Source of the DNA: a virus
Length of the DNA: 64,000 nt
Reading direction: 5' to 3' (one strand)
IMG/VR virus record: IMGVR_UViG_3300047160_018755
Location: 1 to 64,000 of that record
Shown one piece after another: positions 1-64,000 of the stretch. The notes beneath the pieces are model-generated. The model was given only the letters and a program-made list of their open reading frames with translations, was not told the DNA's origin and made no database searches. Positions within the stretch are counted from its first letter, which is position 1; each line of letters starts with the position of its first letter. The translations under genes were made by a program, and so were the position numbers.

Positions 1-66
1 TGCGATCTGTGCCTTCGCTGTGGCTGCACTGCCGCTCTCCATCGTCTTCACGCGGAAAGGAAACGC

Positions 67-705
67 ATGAGCTTCTTCGAGAAGGAGGACTACGACCGCC
101 TCCACGAGCTGGCCTTCGCCCCGGGCTACCCCGGCTACAAGCCCGAGGTCCGCGAGATCCCGAACGGCGACGGCGTCGTCGACCAGGACAAGAAGTACGC
201 GCACATCGCGACGAAATACCTCGACAAGCAGCCCGACCGCGATCTGTACCGCTACTTGAAGAAGGCGCACGACCTGGCGGTCGCTGCGGCGGACTTGGCC
301 AAGATCCCGAAGGCGTTCATGCCGAAGATCGAGTTCGGCGCGCTCCGCATCCTCGACTACCCCGCGGGCGCGGTCTCAGCGAGGCACACGGACTTCGACC
401 TGTTCACGCTGATGGTCTACCGGGACAAGCCGGCCCTCTTCAAGGGGCACGACGTCGAGGTGTCGGAGACGCTCCGCAAGATCCAGCTGCTGAACCCGCA
501 GGCGCACCTCGGCGAGATCGCGGAGCTGCTCGGGCTTGGCGCGGCGACGCCGCACGAGACCCTGGCCAGCCCAGACTGGTCGGGCTCGATCGTGTACTTC
601 GCCATCCCGGACCACGCCGCGGTCCTGCCGACGGGGCAGACGGTCGGCGACTGGATCGCTGAGCGCGTCGCCCGCAGCCGCACGCCCTACAAGCCTACGA
701 CATGA
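67..705 (+). CDS. 2OG-Fe(II) oxygenase (IPNS-like superfamily)
   Basis: RHTDFDLFTL (HxD), distal His in PHETL, C-terminal SIVYFAIPD strand typical of IPNS-like dioxygenases; RBS GGAAAGGAA upstream. Confidence 0.7.
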   Translation: MSFFEKEDYDRLHELAFAPGYPGYKPEVREIPNGDGVVDQDKKYAHIATKYLDKQPDRDLYRYLKKAHDLAVAAADLAKIPKAFMPKIEFGALRILDYPAGAVSARHTDFDLFTLMVYRDKPALFKGHDVEVSETLRKIQLLNPQAHLGEIAELLGLGAATPHETLASPDWSGSIVYFAIPDHAAVLPTGQTVGDWIAERVARSRTPYKPTT

Positions 706-1181
706 GCGCGAACCCGGAAAAGTACGCCGAGTCGCTGGAGCGAGACCTGGAAGCTGTCCGGGCCCGCGCCGCGGCCTGGAAGCAGCTGGCAAAGATCTCT
801 CGTCACGCCGCGAAGATGGCGATGGACCGCCCCGGACTGCTCCTGGCGAACATGATGATCCACGCGGATCGGATTCCAGAGGAGCTGGGGATCGTTGCAG
901 GCGAGTGTCTGGCCTGGGCGTTCGCTGGACTTCTTCAGGACCATCCCGAAGCTCCAAACTATCTCGACCTCATCATGAAGGACTCCAACGGCGTGAGCTA
1001 CGTCGTGACCGTTCAGCGCCCGGGGGGCAAGACCCCCTCCCAGCTGAAGGACGAGGCCATCGTCGAGCGCGACAAGCTCAAGAACGAGCTGGAGACGCTC
1101 ATACGCAATATCGGGATCGACCAGTGCAACAAGGTCTTCTGCGACGAGCCCGGCTGCCCAAAGAACAACCCACGCACATGA
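702..1181 (+). CDS. hypothetical phage protein
   Basis: 159-aa ORF, ATGA-coupled to neighbours; APNYL...VVTVQRPGGKTP segment recalls small phage accessory proteins. Confidence 0.7.
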   Translation: MSANPEKYAESLERDLEAVRARAAAWKQLAKISRHAAKMAMDRPGLLLANMMIHADRIPEELGIVAGECLAWAFAGLLQDHPEAPNYLDLIMKDSNGVSYVVTVQRPGGKTPSQLKDEAIVERDKLKNELETLIRNIGIDQCNKVFCDEPGCPKNNPRT

Positions 1182-1576
1182 TCACCGTCATCGCAGTTAT
1201 CCTGGGGTCCTGGTTCATCGGCATGGCGACCTACGCCTGGGTGCTCAAGAGCGCCCTGTACTGGTCAGAGACGGAGCTGACGCTCCTGGAGAACAACAGC
1301 GACGAGATCTGGCAGTGGCTGGTCAACGCCAACGGTCGCCGCAAGAGGGTGGAGCGGATCCTCCGGAAGCAGCTGGCGAAGAACGCCAAGCTCCGCAAGG
1401 ACCTCTTCACCATCGGCTGGGAGCTAGGGACCACCAAGCTCAAGTGCATCAAGCTCGCAACCGAGAACGAGGCCCTCCACAAGCGCAACCAGGCCCTTGC
1501 TGGTGAGCTGGTGGATAAGCTCCTCACAGCCCAGGACCGAGAGGGCGTTGTCCAAGGTTTGACCCGTAAGGTTTGA
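1178..1576 (+). CDS. hypothetical membrane-anchored coiled-coil protein
   Basis: ATG 1178 overlaps upstream stop; N-terminal hydrophobic helix then heptad-like region. Confidence 0.65.
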   Translation: MITVIAVILGSWFIGMATYAWVLKSALYWSETELTLLENNSDEIWQWLVNANGRRKRVERILRKQLAKNAKLRKDLFTIGWELGTTKLKCIKLATENEALHKRNQALAGELVDKLLTAQDREGVVQGLTRKV

Positions 1577-1588
1577 TAAGGAGATCAG

Positions 1589-1873
1589 ATGCCAAAGGTA
1601 CGAACGATCGTGGGTGCAGTGCTCGGGGTGATGCTGTCGGTGAATGCCGGCTACGACTTCGCCCGCTACCAAGTCAAGCGCAGCGTCGAGCGCAAGGTCG
1701 AGGCGGCGCTGAACGACGTCGCCAGCTCCTTCGGCGCCACCGCCAAGGTGAACGGATGCTACAACGTCCGCGACCTGGGCTGGATCTGCGACATGACCGC
1801 ATTCTCGCCCGACGGCAAGGAACACCACCGCGGCGAGCATCTCTTCACCTACGAAGAGCTGAACGAGTTCTAG
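1589..1873 (+). CDS. small exported/membrane protein
   Basis: RBS AAGGAG; N-terminal hydrophobic segment; two Cys. Confidence 0.7.
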   Translation: MPKVRTIVGAVLGVMLSVNAGYDFARYQVKRSVERKVEAALNDVASSFGATAKVNGCYNVRDLGWICDMTAFSPDGKEHHRGEHLFTYEELNEF

Positions 1874-1905
1874 ATTCGATAGAAGTTGAACAAGGAGTCC
1901 CACAC

Positions 1906-2445
1906 ATGAGCGACCAGCAGCAGCAAGACCAGGGCCTTCTGGCCCGCATCGCCCGCACCGAGGGCGCCCAGAACGAGATCATCGAGACCCTCCAGGCCAT
2001 CACCGCGGTGATCGGTCAGGGCGAGGTCCAGGCACGCCTCGGCGCCATCAAGCGCGACAAGATGAAGCAGATCGTCGACGAGGCCGTCAAGCAGGGCCAG
2101 CTGACGACCGCTGACGAGGTGGAGGAGAACTCCTTCATCGTCGGTCACCAGAAGGACGCGCAGGGCAACGTGCTGTTCCCGGGCCGCTTCCAGGTCTTCG
2201 CGAGCGAGGTCCTGGAGAACGTTCGCAAGCTCCTGGTCGGCAAGGTGTCGGGCGAGGACGTGACCCTGGAGGACGGCGGCGTCGTCACCATCGACGAGAT
2301 CTACGGTCCGCCGCCCGAGACCAAGGCGGCCGAGCCGGCGCCCAAGGCGCCCAAGAAGACCAAGCCGCCCAAGGGTAGCGTGGTCAAGTCTGTGACTCCG
2401 GTCCGGACCGTGTCTGCGGTGCCGGTCCCCGGATCGCAGAATTAG
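1906..2445 (+). CDS. hypothetical protein
   Basis: RBS AAGGAG, ATG 1906 within ORF 1573-2445; Pro/Lys-rich tail. Confidence 0.7.
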
Positions 2446-5400
2446 CTAGTCGCCCACCAGAGCTGGATGTAGACGGTGTCGCCGTTGGCATCGATGCACT
2501 CCAGCCACGTGCGCGCCTCGACCTGAACGGTTCCCGTCGGCTGCACCCACGAGCTGTAGAGCACGTTGCCGGAAACGCCGCCGACGGCCGGGGCGATGTT
2601 GCCGGAGACGAACTTGATGAGGTTGGCGGCATGGTCGACCTTGAATGTCGTCGACGTTCCGGCCTGGAAGATGATGTCGACCGTACGGCCACGCAGGGTG
2701 AGGCCACCGTTGGTGAGATCGATGAGGCAGTTCGGGGCCGCGGCGTCCGAGTCCTGGAGGCCAAGGCCGCCCGCGCCCGCCACGCCATTGACCTGCTGGG
2801 CGTAGATGAACGAGTAGATAAACGACGAGCTGCCGAGGTTGTAGAGGTTGTTGGCAGCCGGGATGATGTTGCCCGTGGTCGTGATCTGCGACGAGTCCAG
2901 GATGATGCTGGTGTTGGCGGAGACGTTGTTCTGGATGGTGAGGTTCGAGCCCTGCGACTGGATCGACGAGTCGACCGTGAGGAAGTTGATGTACCCGTGG
3001 GCCCAGGCCGTGCCCGCGGCTCCAAAGTCGTAGGTCGAGTCAGCCGCGGGAAGGATCTTCTTCGTGAAGAGCGTTCCCGACGAATCCAGTGCCATCTGCT
3101 CCGAGCCGCCGACGCCCGTGATGAAGTTGATTCCGTAGGCGCCGTTGACGCCGATGAAGAGGTTGGCGTTGGTCTTCGTGATACCCTGGTCGAAGCTTCC
3201 GTTGAGCAGGATCGCCGTGCCGTAGGAGTCCGGACCCGCGGCGTGGTTGCTGATCGTGAGCGCGGGACCCGTCGCCGGGGTGTACGACCCGTTGTTGTTG
3301 ATGATGAGGCGTTTGTTGGTGTTGTCCCAAACGAAGTTCGAGTTGTCCTGCGAGAGCGTCGAGCCGCCGCCCGAGAACACCACTGAGCCCGAGGTGAGCG
3401 AGACCGGGGCCATGTAGTCGGTGCCGGCCGTAGCCGTCGAGAGCACACCCGTCGTGGTCGTGACCTTGACCAGACCCGTGGTGAGCGCCGAGAGAGCCTG
3501 AGCATTGGGGAGTGCTGCGTCCGCCACCTGGACGATGTACTTCGAGGTGGACGGACCGAAGTCTCCAGCCGCATGCGTGGCAGCCGTGCCGAGGCCAAGG
3601 TTGGTCCTGGCGGTGCTGGCGGTGACGTCGGAGAGGTTGTTGGCAGTCTGGAGGAAGTCGCCCGCGGCGTGCGTAGCCGCCGTGCCGAGGCCCAGGAGCG
3701 TCGAGACGTCCGTGGCCGTCAGCTCCATCGGAGCGTGGGCGCCGCCCGAGACGTTGCCGAGGATGCGGTTGTTGGTGACGTTCTGGATCTTGGCGTACGT
3801 GACCGCGCTGGCCGTAATCGTGGTGGCGGTCGCGCCGGGTCCCGTGCCCGTGACGTCGCCCGTCAACGAAGTGATGCCACCGCTGGAGACGCCCGTGAGG
3901 TTGTGCCACGCGCCGCCGAAGTAGCCGTAGAGACGCCCGTCGGTCGTGTCGATGACGACGGCCTTGCGATCCGTCGCAGGCGCCGCCGAGTCGTAGGCCG
4001 GAACGCCCGTAGGCACGCCAGCCACGGACGGGATGTAGAGGTAGCCGTTGGTGGCGCTCGTGGCCAAGGCCGCGTCGCGGCCCAACATGACGTCGTTCGA
4101 CTGCGTGATGACGATGAAGGGTTCGTGGCCCGCACCACCACCCAGTGGCGCGCTGGCGATGGACGCGAAGTCGCCCGTGTTGCCCGAGGCGCTGACCTGG
4201 AGCACCATGCTGTTGGTGCCAGGCGTGTGGTTGTGGATCCACGCCAGCGTACCCATGCCGGTGTTGGTGTTGTAGTAGGCGTTCCAGACCGCCAGGGCGT
4301 CGCTGACCGTTCCGGCGTTGGTGGTGCGGATGCCGATGCTGGGGCTGCTGCCCAAGAGCGTGACGCGCTCGTTGGTGTCCTCGTAGAGGAAGTTGGCGCT
4401 CGACGTGGGGCGGCCATCGGCGTGCGTGCTGTCGCCGTAGACGACCTGCCACCTGGTGACACCGAGCGCGGCCGGGGTAGCGACGCTGGTGGCGACGGTC
4501 TGGTACAGGAGGCCGGTCGAGAGAGCGCCGAGGTTGGTGGTGTTGGGGAAGGACGAGTCCGCCTGAGTCGTGAGGGCGTGGATGCCGTAGGCGGCGCCGT
4601 CGTCGAAGCTGGCGTAGTGCCACGCACCACCGAGGTAGCCGTAGAGGCGGTTGTCGGTCGTGTCGATGACGATCGCCTTGCGAGCGCCCAGGGTGTGAGC
4701 CGGGACACCCGAGGGGACGCCGGCAGTCGTCGGGAGCCAGACGAAGCCCGTCGTGGAGGTGGTCAGCATCCCGTTCTGGTTGCCGAGGTGGACGTCCAGT
4801 TCGGAGTTGTTGGTGAACACTGTGATCGGCGAGCTGCCCGAGCCGGTGCCCTTGAGGTTGATCTGGTCGTCGGTCGCCGTCTGGGTGACGTTGACGATGT
4901 AGCTGGAGCCCGTGATGCCACCGCCCAAACGGCCCGAGATGAGCACCTGCTGGGCGCCGTTGACCTTGAATTCCTGCGCAGCCCCGCCCGTGGCGTTGGT
5001 GTTCTGGAGCGAGTTGACGACGACGTTGTTGCCGGCCGTGGCCGTGGCAACGGACAGCACGGTGCCGTTGTAGGTGAGGTTCGCCGAGTCAGTCAGGGTG
5101 TGGATGGTGGATCCGACGAACGGGATGCGACCCGCGTTCGAGCCCGGATCGTAGTCCATCACCTGGACAAAGTGAGGCGCCGCGGCTCCGATGTTGAAGT
5201 AGACGCGCAGATCCGAGATGTCAAAGACGCTGGCGACGGAGTTGGCAAGTCCGTAGGCTCCCTTCGCAGCGGCCGAGGGGGTGCCCGGGACGCCGAGGAC
5301 CGACGGCCAGAAGAAGAAGCCGTTGGTGTTGCCTGCCGTCTGTCCGTACGCGCCGCCACCGAAGTTCTTGGCTTGCGGCTGAATGGCAAACGCAGGGCCA

Positions 5401-8400
5401 AACGAAGCATCTTCCCACACGACCGCGCTGGTGGCCGGCTGGGTGCCCAAGGTCGTGTTCACGACATTGATAACCTGGACCGAGGATCCGCTGTTGAACA
5501 CGTATTCGGAGTAGTTCTCGGTGCCGGCCGCACTCCACTTCTGCTGAACGAGGTCGTTGGCGCCAGCGCTCGTGAGGTTGATCACCGGGTCGCCGAAGGT
5601 GCCGTCGCCCGTCAGGGTCAGTGTCTTGGTGCCGACGATGTAGGTGAAGTTCGCCGAGTCGGTCAGAGCGCCGGCCGTGGCCGAGCCGAATGGGACGCGC
5701 GTCGCGGTGGCGGCGTAGTCGTCGAACGTGGAGTAGTGCCATCCCGATCCGTCGTTGAAGTAGAGACGGTGGTCCGTCGTGTCGATCACCATCGGGGCGT
5801 TGGTGACGGCCGTGCGCGTGCCGGTCGAACTCCTCCAACGGGGTACGAGAGGCGTGCCCGAGGGCGCGCCCGACATCGTCGGGAGCCACGCGAATCCCGT
5901 CGTCGAGTTGGTCGGAACCGTGATCGTGCTGCCGACGACGGCGTCCGCCGCGGGCGACATCAGGAGACCGCTGACGGGAGAGAGGAACGTGTTGGGCAGT
6001 GCGACAACTTGCCAAGTCATCGCCAGGTGGCCACTGGAGATGCTCGCGTCGTATTGCGTGTCTACGAACGTTTGCAGCTCGACGCCCTGCTGGAAAGCCA
6101 CGCCCTGGTAGCCGAGGTATTGGACGGACCCGATCGTGTCATTGTCTTGGAGCGCGGCGGGAGAGGCCCAGGTACCGCGCGCCTTGAACGCACCCAACCG
6201 CGAGTAAGCTCCAGCCGATGAAGAGTAATACTGGGCCGCAACGCCTCGCTTGAAGGAGTCCGTACTTTCGTCGATGGCGTTGATTCGCCACGGCTGCGAA
6301 CCGTTAGTGACAGTCGCTGAGGTTCCGGGGGCGCCGACGAGGAGCCTGGAGTTGGTGGCGTCGTAGAGGAGGGTCGCAGAGTCGGTTAGGTTGCCAGCCG
6401 TGGTATCGGCAAACGGGATACGGCCCGCGTTCACCGGGTCGTAGTTGTAGAAGCCCGCGTACTGCCAAGCGCCCTTGGCGACACTGTAGCCGTAGAGCTT
6501 GGTGGTTCCGGTCGACGTGTTGTCGTAGAGCGCGATGGCGCGACGGTTGCCCATTGTCCCGCCAACAGCGTTGGTCGGTGTCACCGTGGGCGTCTGCGTT
6601 TGCGGAATGTACAAGTAGCCGCTGGTGTTGGTACCAGAGAGGTTGCTTGATCCGCCGACGCCAGCGTCGCCGGTCACCATGTCGGCGGTGATGGGGTTGG
6701 CGCCTACTCCCGAGATCGTATTGAAGGTCGAAACCGAGAACAGCGCCGACGTCGCGCTCGGATTGAGGTCGTTACGGAACCTGAGCCGCAGGCTCTGGGT
6801 GGTGCCATTCGTATAGACCTCGTTCAACTCCCACGACGTCGTGCCGCCAAAGGAGAACTGGAACGCCTGCGCAATGTTCGTGGAGGGTAGGTTCGTCGCG
6901 TTCATGACGAACGGCGTAAACGTGACCGCCTGCGAGGCGTCGTAGGTGACAGTCACCTTGCGAGTCGCCGCCGTGTCGTCATATGTCAGGCCCGCCGAAT
7001 CCGTCAAGGTCCCGGCAGTGGCCGCACCGAACGGAATGCGCGTCGGGCTCGCGTCGTAGTTGCTCAGGCGCTGGTACTGCCAGCCGTGAGACTGCGTGTA
7101 GACCCACAGACGGTCATTCGTGCCCGTCTCGATCTCGATGGGGACGCGGTTCTGGGAACGCGTACCGCCGAAGACTTGTGCGGGAGTTCCGCTGGGCTGA
7201 GAGCCGCTGAGCGCCGGGAGGTAGAGGTAGCCGGCCGTGCCACCGGCCGTGATGCTGGAGAGGCCAGTGTAGACGTTCGCGTCCGTGTCGACGCCGAGAG
7301 TAAATCGACTGGTGTTGAACGACGTGCCGATGCCACCGCTCGTGCAGAAGCCGGCCATCTGCGTGATGTTGCCAGTCGAGACCGATCCGTCTGACGGGAT
7401 GCCCGCGCCGAGCAGAACGGAGATGATATGGTTCGTGCCGTCGTAGGGCGCCCACTGGAACTGAACCAGGTTGTCGCCAGCCGCCGACGCCGTCTTCGAG
7501 GCGAAGGTCCCACGTGCCGTGCGGAAAGAGAACTGTCCGGGGATGCCGCCAGCGATTGGGCCGGTGTTGACGGTCGTCATTCGCAGGGTCGGCGCAAATC
7601 CCTCGCCGATCATGTGGAAGTACGTTCCGTTCGCGGCAGCGTTCGCGAGCGTGGCCGTCGACGACGTAAGAGCGCCCGCCATGATGAGCGTGCCGGACGC
7701 GGCGCCGGCATCCGAGTACATGAGCCGCGGCTGCGTGGCTTGCGTCAGCGTTCCATCCGAGGCGCCGAAGGGCAAGTTGCCCTGCGCCATGTTGAGCACG
7801 GTCGGCGTCGAGATCGAAGACGCTGTCGTCTGCTGGAGAACGCCGTTGCCCTTCGTGCCCAGGTTCGTGACGTTGGCCAGCGATGCCGGGTTCTGGGTGA
7901 CGAGAGAGTACGCACCCGCCGCCGCGCCGTCGTCGAACTGGAGGTAGTGCCAGCTGGCCGCACCGCGGTCGTACGTGTAGAAGCGGCGGTTGGTCTGGTC
8001 GATGACAATCGGCCAGCGCACATTGGCGCCGCCCGAGGCAGCGAGGCTCGCGCTTGGAGTCGGTGCCGCGCTCGGAGGACCTGCCACGGTCGAAAGGTAC
8101 GGGAAGCCGATGGTCTTCGACGCCGTCGTGATCAAATCACCGAGGCCGACGTCGAGATTGATGAGGTCGATGGCGAACGAGTTGGTGCCCGCCGCCTGGC
8201 CCGTGCCGTAGGGCCCGATGATGAACGAAGCGTTGGTGACGCCAGTCCAGGTGCTCGGGTTGAGCCACCTCATGCGGAACGCGAGACTCGTGCCTCCGGT
8301 GAGGAAGAGGGCGTCGAGGGATCCAAGCGGCACTCCGCGTGCCTGAAAATAGTAGCCCGAGTTGGTAGTTGCCGCGGTCTCGTTGTTCGTCGAGTTGACG

Positions 8401-9278
8401 ACGATGCCGTTGGTCGCGGCGCTCAGTCCGCCGGGCACTCCCACGAGGAGAGTCTGGTTGCCGCCTGAGCTGAGGTAGGAGAGGTTGGCGCTTTGCGCGA
8501 GGCCGCCGTTGGTGCCCGAGCCAAACGGGATCTGGCCCACGACCATGTTGAGAGCCGAGAACGCCGAGAGCGACGGCGAGCCGGACACGGCCTGCATGAG
8601 CACGCCCTGACCAGCCGAAGCGATGTTGATTGCGTTGGCGGGGGCGTTCGTCGACTTGCCGACGACGTAGAAGGCGGTCGGGTCAGCGTAGTCGGTGTTG
8701 GCCACCGCGATTGAAAGGATGCCCGAGGTGGTCGCGTTCTTGATGATGCCCGTGCCGAGGAGGCCCAGGAACTGCGCGTTGGGCAGGAGCGGATCGGTCG
8801 TGCCCTGGGCGATGAACTTGCCCGTCAGTGCGCCCGGCGGCGGAGTCGACGCGATGGTGATCGTGTTGCCGACCTGGGTCAGCGTGATGTTGCCGCCCGA
8901 GGCGAAGCTGATGTCCCCGAAGATCTCGGGGTTCGCGTCCGCGTGGACGCTGCGCACGCCTTTGTGCGTGTGGTCGTACGCCGCGGCAGTCGGTGCCGTG
9001 CCCGGCGCACCGGTCGCGTTGACGTCGCTGGGCGTGTGGGAGTGGTCGATGCCGACGACCGACCCATCGAGTCCCGGAGGACCAGCCAGGCCGCTCGGGC
9101 CGCGGTCGCCCTTATCGCCCTTGACGCCCCGATCGCCCTTCAGACCCTGAGGTCCGACGCGTCCATCGCGACCAGCGGGTCCAACGAGACCACGCTGACC
9201 TTGCGGACCAATGGGACCGACGAGGCCCTGAGGGCCCCGTTGACCGGCTGGGCCCTGGGGTCCTACGATAACGGCCAC
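2442..9278 (-). CDS. long tail fibre-like protein with N-terminal collagen repeats and 7 internal repeat modules
   Basis: 2278 aa; ~23 Gly-X-Y triplets at N-terminus; Gly/Thr/Ser/Ala-rich; 7 copies of G[YF]x[YWF]xP..sG.P..tP...iviDtt..Rly.y....Wh; RBS AAGGAGG. Confidence 0.8.
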
Positions 9279-9287
9279 GTTGCCTCC

Positions 9288-9665
9288 TTAGGGGACGACT
9301 CGCTTGGCGAACGCGGGATCGACCGGCGCGGTCTGGACTTCGATGTTGAGGGTCGCGCTGCCACCGGCCAGGGCGCTCAGATCGGAGAGCCCGTAGCGGG
9401 GCGCGCCGAAGTTCTCCTGGTCGTGCTTGGTCACGACGGTGTCGGTGGGATCGTTTTCCTGCTTCGTGGGCCAGCGTCGCGCGAGAAGCGTCGTCGATCC
9501 GGTGACCGCCAGGATGCGGACGCGGTAGTGAACGCTGCCGTCCGTCTTGGAGGCCCAGCCGTTCGTGCCCGGGTAGATGTTGGTGGTGCTGTCCACCGTC
9601 AGCACACCAACGGCACTGGCGGCGGTGATGTTGACCTTGACGGCGGGGGCGACAATGCTCGGCAT
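9288..9665 (-). CDS. hypothetical virion-associated protein
   Basis: 125-aa beta-rich ORF in tail block, preceded by CAATCTT motif. Confidence 0.65.
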   Translation of the reverse strand: MPSIVAPAVKVNITAASAVGVLTVDSTTNIYPGTNGWASKTDGSVHYRVRILAVTGSTTLLARRWPTKQENDPTDTVVTKHDQENFGAPRYGLSDLSALAGGSATLNIEVQTAPVDPAFAKRVVP

Positions 9666-9684
9666 GTCTATAAGATTGGGGCCC

Positions 9685-10332
9685 TTATACGGGGACGTAG
9701 AGGCAGTAGTAGAAGATCCGCGCCTTGAGCTGGAACCCGCCCGTCCCTGTAGCTCCGGTGACCACCCGGAAGTAAAGGGCAGCCCCGCTCATGTTCAACA
9801 GCTGTTGAGTTGGGTTGAGGAGGGAGAATCCCGCACACTGTACCGGAGCACCCACGGAGAAGGCACCCGGCGCCCCGAAGGTCGTGACAGTGAAGACGTT
9901 GGTGGTCGCCTGGGCTCCCAGGTTGTCGTGGTTCGCGTTGTTGCCGATGGCCCAGGTAGGCTGGGTCGAGAGCGACCCCGCAGAGACGGTTTCGATGGTG
10001 CGAGTTGCAAACAACTGAGGATAGTACCCAGCAATCGCCGGCATCAGCAGAAGCAACCCCGGAGTCGTCATGTCGACGGAATCGGTGATGTAGGAGTACA
10101 TCTTTCCGTTCAAGATGCCGGCGTGGATCCACTGGCGCGAAGTGTCGTCCAGAGTGGCCACGACGTTGTCTGCGTTCGCGGCGCCCGCGGTAGCGGGGCT
10201 CAGGACGAACTGCTGCGCACCGGAAACCCTGGCGGGCGTAGTGACCCACGCCATCGTTCCCGTGGCGAGTTTGGCAACCGAAATGGCCGCGAGGGCCGTC
10301 GGGGTCGCAGCGGAGATGGGTTGAATGATCAT
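9685..10332 (-). CDS. putative structural protein (paralogue of 10332-11000)
   Basis: shares WVTTPAR..GAQ.F.LSPATAGAANADNV.AT.DD.SRQWI with upstream gene. Confidence 0.65.
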   Translation of the reverse strand: MIIQPISAATPTALAAISVAKLATGTMAWVTTPARVSGAQQFVLSPATAGAANADNVVATLDDTSRQWIHAGILNGKMYSYITDSVDMTTPGLLLLMPAIAGYYPQLFATRTIETVSAGSLSTQPTWAIGNNANHDNLGAQATTNVFTVTTFGAPGAFSVGAPVQCAGFSLLNPTQQLLNMSGAALYFRVVTGATGTGGFQLKARIFYYCLYVPV

Positions 10333-11000
10333 TAGACTGGAACGTAAGCGCAGAAGTAGATGTATCGTCCACGCAGGACGAATCCGCCCGTCCCCGTTGC
10401 GCCGATGGTGACCTTGAGGTACAGAGGCGCTCCGTCCATGTCGAGCGCCTTGGCAGACGTACTGAGAATGGAGGTCGAGCCGACGGAAACCGAAGGTGCT
10501 CCAGTCGAGAACGCCGTGGCGAACGACGTGATCGCAGCCGCTGCAAGCATGTTGTCTTGGTTCACGTTGTTGCCGATCGACCTGGTGGGGCTCGTGGAGA
10601 GGGCTCCGGTGGTCGTGGTGAGGATTACACGTTCGCCATACACCGAAGGGTAGTACCCTTTGATGGCCGGCAAAATCAACGTGGACCCAGTCGCCGTGAG
10701 ATCCATGATAGGCGTCATGCAGACCCTGATCCCACCAAACAGGTCAGCTTCGATCCACTGGCGCGAAGAGTCGTCGGCCGTTGCGATGACGTTGTCGGCG
10801 TTCGCCGCGCCGGCCGTCGCGGGAGACAGAATGAAGAACTGAGCGCCGCCAGGGCGAGCCGGTGTCGTGACGAAAGCAGTCTGGCCGTTGGCGTACGACT
10901 TGACCGGGATGCCAGCGAGATCGGTCGGCGAAGCTGCGCTGATGGCAGAGACGATCTGCTGCTGTGTGGAGTCGCCGTCGGTTCCTTGAAGTGCGCGCAT
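10332..11000 (-). CDS. putative structural protein (paralogue of 9685-10332)
   Basis: tandem paralogue; CAATCTT motif 6 nt before ATG. Confidence 0.65.
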   Translation of the reverse strand: MRALQGTDGDSTQQQIVSAISAASPTDLAGIPVKSYANGQTAFVTTPARPGGAQFFILSPATAGAANADNVIATADDSSRQWIEADLFGGIRVCMTPIMDLTATGSTLILPAIKGYYPSVYGERVILTTTTGALSTSPTRSIGNNVNQDNMLAAAAITSFATAFSTGAPSVSVGSTSILSTSAKALDMDGAPLYLKVTIGATGTGGFVLRGRYIYFCAYVPV

Positions 11001-11018
11001 GACTGAAAGATTGTCTCC

Positions 11019-11504
11019 TTACCCGATCAACAGGAACCCGTAGCCCTTGGTGAATTCTTCCATCTTCCGGGAGCGGTGCATGGCCTTGCCACCCGTGCGC
11101 GAGCCCGCGGCGTTGGTGTTGCCCTCCATCGTCTCCAGGGTCCCTGGAATCTCGCCGGGGCCAATGACGAAGCCCGTGTGGCCGATGCGCGAGCCGCCCT
11201 GCGAGAGGCCGTGGTCGAGCAGGAACACGCAGTTGTAGTCGGGCTTCGCGATGCGCAGCTCCGGGTTGCGCGTCCAGAGCTTGTAGACGCTGCCGCCGTA
11301 CTGGAACTTGGGCTGGATCTTGAGTGCCTTGGCCGCGTGCATGATGCAGAAGCACACGAAGCTCGCGCACCACGGGTTTCCCGGCGGCAGACCCTGCGAG
11401 CGCAGGAACATGTCGATCTCGGGACCGCGGTCGTGCCCCTCGGTCTCGTGCACGCCCTCGTACGAGAGCGCGATGGCAATCGCCGCTTCACCGAGGGTGG
11501 TCAT
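11019..11504 (-). CDS. CHAP-family amidase/peptidase (peptidoglycan hydrolase)
   Basis: PWCASFV catalytic Cys, GHTGFV His, EGNTN motif. Confidence 0.85.
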   Translation of the reverse strand: MTTLGEAAIAIALSYEGVHETEGHDRGPEIDMFLRSQGLPPGNPWCASFVCFCIMHAAKALKIQPKFQYGGSVYKLWTRNPELRIAKPDYNCVFLLDHGLSQGGSRIGHTGFVIGPGEIPGTLETMEGNTNAAGSRTGGKAMHRSRKMEEFTKGYGFLLIG

Positions 11505-12440
11505 TTAGCCGTGGACTCCAGGATTGCCGTCGGATCCGATGAAAACACCGCCGCCACCGGTTTCGTCCGTGAAGGCGAAGAACAGACCGCCCGAGCCGCC
11601 GAAGCCGCCGAGGTTGGAGGCGCCGCCAGCGCCGTTGCCACCGTCGCCACCGCTATAGTCGATGGTGCCGCCCATGTTCGTGAACAGGCCGTAGGCCAGG
11701 TAGATACGACCGCCCGCTCCACCACCGCCACCGCCAGAGCCACCGCCCGTGGGGTCACCAGCGCCGCCAGCGCCGCCCTTCACGGTCATGATGCCCTCGT
11801 GGATGATCTGGGGCGCGCACATGTGGATGACGCCGCCGCCAGCTCCGGCGCCACCGCCAGAGCGAGTCGAGCCACCGCCACCACCGCCACCGCCCGTGCC
11901 ACCTTCGAGGGGGAACACGAGGCCCTTCAGGATGATATGGCCGCTCATGACGGCGTCCCATCCGTTCAGCGCAAGCTGATACTGAGCCTGAACCAGGCTG
12001 AATCCTGGATTGCCACCAGCATGGCCGGCCGCACTGGCTCCGCCTTGGCCGCCGAGGCTGACGGCAATGTCGAGGCCGTCGCCGTCGGAGCCGATCGCGC
12101 CACCGACGCCACCGCCACCGCCCGAGCTACCGCCACCGATGCAGGTCGCTGCGCCCATCGTGCCGACACCACCAGCGCCCGCGGCGCCACCGCTGGCGCC
12201 AGGCTTGCCGGAAGCATCGAGGGTAACTCCGGGGCCGATGTGGATCAGCTCGCTTGCGAACAAGCGGCTGCCGAGCAGACGAACCGTGAAGTCCGGGTCC
12301 GTCGGAACGGCCTTCATGAAGATGATGCGCTTGGCGAAGATGTCTTGATCGAAGACGGTCGACGAGCTGAACGTAACGTCTCCGGCGGAGGCGTTGCCGA
12401 AGAAGCGCGAGTCCATGCCTCCTGGTCCGCGAATGGGCAT
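11505..12440 (-). CDS. glycine-rich putative virion protein
   Basis: 311 aa with GGGGG/GGAGG runs and GG.I motifs, inside structural block. Confidence 0.65.
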   Translation of the reverse strand: MPIRGPGGMDSRFFGNASAGDVTFSSSTVFDQDIFAKRIIFMKAVPTDPDFTVRLLGSRLFASELIHIGPGVTLDASGKPGASGGAAGAGGVGTMGAATCIGGGSSGGGGGVGGAIGSDGDGLDIAVSLGGQGGASAAGHAGGNPGFSLVQAQYQLALNGWDAVMSGHIILKGLVFPLEGGTGGGGGGGGSTRSGGGAGAGGGVIHMCAPQIIHEGIMTVKGGAGGAGDPTGGGSGGGGGGAGGRIYLAYGLFTNMGGTIDYSGGDGGNGAGGASNLGGFGGSGGLFFAFTDETGGGGVFIGSDGNPGVHG

Positions 12441-12643
12441 TACTTCTTCTCCAGCTTCTTGGCGATCATCTTCTCGCCGCAGTCAAGGCAGTAGACCTTG
12501 GGCACTTGCAGCGAGTGCGGGGCGACCGCGGTCAACATGTGACCGATCTTCTCTCCGCAGTCACAGGCGAGCTGCGTGACGACATTGGGGGCGGGCGTCT
12601 TGGGAGGCGCGACGTGAGGGGTCTTGGGAGTGGTGTCAGCCAT
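12440..12643 (-). CDS. small Zn-finger-like protein
   Basis: 67 aa, ACDCG...YCLDCG; RBS AAGG before ATG 12643. Confidence 0.55.
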   Translation of the reverse strand: MADTTPKTPHVAPPKTPAPNVVTQLACDCGEKIGHMLTAVAPHSLQVPKVYCLDCGEKMIAKKLEKK

Positions 12644-12651
12644 GGTGAACC

Positions 12652-14376
12652 TTAGTAGGTGGCGCTTTCCCAGATCACGGTGACGCTGCCGTCCCACGAC
12701 ATGATGCAGAACTGGTCACGCGTGTTGGGGGTGCTCAGTCCGTTGTCGCGCATGAAGAACTTCGAGCGAATCGGCATCGTGCCAGACGGCGATGGCGTCT
12801 GCGGCGGGAAGAGGGTGTTGCGCCATCCCATCGCGCCGCCGGCTTCGAACTGGTGGGCGTCTTCGCGATTCAGGGTTCCGACGTTCCAGCCGACGAGGCG
12901 GACGGTGAGGTTCTGGATGTCGGTGGTGAAGTCGTCCTCCTGGAAGACCATGAGGGCCGACGTCTGCGTCACCGAGAAGTTGTTGTTGCCGAGAACCGAG
13001 ACCTGGGACGTGCCGGTGGCGTAGATGTTGACGTCTCCGGTGTCGTTGTCCCCGCCACCGATGTTGAGAGATCCACCGCCCAGACCGAACCCCGACCTGC
13101 CGCGAGAGAGGCCTTCTCCCATCACGACTCCCGCGTAGGTGTCGATCGTGGCGACCTTGGGCGGAGTGGCAGCGAGGCTGTCCGCCGCGTTCAGCTCGAC
13201 CATGCCTGCCGCCGAGGTGGTGGCGAGCTTGAAGGCGGAGTTGACCGCGTACGACTGGTCGCGCGTGTAGATGCTGCCGCCGTGGTTCCAGGCGATGACG
13301 AAGCGCGAGCCGGGGATCAGCGGGGTGCCCAGCGTTGCGAGCTGTCCCTTGGCGGCGACCAGAGAGCTGCCGCCCGAGCGGTTCGCCGTGCGGTCGACGT
13401 CGACGTAGATGCAGTCACCGTCGACGAGGTCGGTCAAGCCCACCTGGTCGGTCGTCTGGTTCGCGACGGCGTTGAAGACGCCCGTGGAGTTGGCGAACAT
13501 CCAGATCAGGCCCTTCCAGTGGAGGTTGGTGCCGTCCCACTCGAAGTACTCGCCGTTGGAAACGAACGGGCTGCCCGTGCGCGCGAGGCGCTCGTTGATG
13601 GGATTGGTGGGCGAGTACCAGTACTCGCCGCCGCCCAGCTCCCACATGCGAGTCATCGTCGCGTCCATCCACTCCTTGAAGCTCGCGATGGCCTTGTCAC
13701 CGCCGACGAACGTGTCGCCGACCGTGTTCTCGTGACGACCAGCAGGCCACGAGTAGGAGTTCAGGATGTTCGGAACAGTACCGCCCGAACCGAGGCGGAA
13801 GGCGATCTGGCGAGCGTCGATGAGGCCGTTGATGTTGCCGACGTCGTCGACGATCACCTTCGCGATCGGAGCGACGCCCGGGTTGTTCTCGAAGTCGAGC
13901 GTGCCGATGACGATGCGGTAGTCGAGCGTGCGCGCGAGCGGAACCTGAACCGGTGTCTCCAGGTCCGACGACGAGTCGATGAATTCGACGAGGTCGACGG
14001 TCGTGTCGTCCGCGAGACGAACGAAGTCGAGGCCGACGTAGTTGGTCGTGCCCGGCGTGAATCCCCCGAGGACGCGCGGGTTGGTCGTGTTCAGCTGCTC
14101 GTCGGGGCGGTCGGTGGGGACGTGGAAGATCGAGCCCGACTCCGACGCGAGGAAGTGGATGAGCGTGCTGTCGGCGACGCGGATCTTGAGACTCGTCGCG
14201 ATGGTGATTCCCGTCGAGAGGACGTAGAATCCCGACGTGATGAGCGCGTTCTTGCCGGCGAGCATGGTGCCCGCGAGGAGGTCGATGTCACCGGCAACGC
14301 CAGACTCCAAGGAGCGGAGGTGTGGCACGTCTACGCGCTGGTTGCCCAGCCAGTTCTGCTGACGAATTACTGCCAC
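12652..14376 (-). CDS. baseplate/tail-fibre attachment-like structural protein
   Basis: 574 aa, position in tail block, beta-rich; RBS AAGGA. Confidence 0.6.
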   Translation of the reverse strand: MAVIRQQNWLGNQRVDVPHLRSLESGVAGDIDLLAGTMLAGKNALITSGFYVLSTGITIATSLKIRVADSTLIHFLASESGSIFHVPTDRPDEQLNTTNPRVLGGFTPGTTNYVGLDFVRLADDTTVDLVEFIDSSSDLETPVQVPLARTLDYRIVIGTLDFENNPGVAPIAKVIVDDVGNINGLIDARQIAFRLGSGGTVPNILNSYSWPAGRHENTVGDTFVGGDKAIASFKEWMDATMTRMWELGGGEYWYSPTNPINERLARTGSPFVSNGEYFEWDGTNLHWKGLIWMFANSTGVFNAVANQTTDQVGLTDLVDGDCIYVDVDRTANRSGGSSLVAAKGQLATLGTPLIPGSRFVIAWNHGGSIYTRDQSYAVNSAFKLATTSAAGMVELNAADSLAATPPKVATIDTYAGVVMGEGLSRGRSGFGLGGGSLNIGGGDNDTGDVNIYATGTSQVSVLGNNNFSVTQTSALMVFQEDDFTTDIQNLTVRLVGWNVGTLNREDAHQFEAGGAMGWRNTLFPPQTPSPSGTMPIRSKFFMRDNGLSTPNTRDQFCIMSWDGSVTVIWESATY

Positions 14377-14837
14377 TGGTTAGTCCTTCGCAGGTGAGTT
14401 CGGTTCGCGTGACAGTTGGAGCACACTAGATCGCACTTCCCTATCTCCTCCAAGATTACCTCTATGGCCCTAGCGTTGTGGACCAAGGTCGCGATATTGT
14501 CTCTCTTTTGGAACGGATCTCTGTGGTCGAACTGCATGACCCATGGCGGGTGTTTTTCGCCGCAGTCCGTACACGGTCCGCTCTTCAGGTTCGCGACCAG
14601 GCGTTTGTTTTCTTCACGCTTTTCGCTGACCCACTCTACCCTCGACGAACGCCCAACTTCTCGATGGCGATCCTTGTTGTTGGCGTACCACGTATTCGAT
14701 TGAATGCGCACGCACGTCTTGCACTGAGCGACGCGCAAGCCAGCGATTCTATTCCGAAAGCTGAACTCCTCGTCGGGCTTGATCTCTTGGCACTTGCGAC
14801 ACTGTCTCAATCCACATACGGGGACAAAGTTGTTCAT
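14367..14837 (-). CDS. HNH endonuclease
   Basis: CRKC..CKTC N-terminal Zn motifs; CTDC...FDHRD...KCDLVCSNCHANRT HNH core; AT-richer than neighbours; ATG 14837. Confidence 0.85.
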   Translation of the reverse strand: MNNFVPVCGLRQCRKCQEIKPDEEFSFRNRIAGLRVAQCKTCVRIQSNTWYANNKDRHREVGRSSRVEWVSEKREENKRLVANLKSGPCTDCGEKHPPWVMQFDHRDPFQKRDNIATLVHNARAIEVILEEIGKCDLVCSNCHANRTHLRRTNQWQ

Positions 14838-14872
14838 ACATAGAAGATTGGTATCGCGGGATATCGATGCAG

Positions 14873-14957
14873 AGGAAACGGAGGGAGTCGGACCCTCGGG
14901 GCCGTAGCCCACTGGTTTAGCAAACCAGCGTGCAAAACCGACATGCACGTCGTTTCC
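14873..14957 (-). tRNA. tRNA-Ser(GCT), atypical
   Basis: acceptor GGAAACG/CGTTTCC, D stem GTGCA/TGCAC, anticodon arm CTGGT-TTGCTAA-ACCAG, variable arm GGGC-TACG-GCCC, T arm GAGGG-TCCGACT-CCCTC; U73, no CCA. Confidence 0.8.
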
Positions 14958-14963
14958 ATTTAG

Positions 14964-15050
14964 AGGAGGGCTGAGGTTTCGATCCCCCAGGGTTTCCCAC
15001 TGCTATCCTAGTTTTCGGGACTAGTCGCTCGACCACGAGCAGAACCCTCC
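14964..15050 (-). tRNA. tRNA-Ser(CGA), atypical
   Basis: acceptor GGAGGGT/GCCCTCC, D stem GCTC/GAGC, anticodon arm CTAGT-CCCGAAA-ACTAG, long variable arm, T-loop ATCGAAA; U73, no CCA. Confidence 0.65.
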
Positions 15051-15133
15051 GGAATCGCGTTAGCGACTCGACGAAGACGGACTGCTAGATGACGTGCGCT
15101 TCATGGGACGATCTCAAGATTAAGTCTATCGAA

Positions 15134-15559
15134 TCATCCGAGCGGACGCACCTCATTGTTGTACGAAAGCGCAGAAAAAGTGACGCTGCCCGCGGCCAGG
15201 GACTTGGACTCGAAGGACCAGGACTGGCTCTCCACCGAGCAGAAATCCGCTTGAAAGATGGCCGTTTGTGTGACAAGGTCCACGAGCAGGATCGTGAAGT
15301 ACTTCTCGCGCGGCAACTCCAGCAGGGTCGAGATCATGCCGCCGCCTTCGACGGCGCCGTCCATGTGGGTGCGGTAGAGACCCATCGAGCCCGACACGTT
15401 GGTCACGCCCTGCGCCAGCTCGAACGGCAGCACCGAGTCGACCGTCTGGATCTTGCGGCGCGGAGTGTCCACGCTGTAGCTGAAGCGGCTGACTCGGCCG
15501 AAGGGGTTGCCGTTCACGTACAGAACGACCTGGGCCGATGAGAGAACGATCGAGGGCAT
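15134..15559 (-). CDS. tail tube-like protein
   Basis: 141 aa; LYVNG..FGRVSRFSYS...VSGSM...SQSWSF...GSVTFSALS pattern typical of contractile tube fold. Confidence 0.6.
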   Translation of the reverse strand: MPSIVLSSAQVVLYVNGNPFGRVSRFSYSVDTPRRKIQTVDSVLPFELAQGVTNVSGSMGLYRTHMDGAVEGGGMISTLLELPREKYFTILLVDLVTQTAIFQADFCSVESQSWSFESKSLAAGSVTFSALSYNNEVRPLG

Positions 15560-15575
15560 GCCTTAAAGATTGCCT

Positions 15576-18500
15576 TTACGGCCCCAACCGGGCTTCGGGA
15601 ATCTCGTGGTCGAGGTCGTCGCCGCCCCACACGGCCACCTTGTCGGAGAGTTTGTAGTTGCCGTCCTGCGGGTAGCCCTCGGCGCCCAAGCCGAGATCGC
15701 TCGGGTAGATGACGGTGACCAGGACTTGCTTGCCGGCGGCGATGATGTCGTCGATGATCTGCTTGGCAGCCGTGCGTCCCGCGGCCGTGCCGGTCACGTA
15801 GAAGTTTCCCACGAGCTGGTCGGACTCCGGCTCGAAGGGAACGCGACCCGTCAGCAGACGCACGGTCGCGCCCGCGGGAAGGGTCTCGGTGAACGGCACC
15901 GCTGCGTCGAGGATGAGGTCCTCGTTGCCGAGGCGCCCGAGGTAGCGGACCGGGCCGACCACGTTGTTGTAGCCGAAGTTGAACACGAGCCAGCCCTCCT
16001 CGTCAGGAAAGGCGAGGGCGGGGTCGACACCTTCGAGGTGCATCGAGGGGTAGCTGACGCCGCGGTTGAAGACCGTGTCGGTGGTGCCGGCCGTTGCCGT
16101 GATCGCAAACCCGTGCTGGAGGTCGTACGAGAATGGACCCGGGACGCCCTTGATGCCCGGGAACGCGTGCATCGCCGTGTAGGTTCCCGAGGCCGCGGTC
16201 ACGTAGCTGTTGTAGTCGTACTCGTCGGTGTGGTACGTGAAGTGGGTGCTGTCGGGGACGTCGTCGACGCGGTGGATGCCGTTGAGGCCAGCGCCGAGCC
16301 AGAACTTGTCCTCGCCCGGGACGATGATGTGGTTCACCTTCTCGGTCGCGAGGGCGTTGTCGCCGCCGATCATGGCGATGACGTCGTCAGCCAGGAGACC
16401 GCCCGTCGCATGCGAGTGTGCCCGCGGGAGCGGAGCTTGGGCAGCCGTGCGCCACTTCATCGTGGAGAGGCTCAAAACCTCGGTGTCGACGACGGTGTCG
16501 CTGCCCGAAGTCACCCAGATCTCGTTCGTCCTCGGCACGTACACGCAGACCGGGTACTGGCGGGCGTTGCGCATCGAGGGAAGGTTGGCCCAGAGCTGCG
16601 TGGCAGGGTCGAAGATCTCGCAAGTCGCGAGGGTGGCCGGTGTGGGGTTGGTGGGCACGTAGCCGTAGCCTCCGAACACAATCACGCGGCCGTCTGGGAT
16701 CTTGACCACACCGAACCTGGTGCGCGCGTAGGTCATGTTGCCGGCGAATGCCCAGCTGTCGTCGCCGATGTTGTACAGCTCGCAGCGACAGAGGATGTTG
16801 GTGGTGGCCGCATCGATCTGGCCGCCGATGGCGAGAACGAAGTTCCCGTCGTCGAGCGCCACCAGCTCGTGGTGCATGCGGGCGACGTTCATGCTCGCCA
16901 CCGAGCCCCACGCCTCGGTGATCTCGTTCCACATCTCGGCCGTGGCGAGTGGGACGTTGTTGGTGGTCCATCCACCGGAGATCAGGGCATCGCCCAGGTC
17001 AGAGGCCGGGAGCGAGCACTGGCCGTGCGCCGCGCGAGCGGCGAGGAGCGTGCCATTTTGCTGGGACACGGAGAGGGGAGGAAGGAACTGGAGCAGGTCG
17101 TAGCCGTTGGAGGCGGTGCCCGTGGCATCGTCTCCGTTGGCGCCGCCAGTGCAGAGGGTGCGGCCGTCGATCAACAGGCTCGCCCCGAAGTTGCGGTAGC
17201 CGAAGTGGTTGCCGCTGAAGCCGTGGGAGCCGTCGGTGCTGGCGACCTGGTACCAGGTGTACTGGACGCTTCGGCCACCGCCGATGACGAAGGTGTCGCC
17301 CGTGTCCTCCAGGGCCGTGACTCGGTTGAGGGCCGTGAAGGTCACGCCGTCGGGGGTCGTGGCGCCACCGACGACGATCAAGCGTCCCTGAAGGTCACGA
17401 ACGGTCTTCGACCAGACGCCCTGGTAGGTGCCCGTCTGGGAGGCGGTGGAGTGTACCGAGCTGTCGGTCTGGCCATCCTCGCTGTCGTTGACGCTGGCGA
17501 AGTCCACGCTGGGCGAGCCCGGGTCCTGGGGAGGAACGTTGCCGGTCGGAAGGACCTCGTCGATGATAATCTGGTCACCGATCGAGAGACCGTGGGGCGC
17601 GCCTGCGTCGACGCTGACCACGTCCTCGTTGCGCGTGAGGCTGCCCTCGTCGGTGATGCTGTAGGCCGTGGCAGGGTTCAGGTACGCGGCCAGACCCGGA
17701 CCGCGGTCGACGACCTGCGTGGTGGCCGGGATGACGATGTCGAGATACCCATCGTTCTCGCAGACGATGACTCGGCGGCTGTTGTCGTAGATCGTGCGGC
17801 GCTTCGGGCGGAAGAACATCAGGTCCGTGAAGTTCACCTGGACGATGCCCGTCTGCTCCGTGCCCAGCACGTTCACGATCTCGAACCACTGAGTCGAGTG
17901 CGTGACGGACATGTCGACGATGGTGAACGTCCCGTTGGTGCCCACCTGGCCAAACTCCACGCCGTAGATGTACACCAGGTCGCCGATCTGGACGTCGAAC
18001 AGGTTGTACTCGGCGCTGGAGACCATCGTGAAGCGCAGGTTGCCCTGGGTCGTCGGGGAGAATGAGACGTCCCAGGTCGCGAAGGGAGACGACGTGGTCG
18101 CCGTGAAGAGCGGGGTCGGGAACAGGAGCTGGAGGTTGCCGCTGCCGCCGATGATGCGGATGCTGGAGGTCAGGCCCAGGGTACCCGAGTAGATGCGGAC
18201 CTTGTTCTGGCCCGTGATGGGATCGGTCAGCTCGACGGCAAATCCCTGGTTGCCGGCGTCGCGGCACGCGCGGGTGATGGCCGCGGCAACCTCTTCCGCG
18301 GTCGCAGCGCCGATGCGCGTGAAGTGGGAGCGGGTGAAAGTGACCGTGACCGTGTTGCGCTCCTCGAAGAGAACGACGAGCTGGTCGCCGTCCTGGAGGG
18401 CGTAGGTCTCGGGGTTCGCCGTGTCGGCGTACGCGCGGGTGGCGTCGCGGCCGTAGAAGATCTCCAACACCTCCAAGAGAGACTTCTGGGTGAGCTTGCC

Positions 18501-19130
18501 GTTGCGCTGGGTCAGGGAGAGCTGGCGGAACAGGTCGTCCGCCATGTTCACGCCCTTGGGCTTCTGGATACCCTCGTCGCTCGCGCGGCGTTCGAGGTAG
18601 ATGCCGCTGGCGCTCGACAAGAACAGCTGGTCGAAGGCGAGGCGGGCGTTGTCCGCGTTGCGCTGGTCGGCCGCCGCCAGAGCGGCGATCATGGAGTCCC
18701 AGCCCTGCCCTTTGAGAGCCGGGTTCAGGAACTTGCGGAGGACGTTGATCTGCTCGTCGTTCGAAGCTCCGTGTCCAAGCGGGTCTGGGACGAGCTGGGA
18801 GTTCACGAGGAACGTCATCGACGTCGGAGTGGACAGGGCCGTCGAGTTGTCTTCGACGATGTTCTGAACAGAAAGCGTCCACTTCCCGATGGCAAGTGGA
18901 CCAGCCAAGAACAGGTCGATCGACTGGGGGTCTCCGTAGACTGCTGCACACGTAACCGCGTAGTTACGGTTCGGTCCGTCCAGATTGTAGTTGGAGGAGT
19001 TGAGGGCGTCGTTGGTCGCGGTGGGATCGACAGCGGTGGGGTCTTGGGAAAACTTTACACGAATAGACCCAGGAGACAGTACGGTCACTGTCTCAAGATG
19101 AAAAGAGGCTCCTGAAAAGGTAATCGGCAT
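15576..19130 (-). CDS. baseplate wedge protein (gpI/gp7-like) with Kelch beta-propeller
   Basis: ASGIYLERRASDEG...DDLFR wedge motif; multiple Kelch repeats (e.g. SMNVARMHHELVALDDGNFVLAIGG). Confidence 0.65.
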   Translation of the reverse strand: MPITFSGASFHLETVTVLSPGSIRVKFSQDPTAVDPTATNDALNSSNYNLDGPNRNYAVTCAAVYGDPQSIDLFLAGPLAIGKWTLSVQNIVEDNSTALSTPTSMTFLVNSQLVPDPLGHGASNDEQINVLRKFLNPALKGQGWDSMIAALAAADQRNADNARLAFDQLFLSSASGIYLERRASDEGIQKPKGVNMADDLFRQLSLTQRNGKLTQKSLLEVLEIFYGRDATRAYADTANPETYALQDGDQLVVLFEERNTVTVTFTRSHFTRIGAATAEEVAAAITRACRDAGNQGFAVELTDPITGQNKVRIYSGTLGLTSSIRIIGGSGNLQLLFPTPLFTATTSSPFATWDVSFSPTTQGNLRFTMVSSAEYNLFDVQIGDLVYIYGVEFGQVGTNGTFTIVDMSVTHSTQWFEIVNVLGTEQTGIVQVNFTDLMFFRPKRRTIYDNSRRVIVCENDGYLDIVIPATTQVVDRGPGLAAYLNPATAYSITDEGSLTRNEDVVSVDAGAPHGLSIGDQIIIDEVLPTGNVPPQDPGSPSVDFASVNDSEDGQTDSSVHSTASQTGTYQGVWSKTVRDLQGRLIVVGGATTPDGVTFTALNRVTALEDTGDTFVIGGGRSVQYTWYQVASTDGSHGFSGNHFGYRNFGASLLIDGRTLCTGGANGDDATGTASNGYDLLQFLPPLSVSQQNGTLLAARAAHGQCSLPASDLGDALISGGWTTNNVPLATAEMWNEITEAWGSVASMNVARMHHELVALDDGNFVLAIGGQIDAATTNILCRCELYNIGDDSWAFAGNMTYARTRFGVVKIPDGRVIVFGGYGYVPTNPTPATLATCEIFDPATQLWANLPSMRNARQYPVCVYVPRTNEIWVTSGSDTVVDTEVLSLSTMKWRTAAQAPLPRAHSHATGGLLADDVIAMIGGDNALATEKVNHIIVPGEDKFWLGAGLNGIHRVDDVPDSTHFTYHTDEYDYNSYVTAASGTYTAMHAFPGIKGVPGPFSYDLQHGFAITATAGTTDTVFNRGVSYPSMHLEGVDPALAFPDEEGWLVFNFGYNNVVGPVRYLGRLGNEDLILDAAVPFTETLPAGATVRLLTGRVPFEPESDQLVGNFYVTGTAAGRTAAKQIIDDIIAAGKQVLVTVIYPSDLGLGAEGYPQDGNYKLSDKVAVWGGDDLDHEIPEARLGP

Positions 19131-19131
19131 T

Positions 19132-19455
19132 TTACTGTGAAGTGCTCACCAACGAAGCGTCCAACGTGTAGGAAACTCCATCAGTCATCCTGTCTGTAAT
19201 CAAAATGAAAAAGTAGTCCGTTACGTATTTCACGCTATGAACTTTGATCGGAGGCGTGATAACGTATTTAGTTGGATCCAGGGCCTCTTTGGTCACCGGC
19301 CTGACCTGAAAAACTACGGAGAGGGACCTGGCATCGAGTCCTTTCGTTTCGCTGAGGGCATCGGGAATGAAGTCCGCAAACCCGTCGGTGGCGATTGATG
19401 TGTAGGGACCCTCGTCGTCGTCAATGCCCAGGCCCCCCAGGGCGAAAGATGGCAT
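19132..19455 (-). CDS. hypothetical structural protein (Ig-like)
   Basis: 107 aa, coupled to neighbours; similar to the N-terminus of 15576-19130 (i.VvF...p...a.ld..nY). Confidence 0.55.
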   Translation of the reverse strand: MPSFALGGLGIDDDEGPYTSIATDGFADFIPDALSETKGLDARSLSVVFQVRPVTKEALDPTKYVITPPIKVHSVKYVTDYFFILITDRMTDGVSYTLDASLVSTSQ

Positions 19456-19458
19456 TGA

Positions 19459-19938
19459 TTACTCCGGAGTTTTGCGGGTGATATTCCTGAATGCTGGGTT
19501 GTTGTCCTTGTCGAACAGATCGAACTTTACAAGAACGGACGAATTCGGACGTTTCACGACCAGCTTGTTGGCATCGGGGCCGGACGTATTCACGCTGTGC
19601 TCTCCGAAGTTCGAGTCGTACACATCCTGGACCTGGGACCCAATCGTCGGCACGGTGTCGGCCGCGTAGTCCTCCGAACGCATGTAGCGCCCGATATAGG
19701 GCGGGTTCGAGCCGGCACCGCAGTTGATGAGATAAACGATCCCATGAACTCCGGGGTTGGCAAATGAGGGCGTGAACTTGTAGATGCCAGCGGCGATCTG
19801 GGTGAACGTTGGTGGCGTGATGTCAGATCCGGCCTCGTCCTTGTACGAAGAGAACGTGAGCGTTCCCACCAGGCCCGCCTTGGGGGCGCCCGTGATTGCG
19901 TCGAAGACGAAGAAGATTTCGGGAGTTGGAGTTGCCAC
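19459..19938 (-). CDS. hypothetical structural protein
   Basis: 159-aa ORF in tail block, RBS AAAGG. Confidence 0.6.
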   Translation of the reverse strand: MATPTPEIFFVFDAITGAPKAGLVGTLTFSSYKDEAGSDITPPTFTQIAAGIYKFTPSFANPGVHGIVYLINCGAGSNPPYIGRYMRSEDYAADTVPTIGSQVQDVYDSNFGEHSVNTSGPDANKLVVKRPNSSVLVKFDLFDKDNNPAFRNITRKTPE

Positions 19939-19948
19939 TGTTCAGCCT

Positions 19949-22309
19949 TTATGGGTTGAAGGTCACTGCGTAGAGCGGGATGTAACCGAGGATCGTGGTG
20001 CCGTCCTTGTCGTAGAGCGGGACGACCTTGGTGTTGGATCCGAGGACCGCCTGGCCCGAGCCACCGCCGACAGTGGTGGCGTTGGTGGAGTTCATGCCGA
20101 GACCGCCGTGAGCGATGAATCGAACGCCGTCCATTGTGCCAAATTGGCCCGCCGCCATATACTGAGCCTGGTGGGACATGTTTTGGACAAATTCGTACAG
20201 CTCGTTCTTGGTGAGTGCTGCTGCCGCGGGGATTCGAATGCCTACGAGACCGTACACCTCATAGCCGGTGGAGTCTTGAGGCGAAAGTGCGAAGCGAAGT
20301 CCGTAAGAAGATCCGGTCGGAGCGACCGTGTTGATGCCGATGGAGCTGAGCCATTGCCACTCGCCGTCTCCTCCGAATCCAGAGTAGAGTGCGGTGCCAA
20401 ACTCGCCAATTGCTCCGAGATTGCTGGCGGTGATACACGATCCCATCAAAAAGCCACCCCCAGTCCCCCAACCGCCCGCCCTGCGGAACCAGCCTGCCAT
20501 GATCCACGCGTCACCAATTGCGGGGAGCGGGATCGCATCGTCTTGGTGGTGAACGTACACGCCGGCCGCCCCGGTGACCTTCACGGCGTTGTGGCCGCCG
20601 AACGGATCGAGGATGCCGGTCGTGACGGTTGCGCCAGCTCCCGGCTCCCAGGACGCCGTGGGCACGACAAAGTTGCCGAACCTGGAATACGAGAGGGGGC
20701 CAACCGCCCTGCGACCCGCCGGGTGCTGCCCGATGAGGCGGCCGGTGCCGTCGATACCAGGCTGACCGTTGACCCAGCTGCTCGCGGGGTCCGCGCTGTA
20801 GCATCCCACCGTTGTAATTCCACCGGACACGAGTCCGCAATTGATCGCGGATGACCCCTGGCCTACGCCGCTGAGAACAACGTCTGGAGTGCCAGGGCTG
20901 TCCCAGTTTCGAACGTTGTATAGCTGGACGATGCCGAACCTGTTCCCGTCGATGCACTCGTAGGCGGGAGGGGCGATAGTTCCGACTGGGATGTCGCCGC
21001 AAATGTTCGAGGCGAAGCAGCCCCAGGTGAAGAGAGGGGAGGCCCACTGACGGATACCGCCGCCAGCGGGGTTACAGTCGCGGACGAAGCAGCCAGAAGC
21101 GTTGGCTGAGCCGGCATCCATCAGGAGCCAGCACTGACGATCAGGATCATGAATGCCATTGGAAGGCAGGTATCCGGTCTGGGATGTGTTTTTGATGTAG
21201 ATGCGTCCGTCGGCCGAGCCGCCGAAATCGTACGCGGGTCCGCGCTGGGGCACGTCGTACACCTCCACGCCCGCTACCGTACCGACGACGTTGTCGAAGA
21301 ACACCAACGAAGAGCCACCGTCGCGCATCTGGCGCGTCCACGTGCCGAAGTTGGTCCACGTACCAGACGTGGCGTAGTTACCAGAGTAGGAGTCCTTACC
21401 GCCGTAGAGGTCCTCGACGGTGATCGTCGCGGCGTCAGGCCCCGTGGCGGTGCAGCGATACATCGTACCCGGGACGTTGAACTCCGACGAGACCACTTCG
21501 ATGCGGTCGCGGACCCTGACCTCGTGGGTCTGGATCGTGCCGATGTTGGTGCCGCTGGCGGATCCGGAGCTGGTCGTCTGGTGGTAAGAGAGATGGCCGG
21601 GAGTACCGGAGACATCACCGCTGACCAGGAAGTCTCCCGAGTCGAAGCTTCCGTTGGTCGACGCAATTCGAACCCACTGCCCAGGGAGCGGATAGGTCTC
21701 GTTGCCGGTGGTGGCGTACGCGATGGTGACGACGTTGCCTACGCGTGATGCGGACGTGATGTTAACGGCCGTGGGCAACGTCAGCACGACGGTAGCGCTG
21801 GTGCCAGAGCGAGTCCACGAGCTGATGTTCTTCTGAATCAGGTTCCCCGAGCTGTCTCGGCGAAAGTCCCACATACGAATGGGGCAGTTATTTTGGAAGG
21901 CACCCGAAGCAAGGTCTTTGAACACCTTCGCCCTACTCGTGCTCACGATCCAGATGCTGGGGTGGAAGCGGTCGGCCCCCGTGCCGTCGAGAACCGAGGC
22001 GACCGGCTCTCCGAACAGACCCCAGTTGAGTCCCGTGTATCCGGTAACCTTCAGCGGAAAGTCGCCGTGAAAGCCGGGGACGGAGATTCCGTCACCGCGC
22101 AGCCAGATCTTCCCGAGAGGAATCCCCTCTTCCAGGTGCAGCTCGCCGCCGCCTGCCGCTTCGATGGCGGTCAGAGCTGCTTCGATCGTCGCCTTCGCGT
22201 GCTGCCAGTCCTTACCCGACCTGGCGTCGTTGCCGTGGACAGCAACGTACTGCTGGAACTGGGTGAGGGCGTCTAGGGGGACGGGCGGTGACGGTGTGGG
22301 TGCCGGCAT
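19949..22309 (-). CDS. tailspike/receptor-binding-like protein
   Basis: N-terminal YVAVHGNDARSGKDWQHAKATIEAAL (start motif of beta-helix proteins), Gly/Trp-rich, C-terminal carbohydrate-binding-like region. Confidence 0.6.
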   Translation of the reverse strand: MPAPTPSPPVPLDALTQFQQYVAVHGNDARSGKDWQHAKATIEAALTAIEAAGGGELHLEEGIPLGKIWLRGDGISVPGFHGDFPLKVTGYTGLNWGLFGEPVASVLDGTGADRFHPSIWIVSTSRAKVFKDLASGAFQNNCPIRMWDFRRDSSGNLIQKNISSWTRSGTSATVVLTLPTAVNITSASRVGNVVTIAYATTGNETYPLPGQWVRIASTNGSFDSGDFLVSGDVSGTPGHLSYHQTTSSGSASGTNIGTIQTHEVRVRDRIEVVSSEFNVPGTMYRCTATGPDAATITVEDLYGGKDSYSGNYATSGTWTNFGTWTRQMRDGGSSLVFFDNVVGTVAGVEVYDVPQRGPAYDFGGSADGRIYIKNTSQTGYLPSNGIHDPDRQCWLLMDAGSANASGCFVRDCNPAGGGIRQWASPLFTWGCFASNICGDIPVGTIAPPAYECIDGNRFGIVQLYNVRNWDSPGTPDVVLSGVGQGSSAINCGLVSGGITTVGCYSADPASSWVNGQPGIDGTGRLIGQHPAGRRAVGPLSYSRFGNFVVPTASWEPGAGATVTTGILDPFGGHNAVKVTGAAGVYVHHQDDAIPLPAIGDAWIMAGWFRRAGGWGTGGGFLMGSCITASNLGAIGEFGTALYSGFGGDGEWQWLSSIGINTVAPTGSSYGLRFALSPQDSTGYEVYGLVGIRIPAAAALTKNELYEFVQNMSHQAQYMAAGQFGTMDGVRFIAHGGLGMNSTNATTVGGGSGQAVLGSNTKVVPLYDKDGTTILGYIPLYAVTFNP

Positions 22310-22334
22310 ATCTACCTAAAGATTGCGGTAGATA

Positions 22335-25300
22335 TCAGGCTCCGATGAAGCTGACCTGGATGTCTTGACTGAGATCCAGCACGAACGGCTTCTCGTACGG
22401 CTGGACCTTGATCTGGTCGCTCTCGACCGTGAACAGCGGCGAGGCGATGGCGACCGAGATCACGCCGACGACAGCGCGGGCCGCGTCGATGATGTCGCTG
22501 AACGAGATCGAGGTCCCGATGGGCGTCTGGTTGATGACCGTGGCCACCGCCGAGCGCACGCGGTTCTCGATGTCCTTGGTGCGGAGGCCCGTCTTCACGC
22601 GCACCGACACACCCACCTGGATGCGCTTCACGAGTGGGCCCTGGATGTTGATGTGCGAGTCGGCCGCGGCGACGCCCGGGTAGGTGGCCGGGTTGGCCGG
22701 GTCGCCGTAGATCACCTTGTTGGCCTCGCGGAGCAGGCCCACGTCGTAGCGGTAGCCGTCCGCGCCAGCCGCGAACCCCTGTGGGAATTCGAGCTTGTCG
22801 AGGACCTGGATGACCGAGCCGGCGCCAGCCGAGATGCCCGCGGGCGCGAACACCTGTTTGTCCCACTTGAGGTCGACGAAGTTGCCGTCGTCCTGGTTCA
22901 GGGTCAGGCCGGCGATACGCTGGACGTACACCATCGGGAGGCCTTCGCGCACGTAGATGTTGCCCGCGCCCGTCAGGGTCGTGGCCAGTCCGTGGGGAAC
23001 CGGCGTGCGGCTGCTGGTGTCGACCGTGAGCTGCGTGAGCACCGTGAACATGTCGCCCGAGCCGACCGTGGTCTCACCGACCGCCTTGATGTCCCAGACG
23101 CCGATGTTGCCGGCGCCCCAGGTGCTGTCGAGGACGACCAGCTGGTCGCCCGGCATGGCCGAGCCGATGTCGAAGAGCTGGACCGTGACGGCCGACGTCT
23201 CCTCGATGACACCGGAGTTCTCGATGTAGATCGTGCCGCCGTTGGCGTTCACGCTGTCGGCGAAGCGGACGACGCGGAACAGGCCCTGGTTGGCCGCCGA
23301 GACCTGGCCCACGTCCGTGATGCTCGGGGCCGGCGTAATGCGGATCCACTGGCCCGGGTGAACGGTCGTGGAGCCGAACGGGTTGGTCAGCGAACCGACG
23401 TCCGCGATGGCGACGAAGTTGCCCTGCTTCTCGAACTGCATGATCACCGGGGTCGCCGTTACGGCCTCGGTGGCCGCGTCGACGTCGAGGGTAATGAGGC
23501 CGTCCGCCGTCCACGACTGGAGCGTCGAGAAGTCGAGGTTGCCGAGCTTCGGCTGCGGGTTTTCGTTCTGGATGCGGCACCAGTGGTTCGTGTGGAGACC
23601 GGTCGAGTCGAGCAGGCTGATGGTGTTGCCGCTGCTGTCGCTCCACTCCAGCGGAGAACCGACAACCGGAGCCGTCACGGCGTTGGCGACGCCACCCTGG
23701 ACCTGGACGCCACCGTTCGAGCCGCCCGTCAGGGTCGAGATCTCCAGGTGGTGGCCCTCACCGGCCTCTTCGATCTCGGCCACAGTCCACAGACCCGTCA
23801 CCGTCGGCGTGTTGAGCCACTCGACGAGGTTCTGGGTCGTGATCGGAACGATGCGCACCGTCTCGTGCTGCCAGTCAGCGTTGGCCGACAGGCTGGAGGA
23901 GATGGGAGCCTTGAACGTCAGGGTGTAGTCGAGCGGAACGACGCCCGGCGAGGTGGTGGTCTGCACCCAGTTGATGCCGTCGCTCAGGCGGTAGAAGAAC
24001 GTCGAGTTGTCGAGTTCGTCGCACGTGTTCTGGACGATGTTGCCCGAGCCCGATCCCGTCTCGAAGGCCGAGATGGGGCAGGTCGATCCGGTCGCCGCGC
24101 GGAGAGCGTTGATGTCGGAGACGGCCGAGGCCGCCGTCTGCGGGCTGTTGGCGAAGATCTTGAAGTAGTTGGCGTTGGCGATGGGCGTCCAGATGAGCGT
24201 CGTCGCGGGGACTTCGAGGCTGCCGTCGTACTGGTCGCCCGACAGGTGCTCGATGTAGTGTCCGCCCGCGGGGACCGAGCTGATCTGGAACGTGATGTTG
24301 CCGTACGCGACGGTGTTGGTCGGGTCGACGACGCGAAGGTAGTCGTACTGGACCGTGCCGCTGCCCGTGTACGTGGCCTCGCCCTGGTTGTCGTAGGACA
24401 CGGTGCCGATGTTGGCGACCGTCGTGGCCGTGCCAGCCTCGGTGTACTGGATCGTGGTGCCCGTGACGGCCGAGACCGTCTTCAAACCCGACGGGAAGTT
24501 CGAGTCTGACGACTGCACCCACACCTTCGCCGTGGCGGCGATGCCGTGGTTCGTGACGGTGGGCGGATTCGTCACCGTCAGGGTGACCGTCGTTGAGGCG
24601 CGAGTCGCCGAGGAGATCGCGAGGTTCAGAACCTCGACGAACGTCGCCGTGCCGCCCGTGGAGACGCCGATGCACACTTTGCCCACCTGCGTGGTGTTGT
24701 GCACCGTGGGGGTGCGGGCCGCGCCCGACTTGAGCTTGATCGTGGTCTGGAAGGCGGTGCCACCCTCGCCCATCACGGTGACAGCCTTCAGCTGGGCCGT
24801 GTCGGTGTCGGGGTTGCCGAAGCGCACTCCCACGCCGTCGCCGTCGGGGCCGAGGCGGAAGTAGCGGAACAGCATGCGACGGTTCGCGTCCGCCGAGAAG
24901 GCGAGGGCGCGAGACGGCATGTACACCGCCATGTCATTGAAGTCGTAGCCGAGGCCGAACGTCTGCGACAGGGCCTCGCCCGCCTGGTCAGCGTCCTTGA
25001 ACGTGTTGGTCGAGGCGTAGACGTTGCCGACCGTCTGGAGGTTGCGCCAGAGGCTGATCGGGAAGCGCTTGTTCTGGTCGTTGTCGATCAGGACGTCGAG
25101 GAGGCCGTTGGGGCTGATCGCGAACGGAGCCGTCGCAGCAACACGGTCCCAGCCGCCCCAGCGCTCGGGAGGAGCGTCGCGGGTGGTCAGCGTGGCGAGG
25201 AGGGCCGTGTCCGTCACGCGTGTGGCGAAGCGGGTCGCGAACTTGTAGTTCGAGTTGGCGCGCTCCTGGCTCCAGGTGCCGCCGCCCGCGCGGGGACCGC

Positions 25301-28300
25301 CGCGGAGCCAGTTCTTGAGGCCGACGATGGCGTAGTCGTAGCCGACGATGCCGCTCGTGACGACCGGCTTCGTGTGGCCCGTGTCCGACTCCTGGCTGAC
25401 GACACGCACGTCCTCGAAGGACGGGGTGCCGAGGTCGGAGTTGCCGCTCATTACCGCGCCCAGGTGCGGGACGAGGTTGGCGACGGCGTCCTCGGTGGAG
25501 AGAAGCATCGGGGCCGCGTTGAGGTCCTGGCTCGCGAGCGAGATGTCGCCCGTGGCGTCGAACGTGTTGGTCGCGACGCGGAGCTTCTGGGTCTTGTAGA
25601 CCGAAGGGGTCGCGCCCGTCAGCTGCGCGCCCAGAGTGTCGGCGAGCGAGCTGGCCGTGTAGTTCGAGCCCGCCGGGACGGTCGTCTTCTGGATGAACGC
25701 ATTGGAGCGGACGAAGGTGATGCCACCGTCGACGAGCGGCACGGCAGACGCGATGCCCGGGTCCGGAGCGGACCACGTGTCGACCGCCTCGTTGTAGACG
25801 TTCAGGATCGCAGTCGGCTGGTAGACGTAGTCGGTGCTGTGGTAGAAGCTGCCGCCCACCGTGGCGATGAGGTTCTTGACGGTGGTGCCGTCGCCCGACA
25901 CGATCTCGACGAGCTGCGTGTCGTAGCGCGCGCCACCCGGCAGCTGGACCACAGCCGGAGACTGCGAGGTGATGGGCGTGAACGTGGTGCCGTCGAACTT
26001 GAAGCCGATGCAGTGGTCCGGGGTGCCGGTGTCCTTGCCGTCGAGGCCGACCACGTCACCGTTGGAGACCTTCACCACGTTCTTCGTGGCGTAGCGGAAG
26101 TTGGCCACCGTCGTCAGGCCCGTCCAGAGGCCCGTGCCGATGGTGTAGATCTCGTACGTGTTCGTGTCGGTGCCGATCTGCTCAGCGTTGCCGATGGCGA
26201 TGACGTTCGTGGGCGACGCACCGGGCGCGCCAAGGCCGAATTCCGCGCGCGGCGAGTTCATCGCGCCCGTGACGGTCGTGGTGTCGGGACCCGGAACGAA
26301 GCGCTCGCAGTGGGTCAGGAGCGCGAAGCCGCTGTCGTAGCCGCCCGCGAGGAGGACCGAGTTGTCGGGGAGCTTCACTGCGCTGTGACGCGTGCGGTGC
26401 TTGATCATATGCAGCTCGCCGCCGATGGTGTCGGCACCCGGGTCGTAGACCTGGTAGCTGTCGAGCGGGCTGGAGCCGTTGTCGCCGCCAGCGATCAAGA
26501 TGCGACCGTCGGTGAGCAGGGTCGCCGTGTGGTTCTGGCGAGCCGTCGTGAGCTGGTGCGCCGAGAGCGTCCAGCTGTCGGTGCTGGGATTGTAGATCTC
26601 GATGGTCTTGGTGACCGTGAAGAGCGAGTTGCTGCCGCCCACCACGACCACCTTGCCGTTCGCCAGCACCGTCGCCGTGTGGAAGACGCGCTCGACGCTC
26701 ATCGGCGCCGCCGGGGTCACGGTCTTGGTGTTGTGGTCGTACAGCTCGGCCGTGGCGATGTTGCCCGTCGACTGCATGGCACCGACCGCCTCGACCGTGT
26801 TGCGCTGGACGATGTTGCCGCCGCACGTGAAGACCTTGCCCGCGGCCGTGCCCACGCCCGGGATGAGGACCGAGCGGTGACCGTGGCGCATGGTCACGTT
26901 CGTCTCGTGGCGCTCGATGGTGAAGCTCTTGTGGTCCGCCGCGACCGAGGCGATGCGGTGCACGCCGCGGATGCTGGCGGGTAGCGAGCTGTCCCACAGG
27001 ATCACCCAGTCCTGCGCCTGGACGTTCTGGAACGCCACCGTCGGCGACGCGTTGAAGGCGAAGACGTTGCCGTAGTCGTTGCTCGCCTGGACGCTGAGAG
27101 TAACGGGCGTGCTCGACGAGAGGCCGTGCTTGATGATCTGGGCGTTGCCGTCGACGAGCCACCAGAGGTGCGCATCGGCCGCGATGTTGATGGTCTCGAA
27201 GGCGTCGGACTCGACGAAGGCGCGGGTCGAGTAGCTGCCCGCGGTGAGACGGTCACCCGCCTCCAAGATCTTCATGAGGACGACCTGCGCCTCGTTGCGG
27301 TCGAGGGTGTAGTCGCGCGCGCGACCGACCACCTTGCCGGCGTTGAAGAAGTGTGCCGCCACCAGGTCGCCGCCGATGATCTCCACCGCGGCCTTTTCGC
27401 TCGGGCCCGAATTGGAGGTGAGCACCAGCCGCCCCGCGTTCACGGTTGCCGTGATACCCGGGATCTTGGCGTTGATCACCGCCGCCCAAGCGGCGAGTGA
27501 GTTCCGGCCGAGCGTTGCGTAGCCGGTGTTGGCATCGATGAAATCTTGGTCCTGGAACGTGTACGTGATCGCCGGGGTGTTGTCGATGGCGATGACGAAG
27601 TCCTTGCCTCCGGACACGGAGTCCCACGCGGACTGCGGCAAGCTCTGGATGACCGCCGTCTCACCGTCCTTCGACAGCAGGCGGTCGTTCTTGTAGAGCC
27701 GCATCGTGTAGTTAACGCCGGCCGGGAACTGGAGGCCGTCGTTGGCGTTGGTTCCGCCCGTGTTCTCGACGACCTCGACGTCCTCGTTGACGTCAACGTT
27801 CGCGAACACCACCACCTGGCTGCCCTGGTTCGCCGTGCGCGCGACGAAGGCGATGTCCGGGTTCGAGTTGATGCTGGCCACCACCTCGTACGCCGACGCG
27901 TTCGAGATCGAGTGGAAGTCATCCGAGCTGAAGATGTGGGTGTAGGCGATGCCACCGACTCGGACCGTCAGCTGGTCCGTGGCGCGGAGAACGAACGGCG
28001 CCGTGTTGGTGCTGATGGCGAATCCACGAGCGATCGGACGCTGGGTCGTCTCGAAGTGGGTCTCGCCGCCCGTGGCGTCGTCCATGAGGCTCTCGACCGC
28101 GATCGCGGCCGTGCGCTCCTCATAGCCGGTGCCATCGTCGACGTAGAGCGTGGACGGGAAGCCGAAGCGCTTCACGAGCGACGCCGAGTTGATGCGGCGG
28201 TTTTCGTCGGGAGCCGTGATGCCCGTGACGGCCGTCGTGATCGCGAGTGTGGTCGCCAGCTGGCGGCTCGCGCGCACGTCACGGATGCGCTCGCGGTAGT

Positions 28301-29132
28301 CGTCGTCCGACTCCGTCTCGCGACCGTTGGTGTACGGGACCGAGTTGGCGACCGTCGCACCCGTGAACGGAAGCGTCGCAAATTCGCTGATGGCACCCGC
28401 GATGACGTTGCCGATCAGACCGCCAAGCTCGGCGGCGACCTGCACGTTGTCGATCTCGGTCTCGCCGTCGGGCAGCGTCACCGGGTAGAGGGTGCGGAAG
28501 GAAATGGCGCTCGCGACACTCGCCTGCGGCGTGCGGACGGCGGTGTTGGGGCCGACGACGCGGTTGCCACCCTGCGCGAGGATGACGGTCTCGGTGGTGT
28601 TGTGGAACTTGGTAGTCGGCGTCGCGAGCGTGACCTCCCAGTGACCACCGACGTCCACGAGGTTCGTGTAGCGGATGGGACCTTCGTAGTTGCTCGTGCC
28701 GCGGCCGATGTAGATCTTGGTGTTAGGCCCAGGCGCCGGGAACTGGCTGGCGTCGACGACGTTGATGGGGACGACCGTGCCCGTGCCGACGATGGGAGCC
28801 GGCGAGCCCTGGAACAGGGTGGTCGCCTTCTTGGTGAAGCTGCTGTCGACGATGTTGACCGTGCCCGTGGCCGGCGTGATCTCCAGCTTGGGCACGCCCT
28901 CGTTGCGACCGATGCGCGAGAGCGCGAGGCCCGTGGCGTTGTCGAGGTCGGCCGACGTCAGGAGGTTGAAGATGTCCTGCGCGTTGCGCATGTCGGACTG
29001 CGCCGCCGCTTCGAGGAGCGAGACGATCGGGCCGCCCACGCGGAGCGACTTGATGCCCTGCTTCGACAGGAAGGCATCGAACATGTCGCCGAGGGTTTGC
29101 GGGTAGCTACGCGGAGTGGGCGTGTCAGCCAT
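22335..29132 (-). CDS. giant baseplate J (gp6-like) protein with Kelch propeller
   Basis: 2265 aa; baseplate-J N-terminus (LDNATGLALSRIGRNEGV; GRETESDDDYRERI) and C-terminus (IGTSISFSDII); Kelch repeats mid-protein. Confidence 0.8.
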   Translation of the reverse strand: MADTPTPRSYPQTLGDMFDAFLSKQGIKSLRVGGPIVSLLEAAAQSDMRNAQDIFNLLTSADLDNATGLALSRIGRNEGVPKLEITPATGTVNIVDSSFTKKATTLFQGSPAPIVGTGTVVPINVVDASQFPAPGPNTKIYIGRGTSNYEGPIRYTNLVDVGGHWEVTLATPTTKFHNTTETVILAQGGNRVVGPNTAVRTPQASVASAISFRTLYPVTLPDGETEIDNVQVAAELGGLIGNVIAGAISEFATLPFTGATVANSVPYTNGRETESDDDYRERIRDVRASRQLATTLAITTAVTGITAPDENRRINSASLVKRFGFPSTLYVDDGTGYEERTAAIAVESLMDDATGGETHFETTQRPIARGFAISTNTAPFVLRATDQLTVRVGGIAYTHIFSSDDFHSISNASAYEVVASINSNPDIAFVARTANQGSQVVVFANVDVNEDVEVVENTGGTNANDGLQFPAGVNYTMRLYKNDRLLSKDGETAVIQSLPQSAWDSVSGGKDFVIAIDNTPAITYTFQDQDFIDANTGYATLGRNSLAAWAAVINAKIPGITATVNAGRLVLTSNSGPSEKAAVEIIGGDLVAAHFFNAGKVVGRARDYTLDRNEAQVVLMKILEAGDRLTAGSYSTRAFVESDAFETINIAADAHLWWLVDGNAQIIKHGLSSSTPVTLSVQASNDYGNVFAFNASPTVAFQNVQAQDWVILWDSSLPASIRGVHRIASVAADHKSFTIERHETNVTMRHGHRSVLIPGVGTAAGKVFTCGGNIVQRNTVEAVGAMQSTGNIATAELYDHNTKTVTPAAPMSVERVFHTATVLANGKVVVVGGSNSLFTVTKTIEIYNPSTDSWTLSAHQLTTARQNHTATLLTDGRILIAGGDNGSSPLDSYQVYDPGADTIGGELHMIKHRTRHSAVKLPDNSVLLAGGYDSGFALLTHCERFVPGPDTTTVTGAMNSPRAEFGLGAPGASPTNVIAIGNAEQIGTDTNTYEIYTIGTGLWTGLTTVANFRYATKNVVKVSNGDVVGLDGKDTGTPDHCIGFKFDGTTFTPITSQSPAVVQLPGGARYDTQLVEIVSGDGTTVKNLIATVGGSFYHSTDYVYQPTAILNVYNEAVDTWSAPDPGIASAVPLVDGGITFVRSNAFIQKTTVPAGSNYTASSLADTLGAQLTGATPSVYKTQKLRVATNTFDATGDISLASQDLNAAPMLLSTEDAVANLVPHLGAVMSGNSDLGTPSFEDVRVVSQESDTGHTKPVVTSGIVGYDYAIVGLKNWLRGGPRAGGGTWSQERANSNYKFATRFATRVTDTALLATLTTRDAPPERWGGWDRVAATAPFAISPNGLLDVLIDNDQNKRFPISLWRNLQTVGNVYASTNTFKDADQAGEALSQTFGLGYDFNDMAVYMPSRALAFSADANRRMLFRYFRLGPDGDGVGVRFGNPDTDTAQLKAVTVMGEGGTAFQTTIKLKSGAARTPTVHNTTQVGKVCIGVSTGGTATFVEVLNLAISSATRASTTVTLTVTNPPTVTNHGIAATAKVWVQSSDSNFPSGLKTVSAVTGTTIQYTEAGTATTVANIGTVSYDNQGEATYTGSGTVQYDYLRVVDPTNTVAYGNITFQISSVPAGGHYIEHLSGDQYDGSLEVPATTLIWTPIANANYFKIFANSPQTAASAVSDINALRAATGSTCPISAFETGSGSGNIVQNTCDELDNSTFFYRLSDGINWVQTTTSPGVVPLDYTLTFKAPISSSLSANADWQHETVRIVPITTQNLVEWLNTPTVTGLWTVAEIEEAGEGHHLEISTLTGGSNGGVQVQGGVANAVTAPVVGSPLEWSDSSGNTISLLDSTGLHTNHWCRIQNENPQPKLGNLDFSTLQSWTADGLITLDVDAATEAVTATPVIMQFEKQGNFVAIADVGSLTNPFGSTTVHPGQWIRITPAPSITDVGQVSAANQGLFRVVRFADSVNANGGTIYIENSGVIEETSAVTVQLFDIGSAMPGDQLVVLDSTWGAGNIGVWDIKAVGETTVGSGDMFTVLTQLTVDTSSRTPVPHGLATTLTGAGNIYVREGLPMVYVQRIAGLTLNQDDGNFVDLKWDKQVFAPAGISAGAGSVIQVLDKLEFPQGFAAGADGYRYDVGLLREANKVIYGDPANPATYPGVAAADSHINIQGPLVKRIQVGVSVRVKTGLRTKDIENRVRSAVATVINQTPIGTSISFSDIIDAARAVVGVISVAIASPLFTVESDQIKVQPYEKPFVLDLSQDIQVSFIGA

Positions 29133-29165
29133 AGTCCCCCAGAAGATTGCGGCTTTAAGTGCTTG

Positions 29166-31727
29166 TTACGGCGCGACTTGTGCCGAAATCGGGATGATCT
29201 GACTGACGCCTCGAACCTCGACAGCGATGTTCAAATTCGCCACCGGGCCGTTGACGCTGATCTTCGCCGCCTTGATTCCGGTGAAGGTCGGGTCGCCTGC
29301 AAACATGCTCTCGGCCGCGCGCACGACCTGCGCCGCGCTCAAGTCCGCAAGACTCATGCCAGCTTCGATCGGCAGGCCGTAGTCGGGGTGACGGTTGAGC
29401 GTGCCCTGGACGACCGAGAGCGCGAGCCGGACCTTCTGGATGACGTTCGTCAGACCCACCGACCAACGGGAGTCACCATCCGGGGTGATCACGAGGTCAT
29501 TGGCGGGAGTCAGGAGAAGGTCGATGCCGCCCACGGCGATGAAGGAGTCGTACTCCTTGATGCCCGGGATACTGCGGGTGGTGAAGTCCTCGTCCTTCGG
29601 CTCCAGGTCGGAGGGGATGTAGACGACCATCTGGCTGTTGACGGTGTTCGGGAGGAACGCCTCCAGCTTCGCGTTGGCCAGCGTGATGTACTGGTCCATG
29701 TCCGCGGGGCCGTCGACCGTCACGAGGACCTGGTTCGGGGCCAGGATGTCGATCTTGGTGATGGTGCGCGGGCTGCGGACGTTCGTGTCCGAGCCGATCC
29801 ACACCGGCTGCCCCACGAAGAGGCTCTTGGCGCTTCCAACGAAGACGGTGTTGTTGGCTCCGTTGACCAACAGGGGCAGAATGAAGCCCTCCTCGTCGAC
29901 GTACGGCGCCTGGAGACCGTTGAGAGTCGCGATCTCCAACCAGCGATCCGGGTCTTTGAGGTAGGTGAACGCGAGTTGCTCCAGCGTTCCGCCGTAGGGG
30001 AACGGCACCGCGAACTTCGAGATCGGCTGCTTGAAGGCGATTCCGGAACGAGAAGCGAGTCCCGCGACGGTCGCGATGGCGTTGAGCTTGGCGCTCTCGT
30101 TGGTGGTGACCGCGAAGCGACGCATTTCGAGGACGAGCTGGTTCAGGTAGAAGAGCGTGTTGAAGTCGTCATCCGTCGGCGTGTCGATGATGGTCTTCGC
30201 CGGGGCCTGGAGCCCGTAGATGGCGTTGTACGTCGGGTGGCCGGCGCCGATGGCCGCGGCGTACGTGTCTGCCGTCGCCTGGATCCCGTCCGCCATGCGC
30301 TGGTAGTCGAGGCGGGTGAGCGCGTGCACCTTGCGGCGCTCCGCTGCGATGGCGTTCTGCAACTTCGGCGACAGGTTGAGGTCGCCGACCGGAACGTTCG
30401 AGAAGAAGTCGTAGTTGTCGCTCGGGCGAACGAACGCGGTGTTGGCCGGGTGGGTGTCGCGGAGTCCCTGCTCCCAGGCCTTCACCTTCTCATCGATGGT
30501 GGTTCCGGCGCTGTCCGCCTGCTCTGAGCCGAGCGACTTGATCGCGTCGTAGATGGCCTGCGCGTTTTCGGAGACATGCTTGCCGGCGCGCTTGACGTTC
30601 TGCAACCAGTCGTCGCCGTCCTTGCGCACCGACGTGATCTGGAGGACCGCGGTCTTCGTGTCCTGCGCGATGGAGTCCGAGAGGTCAGCGATGGTGAGCG
30701 GCAGCGACAGCGTGTCCTTGCAGAGCAGCGTGAGCTGACGGATGGGCTCGAAGATGGTGCGATTGACGTCGCCGCCGATGGCCATCAGCGTCTTCTTCGC
30801 GCCCTGGAGCACGAGGCGAGCCGACATGAGGGTGTTGAGCGTCTTCGAGAGAGCGCCGGGGCTGACGTCGATCGGCTTGTACGCCTTGACCTTGTCGGCC
30901 AGACCCTTTTCGAGCTTGACGCGCTTGAAGGCCTTGAAGGTGAGGTTGTAGTGGTACTCCAACGGCGAGCCAGCGCCCTTGTCGACGTTGAAGTGGAGCG
31001 GCGAAACGAGGTACACCGCCTCGTCCTTCCAGGTCGCGAGCGCGAGGCGGACGTTGCGGTTGCTCTTGAGCTTCTTCATCTCGACGTACGACTCGAAGAA
31101 GATCTGGAGCAGACGGAACTGGTACCAGCCCGTCAACGAACCTGAGGCGGTGGGGTCGTCGAAGTCGGTCTGCGGGATGGTGTTGTCGATGAACTGCGTG
31201 TTGCCGAAGAGGCCCGTGGCGGCGAGCGTCTGCTTGGCGGCCGTGATCGTTTGGCGCGCGGCCGTAACGGTGCCAGCGAAAATGGCATCGCGCCACTGAA
31301 ACGCCTTCGGGGAGAGCGCAGCGCCGCGGTTCGAGAAAACCCCCGTGGTGCCTGAGATGGTGATGATGCGGGTCGGAGCGCCGTTGTGCTCTTCGACGTG
31401 CCCGCCGAGCGTCACCGAGTTGTTGATGGCGAACGGCATCGAGATACTGAAGCTCTCGGGCGGCATCGGGAGCGTGTACTGAAAGGTGGCCTGCCCACCA
31501 GCGTTGATGCTCGGGACGCGCGGCTGGTAGCGCGTGTACTTGCCCTCGCCCGACTCCTCGACAACGAGGAGCTGGTACGGGAAGAGCTGGTTCCAGTTTC
31601 CGCCCGAGATCGAGTCGTTGCGGAACCAGGTCTTGTCCGTGACCTGAACCGGCGCCGGCAGGTTCGAGGTCGCCCAGTCGCTCGCGGCAAGCGCGGAGGC
31701 GATGGGGCCGGGATCGTTCACTGGCAT
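29166..31727 (-). CDS. baseplate fusion protein: tube-initiator-like + LysM + gp25-like
   Basis: N-term PMPPESFSISMP...ITISGTTG; LysM-like GGTLEQLAFTYLKDPDRWLEIATLNGL; C-term gp25-like IQKVRLALSVVQGTLNRHPDYG. Confidence 0.65.
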   Translation of the reverse strand: MPVNDPGPIASALAASDWATSNLPAPVQVTDKTWFRNDSISGGNWNQLFPYQLLVVEESGEGKYTRYQPRVPSINAGGQATFQYTLPMPPESFSISMPFAINNSVTLGGHVEEHNGAPTRIITISGTTGVFSNRGAALSPKAFQWRDAIFAGTVTAARQTITAAKQTLAATGLFGNTQFIDNTIPQTDFDDPTASGSLTGWYQFRLLQIFFESYVEMKKLKSNRNVRLALATWKDEAVYLVSPLHFNVDKGAGSPLEYHYNLTFKAFKRVKLEKGLADKVKAYKPIDVSPGALSKTLNTLMSARLVLQGAKKTLMAIGGDVNRTIFEPIRQLTLLCKDTLSLPLTIADLSDSIAQDTKTAVLQITSVRKDGDDWLQNVKRAGKHVSENAQAIYDAIKSLGSEQADSAGTTIDEKVKAWEQGLRDTHPANTAFVRPSDNYDFFSNVPVGDLNLSPKLQNAIAAERRKVHALTRLDYQRMADGIQATADTYAAAIGAGHPTYNAIYGLQAPAKTIIDTPTDDDFNTLFYLNQLVLEMRRFAVTTNESAKLNAIATVAGLASRSGIAFKQPISKFAVPFPYGGTLEQLAFTYLKDPDRWLEIATLNGLQAPYVDEEGFILPLLVNGANNTVFVGSAKSLFVGQPVWIGSDTNVRSPRTITKIDILAPNQVLVTVDGPADMDQYITLANAKLEAFLPNTVNSQMVVYIPSDLEPKDEDFTTRSIPGIKEYDSFIAVGGIDLLLTPANDLVITPDGDSRWSVGLTNVIQKVRLALSVVQGTLNRHPDYGLPIEAGMSLADLSAAQVVRAAESMFAGDPTFTGIKAAKISVNGPVANLNIAVEVRGVSQIIPISAQVAP

Positions 31728-31751
31728 AACCCCAAGATTGCCGCCAGATAC

Positions 31752-31789
31752 ACGAAAGCCCCGCGGCCGATCAAGGTCCCAGCGGGGCT
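31752..31789 (-). terminator. probable intrinsic terminator
   Basis: AGCCCCGC/GCGGGGCT stem followed by TTCGT on minus strand after gene 31812. Confidence 0.5.
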
Positions 31790-31811
31790 ACGTGTAAGCT
31801 AGGGGAAGTTC

Positions 31812-32372
31812 TTAGCTCTCGGCGAGGACGAGGAAGACGATGGTCTTCGCGGACAGGTCCGAGGCGCTGGACTGCTGGATCTGGTCGTTCACGGTGACCG
31901 TGGCCTCGAACGAAGCCGCGGCGCTGACGTGGTCGGTGACGTTGGCGGCCATGATGACCTTGTCACCGATCTTCGCTCCGGTCGCCGTGACGTGGCCGGT
32001 GCCGTTGTTGCCCTGGGTGCAGAACGAGTGGAACGAGGCCGCGGGGAGCTTCACGAGCGACGAGGCGCTCATGTCGACCGCGCCCGTCGCCGTGAGCGTC
32101 GTGACGGTCGTCGCGTGCAGCGTGCTGGCGCCCGAGACGTGCGCCGTGGCCGACTGCATGTCGCCCGAGGCGACGAAGTTGCCCGTGATGTTCTGCGAGC
32201 CGGTCATCTTCGCGCCGTTGACGGTGACAGTACCGTCCGCGTCGCTGACCTTGAAGACGACCTTCGAGCGCTTGCCGAACTTGCGGTCGAGGAACTCGAT
32301 CTGGAAGGGCTCGCCCTGGGAGACGATGTACTGCTTCCAGTTCTTCTGTGTGGTGAACGGAGAAGTCGCCAT
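31812..32372 (-). CDS. putative virion decoration protein (paralogue, long form)
   Basis: near-colinear paralogue of 32385-32786 with ~50-aa insertion; RBS AGGAGG. Confidence 0.6.
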   Translation of the reverse strand: MATSPFTTQKNWKQYIVSQGEPFQIEFLDRKFGKRSKVVFKVSDADGTVTVNGAKMTGSQNITGNFVASGDMQSATAHVSGASTLHATTVTTLTATGAVDMSASSLVKLPAASFHSFCTQGNNGTGHVTATGAKIGDKVIMAANVTDHVSAAASFEATVTVNDQIQQSSASDLSAKTIVFLVLAES

Positions 32373-32384
32373 GGGAGCCTCCTA

Positions 32385-32786
32385 TTAGCTCTGGGCCAGG
32401 ACGAGGACGACCAGGGTCGCGGCCGAGAGGTCGGTCGCCGACTGCTGGATCTGACCAGCCTTCGTGACCGTCGACTCGAACGACGTCAGGCGCGAGAGGT
32501 GGTTGGTGACGTCCGCCACCATGATCACCTTGTCGCCGGGCTTGACGCCCGCGGCCGTGATGTGGTTCGGGGTGACCGAGGAGTTGGTCCCGAGGACGCA
32601 GTACGAGTGGAACGACGCCGCCGGCAGCTTGGCCAGGGGCGAACCGCTCATGTCGACCGTGCCGTCCGCGTCGAGGACCTTGAAGACCGTCTTGGAACGG
32701 CCGCCGAACTTGCGGGTCAGGTACTCGATCTGGAAGGGCTCACCGAGCGAGACGATCCATTGCTTCCAGTTCTTCGAAAATGCCAT
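32385..32786 (-). CDS. putative virion decoration protein (paralogue, short form)
   Basis: KNWKQ.IVS.GEPFQIE.L.RKFG.RSK.VFKV.DADGTV shared with 31812-32372; RBS AAGGAG. Confidence 0.6.
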   Translation of the reverse strand: MAFSKNWKQWIVSLGEPFQIEYLTRKFGGRSKTVFKVLDADGTVDMSGSPLAKLPAASFHSYCVLGTNSSVTPNHITAAGVKPGDKVIMVADVTNHLSRLTSFESTVTKAGQIQQSATDLSAATLVVLVLAQS

Positions 32787-32868
32787 GTGAGACTCCTTAC
32801 AGTTGGGGCGTGGTCCCGGGAATCCGGGTTGCTACCCCCAAGATTCGGTCTCCACTGCAACAAAAGCC

Positions 32869-32897
32869 TGGACATCCGGGCTCAGATCGGCTACCTT
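32869..32897 (+). promoter_or_regulatory. sigma70-type promoter, leaderless, for integrase
   Basis: TGGACA-17-TACCTT-6-ATG(32904); no SD. Confidence 0.6.
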
Positions 32898-32903
32898 GGT
32901 GTC

Positions 32904-34025
32904 ATGCCAAGGAAGAAGCGCAAACGGCCTCACGGCACGGGCTCGATCCGTGTGCGGGACGGGCGCGCCCAGGTCCAGTGGACCGAGAACGGGCGTCGCC
33001 GGTCGAAGACCGTCGACTTGGCGGAGGTCCAAACCTTCCTCGCCCGCGCCAACGCCGGCTTGGAGTCACCCCAAGAAAAGAAGGCCTCGAACCGGCTCGA
33101 AGACCTGGCCCAGACCTGGCTTGACGGCCGCGCCGGCATGGCGTCCAACTACGACGAGCGCAACCGGTGGAAGAACCACCTCGCCCCGACCCTCGGCCAG
33201 CTGACCCCCGAAGAGGTCACGGTGCCGGTCATCAAGCGTCTCATCCTGGACCTGCGCGCCAAGGGCCTCTCAAAGGGCACCGTAGGCCTCCAGATCGCTC
33301 TGGTTTCGTCGTTCTTCTCCGACCTGGTGGAAGATGGGGTGGCCGCGGTCAACCCCGTCAAAATGCTTTCTAGGAAGTCTCGGCGCGAGCTGAAGTCGGA
33401 CACCGACTGGCGCCTGACGCCCTGGATCAAGGACCCGAACGACATCAAGCGCGTCCACGACGCCATCGCGGTCACCCATCCGCAGTTCGCCCTCGCCTAC
33501 ATCATCGGGGCCCTGGCCGGGCTCCGCACGGGCGAGGTTCGGGCGCTGTGCTGGGAGCACGTCGACCTGGGCGCGCGGCTCATCCACGTCCAGGAGAAGG
33601 TCGGCCGGCGCACGGGCGTGGCCGAGCCGCCCAAGGACAAGGAGTCCCGGTACGTCCCCATCACGGACAGCCTCTACTGGTACCTCCGCCACGCGATGCC
33701 GGTCGGCGGTGGCAGGGGTCTGGTCTGCGGCGATAGTATCTTGGGCAACTTCCTCGACGACCACCGGATGGGTGCGCTCATCTCTCGCGCGCTGGAGCGC
33801 CTGCACCTGCCGACGATGCGCTGGTACGAGGCGACACGCCACACCTTCGGCTCGCAGTGGGTCGTCAACGGCGGCACCCTGGAGACCCTGCGCGAGATGA
33901 TGGGCCACTCGTCGGTGACGGTGACCGAGCGCTACGCCCACCTGATCCCCGGCAACTACACGAGCGCGGACCGCGCCCGAGTGACAATTCCCGCGCAGGA
34001 TTCGACCCACGAGGTGCTGAATTGA
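32904..34025 (+). CDS. int: tyrosine recombinase/integrase
   Basis: arm-binding-type N-terminus (HGTGSIR), GLRTGE, YEATRHTF, MGHSSVTVTERYAH catalytic Tyr. Confidence 0.9.
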   Translation: MPRKKRKRPHGTGSIRVRDGRAQVQWTENGRRRSKTVDLAEVQTFLARANAGLESPQEKKASNRLEDLAQTWLDGRAGMASNYDERNRWKNHLAPTLGQLTPEEVTVPVIKRLILDLRAKGLSKGTVGLQIALVSSFFSDLVEDGVAAVNPVKMLSRKSRRELKSDTDWRLTPWIKDPNDIKRVHDAIAVTHPQFALAYIIGALAGLRTGEVRALCWEHVDLGARLIHVQEKVGRRTGVAEPPKDKESRYVPITDSLYWYLRHAMPVGGGRGLVCGDSILGNFLDDHRMGALISRALERLHLPTMRWYEATRHTFGSQWVVNGGTLETLREMMGHSSVTVTERYAHLIPGNYTSADRARVTIPAQDSTHEVLN

Positions 34026-34627
34026 CCGCAGAATGCACGAACATCGACCACAGCGACTACAAGGTCGCCACCAACCACTGGGGTCTGGAGCGCAAGGAGC
34101 GGGTCGAGTTCTGCCCGAAGTGCAAGCGCCCTGACTTCTACACCTGGTACCAGCGTCTGCTCTGGAGCAGCAAGGATCCGGCGTACTGGAAGCAGGTGTT
34201 CAAGGACGCGACCGAGCAGAAGGTGTTCTTCTTCAAGGCGGTCCCCAACGGGAAATTCGACCACCCGACCTACGTCTACGTGGACGCCGACACGGTCAAC
34301 GACCCCGCTTCAGTCCTCCGTCCGACGGTGCCGAAGCGGGCCCAGCGCGGCATCGTCGCCGACATCAAGCAGGAGCGCTACCGCCGACGGTTGCCGCAGA
34401 CGAAGGAGCACTACTACGGGCCCTACCAGGCCGGCATCAACGCCGCCATGGACGCGGCCTTCGAAGATCTGGAGTACGTCGACAACCGACGCTTCGCGGC
34501 AGCCGACAGTCGCAAGGACATGCGGCGCTACAACGCCCAAAAAGACCACGGCTGCTGCGGGTACTACGACGCAACGGTCACGGTCATGGGCCGACTTTTC
34601 TGGATCGGGTGCAACTACGGGCATTGA
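34022..34627 (+). CDS. hypothetical phage protein
   Basis: TTG start overlapping integrase stop, RBS GAGGTG; CPKC and C-terminal GCCG...NYGH. Confidence 0.65.
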   Translation: MTAECTNIDHSDYKVATNHWGLERKERVEFCPKCKRPDFYTWYQRLLWSSKDPAYWKQVFKDATEQKVFFFKAVPNGKFDHPTYVYVDADTVNDPASVLRPTVPKRAQRGIVADIKQERYRRRLPQTKEHYYGPYQAGINAAMDAAFEDLEYVDNRRFAAADSRKDMRRYNAQKDHGCCGYYDATVTVMGRLFWIGCNYGH

Positions 34628-34856
34628 TTCGATAGAAATGGGCCGATGCGAAAGTACCCCCGACTGATCGCTTGGGCCCTGGCAATTGCCTTCGGCTTAA
34701 TCTTTTCTAGGTGGGGTGCATTCAGCCAACGCTCGGCTCCATCTTCCTCGCCTGGGGATTCAACTTCTTCCAAGCGATCGTCCTCGTGCTATTCTGGGAG
34801 CTGCTGAAGTGGCTTTTTCGCTTGCTAAACGACGACGAGCTTGATACAAAGGAAGC

Positions 34857-35531
34857 ATGTCAAACAACATCGAGCCCACAAAAGAGCAGTTCGGAGCGTA
34901 CCGGGACGCGTTCCAGTACTTCAACAAGCGGCTCTTCCAGAACCGGCTCCCGGAGATCATCCTGAACTTCAGCCGGCGCGCGAAGGCCTACGGCTTCTTC
35001 GCCCCGGAGCGCTGGAACCGTGACGGCATCCTGACGCACGAGATCAGCCTCAACCCCTCGATGATGGAGCGGACGCCGCTGGAGCTGTACTCCACGCTGG
35101 TGCACGAGATGTGCCACCTGGAGCACCACGAGAACGGCGACCACCAGTCCAAGAAGGGCTACCACAACAAGGAGTGGGGTGGGATGATGAAGGCCGTGGG
35201 CCTCCACCCGAGCAACACCGGCCAGCCCGGCGGGTCCGAGACGGGCTTCCGCATGACCCACTACATTGTCGAGGACGGCCCCTTCGCCAAGGCCTTCGCC
35301 GAGATTCCAAAGGAGTTCCTCCTGCCGTGGGGCTGCGCGCCCGAGCAGAGCAAGACCGTCGCGGCGCCGAAGAAGCGCGCCAAGTACCACTGCGCGGCGT
35401 GCGACTACAACGTCTACAGCTCGAAGGACGGGCTCGTCATCAGCTGCGACACGTGCAAGCACCCGCTGATCGAGGGTGACCGCGCCAAGGAGTCCGAGAA
35501 GGAGCCCGAGGCTCCCAAGAAGGACGCTTAG
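34857..35531 (+). CDS. SprT-like zinc metalloprotease with C-terminal Zn ribbon
   Basis: TLVHEMCHL (HExxH), KGYHNKEW, CAAC/CDTC. Confidence 0.85.
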   Translation: MSNNIEPTKEQFGAYRDAFQYFNKRLFQNRLPEIILNFSRRAKAYGFFAPERWNRDGILTHEISLNPSMMERTPLELYSTLVHEMCHLEHHENGDHQSKKGYHNKEWGGMMKAVGLHPSNTGQPGGSETGFRMTHYIVEDGPFAKAFAEIPKEFLLPWGCAPEQSKTVAAPKKRAKYHCAACDYNVYSSKDGLVISCDTCKHPLIEGDRAKESEKEPEAPKKDA

Positions 35532-36493
35532 TCCTCGGCGATCGAGTCTTCCTCACGGCTGTGGAAGTACTCGTGGATGTCTTGGAGCAGCTGGGGCTTG
35601 TTCACCACCATGAGCAAGCCCTGTGAATCCTTCCTGAGATCCACGTCCGGGTCGAACTTGTTGGCGACCAAGATCTGCCAGCGCTCGCGGTAGAACCTCT
35701 TCGTCTTCGGGCCGTGGAAGTGGTGCATGATCGTGCCCGGGACGTAGCCGAGGTGCCCGTTGGTGACGCGCACCGCGTTCGTCTGCCACTCGAAGCAGCG
35801 GCGCTTGAACGAGTTCGTCATGCCCTGGTGGACCGACTTCTCGACCCGACCGATCGAAGCCCAGGCCATGTGGTGGTCGGCGCTGCCGAGGATGGGGAAG
35901 TCCATGAGACCGCGGGTGTTTTCCCAGAAGCTGCGCGTGCAGGCCCAGGCGAAGCCCGAGTGACCGTAGGGGTACGGCTCGGCCTTGTGCGACTGCTGGC
36001 GGATGCCCTTGGCGACGAGGCTCGCGAAGCTCCGGAACATCTGGTTCGAGTTGCCCCAGGTGCCGGTGTCAATGCACTCGGACCAGGGCTGCACGAGGTG
36101 GTGGTGCTGGAGCGCGTGCATCGTCTCCTGGGCCCAGTTGTCGTTCAGGAAGGTGATGTCGGCGTCGACCCAGGCCAGGTACTTCCAGTCGATCGGGAGG
36201 AGGCGCTCGACGAGGTTGAGGGCGTTCTCCTTGTGCCAGATCTCCTGGTTGGTGCGCAGCTGAAGGTGTAGCGGGTTGCTGGCCTGCGTGACCTCGAACT
36301 CGCGATCTCCGAACGCGATCTCGGCGACGTAGAGCTTGACGTTGGCGGTCCGGAGCATGCGCTCCTGGAACTCCCGGAACAGGCGGTAGCGGCTGTGGTA
36401 GCGCGCGCTGTTCGAGATCATCGTGATCACGTGCAGCGTGTTCCCCGACCGCAGAGCATGGTGCTGAATCTGATTGGCGATGTGTTCGCTCAT
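35528..36493 (-). CDS. glycosyltransferase-like protein (GT-A, DxD)
   Basis: ATG 36493; WHKENALN, AWVDADITF, GFAWA, LGSADHHMA, HHFHG motifs. Confidence 0.7.
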   Translation of the reverse strand: MSEHIANQIQHHALRSGNTLHVITMISNSARYHSRYRLFREFQERMLRTANVKLYVAEIAFGDREFEVTQASNPLHLQLRTNQEIWHKENALNLVERLLPIDWKYLAWVDADITFLNDNWAQETMHALQHHHLVQPWSECIDTGTWGNSNQMFRSFASLVAKGIRQQSHKAEPYPYGHSGFAWACTRSFWENTRGLMDFPILGSADHHMAWASIGRVEKSVHQGMTNSFKRRCFEWQTNAVRVTNGHLGYVPGTIMHHFHGPKTKRFYRERWQILVANKFDPDVDLRKDSQGLLMVVNKPQLLQDIHEYFHSREEDSIAED

Positions 36494-36539
36494 GGTGTTT
36501 TGAAGATTGGGTCCGCGAGGAGATTCGCTAGAGAATAAG

Positions 36540-36568
36540 TTGACGAATCGATCGCCGAAAGGTAGAGT
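36540..36568 (+). promoter_or_regulatory. sigma70-type promoter upstream of IMPDH/GMPR gene
   Basis: TTGACG-17-TAGAGT; in-frame GTG 7 nt downstream (36576). Confidence 0.6.
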
Positions 36569-36569
36569 C

Positions 36570-37592
36570 ATGAGCGTGAACATCCGCGACGGCCTAACGT
36601 ACGACGACGTGCTCCTGGAGCCGGTGTACTCGCGCGTTGCAACTCGCAGGGACGTCGACCTCAAGATGGGCTGGGCCCTCGACAACGGGATCGACCTGGG
36701 CTTCGAGCACCCGCTCGTCCCGGCGAACATGGACGACGTCGCCGGCATCGACCTCCTGCGCGCGCAGCTGGTGTCCGGCGGGCTTGCCATCATGCATCGG
36801 TTCCAGCCTGTAGGGCAGCAGGTGGAGGACTTCCAGCACCTCCAGAGCGAGGGCAAGAACCGCATCGCCGCTTCGATCGGCGTCGACTGGGACGACTTCC
36901 AGGACGCGAAGACCATGGTCGGCGCCGGCATCGGCATCATCTGCGTGGACGTCGCTCACGGGGACCACTATTTGGCGGAACGCCAAGTCGCCATGCTCAA
37001 GGACCTCCACGACGCCCCGATCGTCATCGCCGGCAACGTCGCCACGAAAGGCGGGGCGAAGCGATTGTTTCAGGCTGGTGCCGACATCGTGAAAGTTGGT
37101 GTCGGCCCGGGGAGCCTCTGCACGACCCGGATCGAGACCGGCTGCGGCGTGCCCCAGCTGACCGCCGTCATGGACGTGACCGAGATGCGGAACGAGTTCT
37201 TCCCGTTCCGCGGCGTCATCGCGGACGGAGGCATCAAGAACGCCGGAGACTGCGTCAAGGCGCTCTGCTTCGCCGACATGGTCATGATCGGCAACCTCTT
37301 CGCCGGCACGGACGAGGCGCCGGGCTTCGAGGGCGGCAACTACAAGTCCTACAACGGATCTTCCACCCACAAGACCAACCACGTGGAGGGGGTCCGGGCT
37401 CGCGTCAAGAAGCGCGGCCCGTTCGACGAGGTGCTGCGAAAGTTGCTGGAGGGCATCCGTTCGGGATGCTCGTACCAGGGGTCCGAGAACCTCCACGAGC
37501 TGAAGCAGAACCCGCAGCTGGTCCGCATCACCTCCGCGGGGCTCACGGAGTCGTACCCGCACGACGTCGAGATCGTCCGTGACGAAGGCTAA
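36570..37592 (+). CDS. IMP dehydrogenase / GMP reductase family protein (no CBS domains)
   Basis: [49 protein letters not shown]; true start 36570 or 36576. Confidence 0.9.
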
Positions 37593-37596
37593 ATTC

Positions 37597-37749
37597 ATGA
37601 AGCTCCTCGTCTTTTGGTTCCCCATGATCTGTGTGTTGACCATGGCCGCGGCGGGGCTCGTGTGCTTCTACCTCGGCATGCACCGCAAGGGAGTGTTCTG
37701 GATGTTGGACGCAGCAATCACGGCCTGGTCGGCCTTCGCGCTGTTCTGA
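37597..37749 (+). CDS. small two-helix membrane protein
   Basis: 50 aa, two hydrophobic stretches, TGATG-coupled to next gene. Confidence 0.55.
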   Translation: MKLLVFWFPMICVLTMAAAGLVCFYLGMHRKGVFWMLDAAITAWSAFALF

Positions 37750-38198
37750 TGCGTATCCAAAAAGACAAGTTCTCGTGCGGGGTGTTCGCGGTCCTCAACG
37801 CCGGGGACGCACTCGGCGTCCACCTGGCCGAGCGGACCGTGCGCAAGGACGCCGCCACGACCGAGGCGGACGGCACGAGCCAGCACGGGATCCTGAACGC
37901 ACTGGAGCGCGCCGGTCTCAAGGGGACCGAGTTCAAGATCACCGACAAGAAGGCGGCCTTCCTCCTACTCCTCGAAACGGTCAAGGCCGGAGCGCCCGTG
38001 ATCTTGTCGGTCGAGAACGACCGTCACTGGGTGGTGGCCTTCGCCGTCTCGGGCAAGAAGGTGGCGATCTTCGACTCGTGGCTCTCCCAGGAGAACCAGA
38101 AGGAGTGCGGGACCGACGTCTGGGACGCCCGCTCTCTCGCGAAGTGGTGGACGAAGACGGACGGCAACTACTACGGCATCGCGGTGGAGAAGGCATGA
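37749..38198 (+). CDS. peptidase C39-like cysteine protease
   Basis: QKDKFSCG (Q..C), DGTS, HWVV, IFDS. Confidence 0.75.
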   Translation: MRIQKDKFSCGVFAVLNAGDALGVHLAERTVRKDAATTEADGTSQHGILNALERAGLKGTEFKITDKKAAFLLLLETVKAGAPVILSVENDRHWVVAFAVSGKKVAIFDSWLSQENQKECGTDVWDARSLAKWWTKTDGNYYGIAVEKA

Positions 38199-38452
38199 GC
38201 GAGGACGAGCTGTACGAGGCGCTCATGAAGATCAAGGATCCCAAGGTGTGGGACATGATCCTGGAGGAGTCCAAGAAGGCTGGGTGCCACTTCATGTTCA
38301 AGATGTGGTGGTTCGATTGGGACTATCGTAGGCGTCACCCTGAGTCCAAAAAGGTGCACCTCCCGATCGCTCGCATCGAGCGGACAGTTGACATCAAGCG
38401 GGATCCGTGCGACTGTACGCCGGAAACGTGTTGCTGTCGGAGGACAAAATGA
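38195..38452 (+). CDS. hypothetical Cys-rich protein
   Basis: 85 aa, ATGA-coupled. Confidence 0.55.
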   Translation: MSEDELYEALMKIKDPKVWDMILEESKKAGCHFMFKMWWFDWDYRRRHPESKKVHLPIARIERTVDIKRDPCDCTPETCCCRRTK

Positions 38453-38631
38453 AAAGCTCAATTCCAGGTCGACTCGCGGTGTTCCTGTGTCAGGGGCCGC
38501 ATCCCTGCGAGCACCACGTGCGGCAGGCCGAGGAGGTCTACAAGGAGATCCTCGACATCCAGAAACACGAGCGTGAGGTCGAAGCGCAGGAAGCGCTCGA
38601 ACGCGTCGCGAACAAGGAAAAGATTCGATAG
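38449..38631 (+). CDS. hypothetical protein
   Basis: 60 aa, RBS GGAGG, ATGA-coupled. Confidence 0.5.
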   Translation: MKSSIPGRLAVFLCQGPHPCEHHVRQAEEVYKEILDIQKHEREVEAQEALERVANKEKIR

Positions 38632-38663
38632 AAGTTGAACGGAACTTTCACACGGGAGACAGC

Positions 38664-39983
38664 ATGGCAACGAGAGATCGGCTTCTGGCAGAGTTGGAGA
38701 AGGGTGGGTTCTCCACCAAGGCGTACATCGCGAGGTACGGCGGCACCTACGCCTCCGTCCACACCTCGCTCAAGCGCATGCGTGACCGCGGCATCGTGGT
38801 CGAGCTTCGCGAGCTGGCGGGCATCCCGCTGCCCGAGCCGACCTGGTTCCTGGTCTCGAAGATCGCGAACGCTGGCGCGCAGGCTGCGAAGCCGAACGTC
38901 ACCGCGCCGATCACGGGCGCTCCGGCGACCTACACCCAGGCCCAGAAGCAGGCCCAGGCGAACCCGCCCAAGAAGCTCCGCACCCGCGCGATCATCGTCG
39001 TCGACGACTCGGGCTCGATGCATCCGTACCGCTACGAGATGAACGACTCGGTCAACAAGACGCTCGCCGACTTCCGCCAGCAGGCGTTCGTCTCGGGCCA
39101 GCAGATCGACGTCAGCCTGTACTACTTCAACAACTTCCGCGTCAAGCCGGCCTTCCGCCACGTCGACGCCAAGGACGTCAAGTCCGAGCCCATCCACTAC
39201 CCGGACGGCGGCACGCCGCTCTTCAACGCGGTCGAGGACGCGATCCGCGACCACCTCATCCCCGAGCGCGGCGACGAGGAGGTCGGCTACCTCCTGATCG
39301 TCATCACGGACGGCGACGACAACGAGTCGCGCGACCGCACCGGCAACACGATGAAGAGCCTCATCCGCCAGGTCCAGGGCACGGACCGCTGGACGATCAC
39401 GTTCCAGATGCCTCCGGGCACGAAGAGCCGGTTCTGCAACAGCTACGGCGTCCACCCGGGCAACTGCATGGAGTGGGAGCTGTCGAGCAAGGGCATCAAG
39501 GAGTCGACGGTCGCCCGCACGGCCTCCGTCGGCGCCTACATGAGCACCCGCGCCGCCGGCAAGCTGTCGATGGACACGTTCTACACGGACCTGTCCGATC
39601 TCGACGTCAAGGACCTGAAGAAGAACCTGGCGAACGTCCAGGACAAGGTCCGCACGTGGACGGTTCCGTCGGGCTCGCCCGAGATCCGCCCCTTCATCGA
39701 GGAGAAGACGGGCACGACGTACCAGGCCGGCTCGGTCTTCTACCAGCTGACGAAGCCGGAGAAGATCCAGGACACGAAGAAGCTCCTCATCAAGGAGAAG
39801 GGCGGCCGGGCCATGTACGCCGGCAACGAGGCGCGCCAGCTCCTCGGCCTCCCCGTCGGGCAGGACTGCCGGGTCAAGCCGGGCAACCACGCCAACTTCG
39901 ACCTCTTCGTCCAGAGCACGTCGGTCAACCGCAAGCTCGTCCAGGGCACGGTCGTCGTCCACTGGCCCCTCTCGCTCCAGTAG
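38664..39983 (+). CDS. HTH + von Willebrand factor A domain protein
   Basis: N-terminal wHTH-like (TYASVHTSLKRMRDRGIV), MIDAS DDSGSM, GGTPLFNAV, ITDGDDNES. Confidence 0.8.
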   Translation: MATRDRLLAELEKGGFSTKAYIARYGGTYASVHTSLKRMRDRGIVVELRELAGIPLPEPTWFLVSKIANAGAQAAKPNVTAPITGAPATYTQAQKQAQANPPKKLRTRAIIVVDDSGSMHPYRYEMNDSVNKTLADFRQQAFVSGQQIDVSLYYFNNFRVKPAFRHVDAKDVKSEPIHYPDGGTPLFNAVEDAIRDHLIPERGDEEVGYLLIVITDGDDNESRDRTGNTMKSLIRQVQGTDRWTITFQMPPGTKSRFCNSYGVHPGNCMEWELSSKGIKESTVARTASVGAYMSTRAAGKLSMDTFYTDLSDLDVKDLKKNLANVQDKVRTWTVPSGSPEIRPFIEEKTGTTYQAGSVFYQLTKPEKIQDTKKLLIKEKGGRAMYAGNEARQLLGLPVGQDCRVKPGNHANFDLFVQSTSVNRKLVQGTVVVHWPLSLQ

Positions 39984-39992
39984 GAGGTCGCC

Positions 39993-40199
39993 ATGCACCC
40001 GCAGTTCACCTTCCACGCCCTGAACGATCAGGGCAAAGATCGGGCAGGCAAGGTCGCCGAAGCCTTCGACGGCCTCCTGTCCCAGCTGGAGCTTCTGTGC
40101 CCCGAGGGCCGTGAGCTGGCCCTCGTTCGCACGAACCTGGAGATCGCGTCGTTCTTCGCCAAGAAGGCCGTGGCCAACGCGGCGGAGAACCAGGCGTGA
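39993..40199 (+). CDS. Acb2/Tad1-like nucleotide-signal sponge protein
   Basis: FTFH...CPEGRELALVRTNLEIASFFAKKAVA matches the F.YH...cP.sRE.slA.T.LE.a..wA..aiA pattern of this family. Confidence 0.6.
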   Translation: MHPQFTFHALNDQGKDRAGKVAEAFDGLLSQLELLCPEGRELALVRTNLEIASFFAKKAVANAAENQA

Positions 40200-40459
40200 A
40201 GACGATCTACAAGTACGACCTGCCCATCGATGACGACATCAACATCCCGCTGCCGGAAGGCGCCGTGGTGTTGAGCGTCGCCATGCAGGACCAGGGTCAC
40301 CCCAAGATCTGGGCCATCGTCGAACCCGGCAGCCCGACCGAGCGTCGCCAGTTTCACTGGCGGGGCACGGGTCACCCGCTGGGCAACGTGGGTCGGTTCG
40401 TGGGCACCGTGCTGATCCACAGCGGCGCTCTGGTCTTCCACCTGTTCGAGGGAGCATGA
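40196..40459 (+). CDS. conserved small phage protein
   Basis: MKTIYKY.L...LPEGAVVLSV..Q...WA.V...GTGH...GT...VFHLFE pattern common in phages. Confidence 0.7.
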   Translation: MKTIYKYDLPIDDDINIPLPEGAVVLSVAMQDQGHPKIWAIVEPGSPTERRQFHWRGTGHPLGNVGRFVGTVLIHSGALVFHLFEGA

Positions 40460-40959
40460 TCGAGAAGTGGAACGTCCGCTTCCTTCGGGAAGCGGCGCGC
40501 ATCGCCACCTGGTCGAAGGACACGTCAACCCGAGTCGGCTGCCTGATCGTGGGGCCGGCTCGGGAGATTCGGTCGACCGGGTACAACGGCTTCCCTCGGG
40601 GCGTCTTCGACGACGTCCCGGAGCGCCACGCCCGGCCCTTGAAGTACTCGTTCTTCGAGCACGCCGAGCGCAACGCGATCTACAACTCCGCTCGGGTCGG
40701 CGTCCCGCTGGAGGGCTGCACGCTCTTCTGCGCGGCCGACAAGCTCACCGGGCCGCCCTGCGTGGACTGCGCTCGCGCCTGCATCCAGAGCGGCATCAAG
40801 CACGTCATCTGCAACGGCAGCGAGGACCCGGCGACCTGGCGCGAGGATTGGCGCCCGTCGATGCTCTGCGCGCGCACGCAGCTGCTGGAGGCGGGTCTCA
40901 CCTTCCGCTGCCTGCCCAACGACCTGATCTGGACGCCGGACGGAAAGGTCATCGAGTAG
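40456..40959 (+). CDS. dCMP deaminase family protein
   Basis: VGCLIV, STGYNGFPRG, HAERNAI, PCVDCARACIQSGI. Confidence 0.9.
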   Translation: MIEKWNVRFLREAARIATWSKDTSTRVGCLIVGPAREIRSTGYNGFPRGVFDDVPERHARPLKYSFFEHAERNAIYNSARVGVPLEGCTLFCAADKLTGPPCVDCARACIQSGIKHVICNGSEDPATWREDWRPSMLCARTQLLEAGLTFRCLPNDLIWTPDGKVIE

Positions 40960-40988
40960 TTGACAAGCTCTCGGTGATTTGATAGGCT
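40960..40988 (+). promoter_or_regulatory. sigma70-type promoter
   Basis: TTGACA-17-TAGGCT upstream of 41019. Confidence 0.7.
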
Positions 40989-41018
40989 CTCTCCTGGATC
41001 ACAAACCCAGGAGAGAGC

Positions 41019-41720
41019 ATGGACCCACAGATCAAGAGACAGCGACTCGAAACCGGACTCAAGCTGGCGGGGGCAGGTGCGGTGTGCATCGTCCTCGGCC
41101 CGGCCGCCTTCCTGGCCCTCAAGGGCCTCGGCCTCCTCATCGCCTTCGGGCTCGCTGCCGGCACCGCCGCGGCGGGACTCAAGGTGGTTCCGCTGGTGAG
41201 CTTCAAGATCAGCAACGCCGTCGTCAAGGGCGTCATCGCCGAAGCCAAGGCGAATCCCATCGAGACGCTGATCAACCTCCAGGTCGAGAAGCAGCGTCAG
41301 CTGGAGGCGCAGGACCAGAACATCATCACGTTCGCCACCGCGGTCGGCAACTTCGATGACAAGGTCCGGACCTACTCCAAGCGCTACCCCGACAAGGCGC
41401 AGCGCTACAAGGAGATCGCCGGAAAGATGCACGAGGCGCTCGAAGAGCAGCAGCAGCTCCAGGAGCAGGCCCGTCACTCGCTCGTCGAGCTGGCCGGCCG
41501 TATCACGGAGGCCCGCGACATGTACGACATGGCGCTCGCGGCCAAGCAGGTGACCGAGCTGTCGGGCAACGCCCAGCAGCGCGTCTTCGCCGACATCAAG
41601 CAGCAGATCGCGTTCGACGCCGTCACCGGCAGCGTCAACCAGTCCTTCGCGGCGCTCGACGTCGCGGTCGCTCGCAGCAAGGAGCTGCCCGCCATCCAGG
41701 ACGCGGAGGTGGTGTCGTGA
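41019..41720 (+). CDS. membrane-anchored coiled-coil protein (PspA-like architecture)
   Basis: two N-terminal hydrophobic helices then long Q/E/A-rich helical region. Confidence 0.7.
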   Translation: MDPQIKRQRLETGLKLAGAGAVCIVLGPAAFLALKGLGLLIAFGLAAGTAAAGLKVVPLVSFKISNAVVKGVIAEAKANPIETLINLQVEKQRQLEAQDQNIITFATAVGNFDDKVRTYSKRYPDKAQRYKEIAGKMHEALEEQQQLQEQARHSLVELAGRITEARDMYDMALAAKQVTELSGNAQQRVFADIKQQIAFDAVTGSVNQSFAALDVAVARSKELPAIQDAEVVS

Positions 41721-41857
41721 AGACCTCCAAGAAGTTCTTCATCGGCTTTTTCATCGTCGCCCTCGCCGTCCTCGGCGTGGTCGCGTACGGAACCGACACC
41801 GGAGGGGATGATGCTGCCCCGTCGACGTCGCAACCCGACAACGGCATCAAGCTCTGA
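41717..41857 (+). CDS. small single-pass membrane protein
   Basis: GTG overlapping upstream stop, RBS GGAGG; KKFFIGFFIVALAVLGVVAY. Confidence 0.6.
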   Translation: MKTSKKFFIGFFIVALAVLGVVAYGTDTGGDDAAPSTSQPDNGIKL

Positions 41858-41869
41858 AAGGATCCGACC

Positions 41870-42847
41870 ATGAAGCGCACATTCGTCACCCTGTTCACCC
41901 TCATCGCCCTCACGGGCACCGCGTCCGCCCAGGAGTTCCTGGTCGCGGACTCCAGCTCCAGCGGCACCTACCAGGAGATGGTCGGTCAGATCGCGAAGTT
42001 CTGCGGTCCCGACGGCCTCACCATCAAGGAGGTCCGCCCGACCGGCGGCGCCACCGCGAACCTCGCCGCGCTCGTCAACAACGACGTCTCGGCCGCGTTG
42101 CTCCACTCGGACGTGATCTTCGCGATGTCGCAGCAAGACCAGCAGTACCAGAAGCTCAAGACCCTCGTCGCGCTCTACCCCGAGGAGATCCACGTCATCG
42201 CTCTGCGCAACTCCGGCATCAAGACCGGCGGCACCCGCATCGGTGGCTTCGGCGCCAAGGAGGTCGTGTTCAACTCGGTCGACGACCTGCGCGGCTACAA
42301 GGTCGGCGCGGCGGGCGGCGGCGTCTACACGGGCAACATCCTCAAGGGCTCGGGCAACCTCGGCTTCGAGGTCGTCGAGTTCACGACGGGCGCCGAGGTC
42401 CTTCCGGCCCTCGACAACGGCAACGTGCAGGCGGTCATCTTCGTCGGCGGGGCACCGCTGAAGAACGTGGCGAGCCTCGACGGCAGCAAGTACAAGCTGC
42501 TCTCGATCGGCCGCAACGTCGCTCCGACCGTCTACAAGCAGGCGGTCATCAACTACCCGAACCTGCGCTCGGGTGCGGTCCAGACGCTCGCCCCGCAGGC
42601 GCTGGTGATCACCCGCCAGTACAAGACGGCGGTCATGCAGAAGCCGCAGGCGCAGTTCCGCCAGTGCTTCTTCGCCCACCTCGACGAGATGAAGGAGATC
42701 CCGGGCCTGCACAAGAAGTGGCAGGCGGTCGACGAGAACGACCACGGCACCTGGAACTGGTACGAGCTTCCGGGTGACACGGCGGCTCGCGCTCCGGCCG
42801 AAGAGGTGCCCGTGCCGGCCGTGACCAAGAAGCGCCGGCTCCGTTAG
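41870..42847 (+). CDS. TAXI-family (TRAP) solute-binding-protein-like
   Basis: signal peptide; SSSGTYQ, PTGGATANL, LYPEEIHVIA, SVDDLRGYKVG. Confidence 0.75.
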   Translation: MKRTFVTLFTLIALTGTASAQEFLVADSSSSGTYQEMVGQIAKFCGPDGLTIKEVRPTGGATANLAALVNNDVSAALLHSDVIFAMSQQDQQYQKLKTLVALYPEEIHVIALRNSGIKTGGTRIGGFGAKEVVFNSVDDLRGYKVGAAGGGVYTGNILKGSGNLGFEVVEFTTGAEVLPALDNGNVQAVIFVGGAPLKNVASLDGSKYKLLSIGRNVAPTVYKQAVINYPNLRSGAVQTLAPQALVITRQYKTAVMQKPQAQFRQCFFAHLDEMKEIPGLHKKWQAVDENDHGTWNWYELPGDTAARAPAEEVPVPAVTKKRRLR

Positions 42848-42853
42848 TATCCA

Positions 42854-43163
42854 CTAGGATTCGATCCTAGCGTAGACTAGAACCGCAAGGGTAGCGATCA
42901 ACCTTCCAGTCCACCGCCCCGTGATGCACGACATCACGGGGCGTTCCATGGAAGGCTTCCTGTCGAGAGGGAAAAGGCAAGCGGGGACAAGACAGCGGCG
43001 CCCCGTGTGCGAAGTGGTAAGCACGACAATGGCGGGACTCATGTAGCGCGATCTCGACAAGCGGTTCACCTGGCTGGCTCGCAGGTGGCCTGGCGAAGAG
43101 GATGACCCGACTCCATCGGTGCCTGTTCTGCCAGTGCGGGGGTTCGATTCCTCTGGCCAGCCC
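42854..43163 (+). ncRNA. putative structured ncRNA ending in a tRNA-like domain
   Basis: 315-nt ORF-free gap with several perfect nested helices and a terminal acceptor/T-arm mimic. Confidence 0.55.
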
Positions 43164-43183
43164 TGATTCGATAGAAAGTCAAC

Positions 43184-43591
43184 ATGGCACACAAACACTA
43201 CATGCCCTTCATCGTCACCGTGGACGTCATGGCCGCGAGCGTACCTGTCGAGCAGGTTGTGGGGGAGCTTGCGGTTCTGGCCACGCGGCTGGGCTGCTCG
43301 GTCCAGACCAAGATCTACGAGACCGACATCTTCGCCCACCCTGACGAGCAGCCGGGGGAGGTGGTCCAGCGGTGGAGGCGGCAGCGAAAGCCGCAGGTCT
43401 TCACCTGGCCGCCCGTCAAGGGCGACCGTGCCATGTACGTCGAGACGGGCGAGATCTGCACGTTCAACGGTGTCCACAACAACGGCGGCGGCTACGACAT
43501 CGTCGGCGCAGACGGCAAGGCACAGGGCGGTTTGGGTGAACGGGCCTTCGAGAGCGGCTCGTGGCTCCGCATGCACCCCGAGTTCACCTGA
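43184..43591 (+). CDS. hypothetical protein
   Basis: 135 aa, follows GATTCGATAGAA motif, codon usage like neighbours. Confidence 0.65.
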   Translation: MAHKHYMPFIVTVDVMAASVPVEQVVGELAVLATRLGCSVQTKIYETDIFAHPDEQPGEVVQRWRRQRKPQVFTWPPVKGDRAMYVETGEICTFNGVHNNGGGYDIVGADGKAQGGLGERAFESGSWLRMHPEFT

Positions 43592-44058
43592 TGTTCTGGC
43601 TGGGCTGCCTGCTTTTCATCTACTTCTCGTTCCGCGCGGACGGCTGGATCACCTGGACCGAGTTCAAGGGCGTCACCCGGTGGCTGCTCAAAGGACCCGA
43701 GAAGGTTCCCTGCTGCCGGGCGTGCGAAATCGAACTTCCCGATCCCATGCTGCGTGAGCCACTGAGGTACGGCGCGTTTGTGTGCCTCGACTGCGCGGAT
43801 GAGGTCGAGGAGGCGGCGGGGCGCCTACTCCCCGAGTGGTACACCAAACCCCTTCCCCCACGGGCCCGGGAGGTGCCCATTCAGGAATGTCCGTACGTCT
43901 GCGCCGGTTGTGGTGTACAGTGCGACCACTGGTGCGACAAGTGCGACGGAGCGATCGTGGAGCTGGCGGAGGTGTTGGAAGTGAAGACGGCGCTCGACAA
44001 AGACAGGAGCCGTGAGATGACCGATTCCGAATTCAAACGCTTCATCGTGCCGTCATGA
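43591..44058 (+). CDS. membrane-anchored Zn-finger protein
   Basis: TGATG-coupled; N-terminal hydrophobic segment; four CxxC pairs. Confidence 0.6.
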   Translation: MFWLGCLLFIYFSFRADGWITWTEFKGVTRWLLKGPEKVPCCRACEIELPDPMLREPLRYGAFVCLDCADEVEEAAGRLLPEWYTKPLPPRAREVPIQECPYVCAGCGVQCDHWCDKCDGAIVELAEVLEVKTALDKDRSREMTDSEFKRFIVPS

Positions 44059-44363
44059 GCGACACTGAAGCCCAAGCCCGAGACGCCGCCCTCGACGCCC
44101 TCGCTGCGGCTCGCGCCGAGCTGGTGGCATGGGGCAGGACCATCGCCATCGCCCTCTGCGTCCGCAACGGCCACGTGACGTCGACCGAGGTCAAGGCTGC
44201 TTTGACACGGCTCGCGAACTTCGACCCCCGCCTCTCGGAGCTGCTCGACACCTGCGACCCGCGGTGGATGGGCGTCGTCTTCCGCGGCAAGGACTGGGTG
44301 CAGGATGGCTGGGACGACAGCGGCTCGCACAAGCGCCGGGTCCCGATCTGGAAGCGACCATGA
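44055..44363 (+). CDS. hypothetical protein
   Basis: 102 aa, ATGA-coupled. Confidence 0.65.
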   Translation: MSDTEAQARDAALDALAAARAELVAWGRTIAIALCVRNGHVTSTEVKAALTRLANFDPRLSELLDTCDPRWMGVVFRGKDWVQDGWDDSGSHKRRVPIWKRP

Positions 44364-44668
44364 ACCACCTTCGATTTGACCGTTCCGGCATCGACGTCGA
44401 CAAGGCCGCCATCATCTTGGCGATCAACCAAGACGGCTGGGCCGAGCGCCTGGTGTGCAGCCACTTCGACTGGCTCGGAGACCGATGGGGCCACAACCCC
44501 TACATCGTTTTGGCCGTCCTGAAGGACGACCCCGACATCTGGTACCGGACCTTCGAGGACGTGTACAGCCGCATGGAGATCCACCACATCATCCTCCGTC
44601 CCGACTTCCGCTGCCCCGAGGGGTACGTGATGCTGGAGTCGATCCTCGAACCGGACCGCAAACTTTAA
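44360..44668 (+). CDS. hypothetical protein
   Basis: 102 aa, ATGA-coupled. Confidence 0.6.
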   Translation: MNHLRFDRSGIDVDKAAIILAINQDGWAERLVCSHFDWLGDRWGHNPYIVLAVLKDDPDIWYRTFEDVYSRMEIHHIILRPDFRCPEGYVMLESILEPDRKL

Positions 44669-44696
44669 GTTGGCGGTTCGCCAATTTTAAGTTTCT

Positions 44697-44773
44697 GCCA
44701 GCGTGGACTGAAGTAGATAGGCCCGGGATTGCAACCCCCGGCCATGCCGGTGCAAGTCCGGCCACTGGCTCCA
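44697..44773 (+). tRNA. tRNA-Cys(GCA)
   Basis: acceptor GCCAGCG/CACTGGC, anticodon loop TTGCAAC, T arm GCCGG-TGCAAGT-CCGGC, U73 and encoded CCA. Confidence 0.8.
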
Positions 44774-44780
44774 ATTCTCG

Positions 44781-44809
44781 TTGACGAACCCGATCTGATT
44801 CGATAGAGT
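44781..44809 (+). promoter_or_regulatory. sigma70-type promoter overlapping GATTCGATAG motif
   Basis: TTGACG-17-TAGAGT upstream of lipoprotein gene. Confidence 0.65.
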
Positions 44810-44852
44810 GTAAGTAGGCTTTCACTTCACACTCACAACGGAGTCAGATCTC

Positions 44853-45590
44853 ATGAAGTTCGCAGCGTCCCTTCTCATCGCGACAGCGCTCATCCTCGGG
44901 TGCGGGGACAACGTTCCCGCCCTCAGACACGGCACCGACGGAGGCGCCACGGGCGCCGCCGCCACCTCGGGCAACGGCGGCACACCGACCACCGACACGG
45001 GCACCGCGGGTACGACCGGCACGGCCGGCACGGCCGGGACCTCCGGCACGGCCGGGACCTCCGGCACGGCGGGCGCGGGAGGGACCGACGGCGTCGGAAA
45101 CCCTACCGGGACGGCTGGGTCCGGCAGCGGAAATACCACCGGGACGGCCGGCGACGGGTCCACCGGAGCCGCGGGCAGCACCGACAGCACGGGCTCAAGC
45201 GGTGCGAGCGGCAGTACCCCCACTGGTACCTCGACGAGCGGACAGGCCGGGTCTGGTGGATCGACGGGTGCGGCCAGCGACACCGGAACAGCGGGGGATA
45301 CCGGGAACTCCACGAGCGGGACAAGCGGAAGCCCGGATGCGTCCGGCAGTGGTGGGACGACCGGATCGAATACGGGCAGCGCCGGGACGACGGGCGCGGG
45401 TGGGACCGGTTCGACGGGAACAGCCGGGACGACAGGCAGCGGTGGGAGTGGCTCACCGGGCGCAGGTGGGACGACGGGTCGCCGGTACTGCGACGACGAC
45501 CAGGGTGACGACAACCAGGGCAACGACAACGCCCAGGGCGACGAAGATCAGCAGGGGTGCATCGAGCGGGTGAAGACGGGCTGCAAGTAG
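44853..45590 (+). CDS. lipoprotein with long Gly/Thr/Ser/Ala low-complexity stalk
   Basis: lipobox LILG-C; GTAGT[ST] repeats; acidic Cys-bounded C-terminal tip. Confidence 0.8.
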   Translation: MKFAASLLIATALILGCGDNVPALRHGTDGGATGAAATSGNGGTPTTDTGTAGTTGTAGTAGTSGTAGTSGTAGAGGTDGVGNPTGTAGSGSGNTTGTAGDGSTGAAGSTDSTGSSGASGSTPTGTSTSGQAGSGGSTGAASDTGTAGDTGNSTSGTSGSPDASGSGGTTGSNTGSAGTTGAGGTGSTGTAGTTGSGGSGSPGAGGTTGRRYCDDDQGDDNQGNDNAQGDEDQQGCIERVKTGCK

Positions 45591-45600
45591 CCTAACCTCA

Positions 45601-45639
45601 GGCCGTGACTGGGAAATCCCCGGTCACGGCCCTGTTTTT
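45601..45639 (+). terminator. intrinsic terminator
   Basis: GGCCGTGACTGGG...CGGTCACGGCC stem followed by CTGTTTTT. Confidence 0.75.
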
Positions 45640-45692
45640 ATCGAGATTTCGATATTTTCATCGAAAATTCGATAGAAATGGGTGGAGGATCC

Positions 45693-46046
45693 ATGAACAC
45701 CAAGATCAGCGTCGTCTTCATGCTCGCGGCCATCGTCGGCCTGGTGCTCGCTCTGGGTGCCGATCTCGCCGGATGCGCTCACGTTTTCGATCAGGTTCAC
45801 GACGAGGTGGACGTCGCCGGCCCGACCGCGGTGGTCACCGGCCCCGCCCGCGGGCACTGGCAGGAAGAGGGCGAGCACGCCCTGCTCTCCTACACCGTGT
45901 TCGGCACCGATTGCACGGCGATGCCGTACGCGATCCCGGAGCTTCGGACGGAGGGCTGGTTCGCTCTCGGGCCGGGCGTCACGCTCTGCGTGATGTCGAC
46001 GACCGACAAGGTTCAGCGCATCTCCTACCACGCGGAGACGCTGTGA
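45693..46046 (+). CDS. exported/membrane protein
   Basis: RBS GGAGG; N-terminal hydrophobic helix, possible lipobox LAGC. Confidence 0.65.
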   Translation: MNTKISVVFMLAAIVGLVLALGADLAGCAHVFDQVHDEVDVAGPTAVVTGPARGHWQEEGEHALLSYTVFGTDCTAMPYAIPELRTEGWFALGPGVTLCVMSTTDKVQRISYHAETL

Positions 46047-46276
46047 GGACCTGCTCCTGCGGCAAGGCTCTGGAGCCCGGCACGGTCTACTACCTGGTCG
46101 AGCGTGCCACGGGCCCGTCCTGGGCGAAGTGGCGCGGCCAGCAGGGGATCACGTGGACCAACGACGTCCACCAGGCCGACGCGTACTGCGAGCTTCAGGT
46201 CGCTGACCACATGGCCCGCACTGCGCGCCACCAAGGCACCGAAGCCTTCGCGTCCGAGCACATCGACGTCGCATGA
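46043..46276 (+). CDS. hypothetical protein
   Basis: GTGA-coupled 77-aa ORF. Confidence 0.55.
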   Translation: MRTCSCGKALEPGTVYYLVERATGPSWAKWRGQQGITWTNDVHQADAYCELQVADHMARTARHQGTEAFASEHIDVA

Positions 46277-46608
46277 GATTCACAAAGATCCAAGCGGCCC
46301 TGTTTAAGAACGGCATCTCCTTCGTCCACATGGCCCCGACCGTGGAGCGCAAGGAGAAGGCGCTGGACGACTTCATTGCCGAGATCAACCGAACGGGCAC
46401 CTACTACACGCAGGTGTACGACCGGGTCACGCGTCAGGATGCCAGGGCGCGATTCATGCTCTGCGTCTCCAACGGGGCTGCCAGCGAGCACGTCGCCGTG
46501 ATGTTCGTGGACGGCAAGCGAGACGAGTTTCCCGACAAGCGCGCCTACGATGAGGCCCGCTACATCCCCGCCGAGGTGGATGGCGCCGGCCCCATGGTGA
46601 TCCGATGA
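46273..46608 (+). CDS. hypothetical protein
   Basis: 111 aa, ATGA-coupled. Confidence 0.65.
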   Translation: MRFTKIQAALFKNGISFVHMAPTVERKEKALDDFIAEINRTGTYYTQVYDRVTRQDARARFMLCVSNGAASEHVAVMFVDGKRDEFPDKRAYDEARYIPAEVDGAGPMVIR

Positions 46609-46886
46609 GCTACAAGTTCTGGTGCTCGAAGTGCAAGTTCGACCACGCGGGTGAGTGCGAGCCCGCCCCCAAGATCCCGATCGGCTTCCTACTCTTCGAC
46701 GAAGTCGCGCGCCAGCTCATGGTGTACGACGGTAGGGAGTGGCGCCCGTTCGGTTACAAGGCGGAGGATGGGGTGCTCACAGCCAGCGTCACAATCACTC
46801 TCCCACACCCCATTCAGTTCATCCCCATCAATTTCGTCATCCATCGGGACGGCCACGATGAAGAAGTTTACCGTAAGGATCAGTGA
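46605..46886 (+). CDS. Zn-knuckle-tag family protein A
   Basis: [19 protein letters not shown]-terminus. Confidence 0.65.
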
Positions 46887-47190
46887 CTGCCGCGAGGACC
46901 GCTTCCGCGGATCGGGTGCCGGCGGCCAGAACCGCAACAAGCGTGACACGGGCGTGCGTCTCACCCACGAGCCCTCCGGCGTTGTGGTGGAATGCGAAGC
47001 CGAACGCAGCCAGCACCAGAACCGCGCAGGAGCGCTCAGGAAGCTCGCAAAGCATCCACGCTTCCTGGCCTGGGCGGACGCCGTGCTGCGCGGAGAAGCG
47101 TTCCAGCTGCGCGAGGAGGACGTCCGCGTCGAGGTCGGCGAGGAGGCTGCCGACTGCGCTCCCCACGAAGCTCACTGTGACGTGAAATGA
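46858..47190 (+). CDS. stand-alone GGQ peptidyl-tRNA hydrolase domain (RF-1/ArfB/PrfH-like)
   Basis: [26 protein letters not shown]...ERSQHQNR. Confidence 0.9.
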
Positions 47191-47414
47191 TCCCACCCCT
47201 CGGAGGCCCGGAGCCCTGGTGCTCGTGCTGCGTCGTCCCCAAGTGGGTGATGGTCGAGCAGATGCACCTGCTCTGCCAGGCGATCCAGAACGGCAGCTAC
47301 AACGTGCGCCCCGGCAAGCTGCGCCAGGGCTGCATCTCGTACATCTCGGATCACCCGCTGACCGAAGAAGAGACCGACCAGCTCTGGATTGAGACCTTCG
47401 GCCACACCGACTAG
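47187..47414 (+). CDS. hypothetical protein
   Basis: 75 aa, ATGA-coupled. Confidence 0.55.
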
Positions 47415-48040
47415 AGCAGCTTCGCGTTCTTGCCGGGCCGGGGGAAGTCGCGAGCGCCGTCCCGCCACGCCTGACTCAGCTCGTAGTAAAGCTCCCGTTC
47501 GCGGTCTTGTTCGAGTTCCCAGCACTCCTCGCAGAAGAAGGTCATGCCAGGGTCTTTGTAGCCGCCGCACGACAGACAGTTGAACGGCTTCCCGTCGCTG
47601 TCCCCGAGCATCTCGAACCGCACCTCCGGACGCTCCTTCACCGGCTTCGACACGAACTCGGCCAGAGCTTTCTGGAGGGGCGACGTCGGCTCCGGCTTCG
47701 CCGACTCCGCGATCGCCGCCATGATCGCTGCGTGCATGCGGTCGCCCGCGGCATCCTCCTCGATGACGGCCCCGATCAGGTCGAGGCAGGCGTCCGCCGC
47801 GATCTCGTAGCGCATGTTCTGCTCGACGAGATGCATGTTGTGGTCCTCGCACTCGCGGTAGACCAGGCGTGTGGTGGCCAGCTGCTCTTCAGCGGACTTG
47901 GTGCACCGGGCCTCGTACTCCAGGTCGCGCTTGAGCTGTACGATCTCCTTGTTCAGGCGCTTCTCTCGACGATGGTACATCGCCAGATCGCGGTAGACTG
48001 AAAGTAGTTCGGCTCGCAGCATTCCGGTGGTCTCAGTCAT
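47411..48040 (-). CDS. coiled-coil protein with C-terminal Zn ribbon
   Basis: heptad region; CLSC...CEEC. Confidence 0.65.
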   Translation of the reverse strand: MTETTGMLRAELLSVYRDLAMYHRREKRLNKEIVQLKRDLEYEARCTKSAEEQLATTRLVYRECEDHNMHLVEQNMRYEIAADACLDLIGAVIEEDAAGDRMHAAIMAAIAESAKPEPTSPLQKALAEFVSKPVKERPEVRFEMLGDSDGKPFNCLSCGGYKDPGMTFFCEECWELEQDRERELYYELSQAWRDGARDFPRPGKNAKLL

Positions 48041-48509
48041 TGGGCTTCAGCTTCTCGTACTCGTCGTACGCTTTGAGGGCCTGGGTGGCGACTGTGAAGG
48101 GGTCGCACTGGAAGACCCGCCGGCCGGGCCTCCACTCGCGCTGGATGCGCTGGAGCGCCTCCAGCAGCGTCGTGATCTGCTTGGTCTGGATGAGGAACTC
48201 CACCGCGGTGTCGACCCGCTCCATGGCGGTCTTGACCTGGCGGCACTCCGGGACGCTCTGGCAGCCGTCCATCGCACAGCTTTTCGTGTGGCCGGCCAGC
48301 TCCTGGCGCGTGAGTTTGGCGCGTGCCTCCTCGATCTTGACGATGGCGAGGCGTGGGTTGACCTTGCCCTGGTAGTGGCGCATCACCTGGTCGAGGATGT
48401 CCAGGTTGTGGCCCGTGGGGTTCTCGTCAACGAAGCCCTTGACGACGACCGCGAGGTCGCCGGGATCAGCGCAGGCCTGCGAGAGACCTTCGGGGTCGCG
48501 GTCGGTCAC
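48033..48509 (-). CDS. hypothetical protein
   Basis: GTG overlapping upstream stop; 158 aa with good codon usage. Confidence 0.6.
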   Translation of the reverse strand: MTDRDPEGLSQACADPGDLAVVVKGFVDENPTGHNLDILDQVMRHYQGKVNPRLAIVKIEEARAKLTRQELAGHTKSCAMDGCQSVPECRQVKTAMERVDTAVEFLIQTKQITTLLEALQRIQREWRPGRRVFQCDPFTVATQALKAYDEYEKLKPND

Positions 48510-48922
48510 TTCGCGGCCTGAGCGTTGAGGACCCGCTCGCGGAACTTCTTGCCGAGCTGGTACATGTCGTCCTCCTCGTAGCCGGAGACGTCGGTCTCGG
48601 CGGCGTCGAAGCCGACGATGAAGTTCGACACCTGACACGAGGTGAGGCCGAGAATCTCCGCGGCCGTGTCGTCCGTGTTGGGCTGATTGTCGTCGTCCAC
48701 CGGCTGGTCCAGGATGACGCACGCCATCGGACACAGGCAGCCACCCGTGTCGGCTCTCCAGACGAACCCCTCGGGACCGTCGTACCCCTCCCGCTCGGGG
48801 ACCGACTCGACGCCCCATTCGCCGGGGGCGATCGTGAACCCCCGCAGGCGGGCGGCGGCGATGCCGGCGTTGAGGGACGCTTCGATGTCTGCGAGCTTTT
48901 GAGCTTTCAGTTTCTTGTTCAT
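48506..48922 (-). CDS. Cys-motif paralogue family member 1
   Basis: CLCPMAC...AAEILGL...IVGFD...YQLGKKFR. Confidence 0.7.
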   Translation of the reverse strand: MNKKLKAQKLADIEASLNAGIAAARLRGFTIAPGEWGVESVPEREGYDGPEGFVWRADTGGCLCPMACVILDQPVDDDNQPNTDDTAAEILGLTSCQVSNFIVGFDAAETDVSGYEEDDMYQLGKKFRERVLNAQAAK

Positions 48923-48931
48923 GGGAAGACT

Positions 48932-49726
48932 CTACTCCATCGCTTCGATCGCCGCAACAAGTTTCTGCATGTCCCCGGCGTAGAACCCGGCGCAGTTGAA
49001 GTTGTTCACCTCGCCCACGAAGAGCCCGTCCTTGGTCTCGAAGACGTCCATGACAAACGCCCGAGCCGGCACCCACTTGCGGATTTCTTTCTGGGCGAAG
49101 CGCATGACCCAGGGCGGAGCGCCTTCCTCGTATCGCTTGATGGTCCCGAACTTGTAGAGGCTCGCGGTGACGATGCGCTTGTCCACGACCCAGAGCCGGT
49201 ACTCGCGCCAGATCTCACGCACGGGCGCCACGATCACCTTGGTGTCCAAGTCGACCGAGGACACGTCCTCGGGCTGGAGCCGGGCGAGCGCCTGGCGCCA
49301 CGAGACGAACGATGGCCAGTCCATGACTTGGCCCGCGAAGCTCTTCGTGTCGTGGATCGGGCGGATGAAGAACCGATCGCGGTCCGTGCCGCCGTACAGC
49401 GGATCGGCCACGACGTCTTGGATGGACGAGACCTCACAGTCGCCGTTGAGCATCTTCCAATGGTGGGCCTGAACCTCGTAGTCGAAGTTCTCGTTGTGGA
49501 AGCTCCCGGGCGCCCAGCCGCGCTGACGGGCGATTTCCGCCAGGGTGTACGTGCCCATGATGACCACGGGCACCCCGGCCAGGGTCAGCTCTGGCTCCAG
49601 CGCGTGAACGAAGGGGATGACGCGGACGAGCGTGTACGTCGACCGCAGGCGATCGAATGCATCCAGGAGGCGGGCGAAGCCCTCCTCCGAGAACATGTTG
49701 TTCTGGACGACCCAGTGAGTCTTCAC
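48932..49726 (-). CDS. ATP-grasp protein, R2K clade-like
   Basis: FFIRPIHDTKSFAGQV, EYRLWVV..RIVTASLY, FVMDV...GEVNNFNCAGFY. Confidence 0.8.
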   Translation of the reverse strand: MKTHWVVQNNMFSEEGFARLLDAFDRLRSTYTLVRVIPFVHALEPELTLAGVPVVIMGTYTLAEIARQRGWAPGSFHNENFDYEVQAHHWKMLNGDCEVSSIQDVVADPLYGGTDRDRFFIRPIHDTKSFAGQVMDWPSFVSWRQALARLQPEDVSSVDLDTKVIVAPVREIWREYRLWVVDKRIVTASLYKFGTIKRYEEGAPPWVMRFAQKEIRKWVPARAFVMDVFETKDGLFVGEVNNFNCAGFYAGDMQKLVAAIEAME

Positions 49727-49728
49727 GG

Positions 49729-50118
49729 CTACTCCAGCTGGATCCCGCCGGCCATGTGGTTGGGGTTGGGGTAGTCGCCGCCGCGGTGCAGGTAGTCCTC
49801 CAGGGCCCGGCGGAGCTGCGTGTAGCGCTCCAGGACTTCGAGCGGGAGATCTTCGAGGTCGACGTGATGCCGCTTGGTGGCCTCGATCACGTCCAGGTGA
49901 TAGCTCATACTACCGTTCCCGTCGAGCTTGAGACCCCAGTTGACCTGGTAGATCGGCGTGGGGTCATCGATCTTCGGCGGGTCCTTGGGCCACGACTCGT
50001 CACACTGAGAGTCGTTGACGATGGATCGGAGGAGCCAGTAGGACTCGGTGAGCACGCGGGCGCGGTTGACCCGCACGACCCAGTCCGCGACCGACCCGTT
50101 GAGGTTCTTGTTTTTCAA
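49729..50118 (-). CDS. hypothetical protein
   Basis: 129 aa, coupled to neighbours. Confidence 0.6.
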   Translation of the reverse strand: MKNKNLNGSVADWVVRVNRARVLTESYWLLRSIVNDSQCDESWPKDPPKIDDPTPIYQVNWGLKLDGNGSMSYHLDVIEATKRHHVDLEDLPLEVLERYTQLRRALEDYLHRGGDYPNPNHMAGGIQLE

Positions 50119-50483
50119 ATGAGCCCCCGAACCACGGCCCGGTACATCGCACGGGCGCGGTCACCGCCGTTGACACTCATCTGCCACGCAATCCACGAAT
50201 CGTAGTCGATCCAGAACCCACCCTGGTTGCCAGCCGGCGGGCCCATCTCCTCGTCGGTGCACGCGGGGATGGTGTTGTTTTCGAGGGCGTGGCCGAACTT
50301 GAAGTGGATGACCTGATCGCCCGGGACGTGGAACTGGTTCAGCCACTTCCCGACCAGGCCTGTCTTACGCTCCTCCGTCAGCGGAAGGCTGTAGTTGGTT
50401 GTCCAACGCCACTGCGGACCCTTCGGCGGGCATTCGCCCGCGTGGTCCTTCTTGCAGTTGCTGCACCAGAAAGCGTAGCTCAT
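50115..50483 (-). CDS. Zn-knuckle-tag family protein B
   Basis: MSYAFWCSNCKKDHAGECPP; leaderless promoter upstream. Confidence 0.7.
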   Translation of the reverse strand: MSYAFWCSNCKKDHAGECPPKGPQWRWTTNYSLPLTEERKTGLVGKWLNQFHVPGDQVIHFKFGHALENNTIPACTDEEMGPPAGNQGGFWIDYDSWIAWQMSVNGGDRARAMYRAVVRGLI

Positions 50484-50557
50484 GCCCAGACCTTACCAGA
50501 TCTGGGCTGGGAGTCAACCCCATTGCATCGACTGCACCAGAAAATGTAGCCTACCAC
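50480..50557 (-). pseudogene. truncated Zn-knuckle-tag family remnant (C)
   Basis: (M)VGYIFWCSRCNG then loses HAGEC; 25 aa; distal half overlaps a promoter. Confidence 0.45.
50490..50517 (-). promoter_or_regulatory. sigma70-type leaderless promoter for 50115-50483
   Basis: TTGACT-16-(TGG)TAAGGT-6-ATG. Confidence 0.6.
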
Positions 50558-50793
50558 GACGGCACCCGCTCGACGATCAGCTCGATCTGGGCGACGACCT
50601 GCGCGCGCCAGCCCGGAACATCCTTCGAAAGACGGCACGAGCGTCCGATGCACCACTGGTAGTACCGGTTGCAGTCGTCCTCGGTGTGACCGCAGACGCG
50701 GCAATCCCCGATCTCGTTCAGGGTCTCCCACTCCTTGGCGATGGTCTGGGCCGTCTCCTCGTAGGTGGGCGTGTCGTCTCGGAAGCCGATCAT
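50551..50793 (-). CDS. small Cys-rich protein
   Basis: 80 aa, CRVCGH..C; ATGA-coupled. Confidence 0.6.
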   Translation of the reverse strand: MIGFRDDTPTYEETAQTIAKEWETLNEIGDCRVCGHTEDDCNRYYQWCIGRSCRLSKDVPGWRAQVVAQIELIVERVPSW

Positions 50794-51206
50794 GGCCACA
50801 CCACGAAGCGGTTCTTGCCGCCGTCCGAAGCGGCGATGCCGTCCGGATCCCACCACTCGATGCGGCAGGTGTAGATCGGATGCGCGGGCGAGTTCCACTC
50901 GCGGACCTGGATGGCGGCGCCGCCTTTGCCGTTGGCCACGATCGCCATCACCTCGTAGCCGTCCTTCCAGCCCGCCGACTTCCAAACCGTGCTCCACTGG
51001 TCCTGGTGCTCGAAGAGCCACCGGGAACCGACCGGGATGACGATCATGGTGCCGTTGTTGGGCAGCGGCGTGCCGGCGGCGGGTGCCGAGGGCTTGCCGT
51101 CGACCTCCTCCACCGTCTTCTGGACGAGGGTCTTCTTGGGTGCCGGAGGACACTCGCCGGCATGGGCGAATCCGCAAGGCGTGCAGTAGAAGCTGTATCC
51201 GCTCAT
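50790..51206 (-). CDS. Zn-knuckle-tag family protein D
   Basis: MSGYSFYCTPCGFAHAGECPPAPK; Trp-rich beta C-terminus. Confidence 0.7.
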   Translation of the reverse strand: MSGYSFYCTPCGFAHAGECPPAPKKTLVQKTVEEVDGKPSAPAAGTPLPNNGTMIVIPVGSRWLFEHQDQWSTVWKSAGWKDGYEVMAIVANGKGGAAIQVREWNSPAHPIYTCRIEWWDPDGIAASDGGKNRFVVWP

Positions 51207-51403
51207 GGCCAAGCCTGCTTTGACAGTCGGTCGATCAGTTCCTTCTTGATGACGAGGTACGCGGCCTTCAGCTCATCGAGTGTCGCTTCTTTGATCGCCT
51301 CTTCCATCGCCTGCTGGTCATCCAGCGGCAACGGCTTGATCTTGGAGCAATCCCCAGCGTGGTCGAAGCCGCACGAAGAGCAGTGGAAGACGTAGCCGCC
51401 CAC
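51203..51403 (-). CDS. Zn-knuckle-tag family protein E
   Basis: MGGYVFHCSSCGFDHAGDC; helical C-terminus; RBS GAGGAG. Confidence 0.65.
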   Translation of the reverse strand: MGGYVFHCSSCGFDHAGDCSKIKPLPLDDQQAMEEAIKEATLDELKAAYLVIKKELIDRLSKQAWP

Positions 51404-51406
51404 GGG

Positions 51407-51577
51407 CTACTCCTCTTCGTCGTCGACGAACTCGAACCCCTCGCGCGTGATGCCGATCTCGCAGTGCGCGCCGTCATCGTCCACGAAGAGCACCAAGATC
51501 TTGGCGCACTTGGCCCCCGGCAGGATCTTCTCCACCGACGGCCCCATCTCCTGCTCGAACTCTTCGAATTTGGTCAT
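51407..51577 (-). CDS. small acidic protein
   Basis: 56 aa MTKFEEFEQEMG...DDEEE, downstream of GATTCGATAGAA motif. Confidence 0.55.
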   Translation of the reverse strand: MTKFEEFEQEMGPSVEKILPGAKCAKILVLFVDDDGAHCEIGITREGFEFVDDEEE

Positions 51578-51594
51578 ACCCACCTTCTATCGAA

Positions 51595-52014
51595 TCAAGG
51601 GACGAAGCGGAGCCAGTGGCCGACGTTCACGTCGTAGAAGCCGTCGGTCAGCCAGCAGTCGATGTTGCACCACCACGTACCCCGGCCGGGATCTTGCTCG
51701 ACCCTGACCATGCCGTTGGGCGTCGCTGACATCACCTCGAACGTGGCGAATTTGTTGCCCGGCTTCCAGGGGTCCGACTTCTGCTTGCGGATCTCGGAGT
51801 GCCACGTGCTGCCGATGGCCGGCGGAACGGGCGGGGCCACGAGGATCGGCACTTTCCAGCTGTTCTGGGCGCTCTGCACCGCTTTCAGGAACATCCCCTT
51901 GACCTTCTCGACGTTAACGTCGAGGTCGGTCGGGACCGAGATCGTGAACTTCGCGGGCGGGCACTCCCCAGCGTGGGAGAGCTTGCAATTCGAGCACCAG
52001 AAGGCGTAGCTCAT
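51595..52014 (-). CDS. Zn-knuckle-tag family protein F
   Basis: MSYAFWCSNCKLSHAGECPPAK; Trp-rich beta C-terminus. Confidence 0.7.
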   Translation of the reverse strand: MSYAFWCSNCKLSHAGECPPAKFTISVPTDLDVNVEKVKGMFLKAVQSAQNSWKVPILVAPPVPPAIGSTWHSEIRKQKSDPWKPGNKFATFEVMSATPNGMVRVEQDPGRGTWWCNIDCWLTDGFYDVNVGHWLRFVP

Positions 52015-52211
52015 CACTTGTCCCCGTGGAGCACCACGCGCACCGAACGCTCCAGCCACGTCACCGACAGCACCTGGCCCTTTGGGCCGACGTAGTCCTC
52101 GTCCGTGGTGTGAGAGGACAGGTCGACGTAGTCACCGACCCGCGGCACCGCCGGCCACATGCGGGTGGCTCGGGACTCGTTTTGCATGTGGACGAACTCG
52201 ATGGGGATCAT
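52014..52211 (-). CDS. small SH3-like hypothetical protein
   Basis: WPAVPRVGDYV...VLSVTW pattern; 65 aa. Confidence 0.6.
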   Translation of the reverse strand: MIPIEFVHMQNESRATRMWPAVPRVGDYVDLSSHTTDEDYVGPKGQVLSVTWLERSVRVVLHGDK

Positions 52212-52224
52212 CGTGGGTGATCCA

Positions 52225-52413
52225 TCAGATTTTCAGCCCGAGCAGCTGGGCGAACGTCTGGAACTCGCCGACCTGCTGCTTGTTGATCATGAACTTCGTG
52301 CCGGGGGCATCGTTGTGCCACAGCAGGAACGAGCCGTCCTGGGCCTTGACCATCGTGAAGTTCGGCCCGACGTAGCGCTGGTCGCCACCGTAGATCGTGA
52401 TCGCGTCCATCAT
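52225..52413 (-). CDS. hypothetical protein
   Basis: 62 aa, TGATG-coupled. Confidence 0.55.
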   Translation of the reverse strand: MMDAITIYGGDQRYVGPNFTMVKAQDGSFLLWHNDAPGTKFMINKQQVGEFQTFAQLLGLKI

Positions 52414-52502
52414 TCCCACCACTTTCTGCACAAATACATGACCCCGAGCACCGCGATGGCGCACATCGCGACGTACGGGTTGACGTGGATCATCGGGATC
52501 AC
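52410..52502 (-). CDS. 30-aa membrane peptide
   Basis: GTGA/TGATG coupling on both sides; YVAMCAIAVLGVMYLC. Confidence 0.4.
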   Translation of the reverse strand: MIPMIHVNPYVAMCAIAVLGVMYLCRKWWE

Positions 52503-52732
52503 GTCACGCCTCGCTTCTTCAGCTCCGCCTCGACGAGCTTGAGCCGGCGGAAGAGCGCCGTCTCGGTCTCGGCGTAGATCGGGTCCGGGTCGTCCGTGGA
52601 CTGGATGCCGCGGATGCCGTCGTGGATCTCGCTCCGCTCCAGTTTGAGCTGGGCCGTGGTCGTGTCGGCCACAGCGCGCGTGCTGAGGGCGTCTTGGCCT
52701 CGTTCCAAGCGGATCTCGTCGTGGCGGCTCAT
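52499..52732 (-). CDS. hypothetical protein
   Basis: 77 aa, coupled. Confidence 0.55.
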   Translation of the reverse strand: MSRHDEIRLERGQDALSTRAVADTTTAQLKLERSEIHDGIRGIQSTDDPDPIYAETETALFRRLKLVEAELKKRGVT

Positions 52733-52938
52733 CACGCGCTCCCGAACTGGTGCGAGGCCCAGGTCTCGGACTCCATGGACCAGAAGAACCCCAGCTCGAT
52801 CAGCCGGCGCTCGTCCTCGCCCGTGATGTCCATGCGCTCGAACCCAACCACGTAGAGCGTGTCGTGCTCGCAGGTCGTGGGCCACTCCAGGTCCTTGTAC
52901 TTGGCGAAGATCTGGAGGGCTTCGATGAGGCGCTTCAT
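52732..52938 (-). CDS. conserved small phage protein
   Basis: MKRLIEALQIFAKY...CEHDTLYV...LIELGFF pattern. Confidence 0.65.
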   Translation of the reverse strand: MKRLIEALQIFAKYKDLEWPTTCEHDTLYVVGFERMDITGEDERRLIELGFFWSMESETWASHQFGSA

Positions 52939-53153
52939 GGACGGTCTCCGTCGTTGGGGTCGACGCACGACGCGGGGCCACTCTGGGGATCGCGGCCGTA
53001 CCACGTCTCGCGCTCCTGGACCGCGGAGTCGAACGACTCCAGGCAGCCCCGGAGGAACTTGGCGAGGATGAAATCCGGCGTGTTGCTGCCGTTCTCCATG
53101 GACTCGCGGTTGATGAGCCGCTCCAGCTCGGAGCGAAAGGCGGCTGCGCTCAC
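52935..53153 (-). CDS. conserved small phage protein
   Basis: LINRESMENGSNTPDFILA..L..CL..F pattern. Confidence 0.65.
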   Translation of the reverse strand: MSAAAFRSELERLINRESMENGSNTPDFILAKFLRGCLESFDSAVQERETWYGRDPQSGPASCVDPNDGDRP

Positions 53154-53155
53154 GG

Positions 53156-53545
53156 TCAGTCCTTCTGGACCCAGTTCGGGTCGGCGTCGTCGCGAGCGCG
53201 GAGGCGCTTGCCCAGCTCGAAGAAGGGTCCACCCTTGCCGTCGCCGCGCTCGTAGCCCTGCTCCACGGCGACCATCTCCTGCTCGGTGGCGAGCCCGGTG
53301 TCCTCGATCCCCTCGAACACCGCCGCCTCCTTCTTGCTCCGGCCGCCGAGGAACTGGCAGACCGCCCCGACAGCGCAGCCACATGGCTTGCCGTGCAGCT
53401 TGGTGAGGTAGCCTTGGCCGGCCTTGAAGAAGAACTCTTCTTTGTCGAGCATCTCGTTGACGCCGATCTCGATGATCTTGGCGCGCTCCTTGGCGGAGAG
53501 GACGTCGATGAGGAGGCCGTGCTTGCTGTTCGGATGTTTGGGCAT
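53156..53545 (-). CDS. Cys-motif paralogue family member 2
   Basis: PCGCAVGAV...VEQGYE...FFELGKRLR. Confidence 0.65.
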   Translation of the reverse strand: MPKHPNSKHGLLIDVLSAKERAKIIEIGVNEMLDKEEFFFKAGQGYLTKLHGKPCGCAVGAVCQFLGGRSKKEAAVFEGIEDTGLATEQEMVAVEQGYERGDGKGGPFFELGKRLRARDDADPNWVQKD

Positions 53546-53551
53546 GGTGTG

Positions 53552-53580
53552 AACCTACTCGATCTGTGGGGTGATGTCAA
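53552..53580 (-). promoter_or_regulatory. sigma70-type leaderless promoter
   Basis: TTGACA-17-TAGGTT-6-ATG(53545). Confidence 0.75.
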
Positions 53581-53627
53581 GCCCTACGTGTTGGCCTTCC
53601 GTGAACGCTTGAGGCTCTCGGTCATGG

Positions 53628-54125
53628 CTAGAACGGCTGATCGCTCGGGCGGAGCGCCTCGTTGTGGGGGTCCATGATCCTCTCGCCCCGGAAGAGGACC
53701 GCCTCGTACAGCTCGTGGAGGCACATGTTCTTGAGGGCCAGGCGGACCAGCTCGACCGCCTTCCGGCAGCCGGCCTGCTCCAGGTAGTCCTGGGTGACGC
53801 CCGTGCAGGTGTTCAGCTCGAACATGCCGTTGGGGTCGCGCACGACGAACGGCAGCTCGTTGTTGTTGCGGGGGAGAATCCGCATGCACACGTGGAGCCC
53901 CGGACGCCGGCCCGAGCACGTCATGCAGAAGCTCATCCGCTGATCCCACTTCGCCACCCGCATCGGGAGCGGGAAGGCCCGGAGGTCGAAGCAGGCCGCG
54001 AGGTCGTCGATGTACGAGATCTCGCGGATGAGAGCATGAGCCCGTTCGTCCATCGTGGGCTTCTCCTCGACGCGGCGGGCGAAGATCACGAACGGGTCGT
54101 CTTTGCTGTTGACCTCGAAGGGCAC
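53628..54125 (-). CDS. hypothetical protein
   Basis: GTG start, RBS AAGGAG; C-terminal LHELYE..LFRGERIMDPH. Confidence 0.6.
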   Translation of the reverse strand: MPFEVNSKDDPFVIFARRVEEKPTMDERAHALIREISYIDDLAACFDLRAFPLPMRVAKWDQRMSFCMTCSGRRPGLHVCMRILPRNNNELPFVVRDPNGMFELNTCTGVTQDYLEQAGCRKAVELVRLALKNMCLHELYEAVLFRGERIMDPHNEALRPSDQPF

Positions 54126-54127
54126 GG

Positions 54128-54475
54128 CTACTCCTTGTTGGCGGGCTGGAGTCGGCGACGCAGACGCTGGCCGACCTGGAAGGCCGGGCTGTTGGTGTCG
54201 ACGCTGGCCGGGGCGGCGTCGGGCCGGGAGGCGTCGAAGCCCCAGACGATGTCCCATGCCTCCAGCGGCTCGATCCCGAGCTTCTTGGCCGCAACGGCCG
54301 GAGTGTCGCTCCAGGAGTCTGCCACCACCATGGTGAGAGCGCAGCACTGGCTCCCGGGCTGGTAGCACCCGAAGGTCCCGTTGACGAGCTTGATGCCCTT
54401 GGCCTGGCCGCGCTTGACGGCGCGCTCGATCCGGGCCTGGATGTTGCGCCACTTCCTGTTGGTGTCTTTCGCCAT
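54128..54475 (-). CDS. Cys-motif paralogue family member 3
   Basis: QCCALTMV...AAKKLGIE...IVWGFD...FQVGQRLR; RBS AGGAG. Confidence 0.7.
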   Translation of the reverse strand: MAKDTNRKWRNIQARIERAVKRGQAKGIKLVNGTFGCYQPGSQCCALTMVVADSWSDTPAVAAKKLGIEPLEAWDIVWGFDASRPDAAPASVDTNSPAFQVGQRLRRRLQPANKE

Positions 54476-54484
54476 GGTGGACTC

Positions 54485-54799
54485 CTAGGCCAGCTCGAAG
54501 AGCAGGGTGAACTCGCGGGGCGAGACCTTGATGTTGTCCCACCCGTCTTGGTAGTGGTCGTAGACCGGGCCCGGCGTCCGGGCCACGTAGTGGTTGACCT
54601 TCTCCGGCTTCTTGTCCGTGTGGACGACGATGAACCGGTTCTGGACGTAGACCCGGAGGTCCCAGCGCCGGAAGCGCTTCTTGAGCGCCCGCGTGATCGC
54701 CATCGCGTGGGGGCAGTGCTCGGCGATGTCCCAGTGGCCGCGGTCGATGTCGGCCTGGGTCACCTTGTAGTCGAGGGTGAACGAATCGGGATGCTTCAC
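54485..54799 (-). CDS. hypothetical protein
   Basis: GTGA-coupled; VTQADID.G...CP.A.AI.RAL pattern. Confidence 0.6.
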   Translation of the reverse strand: MKHPDSFTLDYKVTQADIDRGHWDIAEHCPHAMAITRALKKRFRRWDLRVYVQNRFIVVHTDKKPEKVNHYVARTPGPVYDHYQDGWDNIKVSPREFTLLFELA

Positions 54800-55503
54800 G
54801 GCTGGGCCTCCGCGGTGGAACGCAGGAAGTCGATGACGTCCTGCTTGGTGGTTTCGGGCTTGTCGTTCCAATACCCGATCTCGCCGCGGAACTCGGGCTT
54901 GGCGTCGTAGAGGGCGTCGCAGGCGTTGCACTCGGCGGTGTAGGCCGCGTTGGAGCGGATGCCATCGTCGCGGACGATGTTGTCGAGCCCCAGCTCCTTG
55001 ATGGCGATCGAGACCGCCCCCAGCGTGCAGCAGGCGTACGGGGTGTTGTCGAGGTGACGAAGCGTCATCAGACCCTTGCAGTGGTCGAGGCGCTCCGCCA
55101 CTTCGGCGGCCTTCAGCAGGACTTCTTTGGTCGTGGGCATGGGGGTCCTTTCAGACGATGAGGTTGGGGAGGGCGGACTTGTGGGAGGATCGTACTTCTC
55201 CCGGAGGTTGGCGCCCAGCTTCCAGGCTTCCTCGCCTTCCCCGTACCGGCGGTTGCCGTCGAAGCCCTCCGTGATCCTCCAGACGTCGGAGACCTCGATG
55301 CCCAAGATCTCGGCCGCGGCCCCGAGGGAGTCGGCCTCCCGGTAGCGCGGGCCCATCACCATCGTGATCGGGCAGCACTTGGCGCCGGGCTCGTAGGCCC
55401 CGAAACACCCGTGCACCAAGATCGCCCCGAACTCCTTCCCGCGCTCGACCGCGGTCTCGATTTGGGCTTGCACCAACTTCCACTTTTCCGGCAGCTCGTT
55501 CAT
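54796..55503 (-). CDS. two-domain protein: Cys-motif paralogue member 4 fused to a CxLGA/WND-type domain (internal start 55140)
   Basis: KCCPITMV...AAEILGIE...EGFDG...LGANLR; Pro/Ser linker; RBS AAGGA + ATG 55140; CTLGAV...WNDKPETTKQDVIDFL. Confidence 0.65.
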   Translation of the reverse strand: MNELPEKWKLVQAQIETAVERGKEFGAILVHGCFGAYEPGAKCCPITMVMGPRYREADSLGAAAEILGIEVSDVWRITEGFDGNRRYGEGEEAWKLGANLREKYDPPTSPPSPTSSSERTPMPTTKEVLLKAAEVAERLDHCKGLMTLRHLDNTPYACCTLGAVSIAIKELGLDNIVRDDGIRSNAAYTAECNACDALYDAKPEFRGEIGYWNDKPETTKQDVIDFLRSTAEAQP

Positions 55504-55510
55504 GGATCTG

Positions 55511-55539
55511 ACCCTAACCGATCCGTGCGGAGAATGCAA
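55511..55539 (-). promoter_or_regulatory. sigma70-type leaderless promoter
   Basis: TTGCAT-17-TAGGGT-7-ATG(55503). Confidence 0.6.
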
Positions 55540-55671
55540 CCCTCTATTCTCCGCAAACCCGACAAAATTTTTTCCACACCCAGTGGGGCAAAATGCCCCA
55601 CTGCCCCAGCCTCGCTTCCGCTCGGCCCCGGGGCGTTTCTAGGCTTGACACCAATCTCAGGAGGTGAGAGG

Positions 55672-56001
55672 ATGTCCCACATGCACCTCGTCCCACCTTG
55701 CGAATACACCTGCCCGAGCTGCCACTCAGCCGCGACCATCCCGGCCGACCAGGCGAGGGTGTGGGTGCGCCGGGGAATGGTCTTCGACCCCGGGCCGCGC
55801 CCGACCTACGCCGCGGTGGCCTTCGGGGTCGCCTCGCTCTGGTTGCTCTTCGACTACCTGGCGCCAGGGTGGGTGTGGATCCTGGCTGCGCTCTTCTTCT
55901 TCGCCCGGCGGCGCCAAGAGCGCCAGCGTTGGGTCGAGGCCTTCGAGTCGGTGACGTGGACCTGGGTCTGCCAGTCCTGCCGGTGCACCTTCCGGCCGTA
56001 G
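55672..56001 (+). CDS. membrane protein with split Zn ribbon
   Basis: CPSC, two TM helices, CQSC; RBS AGGAGG; TTGACA at 55645. Confidence 0.65.
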   Translation: MSHMHLVPPCEYTCPSCHSAATIPADQARVWVRRGMVFDPGPRPTYAAVAFGVASLWLLFDYLAPGWVWILAALFFFARRRQERQRWVEAFESVTWTWVCQSCRCTFRP

Positions 56002-56014
56002 GCGATGCCCCGGG

Positions 56015-56209
56015 TTAGGCCCGGTGCACGATGATGACCCGCACCTTCCCCATCCAGGTGAAGGTCAAATCCCGATGCTTCCGGAGGTAGGTGTACACCT
56101 CCTTCCACGTCACGTACTGGCGCTCGCCCGACTCGTGGACCACCATCCACCGGTCCTCCTGGACGAAGGGGCTGAATCCTTCCTCTCCCACGGGTTTCTC
56201 CTTGCCCAT
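56015..56209 (-). CDS. hypothetical protein
   Basis: 64-aa ORF with plausible composition. Confidence 0.5.
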   Translation of the reverse strand: MGKEKPVGEEGFSPFVQEDRWMVVHESGERQYVTWKEVYTYLRKHRDLTFTWMGKVRVIIVHRA

Positions 56210-57338
56210 GGGGTGAAGTGTGGGGCCGGGGCGGTGCCGGGCGGACCCTTCATTTTGCGCGGAGCGCGCGAATATTTGGTCCGGATCCGCACCCGGTGGG
56301 CCCCTGGATGGGACCCTAGAATGTCCGGATGACCCCCGGGTGTAACCACGTACGGCCCCTGGGCTTCCCGCGGACCATGGCGCGCCTGATGTCCGGATCG
56401 ATGTCCGGTTGGGTCCGGCTGGCGCACGGGGTGGGGTCTGGAGTCACCGTGGCATTTTGCTACAATGCGTGCGTGATGTAGGTCGACCGTACGGATCCGC
56501 CCCCGGGCCGCGCGACGCGATGCGTCACGGGTCGGACCCCCGGGGTAGTACTAGGCTGGCATGGCCCTTGCATGGCTGGCGCTTGGCACGCGGCTTGCAT
56601 GTGCGCGAGATTGCAGCGCAATCGCAGCGGGTCACGCGTGTGTCGCGCGTAAGCGCGCGTAACGCATAGGGAAAACGCGGGAGGCCAGCGTATTTTTGAT
56701 ACGCTGGCCCGGATCGACGCGATGCAGTGGCTAGGGGCGGCATTGGCACGCCTTTTGCTTGGCCGGTCGCTTACGCGACGCGGTATCGTTTGGCCCGTTT
56801 TTTGCCCGTTTTGCCGCTACGCGGCGATCTGGGCTTTTGGCACGTTAGGTGCTACGGGGCGCTAGCTGCATTGCGTCGAATCTGCGATGGGTGCCTTTGC
56901 TGGGGTTGCCTGGGAACATGCCCGCGAGACTGCGCCGCCTTGCGTGTGAGGGGTTTTCGGGTCGGGTCGGGAGGTCCGGGCGAACCCACCTTGACGCGGC
57001 GCTTATGCGTTCCTAGGCCATGGCATGAAGATTGCTTGTTGGGGCAAAATGCCACGTTGTCTGTGAGGCAACAGGTGTTGTCTCGTTTCGGTACAGGTGT
57101 CGGATTTCTGTACGTTGCGGATCTGTACATGTTGCGTGTGAGGCAACAGGCGATCTATGTGATATCATTGGGGATCGGCGAATGTCACAAAACTCTGCCG
57201 ATCTGCGTCGAGCTCTAAGTGTGCGAAACCATTGGCTGGCACGGAAAGTGGATATAGGCTGGGGCACACACGAGACCGCCCGAAAGGCCGCGAAGGCCGG
57301 CCGAAACGGGCACAAACCGAAACGTAAGGAGGCCCACA

Positions 57339-57533
57339 ATGTTCACCTCAGTCGTTGCCCTGGTCGTCACCCTGGTTCTCGGCGCGCAGAGCGCCCCCGC
57401 CAAGTCGCCGCACGTGGTGTGCGAGACCTACGCGCCCAACGCGGAGCGCATCACCATCACGGTGTGCAACGGCCACGTGACCGACGCGTGCGACGACAGC
57501 GACCACTGCACGAGCGACGACGCGGCGCGCTAG
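57339..57533 (+). CDS. small secreted Cys-containing protein
   Basis: RBS GTAAGGAGG; signal peptide; 4 Cys. Confidence 0.65.
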   Translation: MFTSVVALVVTLVLGAQSAPAKSPHVVCETYAPNAERITITVCNGHVTDACDDSDHCTSDDAAR

Positions 57534-57614
57534 GGTTGCCCGACGCTTCCGACCTGGTAGCAGGTCGGCGGCGACGGGGAATCAATCGCCCAACGCAACG
57601 TAAGGAGGCCCACA

Positions 57615-57839
57615 GTGTTCGAGACCCTGTACCGCAAAGCGTCAGACGCCGACATGGCGCTGCGCCGTCACGTGGTGCGCTGCGTCGAGTGCCAGTCTGG
57701 CCCGTGCAGCGACGCGTCGGACCTTTCGACGCAGGCCCACGTCGCGCAGCGTCAACTCGACCACGCGCGTCGTAGGGCGCACGAGGCCCGGGAAATCGCC
57801 CGCGAGGAGGCTTCCGAGCGCTCGCACCCGGTCGGCTGA
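57615..57839 (+). CDS. small Zn-binding protein
   Basis: RBS GTAAGGAGG; HVVRCVEC...C. Confidence 0.65.
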   Translation: MFETLYRKASDADMALRRHVVRCVECQSGPCSDASDLSTQAHVAQRQLDHARRRAHEAREIAREEASERSHPVG

Positions 57840-57880
57840 TTCACCGCATCAAAACCCAAACGAAACGTAAGGAGGCCCAC

Positions 57881-57997
57881 ATGTATTCCAACAGCATCAA
57901 CGACCTGTACAACGCACTGCACGAAATCCTGGTCGAGGACCGCGTCGCCCGTGGCTGGCCGCTGTGGTGCGCCATCGTCGACGTCGACACGCTCTAA
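57881..57997 (+). CDS. 38-aa peptide
   Basis: RBS GTAAGGAGG-CCCAC-ATG; MYSNSINDLYNALHEILVEDRVARGWPLWCAIVDVDTL. Confidence 0.55.
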   Translation: MYSNSINDLYNALHEILVEDRVARGWPLWCAIVDVDTL

Positions 57998-58397
57998 CGT
58001 AAGGGCGCATACATAGCACGGCTCATGCGATAGTGTCGCATGCATGAGCCGTGCCGAGGCTGATCTGCACGCGCCGAGCAGAGGGGAGCTCGTGGTGTGT
58101 TGTGTGTTGACGCAGGCCGTCAGCGTCAAGCTTCAGAGGCTCTGGGTTGGCACGATCGATGCATGCCCGAACATTTTGCGAGGTCTGACGCAGTGCCCAT
58201 GACGCACTGCGAACTATGCGGAATCATTCAATTGACGCGCTAACTGAGAATCGCGTCTAAGGCCCCTGGGAGCGCATAAGCAACGCGTCATCGGTTTTTG
58301 GCCATGTCGGGCCGTCCAGACCCCGAAACGTTGAACCTGAGCGATTGACGCGATGCGATTTTGCTGGGATGCGTCGAGGTGCTTGGCACGATCGATG

Positions 58398-58811
58398 CTA
58401 GGCGCCGAAAACTAGGCCGGCTGCGTCAAGTCGATGAATGGCATGAAACCTGCATACGAAACCCAGGTTCGCATCGCGGATTGGCACGGTGCGTTGACCG
58501 CCGAATCGCACTGCGTCACGATCGCGGGCGTTTTCTTGATGCGTCCCGGCGTAGAGGTGCGCGGGATTGACGCAGCCTTTCATGTCGCAGGTGTGACACA
58601 CGATTTTTCCGTGTGGTATCTCACCAAAAGCGATCGTGTAGGCCACGCGATGACGCAGGTACGCCTTCCCGTTAATTAGGAAGCTACCGTACTGATTTTC
58701 AGTCTCGCGACGATTGAACCAGCAGAGAAACGCACCGCGTCGAACGGTCGAGGCCTCGAATCGTTCAATGTCTGATCGCGTTAATTCTGGGATGGGCGAT
58801 GCATGTCGCAT
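58398..58811 (-). CDS. HNH endonuclease (HNH_3-like)
   Basis: YGSF...HRVAY...GEIP.G..VCHTCD..GCVNPAHL..GT..EN..D. Confidence 0.8.
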   Translation of the reverse strand: MRHASPIPELTRSDIERFEASTVRRGAFLCWFNRRETENQYGSFLINGKAYLRHRVAYTIAFGEIPHGKIVCHTCDMKGCVNPAHLYAGTHQENARDRDAVRFGGQRTVPIRDANLGFVCRFHAIHRLDAAGLVFGA

Positions 58812-59139
58812 GCCAATACTTCTATCGAATCTCCCAACGGTTTCGCATTTCTGGCATAAGTGGTGTGACGCAGAGCAATATCCCAGGAAATTGGGGGTGC
58901 GTAATTTCCGCGCACCCCGCGAAACGGGATATACAGGCTAAACCCGCGAAACTACACAAAACCGAATATTTTGGGGTGCGTCGATCGCTTCGCACCACGA
59001 TCCGCAACGCGTCAGATCGGCGCGAGACTTGCGGGGATCGGGTCGCGGCGAGGTTGGCACGTGGAATGCTAAACCCCTCGGTGGGCAAGCCCTGACGCGG
59101 GAGTCGAGGGCGCCCCGAAAACTGACGGCGAGGTGACCG

Positions 59140-60666
59140 ATGGAAAGTGAACGGAAGTGGTCGACGCAGCAGGGCGCGATTTTCGCGTGGCTGGCCGCAT
59201 GCCGCGTTGTGGCGACGGCGCTGCGCCACCTGGTGGTCCGTGCACGGGCAGGCACGGGCAAGACGACCACCATCCTGGAAGGCGTCAAGCGGGTGCCGAA
59301 GACGCTGCGCGTCATCGTCTGCGCGTTCAACACGCGTATCCGGAAGGAGCTTGTGACGCGGCTCGACAAGCTGCAAGCGCAGGGCGAGTGCCGCAACGTC
59401 GAGGCCCGCACGCTGCACAGCATCGGCCTCCTGTTCCTGGCCGGCGCGTGGGGCCGGCTCGACTCGGACCACAGCGCCGAGGTTGACCGCGACCGTGCAC
59501 GCGACGCGGCCGGCCACAACGCGCCCGACGAGGTCGTGACGCTGGTCGTCAAGCTGGCCTCGCTGGTCAAAAACGTGCTGCCGTTCGCTGGCCCGGAGCA
59601 GCTGGCCGACGTCGTCGCCCTGGCGCGTCAATTCGACCTGGAACCGTCCGACGAGGACGCCGAGGCCGGATGGACCGTGGAACGGCTCGCGCGGTGCGCT
59701 GGGAAGGCCGCCGACGCTGCGACCGAGCGCGACCCCAAGGGCCGTATCTCCTTCGACGACATGGTTTTCGTCCCCCTGGTCAACGGCTACGCTCGCCCGC
59801 GCTGGGACGTCGTAATCGTCGACGAGGCCCAGGACATGAACGCGGCGCAGCTTGCCCTGGCGCAGCGCGTGGTGACGCCCGGCGGCTCTATCGTGGTGGT
59901 CGGCGACGACAAGCAGGCGATTTACGGGTTTCGCGGCGCCGACGCGGGCAGTCTCGACCGGTTGAAGGCCGAGCTTTCGGCCGAGGAGCTTGGACTCACC
60001 GTGACGTACCGGTGCGGCAAGAAAATCGTCGAGGTGGCGCGGGCCCTGGTCCCGGACTTCACGGCGTACGAGGGCAACGCCGAGGGCATCGTCGACAGCA
60101 TCGCCACGCCGGCCATTTTCGAGCAGGCGCAGGTCGGGGACTTCGTCCTGTCGCGTAAGAACGCGCCGCTGTTGGCGCTGGCGCTGGGATTCATCAAGCG
60201 CGGCGTGCGGGCTCGCATCGAGGGGCGGGACATCGGCCGCATGCTGCGCAGCATCGTCGCCGGTCTCAAGGCGCGCACGGTCCCGGAGTACCTGACCAAG
60301 GCGCAGAAGTGGGGCGAGAAGGCGTCTAAGCGCTGCGCTCGCATCGAGTCCCCGGAGGTCCGGGAGGCCAAGCTGGCCGAGGTGGCCGACCAGGTCGAGG
60401 TGTTGGTCGCGCTGGCCGAGGGCGCGGCGAACGTCTCCGACATCCTGCTGCGCTGCGATACGCTCTTCGGCGACGACACGGGCGAGCCCCGCAAGCACGT
60501 CGTGCTCTCTTCGGTGCACAAGGCCAAGGGGCTTGAGGCGGACCGGGTCTTTATCCTCGCGGACACCGTGTCGACGCGGTCCGTCGAAGAGTCGAATATC
60601 TACTACGTCGCGGTGACGCGGGCCATCAAGCACCTCACGTGGGTGGTCGGCGAGGTCAAGAAGTAA
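59140..60666 (+). CDS. UvrD/Rep-type superfamily 1 helicase
   Basis: ARAGTGKTT, AFN, VDEAQD, VGDDKQAIYGFRGA, TYRC, VHKAKGLE, YVAVTRA; RBS GAGGTG. Confidence 0.9.
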   Translation: MESERKWSTQQGAIFAWLAACRVVATALRHLVVRARAGTGKTTTILEGVKRVPKTLRVIVCAFNTRIRKELVTRLDKLQAQGECRNVEARTLHSIGLLFLAGAWGRLDSDHSAEVDRDRARDAAGHNAPDEVVTLVVKLASLVKNVLPFAGPEQLADVVALARQFDLEPSDEDAEAGWTVERLARCAGKAADAATERDPKGRISFDDMVFVPLVNGYARPRWDVVIVDEAQDMNAAQLALAQRVVTPGGSIVVVGDDKQAIYGFRGADAGSLDRLKAELSAEELGLTVTYRCGKKIVEVARALVPDFTAYEGNAEGIVDSIATPAIFEQAQVGDFVLSRKNAPLLALALGFIKRGVRARIEGRDIGRMLRSIVAGLKARTVPEYLTKAQKWGEKASKRCARIESPEVREAKLAEVADQVEVLVALAEGAANVSDILLRCDTLFGDDTGEPRKHVVLSSVHKAKGLEADRVFILADTVSTRSVEESNIYYVAVTRAIKHLTWVVGEVKK

Positions 60667-60687
60667 CGTAAGCTGGAGTACATAAGT

Positions 60688-60716
60688 CGGCCCGGACAGC
60701 CGGGCCGCCTTTTGTA
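60688..60716 (+). terminator. intrinsic terminator
   Basis: CGGCCCGG-ACAG-CCGGGCCG then CCTTTTGT. Confidence 0.7.
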
Positions 60717-60741
60717 ACCCATCTCACAGGAGAAAACGAAC

Positions 60742-61116
60742 ATGGCCAAGCACAAGCGGCACAACTTCCGGGCGGTCGAGAAGTACCAGGCGCAGCTGCG
60801 CGACGCGCACCGTCAATTCAGCGCGAAGCGTCAGCTGTGGGAGGTCCTGGCCGAGGCCCGCCGCGTCATCCTCGACGAGGCGGCCGGCGTCCTGACGCAG
60901 TCGGACTACGGCGAGGTCAAGGGCTACGGGCGGGCGTGCTGGGATGCGTCGTGGGACACCCTGACCTGGCGGCTGGGCCACGAGGACGCCGCCGCGTCGC
61001 GCCCCGCGCGCACGCCGGCAGACGCTGGCGGCTGGGACTACTCCACGGGCGCGCCCACCTTCGGCGGGCACTTCCACCCGACGGGCGAGCTTGCAACCCA
61101 CTGGGCGAAACTGTAA
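60742..61116 (+). CDS. hypothetical protein
   Basis: 124 aa, RBS AGGAG. Confidence 0.7.
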   Translation: MAKHKRHNFRAVEKYQAQLRDAHRQFSAKRQLWEVLAEARRVILDEAAGVLTQSDYGEVKGYGRACWDASWDTLTWRLGHEDAAASRPARTPADAGGWDYSTGAPTFGGHFHPTGELATHWAKL

Positions 61117-61130
61117 GGAGGCACACGAAC

Positions 61131-61520
61131 ATGGCACACTTCGTCAACGTCCCCACCTCGGCGCTCTGCGCGCGTCTGGAGGCCGCCGGCTTTACCCGGG
61201 GTGTCCAGGGTCGGGAGGTGTTCTACGAACGCCGCCACGCGCACGAGAGCCGCCTTTCCGTGCGCGTCTACACGTCGGCCTCGGACGGCTCGACCGAGGC
61301 CCGCGACTGCGGCGACGACGCAATCCGCGTCATCGCCCAGTTTCAGTGGCGCCACGCGTCAGGCGAGGTGCGTCGGAAAAACCTGTTCAAGGCGAAGGTG
61401 CTCCGCGTCACGTCCGTGGAGGGCGTGCTGGAGCGCATGATCAACGCGGCGCGTGAAGGCTACGCGGCGTGCAACCAGTATCTCAAGACGAACATTCGTA
61501 AGGAGGGACACAATGTCTGA
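61131..61520 (+). CDS. hypothetical protein
   Basis: 129 aa, RBS GTAAGGAGG. Confidence 0.7.
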   Translation: MAHFVNVPTSALCARLEAAGFTRGVQGREVFYERRHAHESRLSVRVYTSASDGSTEARDCGDDAIRVIAQFQWRHASGEVRRKNLFKAKVLRVTSVEGVLERMINAAREGYAACNQYLKTNIRKEGHNV

Positions 61521-61713
61521 GTACGTTGTCATCGACGCGGCGGGCCGGTTCCTGGGCTACGGCCCCAAGGCCTGGCACGCGGAGTTCCCGGAGGCGCGCA
61601 CGTTCGAGGACCGCGCGAAGGCTCTCGCCGCCGCGCGTCACACGAAGACGCTGTGCGAGGTGGTCGAGGACTACGGCCTCGACACGCAGCGCAGCATCGA
61701 AACTGTCGGCTGA
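61513..61713 (+). CDS. hypothetical protein
   Basis: 66 aa, RBS GTAAGGAGG. Confidence 0.7.
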   Translation: MSEYVVIDAAGRFLGYGPKAWHAEFPEARTFEDRAKALAAARHTKTLCEVVEDYGLDTQRSIETVG

Positions 61714-61746
61714 AACAACAACGCAACGAAACGTAAGGAGGATCAC

Positions 61747-62298
61747 ATGTCCATCTCGAATGAAACCCGCATCCTGACCGAGCGCGCCATCGTCCGCGCC
61801 CTCATCGAGAACCTGGCCCGTGCAGGATTCGTGCCCGTCTGCGCTTGGAACGGCGACGAGTACGCGCCATGGGGCAAGCAACGCCGCGAGCTTCCGGAGT
61901 GCTTCGAGCCCCGGCCCCTGACCGTCGAGGAGGCGCTGGCCGAGGTGTTCAGCGTCGACGACAGCACGCTGCACTTCGCGCCGGCCGGCGACACGGCGGC
62001 CTGGGGGAACCTCGGCGTCTTCCTCGTGGGCGGCAACGGCAACGACATCATCAGCGACTACCACTGCGGCAACGCGTCATTCGCCAAGGCGGTCGACGAA
62101 ATTTGCCTCAACGTCGAGGACTTGCTGCGCGTCGACATCTCCCTGGCCGCCTTCGTGCCGTGCGAGGTGCGCGGCCCCAAGGGAGAGCAGTGCAGCCGGC
62201 CGCAGGGCCACGCGTACGAGCCCGACCCTCGCACGTACGGCGACCGCACGACGCTCTGCGGCGAGGTCCACACGAGCAAAGACCACGACCGCTGGTAG
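61747..62298 (+). CDS. hypothetical protein
   Basis: 183 aa, RBS GTAAGGAGG; C-terminal C..C...H..H Zn motif. Confidence 0.7.
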   Translation: MSISNETRILTERAIVRALIENLARAGFVPVCAWNGDEYAPWGKQRRELPECFEPRPLTVEEALAEVFSVDDSTLHFAPAGDTAAWGNLGVFLVGGNGNDIISDYHCGNASFAKAVDEICLNVEDLLRVDISLAAFVPCEVRGPKGEQCSRPQGHAYEPDPRTYGDRTTLCGEVHTSKDHDRW

Positions 62299-62388
62299 CA
62301 GCACCGCGTCAAGGGGCCGGCCCCTTGCCAGGTTCGAGGCCTGGTTGACGCACGAACCCGTGTCACAAACAAACGTAAGGAGGATCAC

Positions 62389-62604
62389 ATGACGAAGAAA
62401 GCGTATTGGGTTTGGTGGACGTACAGCGCGAACTACGGCGGCCCCAAGCGTGTCGAGGCGAACGACGCCGCGCACGCGGTGCAGGTGGCCGTGGGCTTCT
62501 ACAGCGACGACTTTCGCACGAAGGGGACCGCGTACGTGTCGACAGAGCGCCCGGAGGTGTTCCAGGGTGACCTGCTCGTGCGCGCGTGCAAGGAGGGTGC
62601 GTAG
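62389..62604 (+). CDS. hypothetical protein
   Basis: 71 aa, RBS GTAAGGAGG. Confidence 0.7.
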   Translation: MTKKAYWVWWTYSANYGGPKRVEANDAAHAVQVAVGFYSDDFRTKGTAYVSTERPEVFQGDLLVRACKEGA

Positions 62605-62746
62605 GGATCTACGCGGGCGTGTAACGCCCCACGCAGTCAAACCCGTGTTGACCGCGTAGGGCGCTACGCACCAAAGCTTGTAAGTCCTTGATTTCTGGTG
62701 CGGCAGTCGTTGGCACGATTCGTGGATATAGTCTGGGCAGGAGGGA

Positions 62747-62980
62747 ATGATGCAGAGGAAAATCGAGACGCAGACCGGTGACGTGGAGGCCTTCGAGGTG
62801 CAGAGCATCGAGGCGCGGCGCTCCCTGGTGCGGGTCTTCGACCACGACTCCGAGGAAACGCCCCTCATCACGGCGCGTCTTCTCCCCAGCGAGGCCATCA
62901 AGCTCGCGCGCGCCCTGCTCGACTCGGTCGACGTCGGCGTGAAGACGGGCAACCACACCACCTACACCTTCATCGATTGA
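62747..62980 (+). CDS. hypothetical protein
   Basis: 77 aa, RBS GGAGGG; TGGCACG-N4-GTGGATATAG site at 62711. Confidence 0.6.
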   Translation: MMQRKIETQTGDVEAFEVQSIEARRSLVRVFDHDSEETPLITARLLPSEAIKLARALLDSVDVGVKTGNHTTYTFID

Positions 62981-62990
62981 GGAGACCGCC

Positions 62991-63482
62991 ATGCCCACGA
63001 CGCACACCATCATCAGCTACAAGTACAACGAGCTTGGGCCCACGGCGCAGGAGGTCGCGCGCGACTGGTACCGCCAGGGTGCGCTCGACTACGACTGGTG
63101 GGACAGCGTCTACGACGACGCGGAGCGCATCGGCCTGAAAATCACGGGCTTCGACCTGGGGCGCCGGCAGGAGTGCAGCGGCCGGTTCGAGACCAGCGCT
63201 CGCGGCGTGGCGCAGGCCATCGTGAAGGAACACGGCGAGGGCACGGATACGCGCAAGCTCGCCGAGGCCTTCCTGTCCGAGACCACCGAGGACGCCGACA
63301 CCTACGGCGAAGACGTCGAGGCCTTCCACCGCGACCTGCTGCGCTGCTACTGGTCGATCCTCGACCGTGAGGCGGATTACCTCACCAGCGACGAGTGCAT
63401 CGCCGAGAACATCGAGGCGAACGAGTACGACTTCGACGTCAACGGGAATCGGTTCGTCTGCCACAACACCAGCTGCACGTAA
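62991..63482 (+). CDS. acidic hypothetical protein
   Basis: 163 aa; YKYNEL...A.EVAR.WY; ENIEANEYDFD; RBS GAGGAG. Confidence 0.7.
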   Translation: MPTTHTIISYKYNELGPTAQEVARDWYRQGALDYDWWDSVYDDAERIGLKITGFDLGRRQECSGRFETSARGVAQAIVKEHGEGTDTRKLAEAFLSETTEDADTYGEDVEAFHRDLLRCYWSILDREADYLTSDECIAENIEANEYDFDVNGNRFVCHNTSCT

Positions 63483-63492
63483 GGAGGATCAC

Positions 63493-63762
63493 ATGGAAAT
63501 CACCGTCCGCAACAACGACGTCAAGGGCATCGAGCGCACCCTGTCCGACCGGGAGGCGTCCACCATCGCCAACGCCCTGCGCGTGGCGCGCGACCGCTAC
63601 AAGCAGGACGCCGTGCAGTGTCGCCTGGCCCGCGACGAGGAGAAGGCCGAGCAGAACGCGCCCGCGTGGGCGGGGGCCGCCTACGAGCGCCTGGCCAAGC
63701 AGTTCGACCAGCAGGCCAAGGACTGCGACGCGCTGTTCCAGAGCATCGACTTCGACTTCTGA
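63493..63762 (+). CDS. hypothetical protein
   Basis: 89 aa, RBS GTAAGGAGG. Confidence 0.7.
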   Translation: MEITVRNNDVKGIERTLSDREASTIANALRVARDRYKQDAVQCRLARDEEKAEQNAPAWAGAAYERLAKQFDQQAKDCDALFQSIDFDF

Positions 63763-63779
63763 ACTGTAAGGGAGCCCAC

Positions 63780-63983
63780 ATGACCAAGGAGATGAGAAAC
63801 GCCATCGTCGCCCACGTCGAGACGGCCGAGAGGGCCATCTACGAGGCCCGCGCCCTCGTGGCCGAGGACGACGACGTGCTCAAGGACACCGACAACGCCA
63901 TCGCCTACGGGCGCCTCGACTCGGCGCACGACTTGCTCGACCGGCTGCGCGGGCACATCAAGTACATCATCGCGAAACCGTAA
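63780..63983 (+). CDS. hypothetical protein
   Basis: 67 aa, RBS GTAAGGGAG. Confidence 0.65.
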   Translation: MTKEMRNAIVAHVETAERAIYEARALVAEDDDVLKDTDNAIAYGRLDSAHDLLDRLRGHIKYIIAKP

Positions 63984-63993
63984 GGAGGATCAC

Positions 63994-64000
63994 ATGTCTG
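63994..64000 (+). CDS. start of a gene truncated by the window edge
   Basis: GTAAGGAGG-ATCAC-ATG at 63994. Confidence 0.5.

Follow-up and report, generated by a model that had tools for sequence, protein, structure and literature searches.

A tRNA-like element, probably non-decoding, at the end of a phage gene run

Results

The gap and its neighbours

The window is the whole 64,000-nt stretch that was analysed, positions 1-64000 of a virus record that is complete at 182,279 bp and has direct terminal repeats. The phage genome has a G+C content of ~65%. Across the whole genome ARAGORN predicts 30 tRNAs, most of them in two clusters beyond the window, and a tmRNA on the minus strand (97012-97394) with a 27-residue tag ending ALAA. 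The TAXI/TRAP-type binding protein of the phage shares ~35% amino-acid identity with its counterparts in the jumbo phages phiRSL1 (Ralstonia) and Motura (Achromobacter). Judged by this protein, the phage is a distant relative of both. The best TAXI homologues are at most 60% identical, and the phage is therefore without close sequenced relatives. The window also holds a 698-aa ORF (31929-34025, +) whose C-terminal part matches tyrosine integrases (phrog_1, E 4.5e-43).

The gene for the TAXI-like protein is followed by a gap and then by an orphan ORF (Table 1). The flanking genes have GC3 values of 0.8-0.95, which no frame in the gap reaches. The gap is therefore non-coding, and an overlapping 240-aa ORF on the minus strand (42854-43576) is spurious. 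A 41-aa ORF on the plus strand of the gap was rejected on the same ground, the lack of a coding GC3 signature. Two independent ENA assemblies of the same phage carry the gap at an identical length of 336 nt.

Table 1. Features of the gap, its surroundings and the comparator tRNA gene
Feature	Position	Strand	Description
TAXI-like gene	41870-42847	+	PF16868; 5' neighbour of the gap
Non-coding gap	42848-43184		~336-337 nt, between the TAXI-like gene and the orphan ORF
Orphan ORF (ORF135)	43184-43591	+	3' neighbour of the gap
Stop-codon hairpin	42844-42880	+	imperfect palindrome over the stop codon of the TAXI-like gene; 7-bp core 42854-42870; contains the 8-mer GATTCGAT
Proposed closed 5' domain	42880-43067	+	P1 (42880-42886/43061-43067) encloses hairpin A and helix B (42961-42968/43052-43059)
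Hairpin A	42902-42955	+	bipartite, 19 bp; 7-bp lower stem, 6x5 internal loop, 12-bp perfect upper stem, 5-nt loop
tRNA-like element	43072-43163	+	92 nt; irregular cloverleaf parts
Acceptor	43072-43079/43155-43162	+	8 bp: 7 Watson-Crick and one U.G
D-like arm	43080-43085/43090-43095	+	6 positions with one A.G mismatch; tetraloop UGGC
Candidate anticodon arm	43101-43117	+	7-nt loop CCCGACU; candidate anticodon CGA at 43108-43110
V region	43118-43137	+	20 nt; can form a 5-bp stem
T arm	43138-43154	+	5-bp stem, loop UUCGAUU; directly abuts the acceptor
Discriminator	43163	+	C
Competing long hairpin	43088-43137	+	replaces the D, anticodon and V arms in the MFE structure
Promoter motif GATTCGATAGA(A)	43165-43177	+	starts 2 nt past the tRNA-like element; 9 nt separate it from the ATG of the orphan ORF
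Copies of GATTCGATAGA in the window	1873, 15135(-), 34626, 36522, 38622, 43165, 44797, 45666, 51596(-), 58831(-)
Irregular tRNA-Cys(GCA)	44697-44773	+	last feature of the next gene run, preceded by a long AT-rich hairpin (44651-44773 overall)
Irregular 8/4 tRNA-Ser(CGA)	14964-15050	-	intact comparator; MFE structure is a clean cloverleaf

Helices upstream of the tRNA-like element

The sequence-only reading described the region as a ~310-nt multibranch RNA ending in a tRNA-like domain. All of the complementarities on which it was built are present (42854/42864, 42880/43061, 42902/42949, 42915-42943, 42961/43052 and 43072/43156). They differ widely in how far they rise above chance. The hairpin over the stop codon folds with a z of -2.6. 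Its 8-mer GATTCGAT has three copies outside promoters genome-wide, one of them at 42858, where 2.4 are expected by chance. Since the non-promoter copies occur at the chance rate, the copy at 42858 was rejected as a target-site duplication or second promoter.

Hairpin A is the strongest structure of the gap (z -6.9, MFE frequency 0.62) and is among only about six perfect hairpins of at least 10 bp across 182 kb. An intrinsic terminator consists of a GC-rich hairpin and a U-tract. Hairpin A lacks the U-tract, having TTCCATGG in the 3' position instead, and the terminator scan makes no call there. Hairpin A is probably an end-of-operon stabiliser, a terminator or an RNase III-type site. The 9-mer CGCCCCGTG occurs twice (the sites concerned are 42915-42923, 42935-42943 and 42999-43007), so the 3' arm of hairpin A could instead pair with 42999-43007 over 9 bp. 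This pairing is a possible alternative conformation of the hairpin A region.

The outer helices are less clear. P1 (7 bp) has a pair probability of 0.99 and helix B (8 bp) one of ~0.73, and the 3' end of P1 falls 4 nt short of the start of the tRNA-like element. With hairpin A removed, both helices are present in 2.7% of shuffles (p about 0.03), a marginal result barely above chance. The whole 5' domain has a z of -3.7 because of hairpin A. The inner domain of helix B (42957-43070) has a z of +0.3, with 116 of 200 shuffles folding equally well, and the GTGC/GCAC hairpin has a pair probability of 0.01. The region as a whole has a z of -2.0 and its reverse complement, at -2.4, folds no worse. 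Only the stop-codon hairpin, hairpin A and the tRNA-like element clearly stand above chance. The helices of the proposed multibranch RNA exist as complementarities, but the large fold is mostly unsupported and marginal at best.

These results bear on the proposal that the region is a single ~310-nt ncRNA. Its 3' tRNA mimic would then serve as a decoy or sponge for aminoacyl-tRNA synthetases, CCA-end-modifying toxins, EF-Tu or RNase P, or as the processing handle of the RNA itself. The near-certain pairing of P1 and the mildly unusual co-occurrence of P1 and helix B are consistent with one molecule, as are helices that tile the whole gap with almost no unstructured spacer and the lack of any matching Rfam family. 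The pair G1:C91 followed by C also resembles the G-1:C73 identity set for histidine, and irregular 8/4 tRNAs with G-1 are charged by HisRS (PMC5389517). We nevertheless consider a single ncRNA unlikely. The inner domain is no more stable than shuffled sequence, the GTGC/GCAC hairpin is almost absent from the ensemble, and the opposite strand folds as well as the region itself. No promoter lies upstream, and 50 related phage records contain no match to a model of the 5' domain. As for partners, the phage has no class-II aminoacyl-tRNA synthetase core, CCA-adding enzyme, SmpB or Ro protein; searches of its genome found neither an SmpB gene nor a Ro/TROVE gene. Hairpin A, moreover, is placed where the TAXI genes of relatives carry an end-of-operon hairpin or terminator.

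Anatomy and ancestry of the tRNA-like element

The 3' part of the region is a tRNA-like domain. Its T arm fits the motif GGTTCRANYCC, and the acceptor is stacked on a 5-bp T stem with a TTCRANY-type loop. None of the 13 acceptor and T-arm pairs is broken, the T loop keeps its consensus, and every defect lies in the D/anticodon half. There is no linker between acceptor and D arm, and the linker between D and anticodon arms is 5 nt long, not 1. Further defects are the mismatch in the D stem, an A.C closing pair, C37 and the discriminator C. The sequence-only reading saw no valid anticodon arm. This is only partly right, as a degenerate arm with a 7-nt loop and a candidate CGA can be drawn. A canonical arm has a 5-bp stem, a 7-nt loop, U33 and a purine at position 37. 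The degenerate arm has four pairs plus the A.C mismatch, C33 and C37, and its ensemble probability is ~0.

The cloverleaf is not the preferred fold. The MFE structure has an energy of -42.1 kcal/mol and the cloverleaf one of -30.7, about 11 kcal/mol worse. In the ensemble the T arm has a probability of 0.26, and competition from the long hairpin leaves the D-like arm with only 0.02. For the complete element z is -1.2.

We scanned the genome for a T arm followed immediately by a 7-bp acceptor, with shuffled genomes as the control. The scan gave 25 matches: 21 annotated tRNAs, the tRNA-like element, an irregular tRNA gene at 14964-15050 (-) and two dubious sites. Shuffled genomes gave 0-2. The tRNA ancestry of the element is therefore real, and the tRNA-like domain proposed from the sequence is genuine. 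The element is irregular and probably non-decoding.

Two other tRNA-like pieces were seen in the genome. In the tRNA cluster at ~75159-75179 (-) lies a perfect T arm with the loop TTCGAAT that belongs to no annotated tRNA (RF00005 partial match, 16 bits). At 62306-62352 (+) a 47-nt mini three-way element has a 7-bp helix, GCGTCAA/TTGACGC, enclosing a GC hairpin and a T-arm-like hairpin with the loop TTCGAGG; it may be a tRNA-fragment-like structure or just paired TGACGC boxes.

Family models and tRNA finders

No curated Rfam family accepts the tRNA-like domain, which supports the sequence-only reading on this point. RF00005 (gathering cut-off 29 bits), run on the whole genome, has no match at the element at E<=10; the same model gives 25 phage tRNAs scores of 36.8-63.1 bits. 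The tRNA-Sec model RF01852 gives the element 24.4 bits, which is below its cut-off of 47 bits and within the range of ordinary phage tRNAs. The triplet UCA of a Sec anticodon is absent from the element, as the sequence-only reading had held. No ribozyme or other Rfam family accepts the element in a search of 42600-45000 up to E=10. ARAGORN finds neither a tRNA nor a tmRNA there at default settings or at ps90. A window-wide Rfam scan of the 64 kb at gathering thresholds returned zero families and missed even the tRNA-Ser(GCU) at 14873-14957, which reaches 39 bits against a cut-off of 29 in a search of 600 nt. Its empty result is therefore weak evidence on a GC-rich phage.

Several RNA classes were considered and rejected. 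The pair at position 3:70 is C-G, so the G3:U70 of tmRNA is absent as the sequence-only reading had held, and both ARAGORN -m at ps60 and Rfam find no tmRNA; a permuted tmRNA was rejected as well. An intron-containing tRNA emerges from ARAGORN -i only as forced, low-score models. No RNase P family matches 42600-45000 up to E=10 with permissive filters, again as had been claimed. A bacterial Y RNA-like RNA (YrlA) was set aside, given the unpermuted topology, the absence of a TROVE domain in the phage and the lack of an Rfam match.

At a very low threshold ARAGORN does draw a class-II cloverleaf with anticodon CGA over the element. This raises the possibility of a functional decoding tRNA, a second irregular allo-type tRNA-Ser(CGA) whose odd loop would escape host anticodon nucleases. 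The loop opens CCCGA with C33, exactly as in the intact tRNA-Ser(CGA) of the same phage, and the V region has the same length as in that tRNA and can form a 5-bp stem. Allo-tRNAs are also known to tolerate odd geometry (PMC5389517). Decoding is still distinctly unlikely in our view. RF00005 is silent on the element, the D/anticodon linker is five times the usual single nucleotide, position 37 is a pyrimidine, there is an A.C closing pair, and a C stands in place of the G or U expected as discriminator. The anticodon arm has next to no weight in the ensemble, and the tRNA would be redundant with the intact Ser(CGA) gene.

An irregular tRNA-Ser(CGA) in the same genome

In the comparator at 14964-15050, a single linker nucleotide joins an 8-bp acceptor to a 6-bp D stem that carries the tetraloop UGGU. 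Its anticodon stem of 5 bp bears the loop CCCGAAA (C33), its V arm is long and its T stem has 4 bp, which together make up the architecture of (8/4) tRNA-Ser, or allo-tRNA. Both ARAGORN at default settings and RF00005 miss it, and it scores 25.5 bits on RF01852.

The two elements share a series of unusual traits. Both acceptors have 8 bp and a U.G or U-A pair at the base. Both D arms have six stem positions, one of them mismatched in the tRNA-like element, and a tetraloop (UGGC in the element, UGGU in the tRNA). In each, the anticodon loop opens CCCGA with C33, the V region is 20 nt long, and the fifth pair of the T stem GGGG/CCUC is non-Watson-Crick. Both score ~25 bits on the tRNA-Sec model. 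By plain sequence alignment tRNA-Ser(CGA) is not the top-scoring phage tRNA against the element, several others being equally similar, and specific paralogy was rejected on that measure. As alignment does not favour tRNA-Ser(CGA), paralogy rests on the shared structural quirks. These suggest that the tRNA-like element is a likely paralogue of tRNA-Ser(CGA).

The tRNA-Ser(CGA) gene has a setting of its own. It sits 6 nt upstream of tRNA-Ser(GCU). A 14-codon ORF (15060-15104, -), in which 8 of the 14 codons are Ser, ends 9 nt before it, and a promoter motif (15125-15137, -) precedes both the ORF and the tRNA. The Ser-rich ORF could provide leader-peptide control of the two Ser tRNAs.

Searches for homologues

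No homologue of the region was found. Searches by blastn with 42600-43400 against 50,697 phage records returned none, nor did a 22-nt T-arm/acceptor pattern in IMG/VR. Across 185,579 species genomes no exact copy of the 22-nt T-arm/acceptor 3' end was found, and a 20-nt pattern in JGI metagenomes had 13 matches, all to unrelated AT-rich tRNA(UGU). Single-sequence covariance models of the tRNA-like part (R1) and the 5' domain (R2) gave nothing, or noise of at most 14.5 bits, in 50 IMG/VR records related through the helicase, and R1 gave nothing in the phiRSL1 and Motura genomes. Synteny was followed through the TAXI-like protein; relatives, at most 60% identical, have only a terminator-type hairpin downstream. 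The TAXI genes of L005 and L006 are followed by a long bipartite hairpin and that of L007 by a classical terminator, and none of the three by a tRNA-like element.

The absence of homologues in these searches weighs against the processing reading favoured below and for a neutral relic. The element would then be a decaying and functionless duplicate of an irregular tRNA gene, with the upstream hairpins simply terminating the operon. The D-stem mismatch, the 5-nt linker, the A.C closing pair, C37 and the discriminator C are what decay would produce; the alternative fold is far more stable than the cloverleaf, and the element has no promoter of its own. We regard a relic as doubtful. Decay has been uneven, with every pair of the acceptor and T arm spared along with the consensus of the T loop. 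The phage is tightly packed, and both ENA assemblies retain the 336-nt gap. The element also stands in the same position relative to a promoter as functional tRNAs do.

Phage att sites often copy tRNA 3' ends. The gap could on this ground be a DNA-level site, for example an attP core that includes a piece of a host tRNA gene and serves the phage integrase, and the tyrosine-integrase-like ORF would supply the enzyme. We hold this to be very improbable. The integrase is 9 kb away, the element includes both strands of the acceptor, and the genome search with its 3' end gave no exact match.

Promoter motif and operon position

The tRNA-like element is followed almost directly by a promoter motif (Table 1). 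The 11-mer GATTCGATAGA, usually followed by A, has 31 genomic copies at up to one mismatch, all facing a downstream gene, with start codons typically a few to ~50 nt past the motif. It is likely to be the main phage promoter and is unlike a standard -35/-10 pair. Its position a few nucleotides from start codons suggests leaderless or short-leader mRNAs. Other copies directly abut the 3' ends of tRNA-Lys(CUU) and tRNA-Leu(CAA), and one lies 21 nt after tRNA-Cys.

Upstream of the element, the nearest plus-strand copy of GATTCGATAGA is at 38622. Between that copy and the element neither a sigma-70-type promoter nor a U-tract terminator was detected, which places the element at the extreme end of a gene run. 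The 310 nt may be the structured non-coding tail of the plus-strand gene run at 38.6-42.8 kb, a view to which we give not quite even weight.

The next gene run is closed by tRNA-Cys(GCA), the only Cys tRNA of the phage. This tRNA has the T loop UGCAAGU and an acceptor mismatch, and has no Rfam tRNA match at E<=10. The AT-rich hairpin stops 2 nt short of this tRNA, and on the 3' side of the tRNA lies a TTGACG-17-TAGAGT promoter.

Discussion

A possible processing module

The reading we favour, though tentatively and at somewhat less than even confidence, is that the tRNA-like element is a degenerate, non-decoding paralogue of tRNA-Ser(CGA) kept as an RNase P/Z processing module that ends an operon. 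The element would be co-transcribed with the upstream genes. Host RNase P would cut at 43071/43072 and a 3' tRNA-processing nuclease near 43163, releasing a tRNA-like RNA of ~92 nt. The upstream mRNA would be left ending 4 nt past P1, in a 3' structure that is closed, rich in hairpins and resistant to 3' exonucleases. The next transcription unit would begin at the promoter 2 nt beyond the element. The half that tRNA-processing enzymes read, the acceptor on the T arm, is intact, and the damaged D/anticodon half can refold into the long hairpin. A processing role is plausible and fits the position of the element.

The analysis establishes the anatomy of the region, its non-coding status, the tRNA ancestry of the element and its adjacency to a promoter; transcription, cleavage and stabilisation are what we infer. 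If hairpin A were a full terminator, the tRNA-like element would barely be transcribed, which counts against a processing module. The low ensemble probability of the T arm, the modest z of the element, the marginal standing of P1 and helix B and the unremarkable sequence similarity to tRNA-Ser(CGA) weigh on the same side. A bolder version of the model is that a non-decoding t-element and a closed 3' tail together punctuate phage operons. Host RNase P/Z would set the mRNA ends and free a stable mimic, perhaps charged through its His-like G-1:C73 or soaking up acceptor-end factors of the host. We treat this as speculative and rather doubtful.

Processing of the proposed kind would mean that degenerate tRNA copies are reused as RNA-processing punctuation by phages with large tRNA sets. 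To our knowledge, such use of tRNA copies is documented for plant mitochondria and not for phages. Processing would likewise add a phage example to the non-decoding allo-type tRNA-like RNAs, which are poorly understood. For annotation, at least two irregular tRNA-type genes of this genome escape the standard tools. As an observation on a single genome, the case carries modest weight.

Comparison with known systems

Hairpin A can be compared with the RNase III processing hairpins of T7-type phages. Like those hairpins it has stems of ~7 and 12 bp around an internal loop, and it is placed between transcription or processing units. It differs in being equally readable as a U-less terminator or a simple 3' stabiliser.

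The tRNA-like domain of tmRNA offers a second comparison. In its MFE structure the element combines an acceptor, a single-stranded D analogue, a long irregular helix and a T arm, as that domain does. Unlike tmRNA it has no G3:U70, no tag reading frame and no pseudoknots, and the phage has a separate bona fide tmRNA elsewhere in its genome and no SmpB.

In architecture the element comes close to the allo-tRNAs. These first came to light as false positives of the tRNA-Sec model (Mukai et al. 2017, PMC5389517). Allo-tRNAs and (8/4) tRNA-Ser have been reported from bacteriophages and soil bacteria, and they tolerate odd geometry (PMC5389517). Some allo-tRNA-like members carry stem-destabilising changes, are unused in translation and have been proposed to be regulatory RNAs; irregular 8/4 tRNAs with G-1 are charged by HisRS and are likewise not used in translation (PMC5389517). 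The tRNA-like element shares with this group the 8-bp acceptor, a T stem with four good pairs and a long V region, and its mismatched six-position D-like stem with a tetraloop may correspond to the Sec-like long D arm of the group. The 12-bp acceptor branch of the group is split 8/4 or 9/3. It is detected only as a sub-threshold tRNA-Sec match, and its kind is known from phages. It departs from the group in several ways. Its fifth T pair is G.U, so its branch reads as 8/4 or 8/5. Its discriminator C fails the SerRS identity of G73 or U73. It has 0 nt between acceptor and D arm, 5 nt between D and anticodon arms and a pyrimidine at position 37, and its rival long hairpin is by far the more stable fold. 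Neither toxin-antitoxin nor transposon neighbours were noted. The element is thus genuine and unusual, yet of a described irregular-tRNA kind. To call it an undescribed class of ncRNA, as the sequence-only reading did, overstates the case, given the known 8/4 architecture (PMC5389517) and the intact example at 14964-15050.

For how the element probably works, the closest match is the t-elements of plant mitochondria. These tRNA-like structures of non-canonical form guide RNase P and RNase Z in the formation of mRNA ends (PMC1920247). The t-elements act as cis-signals for both enzymes and can be released as stable small RNAs, and their processing has been shown experimentally, whereas that of the phage element is proposed from its structure and position. 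They belong to an organelle, not a phage, and the comparison implies no common ancestry. What the two have in common is a tRNA-like structure that keeps the GGTTCRANYCC T arm and adjoins mRNA ends.

Follow-up and report, generated by a model that had tools for sequence, protein, structure and literature searches.

In the textbook view, phage early transcription makes use of the host housekeeping sigma factor or of a phage polymerase, and the locus described here raises the question of why a phage should carry a dense group of sites that read as bacterial sigma-54 promoters. The locus belongs to an uncultured phage with a 182-kb genome (IMG/VR IMGVR_UViG_3300047160_018755) that is related to Myxococcus phage Mx1, a kinship from which alone we infer its host. 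The window refers to positions 1-64,000 of this record, the whole stretch of 64,000 nucleotides that was analysed, and whole-genome counts refer to the full 182 kb. On its sequence, the stretch 56557-59069 is best read as the early control hub of an Mx1-like phage, which probably starts or gates its infection via the host sigma-54 transcription route, a route almost unstudied in phages.

Number, spacing and orientation of the boxes

A total of eleven matches to TGGCAYG-N5-TGC were found in the window against 0.29 expected (mean of 100 dinucleotide shuffles, with a maximum of 2), a number that was reached in none of the 100 shuffles. The ten exact sites that an earlier note had reported were all reproduced by the pattern scan, and its estimate of a density far above chance is borne out by these counts. 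Nor is the density equal across the genome, as ten of the twelve exact matches in the whole 182 kb lie in 2.5 kb (56557-59069, or 1.4% of the genome). The boxes are as follows.

56557-56571, + strand: box 1, TGGCATG-N4-TTGC-AT, exact match
56584-56598, + strand: box 2, TGGCACG-N4-TTGC-AT, exact match, 27 nt after box 1
56744-56758, + strand: box 3, TGGCACG-N4-TTGC-TT, exact match
56791-56805, + strand: near-match TGGCCCG-N4-TTGC, 47 nt from boxes 3 and 4
56838-56852, + strand: box 4, TGGCACG-N4-GTGC-TA, exact match
57021-57035, + strand: box 5, TGGCATG-N4-TTGC-TT, with the palindrome GGGGCAAAATGCC directly after it (57041-57054)
57237-57257, + strand: variant box TGGCACG-N4-GTGG-ATATAG, 102 nt upstream of the first small early gene
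58148-58162, + strand: box 6, TTGGCACGATCGATGC, a 16-mer identical to that of box 7, with the dyad TGACGC-N9-GCGTCA before it (58108-58128)
58384-58398, + strand: box 7, TTGGCACGATCGATGC, exact match
58439-58453, + strand: box 8, antisense, within the 3' tail of the HNH ORF
58801-58815, - strand: sole minus-strand match among the ten, containing the ATG start codon of the HNH gene
59055-59069, + strand: box 10, 85 nt upstream of the UvrD-type helicase ATG
62711-62731, + strand: variant box TGGCACG-N4-GTGG-ATATAG, 36 nt upstream of an ATG
179260, + strand: twelfth match of the genome, 84 nt before an ATG

The eleventh match in the window (29347, - strand) lies inside a gene, without A/T after the TGC, and is a chance site. 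Two near-matches had also been proposed; the one at 56791 is real, though weak and placed in a T-rich tract, while the one at 58041-58056 on the minus strand is present but is explained as one arm of a perfect 13-bp hairpin.

The spacing of the two half-sites is strict. In the interval 56.4-59.2 kb, a TGC comes after TGGCAYG at a distance of N5 in ten cases and of N4 or N6 in none, and 12 of the 48 TGGCAYG heptamers of the genome fall in this interval against 0.74 expected by length. Positions left unselected by the pattern were observed to behave in the same manner, with W-W after TGC in every one of 11 sites (chance of about 1e-9) and T before TGG in seven of the 11 sites, where G occurs in none. 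All ten array sites have the sigma-54 -24 GG and -12 GC elements at the fixed spacing (TGGCAYG-N5-TGC), and the extended consensus, with Y before TGG and W after GC, is likewise found in the boxes. The sigma-54 consensus of M. xanthus is TGGCACG-N4-TTGC(T/A) (PMC7910581), and bacterial sigma-54 (RpoN) promoters such as glnAp2 and pspA show the same -24 GG/-12 GC spacing, the T before TGG and the A/T after GC. As in these promoters, the boxes point to downstream genes and have dyad-symmetric elements near them. Unlike these promoters, ten boxes are found here in 2.5 kb of a virus without its own sigma-54 or activator, most of them are geneless, and the array boxes have neither a recognisable enhancer nor an IHF core upstream of them.

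Nine of the ten array boxes are on the + strand, the same as both downstream units (binomial p = 0.02). The only minus-strand match (58801-58815) may not be part of the array, because its ATG is the start codon of the HNH gene. The spacings within the stacks (27, 160, 94, 183, 236, 55 and 616 nt) are irregular, and the 15-nt core alone is common to the boxes, the flanks being different.

The consensus is G+C-rich, as expected if the cluster had arisen by chance or from the composition of G+C-rich DNA, and a one-mismatch scan of the genome gave 43 sites against 46 for the reversed control, which is uninformative. This explanation is nevertheless refuted by the shuffles, by the concentration of the sites and by their strict spacing, and merits next to no credence; only 8 box sites occur in 1.47 Mb of loci around phage helicases used as background. 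These loci were taken from the matches to the UvrD helicase, which belong to unrelated phages only and reach at most 48% identity.

Genes and repeated elements around the boxes

The boxes form two non-coding stacks, each upstream of one rightward early unit. The first unit consists of the three small genes from 57339 and the second opens with the UvrD helicase at 59140. Gene calls rest on GC3, ribosome-binding sites and Pfam, and the stacks are regarded as non-coding because of the low GC3 of the ORFs inside them (0.50-0.72 against 0.84-0.95 for real genes). The features surrounding the boxes are listed below.

56450-56466, + strand: TGGCATTTTGC, too short in spacing to be a sigma-54 box, overlapping the extended -10-like TGCTACAAT
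56514-56526, no strand assigned: dyad GACGC-GAT-GCGTC, from the repeat analysis
57339-57997, + strand: three tiny early genes of 64, 74 and 38 aa, GC3 0.84-0.95
58016-58054, no strand assigned: perfect 13-bp hairpin after the small-gene unit
58108-59098, both strands: cluster of the partner motif TGACGC(A/G), from the repeat count
58398-58811, - strand: HNH homing-endonuclease gene (HNH_3, E 4e-12), GC3 0.59
59140-60666, + strand: UvrD/PcrA-type helicase (PF00580, E 7e-27), first gene of the second rightward unit

Eight of the ten array boxes have no gene within 100 nt and lie 0.3-0.9 kb from the next gene, in agreement with the claim that most of the sites lack a gene directly downstream. The only gene-proximal canonical box within the array is 59055 (box 10), which by its position is the best candidate for a working gene promoter. 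Each of the three tiny genes sits behind a repeated leader, AACGTAAGGAGGCCCACA, and the three gave zero matches in Pfam and in PHROG. The HNH gene is located inside the right-hand stack.

The variant boxes described earlier at 57237 and 62711 were confirmed, and two further ones were found at 65336 and 69758. In these variants G takes the place of C at -12, followed by an A/T-rich ATATAG, and they end in GTGGATAT; in the array boxes the canonical -12 TGC is retained and the segment from -9 to -3 is G+C-rich. The variants with GTGG and ATATAG are the gene-proximal form of the box family in this genome. The variant box at 62711 has an IHF-core match some 17-30 nt upstream of it, located on the opposite strand. 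A search of viral contigs for TGGCACG-N4-GTGGATAT gave 45 matches; the contexts inspected look coding, with several reading ATG-GCA-CG..., and no related promoter was found among them.

The partner motif TGACGC(A/G) occurs in 14 copies in 58.0-59.14 kb against 0.98 expected. The 10-mer GACGCGATGC of the dyad at 56514 is repeated at 56716 and 58347, and the distance from the end of each of the three copies to the box that follows (boxes 1, 3 and 7) is 18 to 33 nt. The GACGC elements are mostly placed 18-50 nt upstream of boxes, which is nearer than classical enhancers, and the dyads GACGC-N3-GCGTC and TGACGC-N9-GCGTCA are candidate activator sites. TTGACGC was also considered as a -35 element and was ruled out, there being no -10 at the right distance. 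A sigma-70 consensus scan of 55-64 kb gave zero sites; the TGCTACAAT region at 56450-56466 is a candidate rightward promoter of the sigma-70 type upstream of the stack. The only repeated elements found downstream of array boxes, besides further boxes, are the GGGGCAAAATGCC palindrome after box 5 and TGTGAGGCAACAGG repeats.

The boxes could also be promoters of small non-coding RNAs rather than of the downstream operons. The segment 56609-56735 after box 2 does fold into three hairpins (z = -2.7), among them a 12-bp stem at 56683-56711, but the folding of the other eight segments downstream of boxes does not exceed that of shuffles. Neither an Rfam match (E <= 1) nor a tRNA was found in 54-64 kb, and no T-tract terminators follow the hairpins. 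Such a role for the boxes is very improbable.

Boxes in relatives and in unrelated viruses

The pattern was found 27 times in 15 Mx1-like records against 4 for the reversed control. In distant relatives of 41-47% GC the boxes lie 33-71 nt before rightward early ORFs starting at a divergence point. Each gene or operon there has roughly one box, in many cases accompanied by a WATCAA-N4-TTR (IHF-like) core, and IHF-core matches are enriched upstream of the boxes. The GG-N10-GC spacing is kept in the relatives, a point on which the earlier note had made its reading depend. Mx1 itself (OR576727) has one box only, at 146924 (-), which precedes the primase-helicase operon and is syntenic with the boxes of the present genome at 179222/179260, while the relative G010 has 20 sites in 48-71 kb, 16 of them on the + strand. 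The boxes of Mx1 and of three IMG/VR relatives (G010, G008 and G005) share the core, the spacing and the early-gene divergence context of those described here, and the A/T-rich ATATAG-type element after -12 of the relatives is also present in our variant boxes. The two sets differ in that the canonical boxes of the present genome pile up without genes and its gene-proximal ones have G at -12. The box-bearing relatives are themselves uncharacterised.

The array itself is absent from every accessible relative, and the closest complete relative (G001) has zero exact sites. Zero matches were obtained when 56-60 kb was compared by blastn with 50,697 phage records, and likewise by tblastn with the array-flanking proteins. 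A comparison of 40-73 kb with eight Mx1-like records including the two closest fragments (blastn, tblastn) gave nothing, the early genes being without homologues there, and a 183-aa protein of the array neighbourhood has no relative in IMG/VR. The proposal of sigma-54-driven early transcription put forward in the earlier note stands in part; it gains support because of the co-orientation of nine of the ten boxes, the gene-proximal boxes of the relatives before early genes and the syntenic Mx1 box, whereas the lack of conservation of the array in the accessible relatives counts against it.

Closely spaced tandem boxes recur in at least 120 viral contigs and at least 56 metagenome contigs. A fixed 27-nt pair, as in boxes 1 and 2, was found in at least 56 metagenome contigs, while zero matches to it were found in 596 Gb of cellular genomes. 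Up to 12 boxes are packed in about 0.55 kb at steps of about 27 nt in other viral and metagenome contigs. The mean over arrays elsewhere is 3.3 same-strand against 0.8 opposite-strand boxes. Phages of 33-67% G+C that have no sequence in common share the bipartite motif, and the partner motifs beside the boxes differ from phage to phage. These arrays of unrelated uncultured phages resemble the present one in their same-strand near-perfect boxes, gene-poor control regions, phage-specific second motif and recurrent 27-nt spacing, but they are often tighter, whereas the present array is looser, is divided into two blocks with genes between and has no sequence homology to them. For the orientation of tandem boxes relative to genes at 120 other viral loci, a crude ORF caller, which makes the counts weakly informative, placed 27 as co-oriented, 12 as convergent and 63 as 'inside' ORFs. 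We found no paper describing sigma-54 box arrays in phages.

These comparisons also bear on whether the boxes are bound by some other phage or host protein, for example as replication-origin iterons by the helicase gene, with the likeness to sigma-54 being coincidental. The right-hand block is lower in G+C (56%, the lowest in the array region), lies beside the helicase gene and is full of the TGACGCA repeat, the partner motifs vary between phages as phage-specific binders would, and the GTGGATAT end of the variant boxes presumably resembles a DnaA box. Against such a binder, both half-sites at the exact spacing and the unselected flanking positions match sigma-54, and the motif is common to sequence-unrelated phages over a wide range of G+C, which a universally conserved host factor fits better than a phage protein. 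As for iterons, the boxes have no regular phasing and no tandem-repeat family across their flanks, only the core is common, and no A/T-rich unwinding element was seen. We regard this explanation as markedly unlikely.

Possible roles as promoters or as a holoenzyme sink

Neither a sigma-54 nor an enhancer-binding ATPase nor a Fis-type HTH is encoded by the phage genome. PF00158, PF04552, PF04542, PF02954 and PF07728 gave zero matches and there is no GAFTGA motif; the sole AAA match is a DnaB-like helicase, and neither Pfam nor PHROGs shows a sigma domain in the homologue of the Mx1 'putative sigma factor'. An AAA+ EBP, for which the earlier note had suggested searching the phage genome, was thus not found, and a host activator or an unrecognised phage factor would be needed. 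Sigma-54 is essential in M. xanthus, and EBPs are abundant in the Myxococcota (PMC12316311). The sigma-54 polymerase can be hindered, or may be exploited, by phages, as T7 Ocr blocks sigma recruitment (PMC7064336) and a T4-like phage has the EBP-like Htm (bioRxiv 10.64898/2026.10.06.757011). Both Ocr and Htm are proteins, whereas the element described here consists of DNA, in a genome that yielded no EBP-like protein.

Our leading interpretation, which we hold to be evenly poised between right and wrong, is that the boxes are a bank of sites for the host sigma-54 RNA polymerase that act as enhancer-dependent early promoters. Two co-oriented stacks of such promoters would drive the first two early units that run rightward. 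The host sigma-54 holoenzyme would load onto the incoming DNA as closed complexes, which a host enhancer-binding ATPase would open, and early rightward transcription would then follow host signalling. The ATPase may bind the interspersed GACGC/TGACGCA dyads, or the opener may be an unrecognised phage factor. The promoters that fire would be the gene-proximal members, namely 59055, 179260 and the -12 variants at 57237, 62711, 65336 and 69758, with the upstream canonical boxes serving as extra entry points that would inevitably also hold holoenzyme.

The stacked canonical boxes might instead be a holoenzyme sink or gate that holds sigma-54 RNA polymerase as stable closed complexes without firing. 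As a sink they would drain the host sigma-54 programme (development, envelope, stress) as the copies of phage DNA multiply, and as a gate they would keep transcription from the upstream TGCTACAAT promoter from passing until they are cleared by an activator. In line with this are the eight of ten boxes without a gene right behind them, the canonical -12 TGC and G+C-rich -9 to -3 segment of the array boxes as opposed to the GTGG and ATATAG of the gene-proximal ones, and the tight binding at the -12 fork junction that locks the sigma-54 closed complex (PMC5095919). The dense packing in other contigs and the absence of the 27-nt pair from cellular genomes point the same way. In E. coli many of the sites bound by sigma-54 are non-transcribing (PMC4591121), and at the non-transcribing and intragenic sites of E. 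coli and Salmonella (PMC4591121, PMC3844500) the holoenzyme can stay in place without an obvious transcript, as a sink or gate would require; these sites are single and scattered, whereas those of the phage are clustered and co-oriented. A decoy needs no strand bias, yet the boxes are co-oriented both here and in the other arrays. In addition, relatives place the same boxes right before genes, the spacing here is loose (27 to 573 nt), and 11 sites per genome would be a modest load unless the copy number is high. A sink or gate is on these grounds unlikely.

A virus-specific device combining elements of both may be envisaged, although we think it quite unlikely. Gene-free stacks of canonical, hard-to-melt boxes would hold the holoenzyme and starve the host sigma-54 programme. 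The gene-proximal boxes, in which GTGG weakens the -12 element and the ATATAG segment melts easily, would need hardly any host activator or none at all, or would be opened by a new phage-encoded factor at the TGACGCA dyads.

If the promoter interpretation is true, a lytic phage would have its first operons wired to sigma-54 and its infection would depend on host signalling ATPases, of which myxobacteria have dozens, linked to starvation, development and envelope stress. Alternatively, a new means of opening sigma-54 complexes would be required, and if the stacks are a sink they would constitute a DNA-based shut-off of a host regulon. The boxes offer a simple experimental handle on these possibilities, with Mx1, which is cultivable and has one syntenic box, as the entry point. 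Since many uncultured viruses have tandem boxes and the fixed pair gave no match in cellular genomes, the question extends past this phage.

Box counts and agreement with the sigma-54 consensus

A total of eleven matches to the sigma-54 -24/-12 type pattern TGGCAYG-N5-TGC (referred to here as boxes) were found in the window, against a mean of 0.29 and a maximum of 2 in dinucleotide shuffles. The window covers the first 64 kb of a record (182,279 bp, 63.4% G+C, with a 97-bp terminal overlap) that contains twelve in all, ten of them inside 56557-59069. The two exact sites outside this array are:

29347 (-), intragenic
179260 (+), with a near-match beside it at 179222

Within 56.4-59.2 kb, TGC follows TGGCAYG ten times at a 5-nt gap and never at a 4- or 6-nt gap, and this interval holds twelve of the 48 TGGCAYG heptamers of the genome where 0.74 would be expected by length. 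The site coordinates given in the earlier note were all correct on rescan and the strictly spaced cluster that it described was borne out; that such a cluster arose by chance is extremely improbable, far more so than the holoenzyme sink considered below.

Positions lying outside the search pattern were also found to be biased. All 11 sites have A/T at both bases 3' of TGC (chance ~1e-9), the base 5' of TGG is T in seven of 11 and G in none, and the base 5' of TGC is A/T in nine of 11. These unselected positions agree with the sigma-54 consensus, for which TGGCACG-N4-TTGC(T/A) is the form used for M. xanthus (PMC7910581). At the intragenic site 29347, TGC is followed by GG, and this match is probably due to chance. 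We consider it unlikely, and less likely than the sink, that the boxes are bound by a different protein or act as origin iterons.

Layout of the two stacks and their genes

Genes in this G+C-rich genome were called from their GC3 and ribosome-binding sites, with a few Pfam matches in support. Real phage genes have a GC3 of 0.84-0.95 whereas every ORF within 56.2-57.3 and 58.0-59.1 kb falls at 0.50-0.72, and both box blocks are therefore non-coding with the exception of an HNH gene. Since the genes left of 56191 run mainly leftward, the box region forms a divergence hub. The features in and beside it are:

55672-56001 (+), 109-aa gene with GC3 about 0.9, CxxC...CxxC motifs and a hydrophobic segment
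56557, 56584, 56744, 56838 and 57021 (+), boxes 1-5 of the left block, with a weak additional one at 56791
57237 (+), variant box closing the left block, followed by three tiny genes
57339-57997 (+), three tiny genes behind copies of a strong ribosome-binding leader
58016-58054, perfect 13-bp hairpin ending the tiny-gene unit
58148, 58384, 58439 and 59055 (+), boxes 6-8 and 10 of the right block, before the helicase unit
58398-58811 (-), homing-endonuclease HNH gene (HNH_3, E 4e-12; GC3 0.59)
59140-60666 (+), UvrD-type helicase (PF00580, E 7e-27)

Nine of the ten boxes share the strand of both rightward units (binomial p = 0.02), with box 59055 lying 85 nt 5' of the helicase ATG at 59140. The sole minus-strand match of the array holds the start codon of the HNH gene and may be incidental; this gene looks foreign, as its GC3 lies well below that of the phage genes. 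Its 3' tail overlaps box 8, and rightward transcription from boxes 6-8 would cross it antisense. A further near-match reported in the earlier note at 58041-58056 (-) is present in the sequence but belongs to the hairpin. An identical 18-nt leader, AACGTAAGGAGGCCCACA, precedes each tiny gene (57321-57338, 57597-57614 and 57864-57881) and a fourth, degenerate copy occurs at 57996, so that these genes look as if assembled from cassettes. The 109-aa gene, which appears to be unannotated, is convergent with a 58-aa gene at 56191-56015.

Four variant boxes were found beside genes:

57237 (+), TGGCACG-N4-GTGG-ATATAG, 102 nt before a start codon
62711 (+), TGGCACG-N4-GTGG-ATATAG, 36 nt before a start codon
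65336, ending in ATATCT, 41 nt before a start codon
69758, TAGG-ATAGG, 29 nt before a start codon

All four have the geometry and A/T-rich tail of the boxes in relatives but carry G in place of C at -12. It is thus the -12 variants that lie close to genes in this phage, and the canonical boxes that are stacked gene-free. This arrangement bears on the main alternative to promoters, namely that the stacks act as a sink or gate for sigma-54 holoenzyme. In favour of a sink, the stacks are free of genes, have a G+C-rich -9..-3 segment and retain the canonical -12, where tight fork-junction binding is what keeps the sigma-54 complex closed (PMC5095919); the strand bias argues against a sink, and we regard it as rather unlikely. 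The promoter and sink readings are compatible, because holoenzyme will be held wherever strong sites are stacked. Small-RNA promoters are a still less probable explanation, doubtful even beside sites of another protein, as folding better than shuffles was observed only in 56609-56735 (z = -2.7).

The hub also contains other repeats. TGACGC occurs fourteen times in 58.0-59.14 kb (0.98 expected), partly as dyads (TGACGC-N9-GCGTCA at 58108), and a dyad GACGC-GAT-GCGTC is found at 56514. Three copies of the 10-mer GACGCGATGC end 18 to 33 nt ahead of boxes 1, 3 and 7. The candidate operators and direct repeats are:

55587-55597 and 57043-57054, two copies of the operator-like palindrome GGGGCAAAATGCC(CC)
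57062-57075 and 57137-57150, exact direct repeat TGTGAGGCAACAGG, 75 nt apart
56279-56408 (-), three to four copies of ATCCGGAC / CCGGACAT

One palindrome copy is upstream of a small gene and the other directly 3' of box 5 (57043), where a repressor would block the box-5 promoter; a half copy of GGGGCAAAATGCC at 56450-56460 overlaps the extended -10-like TGCTACAAT. The TGTGAGGCAACAGG repeats lie 90-175 nt upstream of variant box 57237, the distance expected of an enhancer for its promoter. The ATCCGGAC / CCGGACAT copies precede the first leftward gene (56191-56015) and are a further candidate operator set.

Boxes in relatives, metagenomes and cells

Myxococcus phage Mx1 (OR576727, PMC10720576) is distantly related to this genome, the structural and replication genes being syntenic and 25-58% identical, and the host is inferred from this kinship. 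No Mx1 homologue was found for anything in 40-73 kb, nor any close relative of the box stretch within the collections searched. The one exact box of Mx1, 146924(-), falls in a divergent gap next to its homologue of the 178010-179227 gene of this genome, a position corresponding to boxes 179222 and 179260 here. The latter two lie in a 173-nt divergent gap (179171-179343), 84 nt ahead of the ATG of a small secreted or membrane protein. This gap also holds CTATATAG and TATACAAT, and promoters of the two types seem to serve a single unit.

Fifteen Mx1-like IMG/VR records, found via the capsid protein, contain 27 exact boxes against four for a reversed-pattern control, distributed very unevenly, with eight in G010 and none in G001, the closest of the complete genomes. 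Seven of the records were retrieved, comprising five complete genomes plus the two closest fragments. Among them, G010, G008 and G005 (41-47% G+C) have boxes 33-71 nt ahead of rightward early ORFs that start at a divergence point, in the form TGGCACG-N4-YTGC plus a AATAGATA- or ATATAG-like stretch. G010 has twenty sites (at most one mismatch) in 48-71 kb, sixteen of them on the plus strand, compared with three genome-wide for the control. Upstream of the boxes in these three genomes, a core resembling that of IHF (WATCAA-N4-TTR, one mismatch allowed) is present within 45 nt at 6/20, 3/6 and 3/5 sites (background 3-10%). The distant relatives G010 and G012 have a partner motif of their own, GTCTCA-N3-TGAGAC, with 47 and 57 copies (~3 expected). 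The GTCTCA/TGAGAC copies, often arranged as these palindromes, occur in the early regions (48-60 kb of G010, L125-L126; 137-148 kb of G012, L156-L157), and many gene starts there read ATGAGAC. Several sigma-54-type boxes in G012 are antisense within leftward ORFs.

Pairs of perfect boxes (TGGCACG-N4-TTGC) separated by 5-35 nt were found in at least 120 IMG/VR contigs, with a chance expectation estimated below one; among the matches listed, a mean of 3.3 same-strand and 0.8 opposite-strand boxes lie within 1.5 kb of the pair. Boxes 1 and 2 form an exact 27-nt pair that was also found in 56 metagenome contigs (33-67% G+C), many with runs at a 27-nt step of up to twelve boxes in about 0.55 kb. 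As this step is about 2.5 helical turns, neighbouring boxes fall on opposite helix faces. Runs of four to twelve boxes were found in these unrelated metagenome contigs:

L370, 8467-8548
L369, 2533-2614
L364, 3049-3615
L388, 4944-5492
L357, 905-1458

In cellular genomes (596 billion bases searched) the fixed 27-nt pair was not found. A looser pair pattern was found in 88 cellular records, many of them short MAG contigs and at least one also an IMG/VR record; among the 80 examined, none exceeds six boxes and 53 carry just two. Short tandem sigma-54 boxes are present in Myxococcota chromosomes: an uncultured Haliangium (L449, a 222-kb contig) has a triplicated ~45-nt unit with two overlapping boxes per unit, and an uncultured Polyangiaceae (L475) has a duplicated box ~40 nt ahead of a gene.

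Activator genes and the promoter reading

Six-frame searches of the whole genome at E <= 1 found no PF00158 (sigma-54 activator AAA+), PF04552 (sigma-54 DNA-binding domain), sigma-70 region 2, Fis-type HTH_8 or AAA_5 domain. The sole AAA match is a DnaB-like helicase and no ORF has a GAFTGA-like loop; the phage-encoded AAA+ enhancer-binding ATPase (EBP) that the earlier note had proposed looking for was thus not found. If the boxes are sigma-54 promoters, the host would have to supply both sigma factor and activator, unless the opener is of another kind.

We give about an even chance to the boxes being host sigma-54 holoenzyme sites used as enhancer-dependent early promoters, a reading made from sequence. 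The earlier interpretation as early promoters or a decoy is partly supported on the promoter side, by the sigma-54-type identity of the sites, their strand bias and the early-promoter placement in relatives, together with the non-coding setting and the lack of phage sigma-54 and EBP genes. Holoenzyme would then bind the boxes and fire from them under the action of an activator. The literature searched yielded no account of phage box arrays or of sigma-54 promoters in a phage; closest to the subject are T7 Ocr, the link between Gifsy-1 and RtcR, and an EBP-like phage protein described in a 2026 preprint. Sigma-54 promoters are of a kind already known, and an array of them in a phage is likely to be surprising to researchers of phage transcription.
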